Shown here in pieces: positions 1 to 63,686 of a DNA stretch of 63,686 nucleotides. Below the pieces are notes generated by a model. It was not told the origin of the DNA. It saw only the letters and a program-made list of their open reading frames with translations, and searched no databases. The translations under genes were made by a program, and so were the position numbers. Source of the stretch: Perkinsus chesapeaki ATCC PRA-425 (taxonomy: Eukaryota; Protista; Perkinsozoa); assembly GCA_013115145.1 (NCBI GenBank), contig JAAPAO010000143.1, positions 1 through 63,686 of the forward strand, given 5' to 3'. Within the stretch, counting starts at the first letter, position 1. Every line of letters starts with the position of its first letter.

Positions 1-1763
1 TGTCGTTTGTAGAGAGTGACCCGTCGAGGTGTTTGGTGCTGGCGAGCCCCCTCGTTGGTGCTGGTGAGCCCTCCACGCACTGTTGGGCACAACTTCGTCC
101 CGTAACATCGGCGCGTTCTTTTAATTTTTTCGGTGTCACGTCTGCCATTTTCTGCAGAAGTTCTGAAGAGCAGCTTAGCAACATTACCCTTTCACCCTGG
201 TTTAAACCAAATAAGCAATAATAATATTATTGTACCCTACCGGGCTGGGGTAAAAGTAGTCCTGCTCGCTAGCCTACAGTTCTTATTAGGTCGGCAACCT
301 TATTATTTTTGCCATTATGACCGTTACACCAAATGACACTCTATCAAATATAGAGGATGTCACTAAGACGCCAGATGTGAGCTTTACTGCCGCGACTAGT
401 GCCACAAGTGTCATTAACAAAGACGAGGAGCGGTATGATGATGACGTCGGATCAGAATCGGCTTCGGTTCAAAATTTAGTAATATAAAATTCTCTTATAG
501 TATCTTTTATAGTGCGCACCAGGTAACCTTTGTTAACAGTACTAGTTCAATTGATGATAAAACAACAGCCACAACACCATCAAATGCAAGGAGGAAGCCT
601 TTACCGTTGGCACCTATTTTTGATGACTCGGGATCATTCACACTAGGGGAAATGCTAGAGCCAGATACCAAGGTGATAGGGGTGGTGACACGCTGCCTGG
701 GGATGATATGACGTATTTGCTTGGTTATCGAACATAGTAATATTCGGGACCTCGCGGAGATTTTATCGAATCTGGGTGGAGGGTGGGTATTGACTGGATG
801 AATGGTTCATCTGCTATTTTATAGGGAATATGTTGTATTTTCGCAGTACATATAGATCCTCAGTCGGGCACTAAACGAAGTAGTAGGGATAGGAACTGAT
901 TGCACTTCCTTTAGGCTGGCGGCAGACATCCTCTCCGTGTTGGAGATAGGTTCTTCGTATGTGGTGAAGGAAGTATCTTTGCTCCTCAAGGTGGTAGTGT
1001 ATTAGCTGATACGATAGAAGAATGGCCATTATCTGATGGTCTGGCTCAGAAGGGTGTTGATTGGAGTGTCTGTGAATGGGAGGTAATAACAATATTAAAT
1101 CACACTTAATGACACTTATTTCTGTAATGATGCTGGCTTCGTTCGCCATGGCCTTTCGACATGTGTCGGTAAAGGTAGCACAAACCTTGCATAGTATTAT
1201 TGACAATAATAATGACAGCTCCACTAACGATGCTTACAGATATTCTTATCCCAAACTTCACCGCTTACTGCTTGGTAGCCATCATCCTCTAAGAGGCATA
1301 AACCGCTCGTTGGGGAAATTTGTGACGCAAATTTTTATGGTTGGGCTTGGTCGACTGATACCTCATGTACGATGGTGCACCAGTTCGTCAGGGATTCTCC
1401 GGAGTTATTATTTCATACCCTATATGCTGAACTCTAACGCTTGTTCGATTAATAATGTGTGTAATGAGTCTGATGAAATGGGGAATCCTATAAACCCTGG
1501 TCTGTTAGGCTCTGTGGTAGTGATTCGATAAGATTGAGTGGTACTGGCTTTAGGTAGCGGCTGTGTCCGATAATCCCCCAATATCACCAGCACAACAATT
1601 GGCATCTAGCCAGCAGTTAACAGATAGATTTGTGCCATCTTGGATGCAAATGCAGGTAATGACAGGTTTCGGAGGCGACACTTGATAGAAGAGCCAGCGG
1701 TTAATGGGGCACGTTTTGGTCGAGAATATATTACGCTTGGACGTGAAACGAGGAGCCAGATTT
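1..1763 (+). CDS. Unidentified multi-exon protein-coding region (5' truncated); exon structure not resolved
   Basis: Several open segments bounded by GT..AG (about 290-478, 520-672, 915-1080, 1550-1763) and a hydrophobic stretch near 1110-1160; no recognisable family motif. Confidence 0.3.
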
Positions 1764-1969
1764 AATATTTTATCGATCTTATTTGATATCGAATTCAATT
1801 TCGGTCAAAGTTGAATGGAGAAAATATATCTAAAAATAAAACTGCGGAAGATTCATACAGGGTGTGAGTGGAGCAGCAATGTGATGCTAACCTTCTCGTT
1901 TTCTTATATTCCGCATCCCCGTTTTAAATATAAGGAAGTATTCAGTTAAGTAGGATTCAATCTCTCTCA

Positions 1970-4811
1970 GTGTTGGTGTGCCTGCCTTGCCAACCAATAG
2001 GGCCTTTAGCCCTGAATCAAGGCATGTGGAATTTTGCGATCAGATTTCTTCGAATTTTCTCTCGGGCGGTGCTTTCTCGACTATTAATAGACTGACTGTT
2101 ACCCCGGCCAGAACGCCCCATGGTTGTTGATTTGTTTCCTTTAGACTGTCCACCCTCGTCGAGTTGTTGCTGCTCTTGAGAGGAGTAACCCTTCGATGGT
2201 GACTGATAAATATATAGAGCAATTGCTGTTACACGAGTTCGAGGCTGATGCCAGTATCAAGTTCATGGCGGTGGCGTTCGAGCCATACGTGTTTGAGAAT
2301 CGGGCAAGATACTGCAAGCTGGGTGATAGGAGTAAAGCAGAGCAATCAAAGGAACAGGAGGTGGCAGAGGCGGAGTTTTATCAATGGATTCCACCACAAG
2401 GACCGGATTATACACTGGGGGAGCTGTAATATGGTGTGGTGGTAGAGCGCAGGGTATTTATGGGTAAGAGCCTGGTTCGATCCCCGGTGAATGTATTCTT
2501 CGTTGGGCATTATGGATACATTTGCACCGTTATAGGGATTACTAGTGGATTTGACATGTTGGCTAAAATCGTGGAATACAGTTGCAAACGAGGTTATTTG
2601 CGAAGTTGTACTAGGATTTAACTTAATAACTAATTATTGCTATTATCATCACCAACGGTATTAAAGCTTCTTACGTTCTTCCGTTTGTACGGCATCACTT
2701 CCACCTATGCGATTGGGTAGTCTGAGGGGCTTATTTTTATTCCTCTATCATCATTGAGTGTATTTGGGATACTGGGGTTGTTGTTACTGTGAATAGTGTA
2801 GTATACTCATTCGCGAGTGGACTTTTTGCTCTACAGGGAAAGCATTGCATCCGCTCAATGCTTATATCGACCAGCACTGTTCGGTCGTATGTCAGTTACG
2901 TTGAAGCCAAACGTCAGGGCCGAGGGGTGTGGAACAGTTACAGCGACGAAGGGGATTTTCTGAGCTATGCTGTGCCATTTTATTGGAGAAATGCCTTTGC
3001 AGGTGTGGTGACTTTGGATACTCAATTGAAGGTAATAATGACAGGAATAATAGCGAAGAGTGATTGGGTAGGCGGCAGAGATGAAGTCAAGTGAAAGGAG
3101 CGCTAGGATATCCAGGAAGACAGACGATGATGGATGCACAAATAGTCAAATACATTCGACACATCTTACGGCAGCTCAAGCAGACCAGCTGGCAGACTCG
3201 CTGGCCCAGTCGGCTATTAATTTAGCGGCGCATTTAGCGGAGCGAAGCAAACCGTTGGATAGGGAAACGTTGAAGGAGCTTGGTCGGGTGTATTTGGGGA
3301 GAGATCGTAGAGTGTTTGGGATGGGAATCGCCTTTGAGCCGCAGGCATATGATAATAAGGCAGCTTGGATGACCTATGCTTCACATTGTGGAAAGGAGGT
3401 AATTAAGTGGCGCGTGAAGATGGGGATTTGAGTGTAGGTATCAATTAATGGGCGAGTGACTAAAGAAGTTGTAATTGAGGAGTTTGATGGAGTTAAGGGA
3501 TCATTTTATCAAACTAATGAATGGTGATATGGGAGTAGAGGAGGGGTGGATAAGGTGCATATTACTATTCACCAGAACCCTCTTGTCTGTCGGTATTATT
3601 GGTAAAATTAGTCAGTAATATATATAATAATACACAATCTGTGGAGCGTGTCAACGCTGGGATTGGAACAATCGCAGTAGCGCTTTGATTACTTTTGAAA
3701 ATGCTGCCGAAGCGGGAGAAATTAATGTAGTTGATGAGGGAGAGATATCACAAAGTCGATCGTGGTTTTAAATAGTAAACTTGAGAACAGTGTTGATTGG
3801 TATCTTCAAGGTAGATCTAGTTATGGGGGCTCTCTTCGACGGTTTCTCGAACCATAGTCACTCTATCTTGTTTAATATAATCGAGTGTGATGCTGTATTA
3901 TATGGAAATAGGGGATTGGTGAGCGTTTGTCTTTAAGGTACAGATCATCTATACTATCATCTCGATCGCTTTGGACGGCGCCGTATTATAATGCTCATGC
4001 CGGCAAGACCTTCCTTAAGACTTTTGCGGTGCCGTTTAGGCTTCAACCGAGTGCTACTACAGCTAATACCGAGTCGGCAACAACAGGGGGAGCGGCGGGA
4101 AGGTAGTAGGGAGGGGGTATGGTGGTGTGATATGGGGGAATTACGGTATGAGATGATACTGACAATTGAATGTTAGCTTGACAATAGAAGTAAAAATTAT
4201 ATTACTATCAGCTAGCTTATAGTGTATTAGTCATCATCACATTAGGAGTAGTATATGATGGTAATGCGTCATTACTGGGACCTTAAATTAGAGCCCTGGT
4301 AATGATCATAAACACCACTACTATTGATGTGGACACCGCATACTTGATCACACTTATTTCTGTGGCAGGAGGCTGCGGAGTAGCTGCTTCTGAATTCTGG
4401 CGAAATTGTGAGCTTGTTTCCTTCAGTAGGATAGTCTAAAGCATGAAATGATACTGATAGGTGTGCATAAGTTCTATACAAATAATTAATTTTCTGCTCA
4501 TTATATAGTGTTTACCTGTACTTGAGGTGACCTAAGGTTGCAGCATCACTGCCGAGTCTGACTAGCTTAGCAGTACTAGTGTTACTGTCACTGTACCTTC
4601 CGACTTGGTGTCCCTTCCTTTAGTTTATCTGGTGTGGTTCGTCTGGACGTTGAGTATTCTGATGCGTTACATTCATTTTTTTATTACGAATCAGCAACGG
4701 GAGGGGCGGCAGCTGAGGAGCAAAGTGGCACCATTTGCTCAACCTGCGGCCATGATACTAGGTGGGTTCGGTCTGCTTCGCTCCGCTAAGGAAAATGGCA
4801 TTTTTGGTTAG
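1970..4811 (+). CDS. Tandem Cache-domain (dCache-like) single-pass membrane sensor protein, multi-exon; limits approximate
   Basis: Two sets of Cache-type motifs. Set 1: IKFMAVAFEPYVF (about 2260-2300) and VWNSYSDEGDFLSYAVPFYWRNAFAGVVTLD (about 2925-3020). Set 2: VFGMGIAFEPQAY (about 3312-3350), VDWY (about 3790) and WTAPYYNAHAGKTFLKTFAVPF (about 3972-4037). Then one hydrophobic helix LVSLPLVYLVWFVWTLSILM followed by basic residues (4605-4720). Confidence 0.65.
2471..2495 (+). other. tRNA 3'-end fragment (T-arm plus acceptor strand TGAATGT-A) at the 5' end of a probable 72-nt intron (2464-2535)
   Basis: CCTGG-TTCGATC-CCCGG-TGAATGT-A has tRNA 3'-end geometry and follows a GTAAG donor; no D-arm or anticodon arm upstream. 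Confidence 0.6.
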
Positions 4812-7800
4812 TATTGCCTACTACCAGCATCCTGTATCGGCGACTAGGATATGCATTAGATGCCACTCGCTGGGGCTTTATAGTGGAGCGGAAAAACTGC
4901 ATTATCGATATGTGGATGACGCGAGGTCAGATGCTGCCGGGTCATCGATTTCGGAGGGCAGTGAAGAGTCGGTGGAAGGGGGGCCTGAGGGGGATGAAGA
5001 AGGCGCTTTGGAGTTCGTAGAGGCCTGTGATAAATATAGGCTATGTGTTAGTCGATATAGGAAAGAAGGGGAGGAGCTGGAGATGGGAAGATGCGCGCAG
5101 TTCAGGCATGTCGCTACGGGAAAATTATTGTGTGTAGATGTCTCTGTGAGTAACGGAGAGCACGGTATATACCAACATTGTCTGGAGGCGACGGATTGCT
5201 ATACGCAGGGCAGCCCGGGGACATGGTTCAGAGTGCTGCAAGCTGAGCAGAGCGATTGGGACGAGCTGGCCCGGCATAAGATGGCGAAGGAGGCGGCGCA
5301 GACGGCACGTTTGACGCCGAAACGGTTCGAACATTCGGTGTCTCAGGATGATGATAATGAAGGCGGCTTTAATGATAGTGAGGAGAATCATAGGCTTTGT
5401 AATTGGGCGATTGTACGGAAGCAAATGACGGACTCGGGGCTGCTGAAGGCTGGTAAGGATTATGCCAAGAATTCTGGGGGACGGTCGGCGGCGGTGAGGG
5501 TTGGGGGGAACAGGAACGAGAGAGCAGGAGCGGTGGTGATAGAATCGATGTCCTGGGGGGCGCGATGTGGTCCGATATTTGCTAGGAAGATAAGGAGTTA
5601 CCGGGAGACTGATACTAAAAGTGATCCGGGCAGGATTTGGGAAAGAGCTGTTAAGGAGGCGGTTTGGAGGGTCGATAATTTCACTGATGATTCTGAGGTT
5701 TTGGTGCAGTTTAGGAATTTACTGCAACCGTGGGAGGAGGCAAGGGTAGGCGATGGGAGGGACATCTTGGTTCGGTCCGTAATCGTATACTTCCATACTT
5801 GATAAAAAGCGATTATCCAATTGGATAAAACTTCTGAGTTGGAGCAGCTCCCAATTTTGTAAAATATTATTATATCATTTTACACCTCTCTACGTTATAC
5901 AGTATTAACATTGGTAAAATGGTTCTGTATTATTTGTGTTATAGCTTTCTATTATTATATACTCGTCTCCTCTTTTTCATTGTAGATGTATATATTTTTC
6001 AGGCCCCTATAGGGCTATTGGTGAGAGCGTCGGTGGATATGGGTGCATTGAGTGCTATACTGAAGCATCAGGGAAGCTCTAGTAAAGGGAAGTAAGCTGG
6101 GTGGTGTTAGCGGGCTAACAGCAATAGTGGCTTTCTGTGATTCCTTCCGTCTCGGAAGAAGGGTATTGAAGCATGAAAATTTGGTATGATGTATTATTAT
6201 TTTTATAAAGCCTTTCCAGATGTCTGCCATTCTGAAGTGGTTCTATCATTATTACCTTTGGCAGTTTGATAATTGTTATAACTGTTATATACGTATACGT
6301 TTGGGTATCAGTGTGCAGCAACAACGCTGCTCTACCACAGCCCAGCTCCTCCTGTAGTCTTCCAAGTTGAATCTCATAGTACAAGATGATATAGTGCATC
6401 ACTTCCTTCTTCTTCTCCGCAGGCTCCTGGCATGCCTTATCCCCTCGCTGCATTCTGACACTGTTAACGCCATATCGATCAAGCTATGGCAAGTCTTGCC
6501 GGGCTCGATTGATGCCGTGGCGGCGGTGTGTGCTCGGAGATGCTTCAATATATCACAGGCCCAGGTAGGTATCTTATCGCACTGTGAAGATTTTGAAGAT
6601 ATCTCAGATGGAAAGGCTAGTAGAGGTCACATTCAACACTGAGGAGAACTCGCTCTTGATGAAGGGGGCCACGGCGATCAGTAACGTGTGCCGTAGATCG
6701 AGACGAGCCCAAAGGATGGCTGTGGATAATATCTGCAGCAATCATCTATTCTTGGATAAGCTCAGAAGTGGCATTGAAGGTGTGGAGGGGCTTTGCTGAA
6801 TTGCTGTAGAAGCTAAAGATAAATATTGTTGAAAATACTGAGCGTTGTGATGTGAAATTGTAAAAACGAGTATCAGAATATGAACGGCGAAGATGAAATC
6901 TCAATCGATCAACTTCGAACAGAATTTTTGGAATTGAAGAGAATAATACTTGTACAAAACGGTGATAGTTTGGGGTTAGTGCCGCGGCGGTTCATATTGA
7001 CAGTCAATAATCGACTGGCGATCCTCATGGACAGGAGGCAGAGCTTGTTAGTCGAATTAATAGAGAGATCTTGCGATCTTGCTCTCACTTGCATTTCCTC
7101 AGGAGAACTAGGAGCGACATCGCTATTGCAAGCCCAAGTGTTAGTAGGAGATCTCGCGGAGCACAATCCAGAAACGTCGACGCATCTGATGGGTGTATTG
7201 GATTTGGAACTGTCATCGCTTCTACAGGAGTTACATAGGGCCATGCAGAGCTGCTTTTTGAGCCGGGCGGAGGCCGCTGGGGCGTGTGTGGCGGTGAGCG
7301 GGATTCCCAGGATGATTTTAACGCTTTTCGTGGATGTCTGTGAGGTGGGGTGGAGTCGGAAGGAATTGGCATCGACGACGTATGTGGTCGATAAGGATCG
7401 AGCGATGGAGCAGTATGCTAGTGGGACGATAGGATTAACATGGAAGAGGAAAGGAGTGGATAGAACGGTTGAAAATATGCAGATTGATACCACTGACGGA
7501 CGGAAAAGGCTATTAGATCTGTTGTTGGGATTCGTACATAGGGCGGTTTATCAGCCAGAGGTCAACGACGCTCTTTATGCAGCTTTGGAGCTGATTCATG
7601 CTGTCACTGTTAATGATATGTATAATGATGCTGGTGACAGGCTGGCTACTGTAAGGGAGCTTATTCATGTTGCCAGTACTGAGCAGTTTATTACTGGAAG
7701 TGAAGAAGTGGTTCAGAGGAGGGTGGTGAGTGGTAGAAGGTGCAAAGTTGAGGCGCTGAATGTGCTGCATTCGATTAAGGATCTGCAGCTTCACGAGAGA

Positions 7801-10800
7801 GTGCTGATGGTTGTGGCTGGCCAGGGCGCGGAATCGATTGGAGATGCGTTGATGGAGCCAGGGTTGAATTTGATAGAAAAAAGCTTCAAAGCGCTCCATA
7901 GGACGACCGACCCGAGCCTCGAGGAGAGCCTGGCGAGTATGTTGTTGAGACTGCATGTCACTCATACGGAGCTGAAGAGGTCACTGCTGAGGGTGCACTA
8001 TGTGGAGACGGGGCAAATGGATTTGCTGAGTGATGCTCAAAAATGGACTATTGAATTGGCGAGGATCTTGGACGAACCAGAGATAGATGTATTGGCAGCG
8101 GCGAGGGCGTCGGGGCAGTTGAGAGCTAGTTTGGTACCGGATGGACAGTATGGACTGACGAAGTAAGGGAGGAGGGGGCATGAACTTGGCAAGCTATAGC
8201 TATTATTAATAATGATTCTAATAGTCATTTTTATTATTAATAATGATTCCGATATTCATCCGCATTCATACTTTGTGCTCAAATTAACTCCTCTCATTAA
8301 TCCCTATAAAATCATATTATTGGATATATTTTGCATAATTTATCTGAATGTCTACAGGTCTACCGATCTCTACGTTGCCCTTGGAGTCCACGAGCGTCTG
8401 CTTCAACTGCTGAAGGTCCCATACCTGGGAATAGCGGTCTGGGAGAACTGTTATTCGACACTTACAACTATGGCACATGCTACCAGTTATCGTACTGTCA
8501 TCAGAAGGTTGGCCAGAGAGTTCCCGTTGTATCTCAAGCACGCTGAGGAGGACATAAGAGGAGCCAATAGGCTTTGTATTGAACTGCTGTGTGCTAATAA
8601 GGAGTTGGCGGCAGAATGGTAGGCGATGGGGAAATGCAGGAAAATTGCAGGAAAAAATCAGGTACGAGCAATATGTAAGCTCGTCGTTGAGGATACTGTC
8701 TAAGCGGCCGATGGCGGTGGAGATACAGGCATTGAGGACGCTATTGGAATGCCTGGATGCATCCTTGGTTGATAGCGGCATTCGATTGACGATCGCTAGA
8801 AGCCTTTGCGAGATGCCTAATGTTCTTGGGGATCTCTATGGGGCTATATCTAGAGGTAAAGTTGGCGGAAGTATGGTATAATTAATTTGTTGTCGGTAGC
8901 ATTGATTTTTGCTTGTGGCTATGTATGTGCGGAGGAAAGGAAATTTGGCGGAACTCCGGTTATTCTGCGCGAACGACAGTCGGCGAGGAAGTTGTAGAAG
9001 TAGATAAATGTAGCAGTGATGTTTATTACGAACAACTATAGTATCGAACAAATAGATAATGTAATAGGATTTCAGTAAAATATGTAATTAGAAATATATA
9101 CCAACGGTAGTACGCTATACCGACGGGTGAAACAAGATGGAAAAGTGTAGACGCTCTTAGACTTGGATCGAACAGCTCGTTCCTTTTCTATTGAATCTTC
9201 TATACAGATGAAGAAAAACTGCCAATATTCGTCCGCACTGTAATTTTGTAGGATATTTTTGATGTTAGAATGATGTCAGGTAGCCCAGAAGCGATGCACA
9301 GTCTGGTTAACCAACTGAACACTGGAAATCCTCGCTACTATGTGGAGCTGCTTGACTTGTTGAGAGTGTGTGCTACTGATGATGCCGAGGCAGTTGTGGT
9401 GACTGATTCTAATGATGTTACACAAACAACTGTAGAGACTAGGAGGAAGGATGGAAGGGTAAGTGTCAGAACGTTATAGATTAAAGGAGATGATTTCGAT
9501 TAGTAATTACTGTTATATATTGAATGTTTTCCTTCTTTTTTTTCACGGGCAGCAGACAGAAGCCAGTATAGGAGTATAGCTGTGGCGGGCTCAGTCCCTC
9601 GTAAAAGGCGGGGCGAAAGGCCCTATGAAGTGTAGAGGTGAAATTATGCCCCATAAAGACAATTATGCCCATATGAAATAGTAGGAAACAGTTTTACTAA
9701 ATACATTATATATAAGTTTGCCTTTGGAGTGCCAGTGTGTGGTGAGCTGAGATAGATGTACACAACAGTACAGGCCTCTGGTGGTGAATATTACAGTACA
9801 TGGGGTCCCGCGAGAAATGTGCTCCCTTGTGAGCTTAGCAGCTTACTTGTTAACTATATTATGTTTGCTAAGCTCTTTGCTACTTGCTGTGACATTCTTT
9901 ATCGGATTTGATCTTCTCAGAATAATCTCGTTAACATCTTGCCTTACACATTTCCTTCAGGCCTCGGCGCTGCTAGGGAGGGTTCTGCCAGTGGACAATA
10001 TGGTTAAACTGTTGCTGTCATGTCACAGAGTTGGAGTGAAGGCGGCTTTATTGGACTTTATAAGGTAACCTTCATCCTTGGGGACATCGATTATAAAATA
10101 CGGCGGCTATGTTACCTATAATGGTGTATTTAGGAGATAGTTTATTATGATAAAACAGTATGAAAGTAGATTATTAAATGATAAAATTGAATTAATAGCA
10201 CTCGAATGCGTTAGTAATAATACTACTTAAGCATGCAAAGGAAAGTAGTTGCACCCAGACAGGTAAGTACTCATGTCACTGTCGGGCAGTCTGGGAAACA
10301 TGTCAGGCAGGATGGAAGCAAGTATCCACTGCGTGTTCGACGCCGAACTCCGCACTGGTTGGCCACTATCTGCTTGTACAAGAAAAGTCGTCACTGTTAC
10401 AAAGCTACGGAGCTTAAGCGCCATCGGTTAGCACTCATGCGCCTAACACGTCACCTCCGTGTATTCATTAATCATAGTTGTATTAATATTATATAATGAT
10501 GTTGGAAATAAAGTATACTGATAGGATTCTTCTCTTTGAGTTTATTGTTTCCCATTCAGATTGGTCCACACAGCCGAGGCTGTCCTGGCCCTCCCCGCTG
10601 AGGTGATTGCCGAAATAATGTCGGATTTCACCGCTACCATCAACGACTGTCTCGAGGCGTATTGTAAGCAAAAGTCGGTATACGCCAGCGGTGGGGCAGC
10701 TAAGGAAGGATCTGGTGAGTATGGGGAGGATCGAGAGGATGATTTCGCAGAATCATTAAGAGGATATCTTAATGGCACAAAGATTCTCACGGCAAATACT

Positions 10801-13800
10801 TCGTCTTTTCATTGCTCGGAAAGATTCTTCTCGCACCCGAAAGAAAAGATTCTTTTCGTAACAGCGCCCCTCACCTCTCTGTACGGTGTTTGCCTTAACA
10901 AATCTAGTAAATCCCAACTTTAGTAATTTTTTTCTTGACTTGTCCCTTTTCAGATGCTCAGCAAGGTCTCGATGATGGTCGAGCCTCCACGGTTCTATCA
11001 TCATGCGTTTGGCTTGGCAAGCACAAGGAGTTAGCTACCCCGCGGGCTTATGTGTTTAAATGTATCATACCATTTTTAACGTGTCTTTATCACACTGGAG
11101 GAGTACTGGATGCCACTGCTAAGGGAAAGTGAGTTGGTGGGAGAATTTATCTTCTTAAGTCTCATAAAGATTCTAGTTCGACTAGGAACTATATTACTAA
11201 TTATGGTTATTTACATTACAGTGCGCAATAAAACTTCTACTGTATCAAGAGCGTTTTCCTGCGATTGTTTTTATAGAGTATTTCGTAAGTTCACTAAAAA
11301 AATTTCTGAAAAATTTTACTGAAATATCTTATCTAGGTATGTGCACGTTCTTGTCAACTTTGTAAAATTGGGAAAAATGGGGAAAAAGGGAAAAATGGGA
11401 AAAATTGGGGAAATTTCGGGAAAATTTCGCAATTTTTCCAACTCCTAGCTTTATCTTATGAGGAGCTTTTTTGCTGGGCTAACAATATTCCGGTTCTTAG
11501 GATGGTACCTGTGTTGCGAGCTTTGGTGGTGCAGAAGGCCTCTGCCGAGTTGACAGCTCGATTGTGTGAGTGTGCCGAATTGAGCAAAGATGACAGTGGT
11601 GGAATAACTGCGTTGTCGGCATGCCTGTTACATATCACTGATCCTTGTCATGGATCTATGGTTAATCAAAATACGGTAAGCGTTATGATGACGCAGATCG
11701 ATTCTATTGCGTTCCGTTGGGCAAGTTCAGTAGAAATAAATTTAGTATCTTCCGTGTCTTGTAGCTTCTTGAAATATTCATCGGCATTGTAAAAGTAATT
11801 AACCTCTAACGCTTCTCTATGCTATCCTACATTTCTCATTGGTTCTGGGATGGGACGGAGCACCACCATCGTACGAGTGCTTCTGCCCCTGACTAGAACG
11901 TCCCAACGCCGCCCACTATTATTGAGCAACAACTGAGCACGTGCCGCCCTTTGTTTACAATTTCATTTTGGTATTGATGGAGGCGCACCCCCGTTGAGGG
12001 GCAATGGTTGCTGGAGCACATCATACTGTATGCTGTTCTCTAATAGGCCACTTGAGCGTTCGGTGAATATGAATAATATTTTTTCAATAGACTGTTTCAT
12101 TACAGTGCGACATTCCCGCCGGCGTGTGTCGCACTACTATGAAGATATCCTGTCATCGCCTTAGGTCATCCGTTGTGACCAGTCTCTACTGTCAAGTACA
12201 ATCACGCAACTTGAGAGGTATCGAAGACTGTGTACGAGGCCACGGTTGTTGAGGAAGCTGGGCAACACTGAAAGGGAGATCTGTGCGCAGTCGGATGAGC
12301 GCGCGCATCGACAAGTAGGAGAGCTGGTCGCGGGTTCGATCCCTGGCAGCGGCATTTTTAGAGAATTACGGAGTCCATAACGTGGCAGTCGGAGAGTGAG
12401 CAACTTAATAATCTCACCAATCTGTTCCGAGACGAAGGTGGCCATTATGAGTGGGATTGTTTGAACAAGATTATTAGAGTATTGGTTAGAACATCTGCTG
12501 CTGCAAGGTGAGGTCGTGGGTTCGATCCCCGGGTAGTGTATTTTAATATACGATAGAAACAGTAGAGAGCTCCTTACAGTCAAGAGTTCTTTATGTATAG
12601 TTCGCAAGGGCTCCGTTGCACTTCCTTTATGTCTTATATTTCATCTGTCCACTACATACCGAAGAGCTAAGCTCGTGCGAACAGTACGAAACTCTCCTTC
12701 ATAAGGGCTTTGCTTTGTTTTTACCTTTGGACGTTTTTTCACCCTCTACACTGCGCGTCGGATTCTTGTGAACCACTTTGAAGATTAAGCTAACTCGGGG
12801 ACGCACGTGTCTGCACTGGGAGTCATCTCGCCTCGCAGGAATGTGTCTCGCCCCTGAGGGTTGAAAACTATTCTTAACATAATGGAACTTCATTGGCAAA
12901 TATGTTCCTAGAGTAAAAGGACTCCAAACGCGTTCCTTCTGGGACCATTCATCATTCCCCTATGACTCTCTGTAAATTGTTTACCTTCACGTCCGTCCGG
13001 GAAATACATTATTATAGGTCGGCTCGGTCAACCGTTATCGATCCTGTTGACGAGGATGCTGCCCATGACGACGAGGAGCTTGTGAACTGTCAGTGGATCA
13101 AATCGAATAAGACCAAGTTCACCCGGCTCTATTTAAAAGCTCTGTTGCCTCTTGTCAAAGTAAAGACGATAGCAATAAGGCTGCCATGAATTTTCGGTTC
13201 AGGCTCGCCGGAACGATTTCGTCAGGCGAACTGAAGTTTGCTGGATGCTCGCTCATCTGCTTGGCAGCCACTCTAGGGCGATATTATTGGGCGCGCTGGA
13301 ATTGGCCGTGTTGTGTGTTGAAGGGGGGTACAAGAGAGCACAGGTGAGCGAATTCGGGGAGGGGCTGGGAATGGAAGGAGGGGAAATATGTGTACTTAGT
13401 TTTATTAGATTTTTGGGATGAAAAATTGAGAGGTTGGTATTAGCAATTTGTTAGATGCGTTACAGTGGTTGGTAGTGGAAGCCCTCGTGAAGGTCAGCCG
13501 GGTGTAGTTGTATTTCGCTGTTCACTATTCGCTTTATTCGACCTGTTGATTGGAATCCGAAAATAATGTATTTGTGAAGCAAACTGTGCCACTTTGCATA
13601 ACCAAGCATCTCCGCTTCATGTTTGCCAAATATGGTGGATTTTGTGCAGAGCCTGTATTTGCCGTTTTCAGTCGCAACTTTGGCAGCAACCGGCAATCAC
13701 AAAGCTTCGCTTCCTCCGGAACATAAGAGATGTTTTGAAGCTGCAGCCGCAGAGTTCAACCGATCCACGGAGTTTAATAATCGACATTGGTGCTGCCAGT

Positions 13801-16800
13801 CGGCAATATGTGCCGGAGAGGGACCAATGGAACTTGGTCCTCTCGAGTCTAAGGCAAGTGGGGGTGTGTATTGAGGAACTGCGGCAGTTGGTTGACATAT
13901 TTAACAATGTTAAAACGACTAGTGATTAAGGAAGTCAACTTAATATACTTGATCACTATTTGTTTGGTCTGCTATGAAAATGTTATCGGTAGGGGTCATG
14001 GGGGTTCTGGGGTGGGAAATAGGCTTGGATCTTCTCCAAATCTTCTGCCTGGATGTGCATGTGGTGAACTATATAAGAGCTACGCGCCTTGCGAGCCATG
14101 CGATGATGGATTGGTCTGGTGCCTCGCCTTTTTGTCGCGATGGGTGGTGCCTATAGAGGGTATCTATGACAGCTTATTAAGATTGGAAATCGACCTATCG
14201 TTCCAGTCGAAATATTTCTCAGCAAAATTTCCCGTGAAGTTGGGAATATTTAATTGAAGCTGAAACGGTTTTCCTGCGTTTGGGAACGGTCCCGATATTC
14301 CTCCCACCCCTCGCATATGTTGTATTTCAGGTTCATTAAAGAGCTCTGCGAAGGTCACTACGCTCACTGGCAGAATGGTGTTAGAATGCAAGCGTCTGTG
14401 GGCGGCGGCAATAACAGTGGTAACTCCTCCGCATGCAACCTTACGGTTGGTGTATGTGATGCTTTGAGAGATAGCGCCTGGCTTATACCTATGCTTAACA
14501 GGTAAGTAGTGAGGAGGGGGCTTACTGACTATGAGAAATGAAAACCCGAAACCCGAAAACCCGGTTGCACGCTCCTTCATGTAGTGCATTTAGCAATTTG
14601 GGAGGCGATAGTAGAAGCTCCGGTCTAGGCGACAAAGTTGACACGAGTATTGGGTTCGCAATAGTAGTTATCAAATTAGCTATTGCGGAGGGCAAGTCTG
14701 CGTGGATTTTGTTTTGGGTAGGTAGTTTCCTATGTTATTTCAGGTATGATGACTTTGTGAAGCGAGATGTTAGATTATTGGCTAAGATGTTATCTGTTAC
14801 CGTATCATTATTTTGCACTATAACTGAGCTGTGTCAAGGGCCATGTGAAGGGAATCAAAGTGCGGCTGCTAGGAAAACTAAACTGCTTTCCTCGGTTAAT
14901 CATATATGGTAAGTTGGATTAATCAACTTATGAAAATTCGAGAAAATTTCAGAAATTTCTGGGAGGTTTTGTGGCTTTGAACTGGAGCAGCATGCAGGAT
15001 ATGCGAAAGGGGGAAATTTCGGTATTTTTTGGAGTCCCACGGACTTGATTTTCCTAGGAAGAATTGAAATGACAAGCCAGTGACGCCTGGGTATTCACAG
15101 GACTGAGCTTTAGTGTTATGATTGATTATTAGGTTGGCTATTAATAAGTCCAGCGAGCAGGAAGAGTCGCCAGCACCACCAGGGGGAGTGAATCGGTGGT
15201 TATTGAAGAGGAGTGCTACTAGTTTATTAACTATACCGGAGCATGACGATCTTACCACACCGTTATTGAATCCGGATAAGGTGGATGATGGACCCGTTCT
15301 CAGGGATGGGACGCATGTCAGGGATAAAGCTGCTGTTGTTAATATGTTACAGGTAAGCCGGTTTTTGTGGCTTACTGTTATTATTTTGAATCTACTAGTA
15401 TTTTAGGAAGGCGGCATTTGGAGTATTATTGATCATTCTTCTGTGGTGTTTTGAACGGAAGATTTCTGGCAGTGTTCCCAATTTTATTTTTATATTTAAT
15501 TTTCTCACCGTTTTGTATTTCAACATTTCGCTATATTGCTGAAGACTAAATTAAGACTAATAATACTGCTTGTCTGAGAATATGTTTACGAATTACTCAT
15601 AGTAAGCCCACATCGCAAGCCGGCACTCTACAGAAATTAGGAAATTTGCACAACTGTATTTTACATTGCTTGATTTCGATGATTTCGCTGATTCCCATTA
15701 TCTTTCTTCTGCCGCCTCTTGCGTCGATCACGTCTCTCTCTTCAGATGGTTATTCTTGATACTCTATCATCTTTACTAGAAGGTGGTCATGGTAGTGATA
15801 CTGTACGACTTAACGCTGATACCATGGCTATATCATTGGATACTAATATGTTGACTAAGTTGTTGGAAGGAGCCATTAGGAAGGGACAGGCGTCATTGGC
15901 AGCGAGGTGAGATTGGCGAATAATACCTCACTGTTCTGCATTATTTCTTTATTTATTTCCATTCATCTTTCTCTATCAATGTTATTTTTGAATCTTTCGA
16001 TGATAATTTTTTTCATCAAATGTATCGTATAGACTTTCACTTTGCTGTTTTTTTATTTATTTTGTCCACTAGGTTTCGTCTGCCATGTTTCTGCCTGTTT
16101 AATATTACTGCTCGGCTTTGCTGAGTCTTACGTGGTGATTTTACTTATATTTTTTTCGCAGTTTTCTTTGTGATGGTCAAAAGAGTACTACTGTTATATA
16201 TCAGATACATGATACTAATAGACTCAATTACGAGGCGCGTGACTATGAAGAGCTCGGCTGCTAGTAAATGGGCATCTTATAATAATACTACGCCCATGCT
16301 GAAGGCAGTTCGAGAGAGCCTGCAGGTGAGGAAGGGTTACTGCTGCTCGTGAAGCTGTCGTTGGCGTATATTATACGAGTAGTTGCATCGCTTCTTAATA
16401 GTGAAACGGTTGATCGATTTGTTGTTAAGCCCTTGTAGTATATACCATCCAATGTTCGTGTCTCAGACGACCGGAGAGGTCTCAGGGTGGTCGATTCGCA
16501 TATAGCAAATTTAACAAACAGTAGCTTTGAGAATGTTTGTTCATAATTCCAAATGTTGGAGTTTTGTGGCGCGTGAGAATCCTAGGCTGTGCTCACTGAG
16601 ATCGTGATATTGAATGAGCGCTCATTGTCAGGATCGCATCGGTTCGGTTGAAATAGTCAACTGTCGTGATCAACTAGAGCATATTTATTTCATAGTGCCT
16701 GACTCGGTGCTCAGAAGGTAACCTCGAAAATATCTTTGCTTTTTGACTCGTCTTCCCAGAGCCCAAAGTGATGAATTCGAAGCGTTAAAGGAGAGAGTGA

Positions 16801-18721
16801 TGCATGATGTCCCTCGAGACAATCCGGTGCAGAAGTGTCAAGTGAGGAGCTCCGGAGGAGGCCTATCTCACTGGCTGCTGCTGCTGGTTTTGATACAGGG
16901 TCGCTTCTCATCTACTTTCGACAATGTTCGTATACCGTCCAATTTCGGCATCGCACGCCGGCGCTCTACGGCGAGAGATAACTAAAATTGGGCGACGTAC
17001 ATAACAAATTCTTCGCATACACTGTACATCATATTGTTTTTGCTACTACTTACCCTGCTTGTGATACTGCTCACTGTTACCTCTCCTACTTTGCAATTCG
17101 TTATCTTTTCTCCCTTGTAGAGTACTAAGCAACTTTATATGAGCAGCCCTTCGTTGGCTAAGTATGAGCTTTTAATGACCAAATGTCACTTCCAAACTAG
17201 AATATTTTATTTGATCTCTCCGTGTTACCTTATTTCTCTCCATCTCAGTCCTTCCTGGACATGATAACCGACTCGCTGGTATGGGAGCTGACGGCCTGTG
17301 ACTTTATGAAAAAGCGTCGTATAGTGCTACTTCAGCCTCAACTGTTGGACGCCACATTCCTCTTGTCAATACTACTCAATGCATTGGCTATTATTATTAA
17401 CACTACAGACAGGTAAGGTCGTTTGGAGGCCTGTGGTGACGTTAATAAAGCTGAGGGGCGATCCCGTTATAGCGTTTCGTAGAGGGGATTCCCTGATTCT
17501 GTGGGCTGAAGCGCGAGAGAATTCGAACCGAAGGACACACGCGGTGGCATTTTTAAGAACTTCATGTGCAATATTGTCCGTCTTGGTGGATAATGATACT
17601 GAACACGTTGAAGCCGATATTATTGAGCTAATAAGTGTCATGTTATGCTCTTCTGCATCTTAGTACTGGTTGTCACTCCAACCTCTGACGTATCTTTCCT
17701 ATCATCATCAGGTTCCATCCACTTTGGGCGTCCCTATTATGGTTGCTCGGTCTAGTGCATGCTGTCCTGTCGATGGCGAGGTTTATATCGTGTACGGTAT
17801 CAAAGTTGCCTATGAACTTATTAAGACTTGAGCCGGACTTGGCCCATAAATTGGACGAAGAGCAGGTAAGTGTAGCGGAGCGAAGCGTTTCATGTTTTAC
17901 ATTTTCAGGATTTGTCGCTGCTTGTGAAGGCGGGCGTTCCTCTGCTATGGTTCATTCCATGGTATCATTTGACGTATCTTTTGATGTCGATAAGTGCATG
18001 GTCGTTTGCCGGAGAGCATGTTTACTTTTTTCATCTTTTTGACATAATTCTTCAATCCTCTTTATTGAAGGTGACTCTCCGTTCTATCCAGAGCCAAGGC
18101 CTCTCCCTCGCCTCGACAGGGATGCTCTGGCTCCTCATAATGTACTCTTTTGCCATGGTGGGCCACAGGCATTTTCGCGGTGATTTCCCAGAAGGAGAAT
18201 GCCGTGACGTGACGTCTTGTATCGCTTTTGTTATGAACTTCGGCTTGAGGGCTGGAGGAGGCCTCGGGGACTATTTGAAAGGTGGCGAGGAGGGCCACAG
18301 TGAAGGGTGGGGTAGAATGGTTTTTGATACGATATATTTTATTTTGAGTACTGTGGTTATGGCTAATATAGTGAGTGGTATTATTATCGATGCTTTTGGT
18401 GAATCTCGCGATAAGAGGAATGAAGTGCTACTGGACCAGAAGAACAACTGTTTTGTTTGCTCGCTCGCGGCAGCTAAGTTCGATAGAGCGGATCGATTGA
18501 CAGGATTTAGGCATCACTACAAAAGGATGCATAATATGTGGGCGTATGTTTATTTTGTGGCGTATCTTAAGTTGAAGGACCCCACAGAGCTCACCGGTAC
18601 GGAGGACTATGTCAAGGCAGCAGTCGAGCGACATTCAATTGACTGGTTGCCGGTTTTAAGAGCATCTATGGGAGCTGGGGAGAGGAAGGAGCTTAGAGAA
18701 GATATTGGGGAGAGTTCGTGA
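4795..18721 (+). CDS. ITPR: Inositol 1,4,5-trisphosphate receptor / ryanodine-receptor family Ca2+ release channel, multi-exon
   Basis: N-terminal beta-trefoil/MIR-like MGRCAQFRHVATGKLLCV...GSPGTWFRV (ORF 4762-5802); long helical middle exons; last exon 17912-18721 has pore motif GLRAGGGLGD, S6 helix NIVSGIIIDAFGESRD and the C2H2 linker CFVCSL...HYKRMHNMWAYVYF...KDPTELTGTEDYV, all diagnostic of IP3R/RyR. Confidence 0.92.
12315..12361 (+). other. 47-nt intron of the IP3R gene made mostly of a tRNA 3' end (sense)
   Basis: GTAGGAGAGCT-GGTC-GCGGG-TTCGATC-CCTGG-CAGCGGC-A-TTTTT-AG. Removal joins open frames ...DERAHRQ|RITESITW...; retention frameshifts. Confidence 0.85.
12508..12556 (+). other. 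49-nt intron of the IP3R gene made mostly of a tRNA 3' end (sense)
   Basis: GTGA-GGTC-GTGGG-TTCGATC-CCCGG-GTAGTGT-A-TTTT-AATATACGATAG. Removal joins ...VRTSAAAR|NSRELLTVK in frame. Confidence 0.85.
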
Positions 18722-18893
18722 TGATTTTACGGTTTTTCAATCAGAAAATGTCCTCACATAAGTGAGCTATGTCAGCCCAAGAATGTAGCTCTCTGCCCTA
18801 TTTGTTTAACTTGGTCGAGTTTTCCCTCGGTTAGCTTGATTTGTGTTATTAATGCAGCCCCACTCCGTCTACAGTATAATAATAACGACCTTC

Positions 18894-20189
18894 ATGTCAT
18901 CATCTTCCTCCTCCTCCGCCTATGGCGATCGTATGGTTAAAGGTGTGTTGAAGTTGAAGGGAGCGGATGGTATAGCTAAACCGGTAGTAGGGCAGCAGCG
19001 GCAGCAGCAGGCTGGGATCTGGCATCTTTGAAGCTGGCGTTAGAAATATAGAGAATAAGGGCTGGGCGAGTCGGTAGAGGCAAGTGGTTTCTCTCGTAGT
19101 AATTGCGTCGCATTAAATATCTCTTTAATACCCGCAAGGAGAGCGCTCCTATATCTTTCTGAATCATTCAGACTGAATGTTCTTCTTAGTAGCACTGGGG
19201 GCCTTCCGCCGGATCGCCCCTCGGTGGGGCTTATTTTTCAAGGAGTGGTCGGTAGGGACTTACTTAATAGGTTACCTCTAAAAAGAAGAGGAAGCATCAT
19301 CATAGATCGAAGGAGACTGCAGCGGATAAGCCGGAGCCGACACGACAATCTGATGAAGAGGAATCGGATCGGTAGGAGCTTGGCCGTTTTATTTGCCGAA
19401 GTTTGTCGCCACTGGTGAAGGGGTCGAAGTAACCTCGTGACAGTTGGGCAGGGGATGAAAAATTTAGTGCGGTTTATTCGGTTTCTACAAGTGCTAGACT
19501 TTACCAGTTGTACAATAAGCCCTTAAATTCAACATTGTATTGCGCGTATTCTTTAGAGTGCGAAGCTGTTCAGTACGCGCAGTTCTCTGGTGCATTTACA
19601 TATTCATGGGTAATAGATTAATCGCTCCCTGTCGGAGTGTTCTGGGGGCTCTTGACTGGACGGGAGAAGTGCTCAAGTGGGGCGCCAGTAATATTATTGA
19701 TCGTATCTGCGCCACACATTCTACGTATTAATATCTTACTAAAATTGATTATCAGTACCTCCCAGATCATTTATAAATGCCTGTGAATCTTCCCGTCTTG
19801 CTGGCTCCAGAAATGTATCAACGACGTCGGACGTTGTAATGTGTTGTAGAGCAATCGAAACTACATTCGGGCAAGATTGATAAATGCCAGCGTGTTGACC
19901 AAAAATGATAATAAACGTTTGGGAAGGTTTGGGGGGACTTGTAGCTGTTGTTAGGGCGCCAGAACCCAAGTTGACTAGGACGCCTGCTGAGTTGGCATTT
20001 CAACGGTTACAGGAGGAGCGGAAAGGTGAGTGATATGAGTGAGAGCGAGGGTGAGGAGATTTGTGGTTAGCTGAGAGAATAGCGAAGCAAATTGCCAAGA
20101 CACATAGAGAGAAGATGGATGAACTACACGACAAGTTGGATAAAATGAGCGAGCATTTCGAGGTGCCTAAGATCGCTGGTACACATTAG
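18894..20189 (+). CDS. FAM32A: FAM32A / DUF1754 family protein, multi-exon
   Basis: N-terminal MVKGVLKLKG and C-terminal RTPAELAFQRLQEERK|AERIAKQIAKTHREKMDELHDKLDKMSEHFEVPKI match the FAM32A pattern (KGPLKLKG...RTPAQAAF...KTHKQRVEDFNRHLDTLTEHYDIPKV). Confidence 0.85.
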
Positions 20190-20852
20190 GAGGTGGTTGC
20201 GGCGGCAGTGGGAAGGGTGTTGAGTTGTACGTTGTTAATGGGGAGGTATGTAGGCAACTATATTGGCCATCAGGCTTGTCCTGTCTTTGTGTCAGTCTTG
20301 GGAAAGTCCTGTCTTGTATCCATGGAGGAGTCCTCATTTTCACACTAATCGCAGGCGCTATAGGAGGTTCTCGTGGATCTCTGAAAGCACAGACGTTGGT
20401 TGAATTGCCTTCCACGTGCGTTCCCCTCATCGCTGGGCGTGTCTATCGCCTGTGGAAGGTTTTAGTCTTTCTTTTATCACGTTGCTGTTGCATATGTATA
20501 AGTATAGCGAGTGAGATGAGGTTACGGGAAGCATGGACTACTGGGTTGTTTTTCTTTGTATTTTTAAATAACAGTTGTCGGTTCTTCGAAGTACCTGTCT
20601 TTGTATTGCTGATGATGGTGATATAATGTCATTGATATTCACATTGTTGTTGTTGAGAAGGTGGAGGAGGTAGTGGTATAACCTTTCCCTTCCTACCACT
20701 GCTGCTGTGAGCTCTTGTTACTTGAATGGTGCTTGATGTTGTTTGAACTCCGGGAAGATGGAATATGACTCTAAATCAATACAGCTGTCAACATGACAGC
20801 ACATGTTAAAGTTAGATATTAAATTGATCAGTCTGCCGTGATAGGTTGTGCA

Positions 20853-22100
20853 TTAGGCAATAGGTCCCAAGGTATGGTGGTCTGGTTTAGTAGTGCGTAA
20901 TGCTATAGGTCCCAAGGTATGGTGGTCTGGTTTAGTAGTGCGTAATGCTATAGGTCCCAAGGTATGATGGTCTGGTTTAGTAGTGCGTAATGCTATNNNN
21001 NNNNNNNNNNNNNNNNNNNNNNNNNNNNNNNNNNNNNNNNNNNNNNNNNNNNNNNNNNNNNNNNNNNNNNNNNNNNNNNNNNNNNNNNNNNNNGTTTAGT
21101 AGTGCGTAATGCTATAGGTCCCAAGGTATGATGGTCTGGTTTAGTAGTGCGTAATGCTATAGGTCCCAAGGTATGATGGTCTGGTTTAGTAGTGCGTAAT
21201 GCTATAGGTCCCAAGGTATGATGGTCTGGTTTAGTAGTGCGTAATGCTATAGGTCCCAAGGTATGATGGTCTGGATTAGTAGTGCGTAATGCTATAGGTC
21301 CCAAGGCATGATGGTCTGGTTTAGTAGTTCGTAATGCTTTATGTAGAGTGGCTGTGATCCACTTGTCTATAACCATTTTCACGCGGGTGGTGAGCGACCT
21401 GACAGAAAGCAATAGAGCTATTCGTCATCATCATAGACCAGGCTTTTCTACTGGGGAAGTTGTGAGTTAACGAGTGCTGCCGAGAGTGGAATGGCAATGG
21501 TGAAGTAAAGCGACGAGTACTACTTACTCTTCAGGATAGCTGCACCAATAACAATGGGATGCGTCGGGCACCTGCAAGTGCTTTCTGTGATAAAATTTTC
21601 AGTGCTTAACTATTTTACCAAATAAACATCCAAACCCTTCCTTCCCTTTGTAATGGATGATGGATACCATGGATCAGCTCCACTATTAATGGGGAGTATA
21701 TTAGTAGCACCGTGAAGATCATACCCGACATAATCTTGAAACTTGGCGACATCCTGCTGAAACTGAAACGTCGAAGTAATACAGCAACCCGACTCGGCTC
21801 TTTGTCCTCGTCCTCTCCTATCCCGAATTCTTCCTCGGCATATCTCTATGAGATACTCAGACCAGTCAATTCCGGTATAGGAGGGACACCCCCCGTTATC
21901 ACGCACGTGGATCGGGCCATGGTGCCACATCTCCACTGTGCCCATTCGTGTTGAACAGTTTTGGCGAACTCTATAAAGAAATGAGGGGCGAGCAAGGTGT
22001 AAGCTTTGATTATTGGTTATCGGCCGAACTCACCTGGCGACCGTTTCGTTCCAACTGAGATGGAATCCAGACCCAGCAGGTGTCCGTAGAGTGTCCTAAA
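20853..22100 (-). CDS. S28 serine peptidase C-terminal fragment with a 15-aa tandem repeat tail; N-terminal catalytic part apparently missing
   Basis: GATNILPINSGADPW (about 21660-21710), VPDASHC (about 21550-21570), VIDKWI, then (TTKPDHHTLGPIALR)n to TAA at 20853-20855. Only about 140 nt separate the upstream limit from the divergent POLE start. Confidence 0.6.
20859..21338. repeat. 45-bp tandem minisatellite (at least 8 units) spanning an assembly gap (N 20997-21093)
   Basis: Unit AGGTCCCAAGGTATGATGGTCTGGTTTAGTAGTGCGTAATGCTAT; 3 copies before and about 5.4 after the gap. Confidence 0.97.
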
Positions 22101-22236
22101 CCGGTTCCAGTGCAACTTCTGATGACACTACGAGCTCATGTTAATTTTCATTGTCTCATCTTCGAGTGCGTTTTTGTTGTTATTAAGTTATAAATACAAC
22201 GCGGCCTCGGTACGTAGGAGAGTATTTCTTTGTTAT

Positions 22237-25200
22237 ATGGTTGGCGGTAAAGGCAATGCAGGCGGGAAGGGCACGGGATCATTTCGACAGAAACTGCCTA
22301 CAGCAGGCGGAGGGGGACAAAGGGCTAGGCAGACAGGATGGAGCAAGAATATTGATGCCGGAGGAGGGAAAAAGTACGCTGGCCTCTGGAGCTCGTTTGC
22401 ATCTTGCACGCTTCGACCTGGGATATTTAGGCGTAGACTTGGCGATAGAGATATTACGTTAGAAGAGAAGTTTGGTATTGAAATACTTGAAGATGGTGAG
22501 GAGAGGATAGGTTATCTTTATAACGTCAAGGAGACCATCGCCCCTCCCAAGACCGCCGCTGTTAATGTTGATGATAATGATGATATGTCATCTGATGTTG
22601 TGGACATCAGTGCACTGCTGCTTTACTTCGTAAGTTTTTGTTCAACGTGTATCTTGTCTTTGGTGTCAACGACAATTGTAGCTCGGGTTTATGGATGATG
22701 ACACCGTCTCATCGTCCATAAACCCGAGCTACAATTTCCATTACTTCTTCGGCTCTATTAAAGGTTACTTTACGAACCTTCGGGTATTATTTGTGTGAAG
22801 GCCATCCTGCATAGTTGTAGATCTCATTTGGAAGCAATGCGGTAACCAGTTCCAAGGTGTTTATATCCCCCTAGGGTTCGATAAAATCGTCCCTGTGTAG
22901 CTTTGAATTTATGGACTCTACGTATCATAGGAACTTGCTTCACAGTGCAGTCGCTGTTCGGCATGTGTCCTTATAATTCCCTTACTACTGTCGCTGATGA
23001 AGATTCTGGGTTACTGTCAGATCCAAAAAGATGGTAACACTTTCCGGGCGACTTTCCGGTACAAGCCTTACTTCCTGGTTGACATCAATCCACAACTGGC
23101 CAACTACGACTATATGATGGATGTGAGTTCCTTAGGCAATGCGAGCTTCCGGTTCACCGTTGCGCTGTTTATTGTGAGTTGAGTCCAGTGGGATGCCGCT
23201 GAAGTCATTTTTGCACAGTTCACAGTTGCGCCTTCTCAGAGATAGGGTCTATATTTGCTAGCTAGTTCAAAGTGCGGCCTCATTTCAGATTCTAGGGCGA
23301 AGATTTGAACACCAGAAAGTTGCTGTCACCACAGTGCTCCGTCACAACTTGGCCGCAGTTGACCATTTGGCGCCAAATAGAATGTACAAATTGATAAAGT
23401 GCGAGTTCCCGAACACCGAACTGATGAACGATGCGCGGAGGTCGCTGGAGAGAATACTCAAAGCTAACAAGCTCAGAGTTAGCCACCTCGATCATTTGGA
23501 TGACAATGATCCTTTTAAAGATGGGGTAGGCGGAGCGAAGCGTTTTTTGTTTGGAATTTTTGTCACAGAGCATCTCAGCCGCTACTGGGGCCGATCCTAT
23601 GGACAGCATCATTGGTCTGTTTGAATACGATCTTATTCATGTGAGAGCTTGAGCAGGCCACTGTGGCTGATGGGTTGATGATGTTCAGACTGTTCGCACT
23701 TGCATTGATAATCATATACGGTGCGGGAAATGGTATAAAGTGAGCAGCACAGTGATGGGCTCGGTCAGTCTGAAAGTTGAAGAGGAGCTGCTCATGAAAC
23801 CACCACTGAGAATCTTTGCTTGGGATATTGAAACTTCGAAGGCACCGCTGAAATTCCCTGATGCTCAACAGGTAAGGTATTTTTTAGGGGATCGCACTAT
23901 AAATATTATTAATTATTATGAACGGTAAAATTGTCAGTATCGAATAGATCTTCCGCGAATGGGTTCACAGTGAATTGCTGAGCACTCGAACCTCGAGCAA
24001 GATATCAATAAGCTCCAGCTGTACATGCTTCAGTTTTCATATGGCGTAATATGGTCAATCGAATAGATTCATGTGCATCGACAATATTATAATATTTTTC
24101 CGCTTCAAAGTATCAAAGTCTAGCGCACTGCAGGTTATCTGCACCTTCATCTCGATACACTTTTTAAATTCAAATGCCGAACCTTTACGGCCACGTTGCT
24201 AGAATCTAAGATGCCAGTTTGTTGAGGTGGGGAGCGCCTTGCGAGTTTTCTCGCTTTCGGATACAACGGTATCTTCGGTGCATAAGAAAGCATCCAAGGA
24301 CATAGAGCTTGATTCTATCATTCTTGAGAGGGTGTGAAGTATCCCTTTTTAATTTGCTTCACACACTAGGAACATATCCTTACGAATGTACGAGTTAGAC
24401 GGCACAGGTGAATCTTCATACCGTACTTTCCACAAATTTTCATTGAATGCTCCCCTGGGTGACGCAGCACTATAATCGTATTGTATTAGGATGAGATCAT
24501 GATGGTATCGGTTATGGTTGATGGTGATGGATATCTTATTGTTAATCGTCAGCAAGTTCATGGGCACATCGAGGACTTTGAGTATTCGCCTAAGCCAGGT
24601 AAACAGCAATCTCTTGCTCGCTAGTGATACTATAACGGAGTAGAGCGTGTCTTAGTTGTGATCGATACGGGAAAATTCGCGGAAATATGCGAAACTCTGC
24701 CGGGAATCGAGAACTTCCTGGATCTTCTGTCGAGTATCTGTTTACGTTACAGTCACTGCATTACTCAACGTTGATGACCAAATTTGAGATAATCGAAATG
24801 GTTGATAAAATAAAAGGAGCAAGGCCCTGAGAGGAGCATTGAAATTTATTACTACAAATAGCAAGGATGTATCCGCCTGTTTGTTGTTGCTTCAGAATTT
24901 GAAGGCTTCTTCGAATGCATCAACTGTGACACCGAGAAGGAGCTTCTCATAGCCTTCTTCGATCTACTCCTGCGCACCCGTCCACACATCACAGTCACCT
25001 TTAACGGAGACTTCTTCGACTTGCCTTATGTTCATGATAGGGCCCAAATTAACTCACTTAACCTCTATCAACAGGTAAGGTCTTTCTCATACCGCTCTCT
25101 TCTCTTATCGTGCTATTTAGTGTGGTATATCAAGGCCGAGGAATGCTATAAAGGGAAGCGACAGCGATTTTTGGAGCGGAAAGTGAGGCAAAAAACTGAT

Positions 25201-28200
25201 ATCATTCTAGGGCGATTTGTAGGTTCATGACTCATATGGATTGCTTTTGTTGGGTTAAAAGAGATTCTTACCTTCCTCAAGGGTCACAAGGCCTGAAGGC
25301 CGTGACTAGGGCCAAGCTGAAGTACGACCCAGTTGAGCTTGATCCGGTAGGTTTGTCTTACCTTTGCCGGATGATGGAGTTGTGGATAGGAACTTATGGT
25401 GCCGTTTGCGAGGGAGAAGCCGCAGGAGTTGGCAAGCTACTCTGTGTCGGATGCGTTGGCGACTTATCATTTATATTGCAAGTACGGAGGAGCCGGGGAT
25501 CGAACTCGCGACCGCCTTTTGAACCGTAGGTATATCCATGACTTTGTATTCGCTCTGGCCTCTATCATCCCTATGAATCCTGATGATGTAAGCTACTCCC
25601 TACTATAACGTGCTTTCGCATCACTGATCAAGGTGCTTCGTCGAGGATCTGGCACGCTGTGTGAGGCATTGTTGATGGCCCAGGCAACGGAGGCAGGAGT
25701 GCTATACCCGAATAAGCACCAGCAGGCTAGATTAGCGTAATCCAGGCTAGGTGAAGGAAAGATGCTTGAGAGGTTGATTCAGGTACCATGATGGCAGATT
25801 GATAGAGACTTCTACTTATGAAGGTGGGAGAGTAGAATGTTTGAGAACGGGGATATTTCGGAGTGACATTAAAGAGAAGTAGGATTCAGCAGTCAGCTGG
25901 GTCATATCTTAGGTTGATGGGTGGATTACGCTTCTCATCTTGATGGATTCTCGTATCTATCCTTCGTTTCATAAAACACTCCTATTTTACGTTAGAGGAT
26001 TCAATTCTGGAGCCAATTTCACTGGCCCATTAGTGATCAGTAGGAGAATTTGCCACTACTGGGTCGAACAAAGGTTCCCCCGAAAAAAGTGTTCCCGAGC
26101 ATTGTGTTATACGACTCGTGTAGATATTTCCGCGAAACCAATGGCGTCTGAAAGCTCCTGCCAATGGGTTTCTAAGAGTATAATAACTACTAGGAGGTCG
26201 TACTTGGTTGTAGCAGCATGATCGGCTGTTGATTGATTGAAATATGTTACGGTATGTTAACCTATAGATCTGTTGTTGATAGCTCGTACTTAACTTTATT
26301 ACCATGTATATTATTCACTCATTTCAAAATATAATTGTTAAACTATAAAATATACGAGTAGACGGTCTACTGTAATCACTACCATCTGTCTATCTACCTA
26401 TTGGTTATCATCTCTCTTTTATACAACAGGTTCAGACTAGACGTCAATGCTATTGATGAGCTTATAGAATCGGCTGAGAAGACATGCAGATTTTTCGTGG
26501 AAAAGGAGGAAAAGCTAACAGTTGATGATGTCGAGAATTTCGAAGAGGTTCGCCGTCCTGCTGTCGGTGAGCGAACAGTCATCGTCAGGTTGTCAACGAT
26601 GTTGTGAGAGCTCTGCAGGGCCTGCGGGACGACCCTAATAGATCGGAGGAGCCTCTTATTTATCATCTAGATGTTGCCGCTATGTACCCTTGGCTCCCTC
26701 GGCACGGCGTGGTATGCAGTTGCGCAGGTATCCGAACATTATCCTGAGCAATAGGCTGCAACCTTCTGCGGTGGTGACTCCTGATTTCTGCAATCAATGT
26801 AGCTACTCTGATCCGCAACTGAAAAGTGATTGCAAAAGGAATATGGAGTGGAAATGGAGAGGTGGGAGAATAGATGATGATGTTGTTGTATAGTTGAGCA
26901 GGTGATCTTTATATGGCTACCAGAGCGGATGTACAGCATCAACAAAACGAGTTATCGGGACCCAGGCACAAGTAGGTTCACCGTTATTATAGACGGTTCT
27001 ATTTCCTACCCGTTCTTGTGAACTATACCTTGCAACGCATTTGGTGTTCTATTGATCATCTCCGATTGCCGTTAGCATCACTTACAAAATCCTACTGTTT
27101 TATAGTACAACTCATCTCCTTGAAGAAGAAGGCCAAATTTCTACATCGTTGAAGAGTTATCTGATGCAGGCTTCTGTGAGGGAAATTTACACCTTAACGG
27201 AGGAATGCTAATTGATGGTCCCACACCGCTGATAATGCATGTCTCTTTGCAATTCCATCCTCCATAATAAATGTCATATTCTTCATCGTACTATTTTTCA
27301 ACTGATCGTCTCCGATGGTGCATTAGTGCTAGGCATTAGTGGCCTCCCGTGGTAGGTACACAGCTACAGTAGTCGAGGCTGATGGTTCATCAACCGTCCG
27401 AAAGGTTGGATGGGATGAGCTTACTGAGCGAGAGCAGATGGATATACTAATCAAGAACGTCCGCAACTTCTCCCTGAAGGCTTACAAAAGAGTAAAGAGC
27501 TCGGTGTTTGAAGTGAAGACGGACACCGTGTGCCAAAGGGAGAACCCTTTTTACATTGATACCGTGCGGGCCTTCAGAGATAGAAGGTAGGGATTACAGC
27601 TGGAGAGGAGAAGTCGATTTTTAGGTACACATATAAGGGTTTGGTTAAGACTTGGGGCAAAAAGCTCGGTGAAGCTGAGGCCAGCCACGATGCCATTAAA
27701 GTGGTGGAGGCGAAGGATATGATATTATTGTTCGATTCTTTGCAATTGGCTCATAAGTGCATTCTTAATAGCTTCTATGGCTATGTTATGAGAAAGGGTG
27801 CAAGATGGCATTCGATGACTATGGCTGGTATTGTCACCTATACCGGCTCGGGGCTTATTAGAGAGGTAGGTATATCGTTACATGACCGTTGATGCAAAAA
27901 GCGACGTTTTGCCACGACGAAAGGATTCTACTAATAGGAGTTATAATTCTCTTTGAATAATTATCATTCGACGGCTTAGTCGGTAGCTATAGTGAGGAGT
28001 ATAGAGGGGAGAGTTGGATATGACCGCTTACCGGTTGTCGCCTGAAGTCTGGTACTCATACTTTGAACTATGAGAATCGACATTATTATGGGTACCTATC
28101 ATATTAATAACTATATAGTATGGTAAACATTAATATATAGTATCTCAACGACCTTATAATTTAATCTATCAGTGTCATTCGTTACTCACATTTCAGGCCA

Positions 28201-31200
28201 GAGCTTTCGTGGATCGCCTCGGCTTGCCACTGGAGCTCGATACCGATGGTATCTGGTGCATGCTGCCGAAAAGCTTTCCCGAGAACTTCCAGCTGAAATT
28301 GAAGTCCGGTAAAGTGATATCTATGCCTTATCCTTGTTCGGTGCTCAACGTTAGAGTCCACGAGAAGTAGGGCATCCTAGTTGGTAGCGGATGCATATAA
28401 GACGGCTGGTGGCTTTAGGTATACTAATCATCAATACCAAGACCTCGAGGCTGATGGAACCTATGCGAAATCTTCACAGAATTCTATCTTTTTTGAAATT
28501 GATGGACCGTATAAGTGCATGGTGAGTGCTGCCATTGTGCCGTATTGGGTTTAAAATGCTGAAACTACCCCACGAATGTGTTGGATTGTCTTTGCCGTAT
28601 TTTCCCTTCTATCTGGTGTATGCGAGACCCTATACGTTGTTAAATTGTTCATCATATACTCTGTAGGCTCCATTTATATCGTATGTCTTTGGACGATCTT
28701 CCGATCCTACTTCGGTTTCGGACGCCAGTGCTTGTCAGTTACTGCCGGCCTCGACTGAAGAGGATCGATTATTGAAGAAACGTTACGCAGTGTTTAACGA
28801 AGACGGCAGCCTAGCAGAGCTGAAGGGATTCGAGATAAAGCGGCGCGGTGAATTAAAGCTGATACAGGTATAGCTAGCAGCTAGAGGTGTCAGAAAAAAT
28901 GGTTGCGGTGCGTAGGTATTCCAGGAGGAACTTTTCCCGAAGTGCTTGGAGGGCAATAATATCGAAGAAGCATACTCTAGAGTTGGAGAAGTAGCGAATA
29001 GGTGGTTGGAGGTAAGAAGTGGTTCTCCATCGTCAAAGTGAATGCCTAAGAGTATAAGACAGTTTGGCCGAGTGGTCCAAGGCGGTGGCTTTAGGCGCCA
29101 TTCCGAAAGGGCGCGGGTTCGAACCCCGCAGCTGTCACTTATAAATCAGGTTCTGGATACAAAAGGAGCTTCCTTGACTGACGAGGAAGTTATCCACCTC
29201 ATATCTGAGAAGAAGACCATGTCGAAGAGTGTTGAGGATTCCGGTACGCTAAAAAGTACCAGTATAACCACAGCCACCCGAATGGCTGAGTTCCTCGGTA
29301 AGTAGGATTAGAGTTTACCTTTATCGTTTTCGTTATTAGGTTCATCTATCCTTCGAGAGAAAGGCATATCTTGTCATCTTATTATAGCACGTAAACCACT
29401 AGGAGCTACACCAACTGAGAGAGCTATTCCTGTTAATATATTTAGTGCAGAAGAAAAGGTTAAAACTACGTAAGTCATAATAGTTTCTTGAGCCTTCGAC
29501 CTTATGGAGATACCTTTACTTTTAGCAAGTCCCTTTATATCTATACCTTTACTTTTAACAAGTCCCTTTATATCTATACCTTTACTTTTAACAAGTCCCT
29601 TTNNNNNNNNNNNNNNNNNNNNNNNNNNNNNNNNNNNNNNNNNNNNNNNNNNNNNNNNNNNNNNNNNNNNNNNNNNNNNNNNNNNNNNNNNNNNNNNNNN
29701 NNACTTTTAACAAGTCCCTTTATATCTATACCTTTACTTTTAACAAGTCCCTTTATATCTATACCTTTACTTTTAGCAAGTCCTTTTATATCTATACCTT
29801 CACGCCCACCGCCTGTTTTTCTGATATGATACCTGGTGTTTGTTCCCGGTAGCATCTCTGGTATCTTCGTTAGATACCTTCGTAAATGGATGGGAGATCC
29901 TTCTATTCGTAACTTTGATATTCGTGAGATAATAGATTGGCAATATTACAGGACAAGGCTCGGCGCAGCTATACAGAAGATTATCAGCATCCCTGGTAGG
30001 GCAGTACTCCCGATAATCCCTAGTGTGTTTGCTCCAGCTATGAATCAGCACGTTAAGAATCCTTGCCCATCCGTAGAGCTGCCACAATGGGCTAAGAAGC
30101 GTGTAAGGGAAAGAGAAGATACGTTCAAGTAGGCCTACTACTTTGGGGATGAAGGTTTATTGCATCTACTTCGTTGGGTCCGCTGTATTGGCTATTATTG
30201 GCAGTGTATTTATTACTATTAACATACCTGTAATTAAGAAAAATAGATGTTGATAAGAATATATAGAAATATTATAATAAATAAAAGCAACTAGGTCTCT
30301 TTGACAGTGCCAGACTTTACTGTTGTTAGGCAGAAGAAGATAACTGATATGTTCGCAAGAATGGCTTCCAAGCCTGCAGCTAAAAGCTCCAGAAAGAAGG
30401 TTGCAATTCAGGCAGCTGCCTCATCATCATCTAGTTCATCGTCGAGCTCTAGTGTCAATGCCTTGCCTGACAGTGCCACTGCTATGGATATTGAAGAGGT
30501 AGCTTGGTCGACGACAAGTGTGACGACTGTTAGTAGTGACTTATGGTATCAGTCGGTTTGCACTACACAGTTTTACTAAGGAGTTGCCAGAGCATATGTG
30601 CTGGATACGTATACAAAAGCGCATTTGTAATTTTTATAGTGCATAATACGGTATCCATCCATGTTACTAATAAGCCGCACACGGTGATGAATACATTCCG
30701 CATTGGGACCCAATATACCCACTTCTGCCATTCTTGGGGTCCTATATTGTCTCGTGTGCCGTTTATAGAAGTCTTAGTCAGATTTCCGTATCCTCATCGT
30801 GCATAGCTCTGAAACTACAATGCTAGGTAATAGCACCACCGCCAGCAGCAGCAGCAGCTGAGGAAGACTTCCCGGCTGAGCCCTCCTCGCCGATCGTCGA
30901 CGTTGAGGACTTGCCTCTTGAAGGAGCAGCTGCATTACTGAGGCCTGCAAGGGATGAACCTGTCAATTGGAAGAAGGTAACGAAATACCTACTGGGGACG
31001 TTAATTGGTATTTGTTCAGAAACAAGCCCAGAACCTTAGGGAGAGACAGCATGGCACTAGGCAACATAAAGAGGCACTGAAGGAGAGGATGGCTAAGGCA
31101 CAGCAGAGGTAGGTTATAAATGTTGATAGTTCCGCCTGTATAAGAATGTGCTCAAAGCTCGCTTGAAAGACTATGTTTTTACGTGATGCTTGATAGGCTA

Positions 31201-34200
31201 GTCACATTCAAATTTCGTTAGCGTTCTGTGTTCAAAAATGTCTCGTTATCTCTCATGGGTTTTTTATATTGGCAAAATCCTGACTGTCCTTCCGCGAACA
31301 AGCTACTGAATACAATGCGAAGGTGAGCTTGTATCACGGAAAACGAACAACTGAGACAGAATGATTCAAGGAGTATGAAATAGATGTTAACAATCATCTG
31401 ACGAGCTGATTATTTGGCTTAAATTCGTCATAGGGGGAATACTCTTCAACTTTCGGAGCGATCGATAGTACACTGATAAAAACCAGTCAACCACATGCAA
31501 CATACTTTCTACACTGAATTGCTGCGATAATGCGTTTTTACTACGGTCGGCATTGAGCACTCATAATGAGTAGCTGAGAGACTTGGTACTGAAGGAAGAT
31601 GGTCTTTGGTCAGGTTGGGGGCAATGGCTGGTCAGGCTCAAGATGATGATGGTGCGAATCATTCCAGTAGATGGTGGGTTTTGGCATTTCCGAATGAAGT
31701 CATCAGGTAACCCACCGACTGGGCCTACACCGACAAGTGGTGTGTGGAGCATGACCAATAGGAAACTTGCTGTAGCTACATGGTGAGCTGTTTCGTATCT
31801 TACTACCTTTAAGTTAAGATACTTCTAGGCATATCCTTGGTTGTGAGCCCATGACCTCTGCTGGATCGAGTACGGTGATGCTGTGGGTTAAAACGGCCGA
31901 CAGCCCAACAGTGTATCGCATCGCTCTCAAGCTTGGAAGGAGGCGAGTTTACCATCCTTAATTCGACCTAGGATTTGCCATCAGATTCCTGGCAGCACTG
32001 GGCGATAGCAAACAGATCGATGAGCTCTTAGATGCCATCGGCCTTGAGAAGGTATCCTTGCGGGTGCGCAACTTGTACGATCCTCACGCTTCAGATCGAG
32101 ACCACCTCCCAACTAAGTGGCGGCTTGGAGCTCCCTCGGCATCTGCTTACTGAAAGCGCTTTCGAGGTGCCATCGGTTGATTCTAGTCTTTTCTTAGGTT
32201 GCCTTTTGTAGGTGACTTTGAAGCCGTCCGTTAGTGCCGCGTGGCTAGGGGAGCTATGTCGAGCTGTACCGCCGTCACTAAGAGGAGTTAAACTGTTCGA
32301 GTGCCCAGATTCAGGCTCCTTGGTATTCGAAGTGGAGACGAGGATCACTAATACAGTAGCTTGGCGGTATTGTGCAACTGTCTCCAAAAAGTGCGCAGGT
32401 TCAATTTTACGACCCGACAAAAGTGCCAGATTCCTTCTTTAGTGATCTCAAGCTCGATTCGGCCAGGAATGTAAATCGCGGCCAACCGAGGCGGTTGAGG
32501 GGGAACCTTCTTTTTAGTTGCGATCGTGTACTGATAAGTACCTTCCCGTACAGCAGCCGCCGCCGAGACATTGCTATGTGTAAGTGCTGCTGCCATCTTA
32601 CCGTTTAATGCAGTTGGTATTTAGTACTCATATTTGTTCCCGCTTCTTCGATGAGTTATTATACGTGGGATTCGCTCTTTTGGGTCAGTGGTCATTGGAG
32701 ACATTGCCTTCCGCTAAGTTGGCTGCACCGCATTAGGGTATTTAGTTCAAGCGTTAGTTTCGGAGGACCTTTGAGAGTGAGCATCGTATGGCGCCGTTTG
32801 TGATTGTCGGGGTACCATAAGTATCTGTATTATTGCTACGCCTCTACTGATTGACTACCACTATTGTGCCGGGTGGGCTGCTCATCAATGCAGTTACGGC
32901 AGGTACTTCATGACGGCTTATGATGCAGCTATCGACTATACTAGGATATTCGCTGCAGCGTAGCCATCTTTTAGATAAGGTGTGACACCGGATTAGTGTG
33001 GTTAGATATCTCCCTACTGGTATGGCCTATGCTGAGGCTGTGGGGGAAGTGAGAGTCTATGTATGTGGGACAGAGCGAGAGCAAGAGTAAGTTACAACCA
33101 TACACGAGGACGTTCTCCACGCACCAGTATTCGATGCTTTTCAATGCCTTTGAATATCTGTGAGCTGCTATCCCAGTGGACTGGAGTAGAGGAACTTTGA
33201 AGATTTGTTCACAGTCCTGGGGGCCGCTCCTATGTGGCGATTTGTACTCATCCCTACACTGGTGTCCTCAGGGTGTCCGATACCAGCATCGATAGAATCT
33301 TCCGAGAATCATTGTTGGCTGCTATCGGCGAGGACAATGTTGCCGCCTTGGACCGCATAGCTCCAGCTCAAGTAGGCTGGCCGAATCTCTAGGGGGCATG
33401 CCTGGGCAGGTGGAATACTCGGAGACACCTACACAATTGCAAGGGTTGATGGAACAACAGATCTCCACATGGCAGAGACGCCACGGAGCTATGGTCAGCA
33501 AGAGGCGCGCCTCCCGTTCCATACCGACTTCTCGTCAGATCGCTGTGGTAACTAGCAATAGTGATGACCCACGGCATATGTCTCCGCCCTTCATTCCTAT
33601 CGAGTCGGCAATAATGCGTACACCGGTGAGGCTGAAGATCCTGCTGATGGTGATGATATATATTTCAGCTTGGACCAGCTGATGCAGACTTCCCTCCTAT
33701 CGATTGGGTGCGATGGAATTTGAGAAGATGGTCGAGACGTTTGCCAAGACTGCAAGGGTGGTTCAAGAATGACAGGTGATTGGTCTTACGTAATCACTCC
33801 GGAATCGGCAGTGTCAGATTATGGCTCGCTAGACTCAGTGGCATTCCCGTCTGTTGCTTCCCTGCGAATCAGAATGAAGCCGTAGCGGCCGCCTGGGACG
33901 TTATGTTCGCTAAAGGGTAAGCTGAGGCTTAAGCTTTCATTACTGTGATGCATTCGTTTTAAGTGCCAAAGACCAAGGACTGACACTCAGTACAACTCGA
34001 CAGGAAGAGGTAAGCTCTCCATGCTGGCAGCTTCGTAATGACGATTCAGGTCACCCGAGTTGATCTAGCGGAGACATCAGAGCTTCTATTGGAGGCCAAG
34101 ACTGGCAGACCAGACCTAGGCGACGTTGCCGAGGTGAGGTACGCCTATCAACCTTTTGTGTATCTTTTTGAATAGATTAACAACCCTGGTATCTATCGAT

Positions 34201-37200
34201 CAGTATGCCTTAGCATCGACCTCAACAGCACAGTCTGCATAACCGCCTTAGTTAAAGCACAGCAACTATCAGACTTGTACTTTTCATCCTTCCCGTATTC
34301 CGCTAAGCGTCCTCAGGTTCGGAGGCGAGCTGTCCCGTCAGCGTGCAGTTGTCACTGCGGGCGGTGCTTTAGGGGGTAGGGTTACTACCTTGAGCATCGT
34401 GGCTCTTATAGATCTGTCAGGCTCGGCAGCGCAGCCACCTGAGTACACTGAAACCGGCCTTACTGACTTGATAGATGTCAACGCTGGTGTACCAGCAATA
34501 GCCGATGGTGGCGATATCTCTGTGGCTTCGACTAAAGTAACCCTACTGGGATTCGAACCTGTGCACCATTGCTGCTCAGACTTTCACCTGCCTTCTTCGT
34601 GCAGTGGAGCAGTTGTATTCCCGCGGCAGAGCAGCCGAGGCTAAGCTGATAAAACTGCTTAATGAGCCCAAAACCGAGGCTGACAAACTTCGACGAGATC
34701 AACAGATAGCCGACGGTGACTTTACTGCTCTCCGTTCTTACCATTGTCATTGCAGGCTCTCATGCCGCGGCAGTAGAGGCGCTAGAATGCGAGCTGAAGC
34801 AAATACAAGTCCTCCTAGATGGCGTCTACCCGTGGGTATGTGACTCCACCTCATGCGGCAGATTGTCCGATAGAAGCATTCGCGACAAGGTTGGCCTATT
34901 GTCTTTGCTGTTTAAAGATACTCTCTGATCAGGTCCTTCAGTTTATGTCGTATGTTCTGAGGTTACTAGTATCGGAGCTTAAGCGATCAGCGGGAAGTAT
35001 CGAGCTGGTCTATGCCAGCTGTACCAAGCTTATTATCTCTACCGGCAGAGTGCGCCCCCACCTCATTCGCCCAGCTGAGATTCTTCTATCAGATATCAGT
35101 TGCCGATGTCACTCGTGTGTGGAAGTCCATCCAAAGTGTCGTTATGAACCACGCGGTCCTGGAGCCCCTTAGTCCGGTGTTCCAAGATGTCTCTGCCATC
35201 GGTACGATCATTTGAGCTATTTTCGATCAAGTTCTGCCTCTCAGATATGTGTGCGTACGGTCTACTGTGGATGGATCCGGCCAACTGGTCAGCCCTGCCA
35301 ACTGATCCTTCTACTGGATCGGTCAACTCTGAATGGGAAATTGATGCGAACTGGAAGATGGCAGAGTTCCTCCCCAATGCCATGCGAGCTCCCTTCTATG
35401 TGTAAGCCCTTCGCAGCAGAGGTGGCTTTCATATAGGACTTAGATTCTGCTCGGAGTACTTGGTAAACTGCATGAAGGCGATGGTGCAGTTGAGGAACGG
35501 CAAAAGACTGGTTACTCTAGAAGAGAAGGTACCCTCATTGGCAGTCCTAGCTTCATAGGAGTCGCCTTCTAGACTCGGAAGAAACGACGGAGGGCCCAGG
35601 AGATTCAACAAAGAGAGGAAGAGATAGCAGTAGGGATATAGTATCGGCTGAGGTACCACCTTTGTGATGTGTTAGGAAGCCACAGACGCCCAGGCTCAAG
35701 CACGCTGCGAGCTGGACGACCTGATGGATGACGAAAGAGCACGAGGGGACGCTGTTGATGAGGGAGAGGATGAGGCCAATCCCAGCGGCGGCGCTGCTGA
35801 TGTTATGACAGACCAGCAAATCATGGCAGAGGTCCAGGCATATGCTTGCAACACAAGTGAGATCTGCCGCAACGGCAGTTTTTCATTGCTGTGGTCAGTC
35901 CTGCCGGAGCTGCGACAGAAGCTTTATCGATATGTATCTAATGTAACACAAGTCATGCAGAATGACGAGGCCGCAGTAAGAATCGCCATACCGCTCTTCT
36001 CTCTATTTTTCGTATTAGATGGCGGAGTTGAGGCGTCGTGTGAGTGAGGGGGAGGAGAGCGATTATTCATCTGAAGATGAGGAATCTCTGAACAGCGATG
36101 ACGAAGACTTCCAGGTTGGCTATTGTGCTGTTATCGTCGTCAGTGAGTGTGGTCATTGCAGCTGTCCCGGAAGGAGAGGCTTGAGAAGCGTCTTCAGCAG
36201 TGCGTTATGAAGTGGGAATTCCCCATGCAGGCTGCTGCGGTAGAGCGACCGATAGCCTCGTACCACTTAACTTCAAATTCAGGCGAGGGCAGCGGCCAAT
36301 GAGTCGAGGCATGTCGGGCGAGCGAAGTTCTCAGATGATCCTGTGTTGGAATTTGTGAAATGCTTGACACATGTATGAGCCTTGTCTCATTACTCGTCGT
36401 GGATACTTGTTCCTACCAGGTCCTCGGTCTCGATTCTAGCAACGCTCAGATCGCAGATTTGGTGCACTCCATTCGCAATGATTTGATTCAACTTCTGAGG
36501 AAGAATGTCTTCTCGGAGGAAGCACAATACTCATCACCGATACCACTCATTCGGGCTGCTACGCTTACTGATGTACCCCCGTCTAGTGGCTCTGTTCCCC
36601 TTAGCAAGACCTGCCTCAGGTGCTTTGCTATAAGTGCCATAGAACTAGTAACATAGATGTCAATACAAGCCCCACGAAGGAGCCCGGCATTTGGGAGTGT
36701 CCCTCGTGCCAACAAAGGTGCGTTTCGATTCCTCTCTTTAATAGAGCTTAGAGAATGAAGCGATCTCGATTTTCTTGCTGCCTCAGTTATGATAAAGATG
36801 CTATTGAAGGGAGGCTGGTCGAGTCTGCCCATTTGGTGGTATATGCCTGGCAGACCCAACAAATCATCTGTGGGAAGTGTCGCCGAGCCAAGCACGCTAA
36901 CTTGTCCAAATTTTGCAAATGCAGTGGAGACTGGTGAGTAACCGAATATAGTCTCTAGGAGTGCCACGTCTTCAGGGTGTGCCGCATCTCACGGGAGGAG
37001 GCCGTTATGGCACTGAAGTCCCTCCATTCCGTGGCGTTGGTTCAGCAACTACCTTGGTTGACAGAGACAACTGATCTGTATGGCCTCCCCTCTTTGGCAC
37101 GGATGACTGTTAGTAGGTACGTTCACATGCTACAAGCGAAGGAGGCGGGAGCGCCGACTACGGCTCCAGTGCGACGAGCATTTGTGAAAAGCAGTGCAGC

Positions 37201-37249
37201 GCCGCCGCCGCCGGGAGCCGGAAGCACTGGTCTTCTCTTTCAGTGCTAA
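22237..37249 (+). CDS. POLE: DNA polymerase epsilon catalytic subunit A (Pol2), many exons
   Basis: Exo[15 protein letters not shown], Exo[38 protein letters not shown], Exo[16 protein letters not shown], motif [21 protein letters not shown], motif [22 protein letters not shown], motif [27 protein letters not shown]-like QKKITDMF and C-terminal Cys motif [22 protein letters not shown]. Confidence 0.97.
25482..25529 (+). other. 48-nt POLE intron carrying an antisense tRNA 3' end
   Basis: GTACGGAGGAGCCGGGGATCGAACTCGCGACCGCCTTTTGAACCGTAG; the reverse complement reads GGTC-GCGAG-TTCGATC-CCCGG-CTCCTCC. It splits conserved YCK|YIHDFVF. Length is a multiple of 3 without a stop, so an in-frame insertion cannot be fully excluded. 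Confidence 0.75.
29058..29137 (+). tRNA. trnL-TAG: tRNA-Leu (anticodon TAG), intact, inside a 138-nt POLE intron (29012-29149), sense orientation
   Basis: Acceptor GACAGTT/AGCTGTC, D-arm GCC/GGC, anticodon stem GTGGC/GCCAT with loop TT-TAG-GC, variable arm CC-GAAA-GG, T-arm GCGGG-TTCGAAC-CCCGC, discriminator A. Flanking exons join WLE|VLDTKG. Confidence 0.95.
29509..29800. repeat. 33-bp tandem minisatellite in a POLE intron (29470-29873), spanning an assembly gap (N 29603-29702)
   Basis: Unit TACCTTTACTTTTA(A/G)CAAGTCCCTTTATATCTA; exons join KTT|YLRKW around it. Confidence 0.95.
34537..34579 (+). other. 43-nt POLE intron carrying an antisense tRNA 3' end
   Basis: GTAACCCTACTGGGATTCGAACCTGTGCACCATTGCTGCTCAG; the reverse complement reads ACAGG-TTCGAAT-CCCAG-TAGGGTT-A. 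Removal joins STK|[16 protein letters not shown] in frame. Confidence 0.8.
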
Positions 37250-37349
37250 AGTCTCTTTTGTTATTCATGCACTCGTTTCTAACATATCATTTAATTCGCT
37301 AAGTATAGAGGTATATTTGCGTTGTTACATATAACCATGAGCCGGTGAT

Positions 37350-37937
37350 GTGATTAGGGAAGGTATCAGCTGCTGCTGCTGCTACGATGGGAAGCTCACG
37401 GATGAAAACATGAGCTTCGAGATACGCATGGTTGGGGTTGGCTCGAGCTGCCCGGTGGGGTATACTCATCAAGGGGTACGGTCTAAATTGATGAAACTGG
37501 AAACCAGCTTAGAGCCTAAGCTCTTATCGCATCTGCGAATGCATACAGTGGGCGAATACAACTGCTTCGACAACCGCTGTCAGCAAACAAACATAAACTG
37601 GTTGTTTGTTTTTGGCCTGTCATACCGGCCATCACAGGAGCCGGCAGCGGTGTCCGGTTTGTTGTACGTAGACGGTAACCGCTGCTCTGGAAGCTTGCTC
37701 TTTTGCTTTCAATGCACCAACTAGCATGCATCCCAGCTCCTTCAACCGCTTGTTGAAGCGGTGTCTAACCTTGTGCGGAGTGCCTAAGCCCACCTCTTTC
37801 AGTCCCCATGCTCTAAGGAGAGGTAGAACAGATGATCTTCACAAAGCTAGCGCCTCCGAATCGGAGGCTCTGATGACTTGATCGATCTAGCTGGCGGCCG
37901 AACTTGCTCCATCACTAAACGCTTCTACATTTCGTAA
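37350..37937 (+). mobile_element. Degenerate tyrosine recombinase (DIRS/Ngaro/Crypton-like) relic
   Basis: KLTD...GSSCPV in ORF 37350-37724; FNRLLKRCLTLCGVPKPTSFSPHALRRG (HxxR at 37807-37818); then stop- and frameshift-broken ...KRFYIS* where the catalytic Tyr is expected. Confidence 0.7.
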
Positions 37938-38750
37938 CATCATTCTCGGGTTTCCCAACCTTTTGCGTTTGATTTCAAGTCTGTTAACTTCAGCGCGTCG
38001 TCTCCGAAAGTCCTACCCTCCTCTAGTGTCTTTTCAGTTCAACATATACTATGATAGTTCTATCGTGGGGAGGCAGACATAAGCCTACCACCGAGCGACC
38101 CCATTAGAAATTCTTGACATCCTTTCTGTCGATTGCCACTAGGCCTCCTCGTTATCCGCACGACTACAGTCTAGGGGAAACTCGGCGGCTCGGAGCCAAC
38201 CTGACAGGGCCACTTTAACTCATGAGAGGGCTACTTCAACTCATGAGAGGGCTACTTCAACTCAGAATCTATATCATCTCATTGGGGACATATATATATT
38301 CTAGTTTCAGTATCACTTTTACGCTGAGACTCGGACCATGGCGGCGATCGGTTCGAGCCTCTCCCCAACAATCGTGGTTAGAAACGAGAGCCCTCATGGT
38401 CCCAGGTAGCGTGATCGATGATATTGTATGATCACTTGGTCAAAGGACAAGCGGTATAGCCGGACTGTCGATCGCTCTCCGAAGAAGTCTCACGGTTTTG
38501 ACCCCCTGTCGCGGAATGGTAATTTTCGTGACAGACAACATCGAACGCGCAGTCTTGTTTTGTGGCAACTGTCCCCATTGTGTTCTGAGAGATTTGTTCC
38601 CGTTGTTTCTGTGCTAGGATCCATTTAGCCGGGACAAGCTAAGAATCTTCCGGCATATCCAAGCGAGCTTGACGTTAACAGTAATCACCTTTTTCGGATC
38701 GTTATTTACATTTCAGTTTCTTTTTAATAATTTTACCAAACTCAATAAAT

Positions 38751-39734
38751 ATGACTGCAGAAAACAATATGAAGGTTACTCTTATCGGTGCTTCTGGTGC
38801 CATCGGAAAGCCATTATCTATGTTATTAAAGATAAACCCTCTCATCACTGAATTGGCTCTCTATGATGTTCACCAAGCTCGTATTCCTGTTGCCGGTATT
38901 GCTGCTGATGATTCTCATATCAACACCCCGGCTAAGGTCAAGGCATACGTTGATCCTGAACAGCTCCCTGAAGCTGTCACTGGCAGTAGCGTTATAGTTG
39001 TATGTGCTGGTATTGCTCAGAAACCTGGTATGTCTCGTGAGGATCTCTTTGGTATCGATGCTGGTATTATGCGTGACATCGCTAGGACTTGTGCGAAATA
39101 TGCTCCAAAGGCGATGATGTGCATTATGTCTAATCCCGAGACTTCTCTCGTTCCCCTAACTGCTGAGATTTACAAGGAAGCCGGTGTCTACGATCGTAAG
39201 AAGCTCCTTGGCATTACAACTCTCGATGTCACCCGTGCTAGAACATTCTATGCTGATGCCACTGGACTTAATGTTGAAGAAGTTGATGTTCCAGTTGTTG
39301 GCGGTCATGGTGGATGTGCTATCCTTGCTTTGTTCTCTCATGCTTCTCCTTATGTCAAATTGGATGACAAGACTATTGAATCTTTGGATCAACATGTTCA
39401 GACGGCTGTTACTGAAGTCGTCGATGCTCTAGCTGGTGCAGGTTCAGCCTCGTTGTCTATGGCGTACTCTGCAGCTGAGTTGGTTGATGTTGTCATTCGT
39501 GGTTTAAAGGGTCAGAACACTTCGGCCTGTGCCTATGTTAACTGGCCTTATCAAGGATGTGATTTCTTCGCCCAAGTTACCGACTTCGGTACCGATGGAA
39601 TTGAAGGTGTTCACAATATTGATAATTTAAGTCCATTTGAAGAGAAGAGGATGACAGAGACTGTTGAGAAAGTGAAGGAAGATGTTAAGAAGGGTGTTGA
39701 TTATGCTCAATCGCAACAACAACAGCATCAGTAA
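38751..39734 (+). CDS. mdh: MDH/LDH-superfamily 2-hydroxyacid dehydrogenase of the mitochondrial/E. coli MDH type, intronless, with atypical substrate loop
   Basis: 327-aa ORF: GASGAIGKPLS Rossmann motif, LYDV, AGIAQKPGMSREDLF loop, TTLDVTRA (catalytic Asp, Arg), VVGGHGG (catalytic His), AGSASLSMA. Confidence 0.93.
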   Translation: MTAENNMKVTLIGASGAIGKPLSMLLKINPLITELALYDVHQARIPVAGIAADDSHINTPAKVKAYVDPEQLPEAVTGSSVIVVCAGIAQKPGMSREDLFGIDAGIMRDIARTCAKYAPKAMMCIMSNPETSLVPLTAEIYKEAGVYDRKKLLGITTLDVTRARTFYADATGLNVEEVDVPVVGGHGGCAILALFSHASPYVKLDDKTIESLDQHVQTAVTEVVDALAGAGSASLSMAYSAAELVDVVIRGLKGQNTSACAYVNWPYQGCDFFAQVTDFGTDGIEGVHNIDNLSPFEEKRMTETVEKVKEDVKKGVDYAQSQQQQHQ

Positions 39735-40610
39735 AGAAATGATTTTGTATATTCCTATTATTAGGATATTAAGTTCTATTTTAACTTATGAAAGCCGTAA
39801 TTCAGGCTTGATTAACCTCGAGCAATGTGTAAGCTCTAGTAGACAGATGAGCTCTCTGTCCAATTTAATGATCTTTGAGTTATGAGTGATTCGACTTAGT
39901 GTGACGTACTGTTGTTGCTAAAGCGACAGGAGAGACACTATTTGAAACGTCGATCTATGACATAATCACAGATCTGAACGTCTGATCATGGACGATGCTA
40001 CTGCCAACTAACTCCCTTGCAACAGAGTTCAGAGACGCCGGTGCAACGTTAGGATAACCTTCGTAGAAGCCCAGCCACGTTCACGTCATGGAGCACCATC
40101 AATAGTCAAACCGACGAGGTATTGACATGATCACACGAACCCTCTTCGAGCGGGAGCCATTCACAATCATTCGTATCGCGGCAGCGTCTGTCCAACACTG
40201 CTGTATGTTATCTACACAATTGCATGCATACCTCGGACGAACTTCCTTGGAGCCAAGGCGCCACCATTAGTTATTCCATCTTCGCACAGGGTTTAACGTG
40301 AATATGACTTCCAATAAGTATTTTTGGTCTCCGTATTCGCAGCCGTCGAATATACCTCGGTACATTTCACGTCAGTGCTGGCAGTACCATCACCAGCCCC
40401 TTGAAGGGTGCTGTGAGAGCTCGGGATCCCATGGTGTGGGAGCTCAGCACAACGCGATCGTGTCTCCATCCGCTCCATCTGAAACCAGAACTTGGAGCGT
40501 GACAGTCTCCATGATGAGGCATCCAAGAAAAACAAGGCCGATATTTCCCATAGCCTGTAGTGCCCAGCGTGTGAAAGTTTTATAGCTCTCAACTGCACGG
40601 TACGTCTCGG

Positions 40611-41555
40611 GTGAACGCCCGCGACCCGCGTGAGCGATCCCCTCGGAGTAGCTGCTCTCCTGGGGTGCAGCACGTTGCGCGGACAGAGACGTGGCGTGGA
40701 CAGAGACGTGGCGCTATGCAACTACAAATGCAACCGAACTTCTCGACGTCAACTATGGAGCTCGTGCCTTCAAGCCATAAGCGGCGTCAGTTACGAGGAG
40801 AAAGCTGCTGTGATTTGAAGGACAACTCTGACTTCAGCTCGGAGACGCTTCTAAGCCATCCGACGTATACTAAGGCTGGAAGATGGTTCCGTGTTATCAT
40901 GTCACTAACCCTTACGGGCTTAGCTATGTATGTTGCCCTTAGCCTTGGCTTTATTTTATCGGTCGACTATATAATCGAGGCATATGTTTATCAGTGGAGG
41001 GTGGATTTACGAAGCCTCGAGGTTAGTCCCGACCCAGCCTCATTTGTTAACTCTACCGATAACACCCCTACATGTCTTACCTTTGGCTCCAACGATTACG
41101 TTAACATATCTTTTGTGGTATCGATAACTAACAATCCATCATGGTTGGAAGTTGACGTAGAATCGGTGGACTTGATAGAGCCCGACGTAACCCCTGCCTT
41201 GTTTAGAGTTTCGACCCCGCCTCTCAAAGGTGAAAATACGGTCTTAGCTCGATTGATAATGAGATCTGATTTCATGCGGCGGCAGCAGTATACGAGGCTG
41301 TGGAATATGAAATCGGTGCGATGCATTCCCGCAAACCTGACTCTCTTAACTAGGTTTACTATCTTCGGCTACCAGAGTAGCACACTTTTCGACGTAGTAG
41401 CATCGTCAGCATGCGTTGCTGCTAACAGAGAGCTGACCTTCGCGGAAACCCATCCTAACTCTGCGTTGCCTCCCGCCGTGGTTGGCAAAATAAATGGAGT
41501 TTACTCTTTTCGTGAATCAAACACTGCCGCCTTACTTTACGACTGCTATTGTTAG
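40611..41555 (+). CDS. Intronless hypothetical single-pass membrane protein (possibly LEA_2-like beta-sandwich); likely start ATG 40716
   Basis: 314-aa ORF with one hydrophobic helix (VIMSLTLTGLAMYVALSLGFILSV) followed by beta-rich segments (YVNISFVVSITNNPSWLEVDV). The fold call is a guess. Confidence 0.55.
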   Translation: MNARDPRERSPRSSCSPGVQHVARTETWRGQRRGAMQLQMQPNFSTSTMELVPSSHKRRQLRGESCCDLKDNSDFSSETLLSHPTYTKAGRWFRVIMSLTLTGLAMYVALSLGFILSVDYIIEAYVYQWRVDLRSLEVSPDPASFVNSTDNTPTCLTFGSNDYVNISFVVSITNNPSWLEVDVESVDLIEPDVTPALFRVSTPPLKGENTVLARLIMRSDFMRRQQYTRLWNMKSVRCIPANLTLLTRFTIFGYQSSTLFDVVASSACVAANRELTFAETHPNSALPPAVVGKINGVYSFRESNTAALLYDCYC

Positions 41556-41568
41556 CTTTTTGGCACAT

Positions 41569-41812
41569 GTTGAGAAGGTGAAGGAAGATGTTAAGGAGGG
41601 TGCTGAATCAACATGGTTGATCATGCTCGGTCACCACACGGAAGACACGGACAACAGCAACACGGAAGAAGCCACTTTGTATATTTCTATTACTAGGATG
41701 TTAAGTCTTATTCTAACTTGTGAAAGCCGTACTTCAGGCTTAATAGCTCTGAGCAATCTATAAGCTCTAGTAGACAGATGAGCTCTCTGTCCAGTACGAT
41801 GGTCCTTGAGTT
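41569..41812 (+). pseudogene. Diverged copy of the MDH last codons and 3' UTR
   Basis: GTTGAGAAGGTGAAGGAAGATGTTAAG...TAAGCTCTAGTAGACAGATGAGCTCTCTGTCCA matches 39663-39883. Confidence 0.85.
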
Positions 41813-42468
41813 ATATATGAGTGAAGTACAGTGCGTTTGCTACACAGTCTTTAAGTGACTGCAGAACCATTATGTTGGCGGGTCCGACGCGTTGTATTAT
41901 GAACTTTTCTACTTCTGACTGATTGTATAACGCCTGCAGCAGAGCTCAGCGACGCTAGTGCGAAGTTAGGGTAAGCTTAGGTGAAGCTCAGCCTTCTGCT
42001 CACAGTAACGAATGCCACGGGCACAAGGCTCAGTGCTGAACGCAATAGGTGGATTGCTCATCAAGCGGAAGGCACTCGCACATGGCGTAAAGAAAAACGG
42101 CCATCTAGGTTGTGGACAGCCAATTGTGCAAACGTATCCACCGGACAGTGGGTGTCTTGCCTGATATAGGAACACATTTCTCTAGGAATATTTCTATCAT
42201 CTGACCGCATTAGGAACACATTGCTGTGAGGCGAGATAAGTCCTTCCTTGGAGCGGGAGCCATTCCCCATCATTCGTATCGTCATAGCGTCTGCTCAACA
42301 CTGAGGCCACTTAGAGCACGAAAACACAAACTCCATGCTAGAAAAACTGAATGTTGCGCGCAAGAAATAACGTTTGACACACTTTTATTGAGACAAGGCG
42401 CCACTAAGGATTTAACTGGAATATGATCTCCAATCATTATTCTTAATCTCAGCGGTCAAGTATAACTA

Positions 42469-42702
42469 GGCATTATGCGTGATATCGCTAGGACTTGTGC
42501 GAAATATGCTCCAAAGGCTATGATGTGCATTATGTCTAATCCCGAGACTTCTCTCGTTCCCCTAACTGCTGAGATCTACAAGGAAGCCGGTGTCTATGAT
42601 CGTAAGAGGCTTCTCGGCATTACAACTCTCGATGTCACTCGTGCTAGAACATTCTACGCTGATGCCACTGGACTTAATGTTGAAGAAGTTGATGTTCCAG
42701 TT
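42469..42702 (+). pseudogene. Internal MDH fragment, near-identical to 39063-39296
   Basis: GIMRDIARTCAKY...VEEVDVPV with mostly synonymous differences and one K-to-R change; lacks both ends. Confidence 0.92.
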
Positions 42703-43059
42703 CGATTCGTGCCGTGACCAACTCCAAAAACACAAAGCATGTAATATCGTATCAAAGGAAGGGTGCAATGATGAACGAGTCTCTACTGACGACGTGGGGA
42801 TCGTGAACGGCTGCGGTTCCTACGACGAGAGTATCAAAATGAATCCTATCAACTGCTGCAGGCTCACCTCATTCTCCGATCCTTCGCGGTGCCTGTCGCA
42901 ACATCTTGCCTGAAAATACAATTGTGGTGGACTCCAAACGATGACACATACAACGACTCGGCACCCCTACGCTCGTAATACCCTACTCTTTTATCAGCAT
43001 CTTCTTCATATCCTTTAGCATCCCTCGCACCTGTTAGAGACTCCCAAAATCACCAGCTA

Positions 43060-43867
43060 CTAATGAAGCTTACCTCTGCCCCTCAAGGCTTCATCTGCTG
43101 CCGCTTCTGCCGCCTTTGCTGCGGATTCGACAGCCTGACGCTGAGCTAATGGATCGTATCTGATCAACGGTGATGACTTGCCATCATTTACCTCCTTATC
43201 CTTACCGATGCCTCTTATGTTTATTCTTCTTCTTTTTCCTGCCAAACTCATCCAGCGATTCATTATCGGAATCGTGCCTCTCCCGGTCAGTCGGATCCTG
43301 CCTATCATAGTGGCCTCCGCTTTGGCCTTCTCGGCTCTCCTGACCAGCAACGTCGCCCCCCCCATCCAAAAAGACGCTTGACTCTACCTGCAGTTGCGGC
43401 TGTAGCGTATTGCACATATTGCATCTCTCTCGCCAGTCCCAATTCACGTTACCGCACCCTGTGCAGACCCAGTCACCTAAGCACAATTCGGAAATATTCC
43501 CCACAGAGCGGTGTACGCCCTTACCCTTCTTGAAGAGCCCAGGAGGACCGCCTAGACTCGGCACTTCAGGTTGGACGATCTAAAACAAGGTACATGCATT
43601 CCTTCGATTTCGATGAACTCACCGGTTTAGGAGTATCACATCGATTACACCGCGACCGCTTTTCATAGTTCCAGTGACGGCAGGTGACGTTGGGACATTG
43701 CCAATCATTAGGCCGGCCTGACGGCGCCCTGAGACACAAGGAATGATGGAAGATGCCTTTGATTAAGACTCTTACTTCTTTACTTGCTGCTGAGCTTGCA
43801 GCATCTGCTGTACCTGGGCATGAGTATATCCTGGCGGAGGAGGATAGGACACGCCTGGAGGGTTCAT
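43060..43867 (-). CDS. RanBP2-type (zf-RanBP) double zinc-finger RNA-binding protein, ZRANB2-like, multi-exon
   Basis: MNPPGVSYPPPPG start; NDWQCPNVTCRHWNYEKRSRCNRCDTPKP; GGPPGLFKK|GDWVCTGCGNVNWDWRERCNMC; REGQSGGHYDR...DEFGRKKKK. Confidence 0.85.
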
Positions 43868-44284
43868 GATAAATAGGGTAACACTGAGATTGTCGATGAG
43901 GGAGTGGTAACGCGACAACGGTAACGTAGGAAATATACAAACCGTGCTTTACTATTAGCCTTTACCATGAAACTATCACTCCCCGAATTGAACCCTAGAA
44001 GGCCGTGTGGTGCCCTCATCAGCTGCTGGCACAGTGGAAGATTCAGGGCGGGTCAGATCCGCCTTCATGGAGAACAGACGCCTCGGGCGGATACTGTGTC
44101 GGTCAGCCAATGCTCGTATACGCCTGAAAATGCACTTCACTATTCAATGTGTGGCGATGCACCTGTTGGTGGAAGGAGACATTTCACGGAATTCCAGCCG
44201 ATTTAGATAACTTCCAACACTGAGTGTGTTGTGAGGGAAATTACGTCTCTATCATATAAATATGAGGTGTGCTAAAATGAACCA

Positions 44285-46516
44285 TCACCTGTAGATGGAA
44301 CCAACAAGGGCACCGTTCTCGCCGAACCTATCCTTCAGGTCACTCTCCTTCAAGAGGAGCAAGTCACAAAACCTTAGTCGGGCCGAGAACAACTTCCCGG
44401 AGGGGATCCCAAACTGTGAGGAGAGTTCTGCATTGAACTGCTCAAGTAGTGGATCACCTACGGAGTCATTCCACAAGACAACGACGGTCAACTCACTCGG
44501 CGACGGTGCAGCAACTATTGCGTCCTTGTTGGTTAAAGGCACAGGAGGGGGTCCTATGGAAGGGGCGACTACGAAAGTGGGCAGCATTGAAGACTACCCT
44601 CGGTGACTTCTCGATAGTCAACGAAATCAACTTCGGCTAGTCCAGCGAACGCACAATCATGAATACCGTCGACGAACGCCTGAGAGGTCGCGGGTTCGAT
44701 CCCCGAAGACGGAATTTTGCCGGTACCGTATGAACATGGTCAAGAGGTAGATCGTTCTTATCGTCACCGAACGGATTCTCCAACTCGACTGCGATCTGAT
44801 TGAGGCCCCAGTAGCCGAGGACAGCGAAAAACGAGAGGACAGGTGACAGTATTTTGCCTGTGAAAACAACAAGGGCGGTCGTCCACGGGAGGTCCCCCAC
44901 CGACAGTCATCTTGACGATCATTGTCGGGCAGATGATGGCGAATACCAACAAGAGTAGCGCTAGTAATTGGGCGAAGGGAAAGGGGAACGGGACAAGGGT
45001 GACCTGGATCGACAGTTGGAAAGGGGGACGAGAGCGCTAACCTTGAGAGCTTGGTTGAATCCGAGCATACCGTTGGATATTTCCTGATAGCATCGGGAAA
45101 GCACAGGTGGTGGTACCTTACAAACTGGTGCGGACTGGTCTCCAGAGGTACCAGGAGTAACTTACGGTGATGATACCCTCAAGACAGCTACGAGAAACAC
45201 TCTCACTTATCCATCGGGCAACTACAAGAGATTTGTTACTGCACATGTCCAAGAATCTGACCTACGAAAACCAGAGTACAGACGGATGGCGCAGCTGAAA
45301 ATTGCAAGAAAACGCACCGGAGGGCGAATCGAACGCCTGCGCCTCCCGACGCCCCGGGATTTGAAGTCCCGGCCGAGCACCAGCCCGGGTCACCAGTGCA
45401 GCTGGTAATATCTCGCCGTTAGAAAATCAACACGCCGTCTCGGTGGGGTACCTCTTCCTCTGAACATTCTCCAACTACTGTTAACCGGGACGAATTATAG
45501 GCCTTCACATCTCCTATCTCGATGGCTCCTGATAAACCAATACCGAAGTACCAGGAGCCAATTCGACGGAGAACAACAGAATTGGGGATACGAACGGACT
45601 CGTCGGGAAAGGACAGTTTAGCTGTAAAAACGAAGACCCAAGTTTCATCGTAACGGTAAGGCACAGCTGCTAAGGACAAAAGACCAGCTTTACAAGCTGA
45701 GCTTGTCAGGGGAAAAGGATGAGAGCTACTTTGCGATCCTTCCAACATATGAGTAGGTGACACCATGAGGCTCGTCCTTGGCATGATCAACGACCCACGT
45801 CGTATCCCTCGTCGACCAGCTGCTCTGCCCTGCAGAAAGCTTCTTCTGCCCATGTGCTTATTGCTCTCCAATGGTCGGAATTTAAACCCGTTGACAAGGT
45901 CAACCTGCAATCCGACTCTGAAGGAGAACCCAATGAGTGCGGCGGAGCACCACCTCACTGCCGTTGAGCTGCATCATTGCAATGGCGCTGAGCAAAGTGA
46001 ACCAATGGAGAAGCTTCACTCTTAGAGACTCCACTTTCGCCAACTGACATGTTTTCAAACCGCCTAGACGGTGAGACTACAGTGTCGCCGTTCGTCGATC
46101 GTGCTCTGACGTTCAAGAAAGCGTTGATCTGCATGAACGCGTCTCCCCATTTAGAGACCATCACCTGTACATTCGTGATGCCCTCTCTATACCTAACTCC
46201 AGGTGCCAGTCTCACTCAAGACAAGAATGCCACGGTTACCGGCCGAGCGCCATATTGGTTCTAAATACGATAACGTAACCCAGAACGATAGCAAATATCT
46301 GCACAGCGAATGGATGGTCGATGGTAGGTGGAATGAACGGAAGGACGTCCAGTCCGAGACCTGGCAAAGAAGAGCTTATCTTCCAGCACGACAGAGTTCC
46401 CTACACATGGCGAGCACTGCGGCAGCGACAGCTGGGGGGATCGCTCGAGGGAAGACGGAACCAGATAGCTGGAGGATTAGCCGGAAAGCTGATTGTTTGT
46501 TGTCATACGTTATCAT
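44285..46516 (-). CDS. Bestrophin-family anion channel, paralog A, multi-exon
   Basis: MITYDNKQ...GSVFPRA; RYREGITNVQVMVSKWGDA; VPPPVLSRCYQEISNGMLGFNQALK|VTLVPFPFPFAQ; YWGLNQIAVELENPFGDDKNDLP. Confidence 0.92.
44680..44726 (-). other. 47-nt intron of bestrophin A carrying an antisense tRNA 3' end
   Basis: Plus strand GGTC-GCGGG-TTCGATC-CCCGA-AGACGGA-A-TTTT; minus-strand GT..AG removal joins LDHVHT|AFVDGIHD. Confidence 0.85.
45313..45399 (-). tRNA. trnU-TCA: Selenocysteine tRNA (tRNA-Sec, anticodon TCA) inside a 190-nt intron (45262-45451) of bestrophin A, sense orientation
   Basis: GCACTGGTG...CTCCGGTGC-G 9-bp acceptor with one U-U pair, 6-bp D-stem CCGGGC-TGGT-GCTCGG, 6-bp anticodon stem CCGGGA-CT-TCA-AA-TCCCGG, long variable arm, 4-bp T-stem GGCG-TTCGATT-CGCC: the eukaryotic 9/4 tRNA-Sec fold, followed by TTTT. 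Confidence 0.95.
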
Positions 46517-46792
46517 TGCAGAAGCACGTTGAAATCTGGGGTCTACCAATGCGCCGCACAGCAGCAGCAGCAGCAGCAGCAGTGAAGTCGCATAAAAAGC
46601 GTCATTGGAGCATTTCGAATGGAAACGGTTCAAACATGGTTCCCTAAGTTATGGACCATAACCAAGTTCGGATAAGTATAGTTCCTGAACGGAGAGTGAT
46701 GCCCTCGGGAATATCGAACAAGAAGTCATAGAGTAGAGCCTTGATACAGATAGGATCATGCTCACGGTGACATGGGAATGAAGCGACGAAGA

Positions 46793-49500
46793 TCACGAAG
46801 CCTCTGAAACGTATTCCGAGATCAACGCCAGGACATCGGCGCTCAAGACGTCTGCAGAAAGCTCTTTGATGCGCCTGAGAGAAGGCAGCGCTCTCGGAGG
46901 AGTTGTGGAATGCCCGCACCTATGGACTCTGACAGCGGTCGGTCCATGCCCGAACCACTGGCGTAGTTCGGTCAACGTAAGGATGGCAAGATCTTGCAGC
47001 GCAACATTGGGACCGAAGTGCCATCGAGAATCGTCCACACCGATTGCACACAGTTCCTCGTTTATTTTGGCCACCGCCGAGAACGCTGCCATAAGGAACA
47101 CATGCAAAGGCGTGGAGGACAGCGCCTACCATCGAGCGATCCCGATACGTGAGCGGTATTGGAAGAGTTCACTTGCATCAGACATCTCCTGGAAGCTGAA
47201 ATAGTGGCATGAAAATGACAAACTTCGTCCTTCACCTTTTCTCGCAGCCTCAGCCTCATCCGAAGATATTTTGTTAAGGCTGGCATGATGGAAGGGCGTT
47301 GCTGGACCCATTAAGGCACATGTCTGTAGTGAGTCGACGAAGTCCTACAAGGACCCCGGGGAGTACGAGTTTCCTTCTCTTCGGTGAGCCGGATGAAAAT
47401 GCAAGTGCTAGTGCAGTAGTATCGACCAACTTCACTGTGCAAGCGAGACCAGGGCTACCTTGTGGATATCTTCCAATGGCAAGTCATTATCATCATCTCC
47501 AAATGGATTCTCCAATTCAACAGCTATCTCATTGAGCCCCCAATAACCGAGAAGGCAAAAGAAGGACAGAATAGGCGACAATACTGCACCTACCCGGATG
47601 GCAAGAGCACTATTACCAAAAAGTGACTCGAGTTGCTCAAGTCGTGTGAGTGCTTTACGTACTATTTACCTTCGGTCATTTTAACGACCATAATGGGGCA
47701 CATAACGAGGAAGAGCAGGAGTAATAGTGATACCATTTGGGCGAATGGGAAGGGGAACGGAACTCGAGACACCTGAAGCCGGGCAGTCCAACAATTGCTC
47801 CATTCCGATAACCCCAGCAACGTTCCTCCCACGCAGTTGCAGCTATAGGAATAGGAATCACGGGTGTCGTGGCAGTTTCCATAGGATTGAGCTCACTTTG
47901 AGGGCCTGATTATATCCCAGCATCCCAGTCGAGATTTCCTGGTAGCAGCGGGAAACTATTGGCGGTGGAACCTCAGAAAGGTCCATTCAAGTTAAGCCAG
48001 CGAATGACTGTTCCCGCCTACATTGATGAGACCCTCTACACATACTCTAGTCAGCGCCTCCTCGATCCACTGTGATATGATCGTGGTTTTATCGTCGCAG
48101 CCTTTCAGTCGTAATATCTTTTAACACAGGACACACGTTTCGTCAGACTCCCATACGGTACCTCGTCATCCGTGCAAGGTCCTATGATCACCAGACGGCC
48201 GAGGCCAGCTTCGGACCAATTCACGAGCGATGACAAACGCACTCCGAGAAATGATTTGACTGCCGCACCATAATGCTGGGTTGTTTGCTGTCACACGTTG
48301 TACGTATATTGCTCCTCCGTTCAGATTTTCTGACCGTAAGCTCCTCTCTCTCCTTGGTTGTCACCCGACTCACAGCGCCCACTGTTCGCCCCATAGCAAG
48401 TCCCACTCCAGACACGGAAACACTACGGTGCTTGAAGGCAGCACGGAGATCGCTTATCTGCTGACGCACTTTATGGTGGCCGCGCTCTTAGGAAGCGCGT
48501 CTAACATCCTTTCCGTTGAGGTTCGATATCGCAATTGCACTTAGAAGACTGAACCAGTGCAGCGTTCGAGATCGCACCACCTCGAGCGGCTTGCGCTGAA
48601 GAAACGTTCAGGATCGCTAGACGGGCTGCGCACCTGTTCGGTGGAGCTTGTTCTTATAGCCACATTGATAAAGCTATTAATCTGCATGAAGGCATCGCCC
48701 CACTTAGACGCCATTAGATGGATATTAGTGACCCCTTCCCAGTATCTGATGATTGGGATAACTGCGCCATAATACTTCTGGAGATTTTCCTTCGTCGCAG
48801 TAGGTTTAAAGTATTATCCGTATGATACACTGTGAGATGCTTAGAGGAAGCTGGGACGACGTCGAATGGCAGAATCATTCTGCTCTACGGTGAATCACTC
48901 CGGACCCTTCGAGAAATAGTTCCATAATTTAATTTGATGAGGTTCAAATCCTGAACTTTGACAAGCTTAGGATATGAACTTATCAGCACTTATCTACTAT
49001 ATCGTCAACCTCCTATCCAATCCAGAAATCTAGAACCAGTTCAGGATATGCTTCTACAGGGTGTCCCGAAAAATGTGCTTTTTTGAATAACTTTCGAACG
49101 TCGCACGTGTCGTCGAAATATTCCTCCTCCTGAGAAAGTTATTCAAAAAGCACATTTTTGGGACACCCTGTAGATTTCCGCAACCTACCGTTTCGCCATA
49201 CCTCGTTCTCCCGACCTACCTGTTAAGGGCCATATCTGTTCTGAATACTATAACGTAGCCTAATATTATCGCGAAGATCTGCACGGCGAATGGGTGATCA
49301 ATAGTGGGAGGGACAAACGGCAGAACATCGAACACAATACCTGACACGAAAGAGATCATTCCAAGTTGCGGGAAAGTTGCATACATACCAGTCGCAAGTG
49401 CCGTGGAAAATAATGAAGGAAGAAGAGTCCGCGGGAACACCGAGCCTGTGTAGCGGCAAATCATGAGAAGGGAAGACTGTTTGTTGTCATAGGTAATCAT
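46793..49500 (-). CDS. Bestrophin-family anion channel, paralog B, multi-exon
   Basis: MITYDNKQ...GSVFPRT...GYVIVFRTDMALNR; RYWEGVTNIHLMASKWGDA; YWGLNEIAVELENPFGDDDNDLP. Confidence 0.9.
49057..49170. mobile_element. Tc1/mariner-type MITE (114 bp) in an intron of bestrophin B
   Basis: About 38-bp terminal inverted repeats CAGGGTGTCCC(G)AAAAATGTGCTTTTT(T)GAATAACTTTC, flanked by TA on both sides (49055-49056, 49171-49172). Confidence 0.9.
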
Positions 49501-49938
49501 GACGGTACTAATAATACGTTATAAGGTAGGTAGACTCCTACCAGGGAGCTAAGTGGCGCTGTGAGGACCGGCGATGCCGCACTGTTGAAAAAGGAGGTTT
49601 ATGTAGACGATGTCTACCGTGCATTGTGTGAAATGTGCCATTTGTCTACTACTTAAGATATTGCCACACAATGTCTCGCTGGCACAGCGAGCCATACAAA
49701 GCCTTAGTGGGCAGCTAGCAGTCACCGACCGCCTGGCTCGCCCCGAAATAGATCTGGTCATCCCAGCCAGGCGAAAAAAACTAAACACGAGCCAACTTGA
49801 ACAAGAAAGCATTGAGTTAAGCTTGATCATGTCAGTAGAGCGTGGGTATCTATAACGCTGGCGGTGGCGGAATGAACACAGGCGGCGGTATCTCGTCTCC
49901 TCTGACCAGCTGCCCAACTCGCCTGCCACTCCACACGT

Positions 49939-52900
49939 CTACGGCCAATCATCGCCGGAATCCAACCTGTGCATTCTGGAGGCGACTTCCGCGCTCTTGA
50001 ACTTGTTTCTCATCTCATTTTTGCTCATCTTCGCCAGCATCCTTATATCCGAGTTCATAGGGAAGTGCCGCGACACCGGTACGCCGAGACGCTCTAGCTC
50101 CTCCTTCAACACCGTCATCTCGCGACTGACTCCTATACAGCCCGAACTTCACCGGAAGTATAACAGGCCTCACCTTCCAAAGGTGGACCGTCCTCCACTG
50201 TACTGGAACTTTCAGTCGGCAATCCCTCCGCACAATCGCGAACAGCGTCGACGAACGCCTAACTCACGTTAACTCGGGCAATTCACAAGTCGATCACAGG
50301 GATTCACAGGGGGAAGGCCACTAACGCATTTAGTGGCTACATGTGTGATACATCAGACCGTTCATGCAAAGATATGCACTAAGATACTTATCAAGATATT
50401 CAGCGTGCGCAGGCAGGAGGGAGTATCCTCCAATTCGATGAACCAACGTGGAAACACTATAGATGATATAATGTTGTTGACGGGTTAAATTACTTTAGGC
50501 AAGGTGATCGATCCCTAGTCGACCCTCACTGTGTGAACGTGCTTCAATGGCAAGTCATTATCATCATCTCCAAATGGATTCTCCAATTCAACAGCTATCT
50601 CATTGAGCCCCCAATAACCGAGAAGGCAAAAGAAGGACAGAATAGGCGACAACACTGCACCTGCTTCACCAATAGATCTGATGATTATTCTGACACCTCT
50701 AGCTATCACTTTGCGTCATCCGCAACACCATCATCGGTAGGATCAATAAAAAGACTACCAGCAAAAGGGCTACCATTTGAGCAAAAGGAAATGGGAACGG
50801 GACCAATGCAACCTAAACGAGGAAAGTTCACCAGCTCGAACCCCCTCCTCCTTAGTCAATTTCGGGCCGTAAACAATCATTGGCGAGTTCCTCAAATCCT
50901 CCGTTACCTTAAACGCTTGATTGTATCCCAACATACCATTCGATAGCTCCTGATAACATCGAGAGAGGATCGGCTCTGGGATCTGATTAGTCAAAAGCTC
51001 TCGTTCTGATGACCTATTCCATCTTACTACTACTACCAGCAGCAGACCGTCTAGACAGGCCCTCGTTATCTCCTCGGTGATCCATCCAGCGACCACCAAA
51101 ACCTTATCGTTTCTATCGGCAAGTGCGGACTTCTGCACACATACGTACAAGAAAGCAAGTCCTTGTATCGATTTCGCGGCGCAGCAAGAATCTCCTCCTA
51201 CTCCGTAGGGACCCCCATGAATAAAGAGCTGATCGCTGATCCCACTAGTGTCGAGAACAAGCAAAGATACCGCCGACCCCAGTAAGGTTTTCAATCAGCT
51301 CATCCAACGATGAACTAGTTTTTTATATCTCACATGCCAATGCAGATCTGAGATTGCTGTGAATCGATGAATGAGCGAAGCCTGTGAGCCAGCTCGTCGT
51401 CTATTCCCATCTCCTCCTCAATGCTCTACTCCACGTTACAGCAAATGCGCTATTTACTTTATGAGCTTCATTTTGCAGGGAATGCAACTAGAGACCCACC
51501 TCTGCATCGGTACATCTCCCAATAATCGGTAGTTTCATTGTCGGTAGGTCCGTAGGGCCTGATTACAGGGAAATACGGTATGACTACAGCACCGTATTCA
51601 TCACTGAGTGAACAGTCGGTTAACTGGTAAGCCCAAATAAAGCCTTCTCAGATTACTACCAACAGGCTCTAATACAAAGGACTGCCGTGAGCTGCTAATG
51701 CGATCTATTGTCAACCCTTTCGATGATGCGGCAGATGATCTCATCCGTTGGATAATGAAACTCTGATCTAGATCAACCTGCCGGCAGACAACAGAACAGG
51801 TAGAGTGACTAGATATTAGAGTCGAGGGCATGTTTACGCCCAACTGCAAGGGAAACATAAAAATACAATTAAGTAATAAAATACCCCCAACTAACGAAAC
51901 GTATGCTGCTTATCGACCAAGTCCGGTATTGAAATGTCGACACCACCAACGTGTGAAGTGGAGTTGAAAAAATATAACAGGATGCCACACATTAATCTGA
52001 CACCGCTAGCTATTACCTCTCCATCATTCAATGATATCATAGCCACAGCGCTCAACAAGGTGAACCAATGAATTAAACGACGTCTCAGTTCCTCCAATAG
52101 ATCTACCTACAATCACACACTTCACAAAACCGTCAATGGCCGCCGTCTCCTGCTTTGCCATAGTTTTCGATGCCCAAGACAACCCCTACTATGCTTCAGT
52201 CACCCTCATGATTGTTTACAGCCCAGGAGGAAGTACTGTGCCCCTCTAGGCCCCAGTCTGCCACTATCGTCTATCACAAGTGCTTCGAATGATGCCAGTA
52301 GGCTCGATAGCACACTCTCCTAGCCTTCAAATCTGTCCTTCACGGGACGCTACAGTGGAGGCGGTCGAGCACCTGATTTTTGTCCTTGGCCTTTTCCATA
52401 GACACCGTAATGAAACTTCCAATTTCAACAAACGCATCTCCCCATTTAGATATCATCTGCTGTATATTAGTCATCCCTTCCCGGTACCTAAAGCTAGAGG
52501 TGTCAGAATGCCCTCCTTGACTACCTATGAAACTCGCCAATACGGTATATTCTGATATGGGTCTCAGTAGTATTTAACAATAATATGCTATCATATTAAC
52601 ACTTATTCTAATCAACCACAAGCCAGAAGGAAATGCACCGGCAGCCTCTACATGACGGAACGCTTTGTACGGCAACCACAGCACTTGCGAGTATCAACAC
52701 AGTAAAATTGTATCACCTGCGACCTGCTGAAGCTTAGTTCCCAACCCTATATAGGAACCCACTTCAACTAAAGTAAACAGCACGATGCGCTCCCACTTCC
52801 AGATAAAATGTACTTTTCAATCTCGCCGATCCCCGACCGGCAAGTCTCACCTTCCCAATGCCATGTTAGTCCGGAATACTATAACATAACCAAGTATAAT

Positions 52901-53129
52901 GGCGAATATTTGAACCGAGAACGGGTGCTGAATTTCCAATGGTATCCAGCTCGACGAGACCTTCTCAAAGCCCAAACCTGAATCTCGAATTCCCCACAAT
53001 CGCTTGGCCGATAATACCGAATGTCATCACAGCGGCGGTAATGGCCGGAAAGAGCGCCTTTGGAAATACCGATCCAGAAAGCTGCAATATCAACTTCACT
53101 GCAGTCTGATCGTTATCGTAGATTATCAT
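49939..53129 (-). CDS. Bestrophin-family anion channel, paralog C, multi-exon
   Basis: MIIYDNDQ...GSVFPKA; RYREGMTNIQQMISKWGDA; IPEPILSRCYQELSNGMLGYNQAFK; YWGLNEIAVELENPFGDDDNDLP. Confidence 0.9.
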
Positions 53130-53578
53130 GAAAAGAGGGACTCTATATGATACTAAGTACAGGAATGACTTCATTCAACTGCGATGTGAAGGAAATATGG
53201 TATAAAAACTTCGTGTTGGTATGAAGCCCCTCATACTTCCCCTTTCACATTTGATCGACCACGCCATGATCTTTTAAAACACAAGTCAATAGCTTTGCAA
53301 ATACTACACTTTATCTACTATCGATAGATAGAGCAATTTAAGGGCGCGCGGGAATATGGTCAACAGCCGCTTCTGTGGAATTGGATATTGTGAATACTAA
53401 GTAATTAGGCGGATTATCGTCACTCGCCGCGATATTGGAGGTGAAGGTCAGTTGATGATGGGAAAGATACTCTTACTGCTACAGTTAAGAATTACGTTAC
53501 GAATAAGAAATACACTAAAGGAATATAATAGCAATGGTATATCCATTAATCTATACCATGAATAGGAAAATACGGTAT

Positions 53579-55758
53579 TCACTTTGTGCACGCATGCACA
53601 ATAGCCGCTATGGCTAGACTGATACCGACTGATACTGTGAGGTACCTACACCACATAACAGCAGCAGTTGAAACAAAAAGGCCGTCATTATATCGAATAG
53701 AGTGAAATTCGTCGAATTTATCGAACCATAAAACAGATATCAAATAGAGCGTCATGCGATAAGATAAAATATGACGAAATAAACACACTCTGAAATCCCT
53801 TCTGGTTCCCACCAGCAACGCGGCCAACTCATTAGAAACCCTCCGACACCGAACCGCCGCTGAAAAACGACTATTTCCGATATATAATTTATATTGCGAC
53901 TAGTGTAAGTATTCGGCACTCAAATTTGGAGTTTAAAGTGGTAAAGTGTCCGAGCTGGAAGAATTTAACAGCTTTACGTAAATTGCCAAGTGCAAGCCTG
54001 CTAAAGTGCAGCAGTTTTGACCGAGTGAAGTTTTTTTCCCGCGACGGACTTCCCTCATTCCCTCCTCCTTGCTGGTGTAAGAAATGTTTCCCCGAATGGC
54101 AAGCGCCAAGTATTGCCTGACCCTTCGGTCGTTATTACCAGTAAACCCAGAACTTATTCTTCGCCACAATGTGCTCCCCCTCCCAATGCTTTCTATACAA
54201 ATTGAAGGTGTCATTTACAAAACTGGACACTGTTGACCATGAACCTCCAATACCTGAAATGATACAGCTCTCGGATAGAGTACCCAACAGAGGTACAGCC
54301 CTAAGGAACGTTTCTGCAATACATAAGATGTAAGAATTACCATACGAGGTCCTTAAAGAAAGCGAATTACCATACGAGGTCCTCGAAGCAACTAGACTCT
54401 ATAAGTGCGCACACCATCATCAACCCTGCCAGAGAACCGCGGACCAGATCCCTGTAGACCAGGGAGTCCCTAGTTAGCCCCACGTTACTACCAGTGATGC
54501 AATAGCCAGCAAATGTATTGCCAGGAGCGGCTCCCATTAGGATACCATCGAAAGCAACAGCTAAGACATTCGCTACAAATGTGCCTGAAGATACTTCAAG
54601 GTTGAACCATGCAAGATACAAAATAGCTCAACTGTACTACCCAGAGGAAACTGAGGCCATAGAGAGTTCAAGTATGTACTTGATATCCATCGTGGAATCG
54701 CACCCAATGGCGATAAAAGGCTTGCATAAACGCTGGCTGGAGGAAAGACCCCCTGTGTGGCAACCAAGGGGAACAGCAGTGCAGTGAAAACGTAGGGGAA
54801 TACGACTAGAGCCTGTAGCGTGATCATTTTCACCCTATCACCGAAAGCTCCAGTACTTGATCGATAATATACCATCCTTTATCGCTTATTCTCGATTTGG
54901 AATCCTTAGTGAGATCTACATAGGTAGCACCAATATCGTTACCAAAAAGCCATGCAATGAAAGGCATGGACATTCCAGTGAAGAATTCAACCTGAACACC
55001 ACCGCTAGGATTTGAACCTGCGACCTGTTTTGGAATACGGAAATGTGGCCGCCAAACTTCGGTGAGGAGAATTCCTGATTATATTTCGGAAAATATACCG
55101 GCATTAAAGAGTGTATTTTCCATAGCGACTTGGACGGGAAATCTTAGGTAATCGTAGGCTGACATGTCAACCTTGTTTGAGAAAGATACACTATGGCTGT
55201 CACTTCTGAACCTCGAGAGTATTCTGTTGAGTCCTTGCAGAAGCCACGATTGTCGTAGCGACTCAACAAAATGCTATTTATTGTCTCTAGGAGGGACAAT
55301 GGTAATCTTACCGCTCCAATGTCGGGGGTGGAGGATTTGACTATGGCATATATCCAACTGCTGAAGGTGGTGAAGCATCCACAGTAACCGACAGTTACGC
55401 CTGATAATATAATGATAGGATAGTGTTTCCGTTTTTATAACTACCCTGATGAAAACCTGGCGTTTTCTTTTTCAAATCGGGTATGCCGTTCATGAGGCCC
55501 ATAACGAACGAGCCCAGGCAGTTGGCCGCGAAGTAGCTATATTCGGAGAAGAAGTCTCCGCCTTTGGTGCCGTCGGTGATGGCAATACGACTTGCTGTCC
55601 CGAGCATCTGCCAAGAGTAGTTTTTCTGACACCTCTAGCTGTACTACCGCATAGGCTGTTATTCCTAGTATTGGGAGAACCCAATGATCCATAAGATAGC
55701 GGCCAAATGATTGTTTAGATTCTCCCTCCTTTGTAGTTTGGCTGGTACTGGTAGACAT
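53579..55758 (-). CDS. FEX: FEX-type (two-domain Fluc/CrcB) fluoride exporter, multi-exon
   Basis: YFAANCLGSFVMG, GVTVGYCGCFTTFSSW (Fluc GxxGxxTTFS motif); second repeat GAIPRW...FPLG|TFVAN and GIGGSWSTVSSF. Confidence 0.88.
54998..55027 (-). other. tRNA 3'-end fragment abutting the 3' splice site of a long FEX intron (acceptor at 54992)
   Basis: Minus strand GGTC-GCAGG-TTCAAAT-CCTAG-CGGTGGT-G-TTCAG|VEFFTG. Confidence 0.7.
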
Positions 55759-55840
55759 AATGATTATAGAAACTGGTAAACTGAGGAGGCCAATAGTTCT
55801 GTGCATACTCGCGACGGTCACAGAAAAAAGAAGTGCCAGA

Positions 55841-55870
55841 AAAATGCCGCTGCTAGGGATCGAACCCGGA
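55841..55870 (-). other. tRNA 3'-end fragment about 85 nt upstream of the FEX start codon
   Basis: Minus strand CCGGG-TTCGATC-CCTAG-CAGCGGC-A-TTTTT, one mismatch over 27 nt to the copy in IP3R intron 12315-12361. Confidence 0.8.
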
Positions 55871-56144
55871 ACGAAAATCCGTCTGGCTGACTTCTGTGAG
55901 TTTCCAAAAGCCCACACTCTTTACAGGACGAAAAGAGACTATCCAGGTGTTTACGTACGCTAGGGTCAGATTTTGAACCCCAGAAGTTATCTGCATGTTT
56001 GTAGACTCCAACCAGCAGGAATAATACTTTTTCGGTCGTGATGTGACGCAGCGTGTGACAGGGCTCAAGAATGACCTCTGTCATGCAACACATCGCACAC
56101 ACATCGAGTACGGAGGGAACAAGCCTGGAAATACCAGTTAATGC

Positions 56145-57918
56145 TCACCTCAGTGAGGTGACCTCGCAGATGTAGTGGTTTGGCGATTGAAAGAGGATGC
56201 GTGATAGGGCGGACTTCTGCTTCTGGCATATACCCCTGTCACAAGTTGTGACTCACAACTATACTTACTATCCCGGCATAACGGTCGTGTAGGCTATCCC
56301 GGCTATGTCGGCATGTTCGGTCGACCTCTTCCGATGGCGATTCGAGGGAAGTCTAACATGCATTTCCACATTGGCAACGTATCAGACGATAAGACAGTGC
56401 TTCATTATGCCTTCCAACGCTCGTCGTAATTGAACCTCAGGCGAGAGTGGGGCGGAAAGTGCGCAGACATGTCACTGTAGCGCGGCTTAGTTCTACTGCG
56501 GCAATACTTTGCAGGACAACTGCTGTATACGATCGGAGCTTGCACATAAAATGAGTAATCTAGTCTAGCCGTTCTCGGCGTTGAAATCTGAGCGTATTTT
56601 ACTTCAAGGAAGAAAACGAAATACCATTTCCCGCTCTTTCGGTTAGGCCGCGCGAAACACAGCCAAAACCCTGTACAACGTTGCGTAGAGGACCCATAGC
56701 CGCCTATAATGCAAGGCGGAATTGTCGGGGGACAGACCGACGCTGACGGTCAATGATTCTTTAGTAAGGACGACAAATATGAGCCGTCATATACTATGAC
56801 AGCACGCGCGTACGATGTGCGAAAATCCCTAGTGGTTCCGCCAAAAACACTCGCAAGTCTCGAGACAGCTGAGTCGGGCCAAATCAAATCTAGGGAGACA
56901 CCATCATGACAGAAAATCTAGCTGGTAAATAGTGAAATTCCACCAAGGAAACCCCAGAACAGGCGACGCGGATCTCATTGCATGGCTTTCTGCTTTGCCA
57001 AAATCTCTAGGCTAGAAGAGTAGAGGCCTCCGACAGAGCGCCGCGTTCTGAGCGAGCACGCGAATGAATCATTCGGCATGACCCAATTAGATCCACTTAA
57101 TGGATCTAATTGGATCACTGATCTTACCTGACTCAGGTTACCTGAGGTTAGGAACCTCTAATAAATTAGATTCCATTAGATGTAATCCTGCAATGTTCGA
57201 GTCGGGTACAATGGTCGCTGAAACCATCAAAGCAAATAGGCACCCCTTGCACCATATCAGCTTTGAACCTTAATTCGTCAGAAGTCATACCAAGCTCACT
57301 AGGCGGAGACACTTTCCCACATCGGTAAACGAAGCGCTGCAGATGATGAGCATGCTCCTGGCTCACAACTTGCGAGCCACAAGGCTGGCAGAGTGTTAGT
57401 AACACTACATTAATTATCTCTCAGAGTTGAAACACCTGGCAGATCATGTCTAGGAGTCTTCTAAACACAGACTATGTTACATAGTTCGACACATAATGCT
57501 AAGTATCTATACTGGTGTATCTCCTTGTAGGAGATATAGAAGCTGCTACCGGCATTTCGCGCTTTTCCAATATCGCAAACTCTGTGCCTGAGGCCCAGGG
57601 CCTCAGATCTTGAAGACTCCTCGGTGAGGAGTCTCACCTGGTTAGTAACCAGTGGTTATGCGCTCCCCAAGCGCCGCTTCGAGAAAAGTAACTTTATAAC
57701 TTTTCCTCGAGGGCTGTCCTTCCCTTTCGAGCGCATGTCGAAGGCCATAAGTTATAGCCCATAATTAGTTCTTTTAACTTACCCTTCACCATGGCCTTTC
57801 CCGCATTGTACGGGCCATATTTTCGAGGGAACTCTCGTGCAGGTATTCACCCTGACCTATCGAGAGCAGCCTCACACAAAGACTGAGTCAGTCTTTGTCT
57901 CCGTGACACATCGTGTCA
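56145..57918. repeat. Tract of short perfect inverted repeats, several chained
   Basis: At least 14 perfect palindromes with 6-13 bp arms and mostly 1- or 3-nt spacers (coordinates in findings). Confidence 0.85.
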
Positions 57919-59538
57919 AACGATTCGTGTGTCCCCGTGGTGAAGTGCACGGTATGGCAGGGATGTAGGCGTATACGCAGAAAAGCAGTGTGCCAGGCTG
58001 AATGAAGAACATGATATGGAACAAGATGAGCTAGTTTGACTTACTCTTGGAACATCCTTCAGAACATGACCGCGTCGTCGAGACAATACCGCGTAAACTG
58101 CTGGGACGCAATCAGCTGGACACTAAAGATCGAAAATACAATTCGGAGCAATACTTGTTTAGTTACGCCAATTTCAGCGAACATCATCGGTTCCATCAAC
58201 CTTGGAGTCGCCATTAACATACTGCTGTAAGCAACGCGCCGAGCTACCGGAATGATCTGCCCGGAGCCAAGACCAATACCGCCCGCCTGACAGGATGTAA
58301 GCTCCTTTGCTGATCATAGACGGCGGAACTCTTTTACCGTCACATTGGAGGTGATCACATCCAGCAACTTGAACTTCACGTTTCGAACGTTATCTTCACA
58401 AAGAGGGCCTTCGCGGGTCGCCCATTGAAAACCAGACACAACACTGTCGCGGATCTAGAGGGGAAATCAATACCACTGCTCCAGCGATCAAGCCTACCAA
58501 ATTGAGGGAGTTCCTGGCCTCAGCGTCAGTGGCGGAAGTCTCATTGAGGAGTATATTAGTACTGTTAATAGGATTGGCTCCGAAGGCCCAACGCGACAAG
58601 TAATGCATTCTCAAGTAAATCCTCCAAAAGTACATGTAACTAAGCCGAGCTGGTAGAGGAAAATATGCTCTCATTCAAGCGCCTCCGCAGGAGGAGCCAG
58701 TTAACGGTAGACTTCCAGATGGAGCACTCAACGGGCGCTAATTACCCTTATCAATGGTAATGCACATTGCCAATGGGCCATTGGTCATGTACTCGTCACC
58801 TACGATCATTCCTCGTGACCCTTAAATACACTTCAGCTCTGTAGGTTTCAGTTTCTCGATCTATTTCTACCGATTGCACCGCGACTCCATCAAGGGGATA
58901 CTGAGCTTCGATATTTTGTAGTGGGTGACTATTAGTGACCACCACCCAGCAGGAGTAACAAATACTATATTTTGATGGATCATGTTCCCACAGTAGGGTG
59001 ACAGTTCAACTTTCCGATGGTGAAAGTAGAACGGTTGTTCCAGGCTGGCCACGCAACTCGCTATTCCTTGTTTCCTCATTATTTCCCGCCGTCACAGGGT
59101 TCCGCCCAACTGCATGTCCAACGAGGGGTTTGGACCCGCTTTATCGTCGCCCCAGCTGTGCTAGGGTAGTAGCTTCCCGTAAGGTGTTGGTGGCTTTCCC
59201 TATTAGAGTTTCTTGGTCAGTTGTGAGTTGCAACTTCTAACCCATCAGTTTCGCTGTTAATGCCGTGTCACACGGCCCGCGTGTCGTGCCAGAGTCATAT
59301 GATTACGTTGAGACGGCAACTTCAATAACCGGCTCGGAACACGGTGTCAAAATCCCGCGCTATAAAGGATCTGGGAGTCTCAATAGCCCAGGCCAAGAGA
59401 CGGCTCGAAGATCTTGTGGATGTCAACCTTCACCTTTGGTTACGACGATGAACTTACGATTCATTAGTTCATGTATATTGACAATTCGTTAGCGTTTAGT
59501 TGCTCTTTGGGCACGCATGAATCCCATGTAAAGGTTGA

Positions 59539-59560
59539 ACCGTAGCCATCTTGGCTCAAG
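59539..59560 (+). other. Genomic copy of the Perkinsus-type spliced leader (SL relic)
   Basis: Exact ACCGTAGCCATCTTGGCTCAAG; followed by TT rather than the GT donor of an SL-RNA gene. Confidence 0.92.
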
Positions 59561-59941
59561 TTCTTCTTATAGTATTTGCTCTCTAGCCTCTCCCGCCGCG
59601 TCGTGATTTACAGTTTGGTATGGAAAATACCAACACGGCGACGCTTACTTCTATGAAAATGGTGAATGGCTGGCACTAGGGTTTGAGAGTTCTTCTCACC
59701 TAGAATACGGGAGTGAGACCACTAGGAACAATGGTATCACACTTCCTAGTATTTATCGAGGTAGCCTGGACGTATGTGTAGGTATATAGATACATGTGTC
59801 GAGTGATGTGAAGCTTTTGTAGATGCAATCGGATGTATCGAATAACAATATATATAATGTTTCCGGCAGCAAGCCTCAGGCTGAAAGAACTGGCAGGCTT
59901 AAACCCTGCCAATTTAATTGGTCCAATTCTTAGCTATTTCA

Positions 59942-62200
59942 ATGGTTAAGCTCATTGAACAAACTTCTCTCGTCGTCATCGGAGTCGCTGCCCAATTGAA
60001 GCAAGCCGTCGGTCTGCGTAATAATAGCTGGTTCATGCTCACCTACGAGCAGATGATCGACCACAATATGGGTGAGCTTTCACTCTCTCGTTACTATACC
60101 ATAGTGCAGTCCAAAACTATTTTAGGTCGTCAAGGAGGAACCTTCCATCAGCGGTTTCTATACAACGAGATGTTTTACGACCCAAATGAGCCGGTACAGT
60201 CACGGGATGTATAGTAGAGGTTTTATGCATGGCGGTCAGGTGCTTTTCCTCCAAATAGCAGAAGAAGCATCTGAGAATAGACGCCTTCACGAAATGGTGG
60301 ACAATGCCATGAAGCATAAGGCCGCCATGATATCGCTGGAGCAAAGGTATGCTACTTGTGGCATGGACGGGATTGATACGAACAGTCATTTCTAAGAATG
60401 GCAATTCTACTGTATCTTAGTCTTCGTGGGATACTTCTCCCGAGAGTGAACGCCTCGTACCCATCTTCCATGCAGGTTCTTTGGGGAAAGCTTACCGACA
60501 AAGGAGTTCTCAGCTCCCACGTTGGAGAAGCTGCTCACAATACCTCAAGCTCTAGAAGATTTACGATGCTTTGCTTCCCAGATAAAAGACACGCTCAAAG
60601 CTGAAAAGCCGGTGAAGATAGTTCTATTCGGAAGTAGCTATACCGGAGTACTAAACATCCGACTAATGGCGTGATACACTGTATATTCCCTGTTCAGTTA
60701 TTGGCCGGGTGGGCCAGGCAGCAATATACCGACGCTTTCATCGGAGCTGTCGCCTCATCATCTCCGTTCGATATACAACTTGTGAACGAGCGGTGAGGAA
60801 CCATCGCAATGGGTATTGCGCCGTTTCTCGCCAACATACAGTATTAAGGATTATAATTTATCATACCAGCTAGGAGGCAAGCGTGTCGGAGATTCAATTC
60901 AATAATACCGAGAGACTTGAAAGCGACTTTGGCAGTAACCGATAGACTATCGGCGATAGTCCTGGCCAGTATCACGTGGAGCTACTGTGTTTCTCATCAA
61001 CCTGCTATTTTCACCTCTGTGGTCATTCTCTTTGATAGTTACTACTTCATTCTTGCTCAAGACTTGAGCAGGGCTGATCTTGGTGGCAGCAGCAATTGTT
61101 TGTCAGCGGTAAGTGCAATGGGATGTGGTTCTCACAAGGATAGTCGTGCTAGTCTAGCACGACTCTAAGACTTGTGTCACAGGTCTCCCTTTCGGTCGCC
61201 GCAGTTACTGCGGCGCAGTAGCTTATCTACCTTTCAGGTCACAAAGGCCCATGAAGCTTTTTCAGACGCCCTGAAGTCGCCCGAAGGACAACGACAGCTA
61301 GAAGATAAATTCCACATTTGTGCAGGAGACTTGTCAAAGGAGAAAAATCAATTTCTTGCGTAAGACCTAACAATCAGTCTCACAACACGAGCCTTATATT
61401 CAGGACAACAGGAGATGTACTTTCTTGTACTTCTCTCTTTGGTATTACAACACAGGACAATGACCCACAATGTCAAGGGAAGTACTGCAACATCGCTAAA
61501 ATCTGTAAGCACTTCACTACTGGAGGGTAGGCGTGCGGTGAGGTGAAGCTAGCTTCACTGTTGTGCATACTTTCCAGAGATGAACCTCTCAAGAAGCTCG
61601 CAGAAATATTCAATACCAACAAACCTGTGGGTGGCGATAACGCGGATTGCCATAAATATGATTGGGAAGCTGACATGACTTGCTTCCCGTCAAATCGAGC
61701 GGGTAAATCACGGCGTGATTTATAGCAGGAAGCTCATGATCACCTTGCGTGCGGCCACCAGCCGATATTCACTCTCAGGTTGGCAGACTCCAGACACCGT
61801 GGCCGGGCCAAGATGACTATATTTAACATATGCAATGGCCGCGGACTTTCCAGCACATGCAATGATAAGAACAACTGCCCATTCCGAAGGTCACCAAATT
61901 GGCTTGAATTCTGGTTGGACGTGTGCAGTCGGGCTTTTGGCTTATCCAAAGAAAAGGTGCGTCCTGTCGAGCTGTGATTTCCCAGATTGAATTTCGAGCT
62001 AGCTACTCGATATTATCAATGTTACTTGGTAATTGCTAACCAACAAGATATCGAGTCTACAGTGGAAGACCCTTCTCCGTGTCAATCATCGATGGAGATT
62101 ATCCACAATCATTTTAGCTAGGCCCTTTTCTCAACAGGCCATATCTTCAAGACTTTGAGGTCCTTTATAAACGCCGTGATGGTATTGTTTTGTTCAAAAC
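59942..62200 (+). CDS. S28 family serine peptidase, multi-exon; C-terminus looks decayed (possible pseudogene)
   Basis: YEQMIDH...TFHQRFLYN; GQVLFLQI; SLEQR|FFGESLP...LTIPQALEDL; nucleophile FGSSYTG|LLAGWARQQY...GAVASSSP; GGSSNCL; NDPQC...CNIAKIC; CPF...WLDVCSRAFG. No clean DPW/HC motifs found after about 61980. Confidence 0.8.
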
Positions 62201-62742
62201 GTTACACCTTACAACAAGGGTCGGCGATCCTGAATACTATTTAACGTTGTATATCTAGTCTGAGTCGCTCAAGCGAGACAGAATCGCTGGAAAAATTGAC
62301 GGGAACTCGGATTGCTGCAGTCCTGAACGTGAAGCTTCCCATTTGCTGTTATCATTATAATTTTAAAGTCATGGGTCATAATCAGTTCTTGCGACTAGCT
62401 ACAGCTGGTAAAATGATACTTCAATCCGGGTTGCCCCTCGTACTATGACACTAGCTTTAAGAGTTCCACAATGGCCCAATCGACCAAGTCCACTAGTAGA
62501 TCATACCTAGTATTATCAATCCAGCGAACTCAAAGACTAGTAATGAAAGGAAGGAGATGGTCTGACATCATAGGGATTCCACAAACGAAATCAGAACGAA
62601 CAATCTGCCGGATCATACAATTCTGAATTATTAATTCATCACACATCGTGATCTCTCTTCCGCTAACACGTTAAGTTAGACCTCAAAGAAACCTAAGTGA
62701 AGCCAATTCGGAGTTTATGAAACCTACCCCGTGAGAATGATG

Positions 62743-63686
62743 TCAGTGCTTGCATACTTTCTTATGCTGTGACCATACAAGTCTTTGACAATCAACACTG
62801 CAGTAATGCACAGCACACAATGCACAGCAATGCACTTCGAGCACACTTTATCGCCAGACTTCCCACAGGTAGCACAGAGATGATGATTTCTCTCTGGAAA
62901 GCATCAGCCTCAACACCTTCCCTTGGAGAGCAATTGGGTGAAGTACTCGGTGTCGTCTGCTTTAAAGTTCACCGGATTTCTCGGAACCCTGCATCACCAT
63001 GAATGCCATCAGGTTCGAACCACTTGCGACTTGCTGCTGAATTAAACGTATTATTTCAGCCATCGTGTTCGGATCCTTCTTGATTCTCTGTTCAGCACTA
63101 TCCCATGCATTTTTCATTGTCTCGGCAACACTCTTCTCATTATTCGCTTCAACTCCATAAGACATAACCGAAGAGTATACAGGGAAGATAACCATTGGCT
63201 CGAAGTGGCGCATAGACGTGGAAGAGAGCGGTAACTTTGACCAGTCGAGCCAGGACAACCAGAACTTCTCCGCGTTTCTCCATCTGTGCGCCTTCTTGTT
63301 AGAACCACATACGTTACGACTCGTAACTTACGAGTGGAGGCGCCGCCGCAGAGGGCAAACCGCGGGTGACACGAGCCAACTCGATAGCAGCAGGCAGGTA
63401 GTGTTCCGTCCAACACTCAAACTCCCCGCAACTCTCGTCAACACGGATGCTCCTCATGGAAACTTTCCATTGGAAAAGCGCGACTGCAGCCTGGAAACCT
63501 CAGGCGCCACTTCAAAGAGGGACTCATGCTTTAATATGCATACAGCTCCTTTGATGACCAAACCGTGAATCCCGTCAAGCACGACGTTCGGTGAGAACAG
63601 CATGATAACATCACTACACCATTTCAAGATCTAATCAGTAAAAGCCAAGATCAAATTAATATAGCCCAGAACAGATTAGTAAAAGC
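62743..63686 (-). pseudogene. MYND zinc-finger protein pseudogene (5' end not defined)
   Basis: CATCGKSGDKVCSKCIAVH / YCSVDCQRLVWSQHKKVCKH* is a zf-MYND pattern broken by a 14-nt duplication-insertion at about 62806-62828; upstream frames contain stops and shifts. Confidence 0.75.

Follow-up and report, generated by a model that had tools for sequence, protein, structure and literature searches.

A tandem of Cache-like PDC modules probably forms the N-terminus of an IP3R-type channel in Perkinsus chesapeaki

We analyzed a stretch of 63,686 nucleotides of Perkinsus chesapeaki DNA, which we call the window. Its positions 317 to 18721 on the forward strand probably constitute a single large gene, encoding an IP3R-type intracellular Ca2+-release channel with approximately 570 extra residues at the N-terminus. 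The inferred gene runs from ATG 317 to a stop codon at 18719-18721 and comprises some 2750 codons in about 37 exons. The order of its parts is as follows: a conserved leader, a tandem of PDC (Cache-like) modules, a Cys/His motif, a divergent beta-trefoil-like N-terminus, a long helical region, RIH_assoc, the pore and a CxxC/HxxxH motif. A preliminary description of this DNA had suggested that a Cache-type sensor and an IP3R might share one reading unit. This suggestion was supported by the public models of two Perkinsus species, by the position and phase of the intron at the junction, by the switch of frame across it, by the Cys/His motif and by the open reading frame of a metagenomic relative. 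The lack of intergenic space between the Cache part and the IP3R frame was likewise confirmed in the sequence.

P. chesapeaki is a parasite of oysters and clams. The public model of this gene, KAF4670951.1 (P0004, 2063 aa), maps exactly onto 317-13926 in 27 exons. All of its 26 introns are GT-AG, and all 26 positions are common to P. olseni. The P. olseni protein P0001 is colinear with the window over 924 to 11126, while colinear P. olseni exon blocks reach 18706, beyond the end of P0004. Each consecutive pair of neighbouring conserved blocks can be joined via phase-compatible, high-scoring splice sites, and the exon chain is open to 18721. The full-length Perkinsus models used here as support are gene predictions. 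Reported Perkinsus introns have a minimum length of 39 bp and the majority are shorter than 100 bp (PMC3101222); the short-intron class within this gene spans 39-50 nt.

The last exon of the PDC part (4624-4761, forward strand) is read in frame 2, where its translation contains LSGVVRLDVEYSDALHSFFYYESATGGAAAEEQSGTICSTCGHDT and is 89% identical in amino acids to P. olseni P0001. Differences from P. olseni fall mostly on the third codon positions of this frame (26 of 33 for locus L001, binomial P ~1e-7; 29 of the 37 nucleotide differences for locus L002). The exon is followed by the junction intron (4762-4811, forward strand; 50 nt, GT-AG, GTGGGT...GGTTAG, phase 2), across which the reading frame changes from 2 to 1. 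The boundaries of this intron were given by exact mapping of P0004, in which CSTCGHDT precedes and SIAYYQHP follows the junction. Both orthologous P. olseni introns lie at the identical codon and phase (53 nt, L001 2323-2375; 52 nt, L002 12410-12461). Within the intron codon periodicity is absent and indels relative to P. olseni are not multiples of 3; its length fits the short-intron class of the gene. The first exon of the IP3R-type body (4812-5745, forward strand, frame 1) opens with SIAYYQHPVSATRICIRCH and continues into a beta-trefoil-like stretch (CDKYRLC, GRCAQFRHVATGKLL, GTWFRVL). Frame-1 third-position periodicity starts at 4812 (21/32 differences), and the bias moves from frame 2 to frame 1 precisely over 4762-4811.

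We searched 1.84 billion representatives exhaustively with window positions 4795-5760 and obtained only three relatives. The best of them was P0001, aligned at residues 470-777, and the approximately 470 residues upstream of this alignment correspond to the PDC exons of the window. In a distant metagenomic relative (P0003, 32% identity) the final PDC strand and the trefoil share one unbroken open reading frame, and the same contig carries RIH_assoc and Ion_trans in downstream reading frames on the same strand. The Cys/His motif C-x2-C-x10-H-x7-C-x2-C-H (4736-4866, forward strand; C564, C567, H578, C586 and C589 of P0004) straddles the junction intron. Its columns are invariant across our alignment (A1), the 32%-identical metagenomic protein included, and it is a candidate zinc knuckle between the second PDC module and the trefoil. 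Two small RNA runs compared with the stretch yielded nothing; we infer the splicing of 4761 to 4812 from conservation, and we regard it as very likely.

Two readings compete with this gene structure. According to one, the PDC protein ends shortly past 4761 (frame-2 stop at 4787-4789), the IP3R has an mRNA of its own, made by spliced-leader trans-splicing at AG 4790 or 4811 with ATG 4795 as its start, and gene predictors joined the two falsely; in a weaker form of it, two isoforms coexist, one fused and the other trans-spliced and PDC-less. Perkinsus does use spliced-leader trans-splicing (PMC3101222), ATG 4795 is in frame, in a third Perkinsus-like contig (L003) the exon matching 4812-5745 is likewise preceded by an in-frame ATG, and the splice sites of the junction score lowest within the gene (donor 4.1, acceptor 1.9). 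However, ATG 4795, previously described as the start of the IP3R, falls within the junction intron and is no conserved start: the two P. olseni introns are devoid of ATG, and the first P. olseni methionine past the junction comes about 170 residues on, beyond the conserved trefoil motifs. The aligned 4795-4811 carries frame-breaking indels, and read-through tails of the PDC exon lack conservation. Furthermore, the Cys/His motif split by the intron is contiguous in the unbroken metagenomic frame, and the position and phase of the intron are conserved. Trans-splicing at AG 4790 is thus disfavoured, and we find two separate genes improbable.

The other reading, a type-I membrane sensor, came from the preliminary description. 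It placed the Cache part outside or in the lumen, a transmembrane helix at 4605-4680 followed by basic stop-transfer residues, and two mini-introns (4762-4790, 29 nt; 4926-4966, 41 nt) leading into the frame of a cytosolic IP3R body. The letters behind it are all present (frame-3 stop TAG 4809-4811, ATG 4795, GT 4762, AG 4789-4790, GT 4926 and AG 4966). Frame 3 is open over 4566-4808 and its translation is hydrophobic (Kyte-Doolittle 19-residue mean 2.1), the two introns do add up to the required frame, and 4762 is the true donor. Nevertheless, frame 3 is non-coding here. The periodicity fits frame 2, both P. olseni orthologs have stops and no hydrophobic stretch in frame 3, and the supposed helix is an artefact of reading this frame over the frame-2 exon and the end of the upstream intron. 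The acceptor at 4966 scores -3.4, both public models and the metagenomic protein read otherwise, and the frame shift is provided by the one 50-nt intron. This model is refuted by conservation, and we give it practically no chance.

The topology that it implied was not upheld either. The Kyte-Doolittle 19-residue mean never rose above 0.87 in residues 1-480 of P0001 or above 1.47 in residues 1-900 of P0004. Neither a signal peptide nor a transmembrane helix was found in the first approximately 900 residues, the end of the Cache part included. The N-terminus is hydrophilic, and the start methionine is identical in P. chesapeaki and P. olseni. As the N-terminal 900 residues or so lack both elements, the PDC modules should share the cytosolic side with the IP3R body. 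Cache/PDC domains are normally extracytoplasmic, and a cytosolic ligand sensor of this kind is atypical.

The description of the upstream part as Cache-like was upheld, since Pfam PF22673 (MCP-like_PDC_1) matched it twice above the cut-off of 27 bits. Module 1 (2214-3031, forward strand; P0004 residues ~218-333, exons 2145-2425 and 2896-3031) scored 34.1 bits and covered profile positions 1-109 of 113. Module 2 (3285-4761, forward strand; P0004 residues ~405-547, exons 3072-3398, 3438-3523, 3938-4102 and 4624-4761) scored 40.8 bits, and the whole of P0004 63.4 bits. The last strand of module 2, GVVRLDVEY..LHSFFY, is encoded in exon 4624-4761. A phmmer search against PDB matched module 2 with 3lic_A, a periplasmic double-PDC sensor (E=2.8e-6), and its language-model look-alikes were clusters of PF22673, dCache_1 and the GPR158 ectodomain. 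Pfam gave no VWA match in P0004. AlphaFold2 models of the PDC part (2-sequence alignment, pLDDT 31.9) and of the trefoil were unusable (pLDDT 32-33 for both), and both folds are supported by sequence only.

Similarly, the downstream part, described earlier as IP3R-type, is by homology a channel of the IP3R/RyR superfamily. The pore exon (17909-18718, forward strand) encodes S5, the filter GGGLGD, S6 and the C-terminal motif CFVC...HHYKRMHNMW of a six-TM-type channel, and is 93% identical in amino acids to P. olseni. It matched Pfam Ion_trans (E=4.7e-13) and, in a phmmer search against PDB, ITPR2 (E=8e-43), ITPR3 (2e-41), ITPR1 (4e-40) and RyRs (~1e-34); the alignments display the filter together with the CxxC/H..H motif. 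Upstream of the pore, the RIH_assoc exons (14331-14501 and 14744-14908 within 14331-14908, forward strand) are conserved in P. olseni, and Pfam PF08454 RIH_assoc matched in two pieces, 14254-14502 (E=2.2e-4) and 14535-14909 (E=2.6e-6), which are complementary halves of the profile. These exons follow an intron that the public annotation missed (13854-14330, forward strand; 477 nt, GC-AG, with AAG before GCAAGT...TATTTCAG and G after it). The annotation reads through it to TAA 13927-13929, and P0004 is truncated there. Among the phase-compatible splice pairs of the window this one ranks best, and at that codon P. olseni P0016 carries a GT-AG intron of 45 nt (...NLLLSSLR followed by FIKELCEGHYADWQ).

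In P0004 (2063 aa) Pfam RIH (RYDR_ITPR, PF01365) gave no match at E<=1, which may reflect divergence, MIR and Ins145_P3_rec were not detected by Pfam, and residues 880-2040 matched no PDB sequence. Matches of the metagenomic protein to Ins145_P3_rec (E=0.005) and MIR (E=0.14) were weak and non-significant, as was that of profile A1 to the N-terminal domain of RyR2 (E=0.46). An IP3 receptor in the strict sense has N-terminal suppressor and IP3-binding beta-trefoils with basic IP3-coordinating residues, and such residues could not be placed in this protein.

We compared the protein with known systems. Metazoan ITPR1-3 (RyRs are more distant) share with it RIH_assoc, the GGGxGD filter, S6, the C-terminal CxxC...H..H NMW motif, an overall length of ~2750 residues and the beta-trefoil-like N-terminal motif G..aQFRHvaTGklL. 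Unlike them, the Perkinsus protein adds the ~570-residue extension with two PDC modules and the Cys/His knuckle, its body has no significant Pfam RIH, MIR or Ins145_P3_rec, and the IP3-binding residues are not alignable. The bacterial and archaeal double-PDC (dCache) sensors of histidine kinases and chemoreceptors (PDB 3lic, 3li8) are related to it through their membrane-distal PDC (PF22673; the 3lic_A match) and the common signature FG.g.aFeP ... W..PY.d ... GVv.lDv. In contrast to them, the Perkinsus modules have no flanking TM helices and are not extracytoplasmic, both are of the first-PDC type rather than distal plus proximal, and the output is an ion channel in the same chain instead of a kinase or MCP signalling domain. 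In alpha2-delta and CACHD1 Cache-type modules are also tied to a Ca2+ channel, and the dCache pocket of alpha2-delta binds amino acids and gabapentinoids. These, however, serve plasma-membrane channels as distinct extracellular subunits that contain a VWA and are of type I or GPI-anchored, whereas the Perkinsus module, with no VWA, TM or signal peptide, is a covalent part of an intracellular release channel. GPR158 and GPR179, Cache-containing class C orphan GPCRs, are likewise direct fusions of a eukaryotic Cache/PDC with a membrane signalling protein, but their Cache is extracellular and their output is a GPCR/RGS complex. The CRC families of Paramecium, like this protein, are alveolate channels that belong to the IP3R/RyR superfamily and are divergent within it, and some of them lack a recognisable IP3-binding domain; to our knowledge, a PDC/Cache N-terminal extension has never been reported for ciliate CRC channels. 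Our literature search found nothing connecting Cache domains with IP3R or RyR. A PDC and IP3R-type architecture in one gene, with no membrane helix between the two, is not known to have been described.

PDC domains overwhelmingly bind ligands, which argues for a sensor role, and so do the scores of both modules above the Pfam cut-off, their 77-90% conservation between species and the position of the module directly beside the gating ring. On the other hand, in a fused gene the tandem may be degenerate or may serve structure or protein docking (tetramer assembly, tethering, partner binding); in alpha2-delta, too, several of the Cache modules have a chiefly structural role. The Perkinsus modules diverge strongly: a word search matched nothing outside Perkinsus, and the adjoining exon has only its three relatives. 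No ligand-pocket motif was identified in them, and R-x-W-Y, the amino-acid-binding signature of dCache_1AA, is by eye replaced, with N-E-W-Y in module 2. We consider this non-sensor reading a plausible minority view, and a ligand-free structural or regulatory role of the PDC part is the alternative to the mechanism below.

In summary, the PDC sensor part of the fused channel would face the cytosol and adjoin the N-terminal ring that controls IP3R/RyR gating. A cytosolic small molecule might bind one or both PDC pockets, and the occupied PDC would shift the adjoining trefoil/ARM ring. Such a movement, which we propose tentatively and at somewhat less than an even chance, would tune or trigger Ca2+ release, and the PDC ligand may act alongside IP3 and Ca2+ or may replace IP3.

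We analyzed the region as a single plus-strand gene at 317-18721. For this model, the exons were searched one by one and the public gene models P0004, P0001 and P0016 were used alongside. A region search led to P0004 (KAF4670951.1, "hypothetical protein FOL47_001749 [Perkinsus chesapeaki]"), which is the window's own product and was placed exactly on 317-13926 with 27 exons and 26 introns, all of them GT-AG. An exhaustive search of 1.84 billion representatives with 4795-5760 matched only three proteins. The best match was P0001 (P. olseni, 1619 aa, partial), aligned at its residues 470-777, and its residues preceding 470 were colinear with the window exons upstream of 4795. The word search with the first exon ascribed to the IP3R found no match among candidates restricted to 177-563 aa, a result of the length limits of the search. 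The PDC tandem used as a stand-alone query gave no match in the word search, and metagenome scans with the protein alignment A1 and with the distant metagenomic protein P0003 found no relatives. P0002 was considered as a transcript and rejected, since it is another partial P. olseni genome model.

The last PDC exon (4624-4761, plus strand, frame 2) and the first channel-body exon (4812-5745, plus strand, frame 1) are separated by a plus-strand junction intron of 50 nt at 4762-4811 (GTGGGT...GGTTAG, phase 2). Four independent observations support this junction: codon periodicity, stops in the frame proposed earlier, conservation of the intron, and P0003. Compared with P. olseni ortholog DNA, differences in exon 4624-4761 fell on frame-2 third positions in 26 of 33 cases (L001) and 29 of 37 cases (L002), with a binomial P of about 1e-7, while 21 of the 32 differences in 4812-4910 were at frame-1 third positions. 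Within the junction intron there was no codon periodicity, and indel lengths were not multiples of three. The preliminary description had suggested a transmembrane helix at 4605-4680 and two mini-introns (29 and 41 nt) that would bring the Cache protein into frame with the IP3R, whose ATG it placed at 4795. On inspection, the raw features it listed are present (GT 4762, AG 4790, ATG 4795 and the frame-3 TAG at 4809-4811). The stretch 4605-4680 is indeed hydrophobic in frame 3, but both P. olseni orthologs have stops and no hydrophobic stretch there. ATG 4795 falls within the junction intron and is missing from both P. olseni introns. Single-intron fusions out of frame 3, for example 4811-4883 (73 nt), were rejected on the true frame, and their donors score poorly. 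The apparent Cache exon at 4299-4436 (IDVDTAYL) was also rejected, as the two public models place it within an intron.

In P. olseni the junction intron lies in the same codon and phase (53 and 52 nt), and all intron positions of the gene (26/26) are common to the two species. The junction intron belongs to the short-intron class of the gene (39-50 nt). Its length fits the introns reported for Perkinsus, which range from 39 bp upward and are mostly under 100 bp (PMC3101222). P0004, P0001 and P0016 have in common the sequence ...GVVRLDVEY.DALHSFFYYESATGG...CSTCGHDT / S(I/L)AYYQHPVSATR.C.RC...., and the peptide of the fused product that spans the junction would be ...CGHDTSIAYYQHPVSATR... P0003, which is 32% identical and comes from an ENA metagenome contig of 20,335 bp (assembly ERZ25069412, genes called as plain ORFs), has the last PDC strand (GVVSVDVSY..LHSFFY) and the trefoil-like motif (QLRHIRSNRLL) in one unbroken ORF. 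Between these two elements it carries the invariant C-x2-C...H...C-x2-C motif. Two more ORFs lie downstream on the same strand, one of 694 aa and one of 1221 aa that includes RIH_assoc and Ion_trans. The earlier proposal that a Cache-type sensor and an IP3R form one reading unit is supported; P0004, P0001, P0016 and P0003 all read across the junction. Two small RNA runs of the same species yielded no contigs. On the comparative evidence, on which the case for fusion rests, splicing of the junction in mRNA is very probable, and one conserved reading unit holds the two PDC modules, followed by a Cys/His knuckle, directly N-terminal to the trefoil-like domain.

The reading of the PDC part and the channel as two separate proteins makes little sense, because the Cys/His motif straddles the junction intron in the window (4736-4747 and 4828-4866) and is contiguous in P0003. 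It is possible that a trans-spliced isoform devoid of the PDC part is made in addition to the fused product. Such an isoform would be consistent with the splice sites of the junction, which are the lowest-scoring of the gene, and with the in-frame ATG found upstream of exon 4812-5745 in both the window and L003. L003 is a genomic contig of 4872 nt (Logan SRR12548988) with the same channel gene from a third Perkinsus-like organism, at about 70% nucleotide identity with P. olseni; it begins within the junction intron and is therefore uninformative on the upstream exon. A short block inside this intron is conserved (window 4773-4786, L001 2338-2351, L003 approximately 62-75) and reads CTGCTTCGCTCCGC in the window and P. 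olseni and GCATCGCTCCGC in L003, while the remaining intron diverges. The block could be a branch site, a regulatory element or a product of chance.

Upstream of the junction lie the PDC modules, at P0004 residues ~218-333 (34.1 bits) and ~405-507 (40.8 bits). Both exceeded the 27-bit cut-off of Pfam PF22673 (MCP-like first PDC sensor domain); single upstream exons gave only weak PDC matches. In a phmmer search against PDB, the periplasmic double-PDC sensor 3lic_A was matched with E=2.8e-6, followed more weakly by sensor kinases and one chemoreceptor. The language-model look-alikes were PF22673/dCache_1 clusters and the GPR158 ectodomain. The modules are preceded by a leader (window 915-1655, P0004 residues 105-194, LRVGDRFFVCGEGSIFAPQGGSVLADTIEEWPL...WSVCEWE...FVPSWMQMQ), which is approximately 85% identical to that of P. 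olseni and had no Pfam match. Both AlphaFold2 models had a pLDDT of about 32.

The N-terminus of the protein is hydrophilic, and the starting Met is identical in both species. The highest Kyte-Doolittle mean over 19 residues was 0.87 for P0001 residues 1-480 and 1.47 for P0004 residues 1-900. As the chain does not cross the membrane anywhere from the PDC modules to the pore, these modules lie in the same compartment as the channel's large N-terminal assembly. Therefore a topology with Cache outside and IP3R inside, as suggested previously, is not supported. To our knowledge, the N-terminal assembly of all known IP3Rs and RyRs is cytosolic, and the tandem PDC modules are apparently cytosolic as well.

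Further, we followed the channel body to its C-terminal end. The sole reason that P0004 ends at TAA 13927-13929 is that a plus-strand GC-AG intron at 13854-14330 (donor AAG/GCAAGT at 13854, acceptor at 14330) was annotated as coding sequence. At the same codon P0016 has a 45-nt GT-AG intron, followed by ...SSLR/FIKELCEGHYADWQ. The P. chesapeaki annotation may systematically overlook GC-AG introns. Frame-specific conserved blocks, colinear with P. olseni, extend to 18706, and for each successive pair of blocks there are phase-compatible splice sites with high scores exactly where conservation ends, which gives an open chain of about 2750 codons to the stop at 18719-18721. Pfam clearly identified RIH_assoc at 14254-14909 and Ion_trans at 17876-18718, and nothing else in the body exons; RIH, MIR and Ins145_P3_rec gave no significant match in the channel body, where the helical part is strongly divergent and trefoil matches are sub-threshold. 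The last exon carries the GGGLGD filter and the CFVC...HHYKRMHNMW motif, and it matched ITPR2, ITPR3 and ITPR1 with E=8e-43 to 4e-40 and RyRs with about 1e-34. The label of an IP3R-type channel is justified by the pore-exon and RIH_assoc matches, any IP3 binding being putative.

P0016 itself ends early, at the intron following the first RIH_assoc exon. In P. olseni (L002, JABANP010000024.1) this intron holds an insertion of ~3.3 kb (18904-22196); in the window it is 242 nt long. The insertion contains a minus-strand ORF of 502 aa without a Pfam match and may be a mobile element. It breaks up the P. olseni annotation into at least three gene models, and beyond P0016 the locus is covered by individual genes for RIH_assoc and Ion_trans. 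Intron positions are identical between window 317-18721 and L002 10001-25373, whereas intron lengths are very different. In P. olseni most introns of the gene measure 45-75 nt; in P. chesapeaki some two thirds measure 195-521 nt (many 470-520), in a bimodal distribution with the 39-50 nt class. The long introns were considered as a repeat family and this was rejected, since cross-comparison gave no matches and they share no detectable repeat. Synteny with P. olseni continues downstream (window 18900-20200 and from 20300 onward) with a FAM32A-like gene and then the gene for the DNA polymerase epsilon catalytic subunit. A run of N near window 29600 marks an assembly gap.

The N-terminal trefoils of IP3Rs and RyRs build an apical ring whose rearrangement is passed to the pore, and this trefoil/ARM ring is their gating route. 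Ligand binding could change the PDC module adjoining the trefoil ring, and the altered module could bias the ring, so that a cytosolic metabolite would be coupled to Ca2+ release. We consider such coupling a plausible possibility that falls short of being probable. The main alternative, that the PDC tandem has a structural or docking role, could also hold but is somewhat doubtful. No ligand-pocket signature was assignable in the PDC modules. Under ligand coupling, the tandem would be a working cytosolic metabolite sensor in an IP3R-type channel, and perkinsids, with a wider unsampled alveolate lineage, might gate the release of stored Ca2+ by a small molecule besides or instead of IP3, which we propose only tentatively.

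The literature searched contained no paper joining Cache domains to IP3R or RyR and none on Perkinsus IP3Rs. The public gene models of the locus are labelled hypothetical and break off or are divided ahead of the pore, and hence no database entry shows PDC and channel together: that of P. chesapeaki ends where the GC-AG intron was overlooked, and three or more models share the locus in P. olseni. We know of no IP3R or RyR with a dedicated extra Cache/PDC ligand-binding domain; the Perkinsus channel carries two PDC modules N-terminally. It can be described as a channel of the IP3R type to which a tandem PDC sensor, apparently cytosolic, is covalently attached.

Cache domains are regarded as extracellular sensors, and a covalent cytosolic PDC-IP3R fusion would be a new coupling of a chemical signal to Ca2+ release. 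A working sensor would make this the first ion channel gated by a Cache domain, and also the first eukaryotic Cache sensor that is clearly cytosolic. The perkinsid lineage adjoins apicomplexans and dinoflagellates, in which the identity and ligands of Ca2+-release channels are a long-standing gap. Perkinsus is a major pathogen of shellfish, and a parasite-specific channel module would be a natural pharmacological handle.
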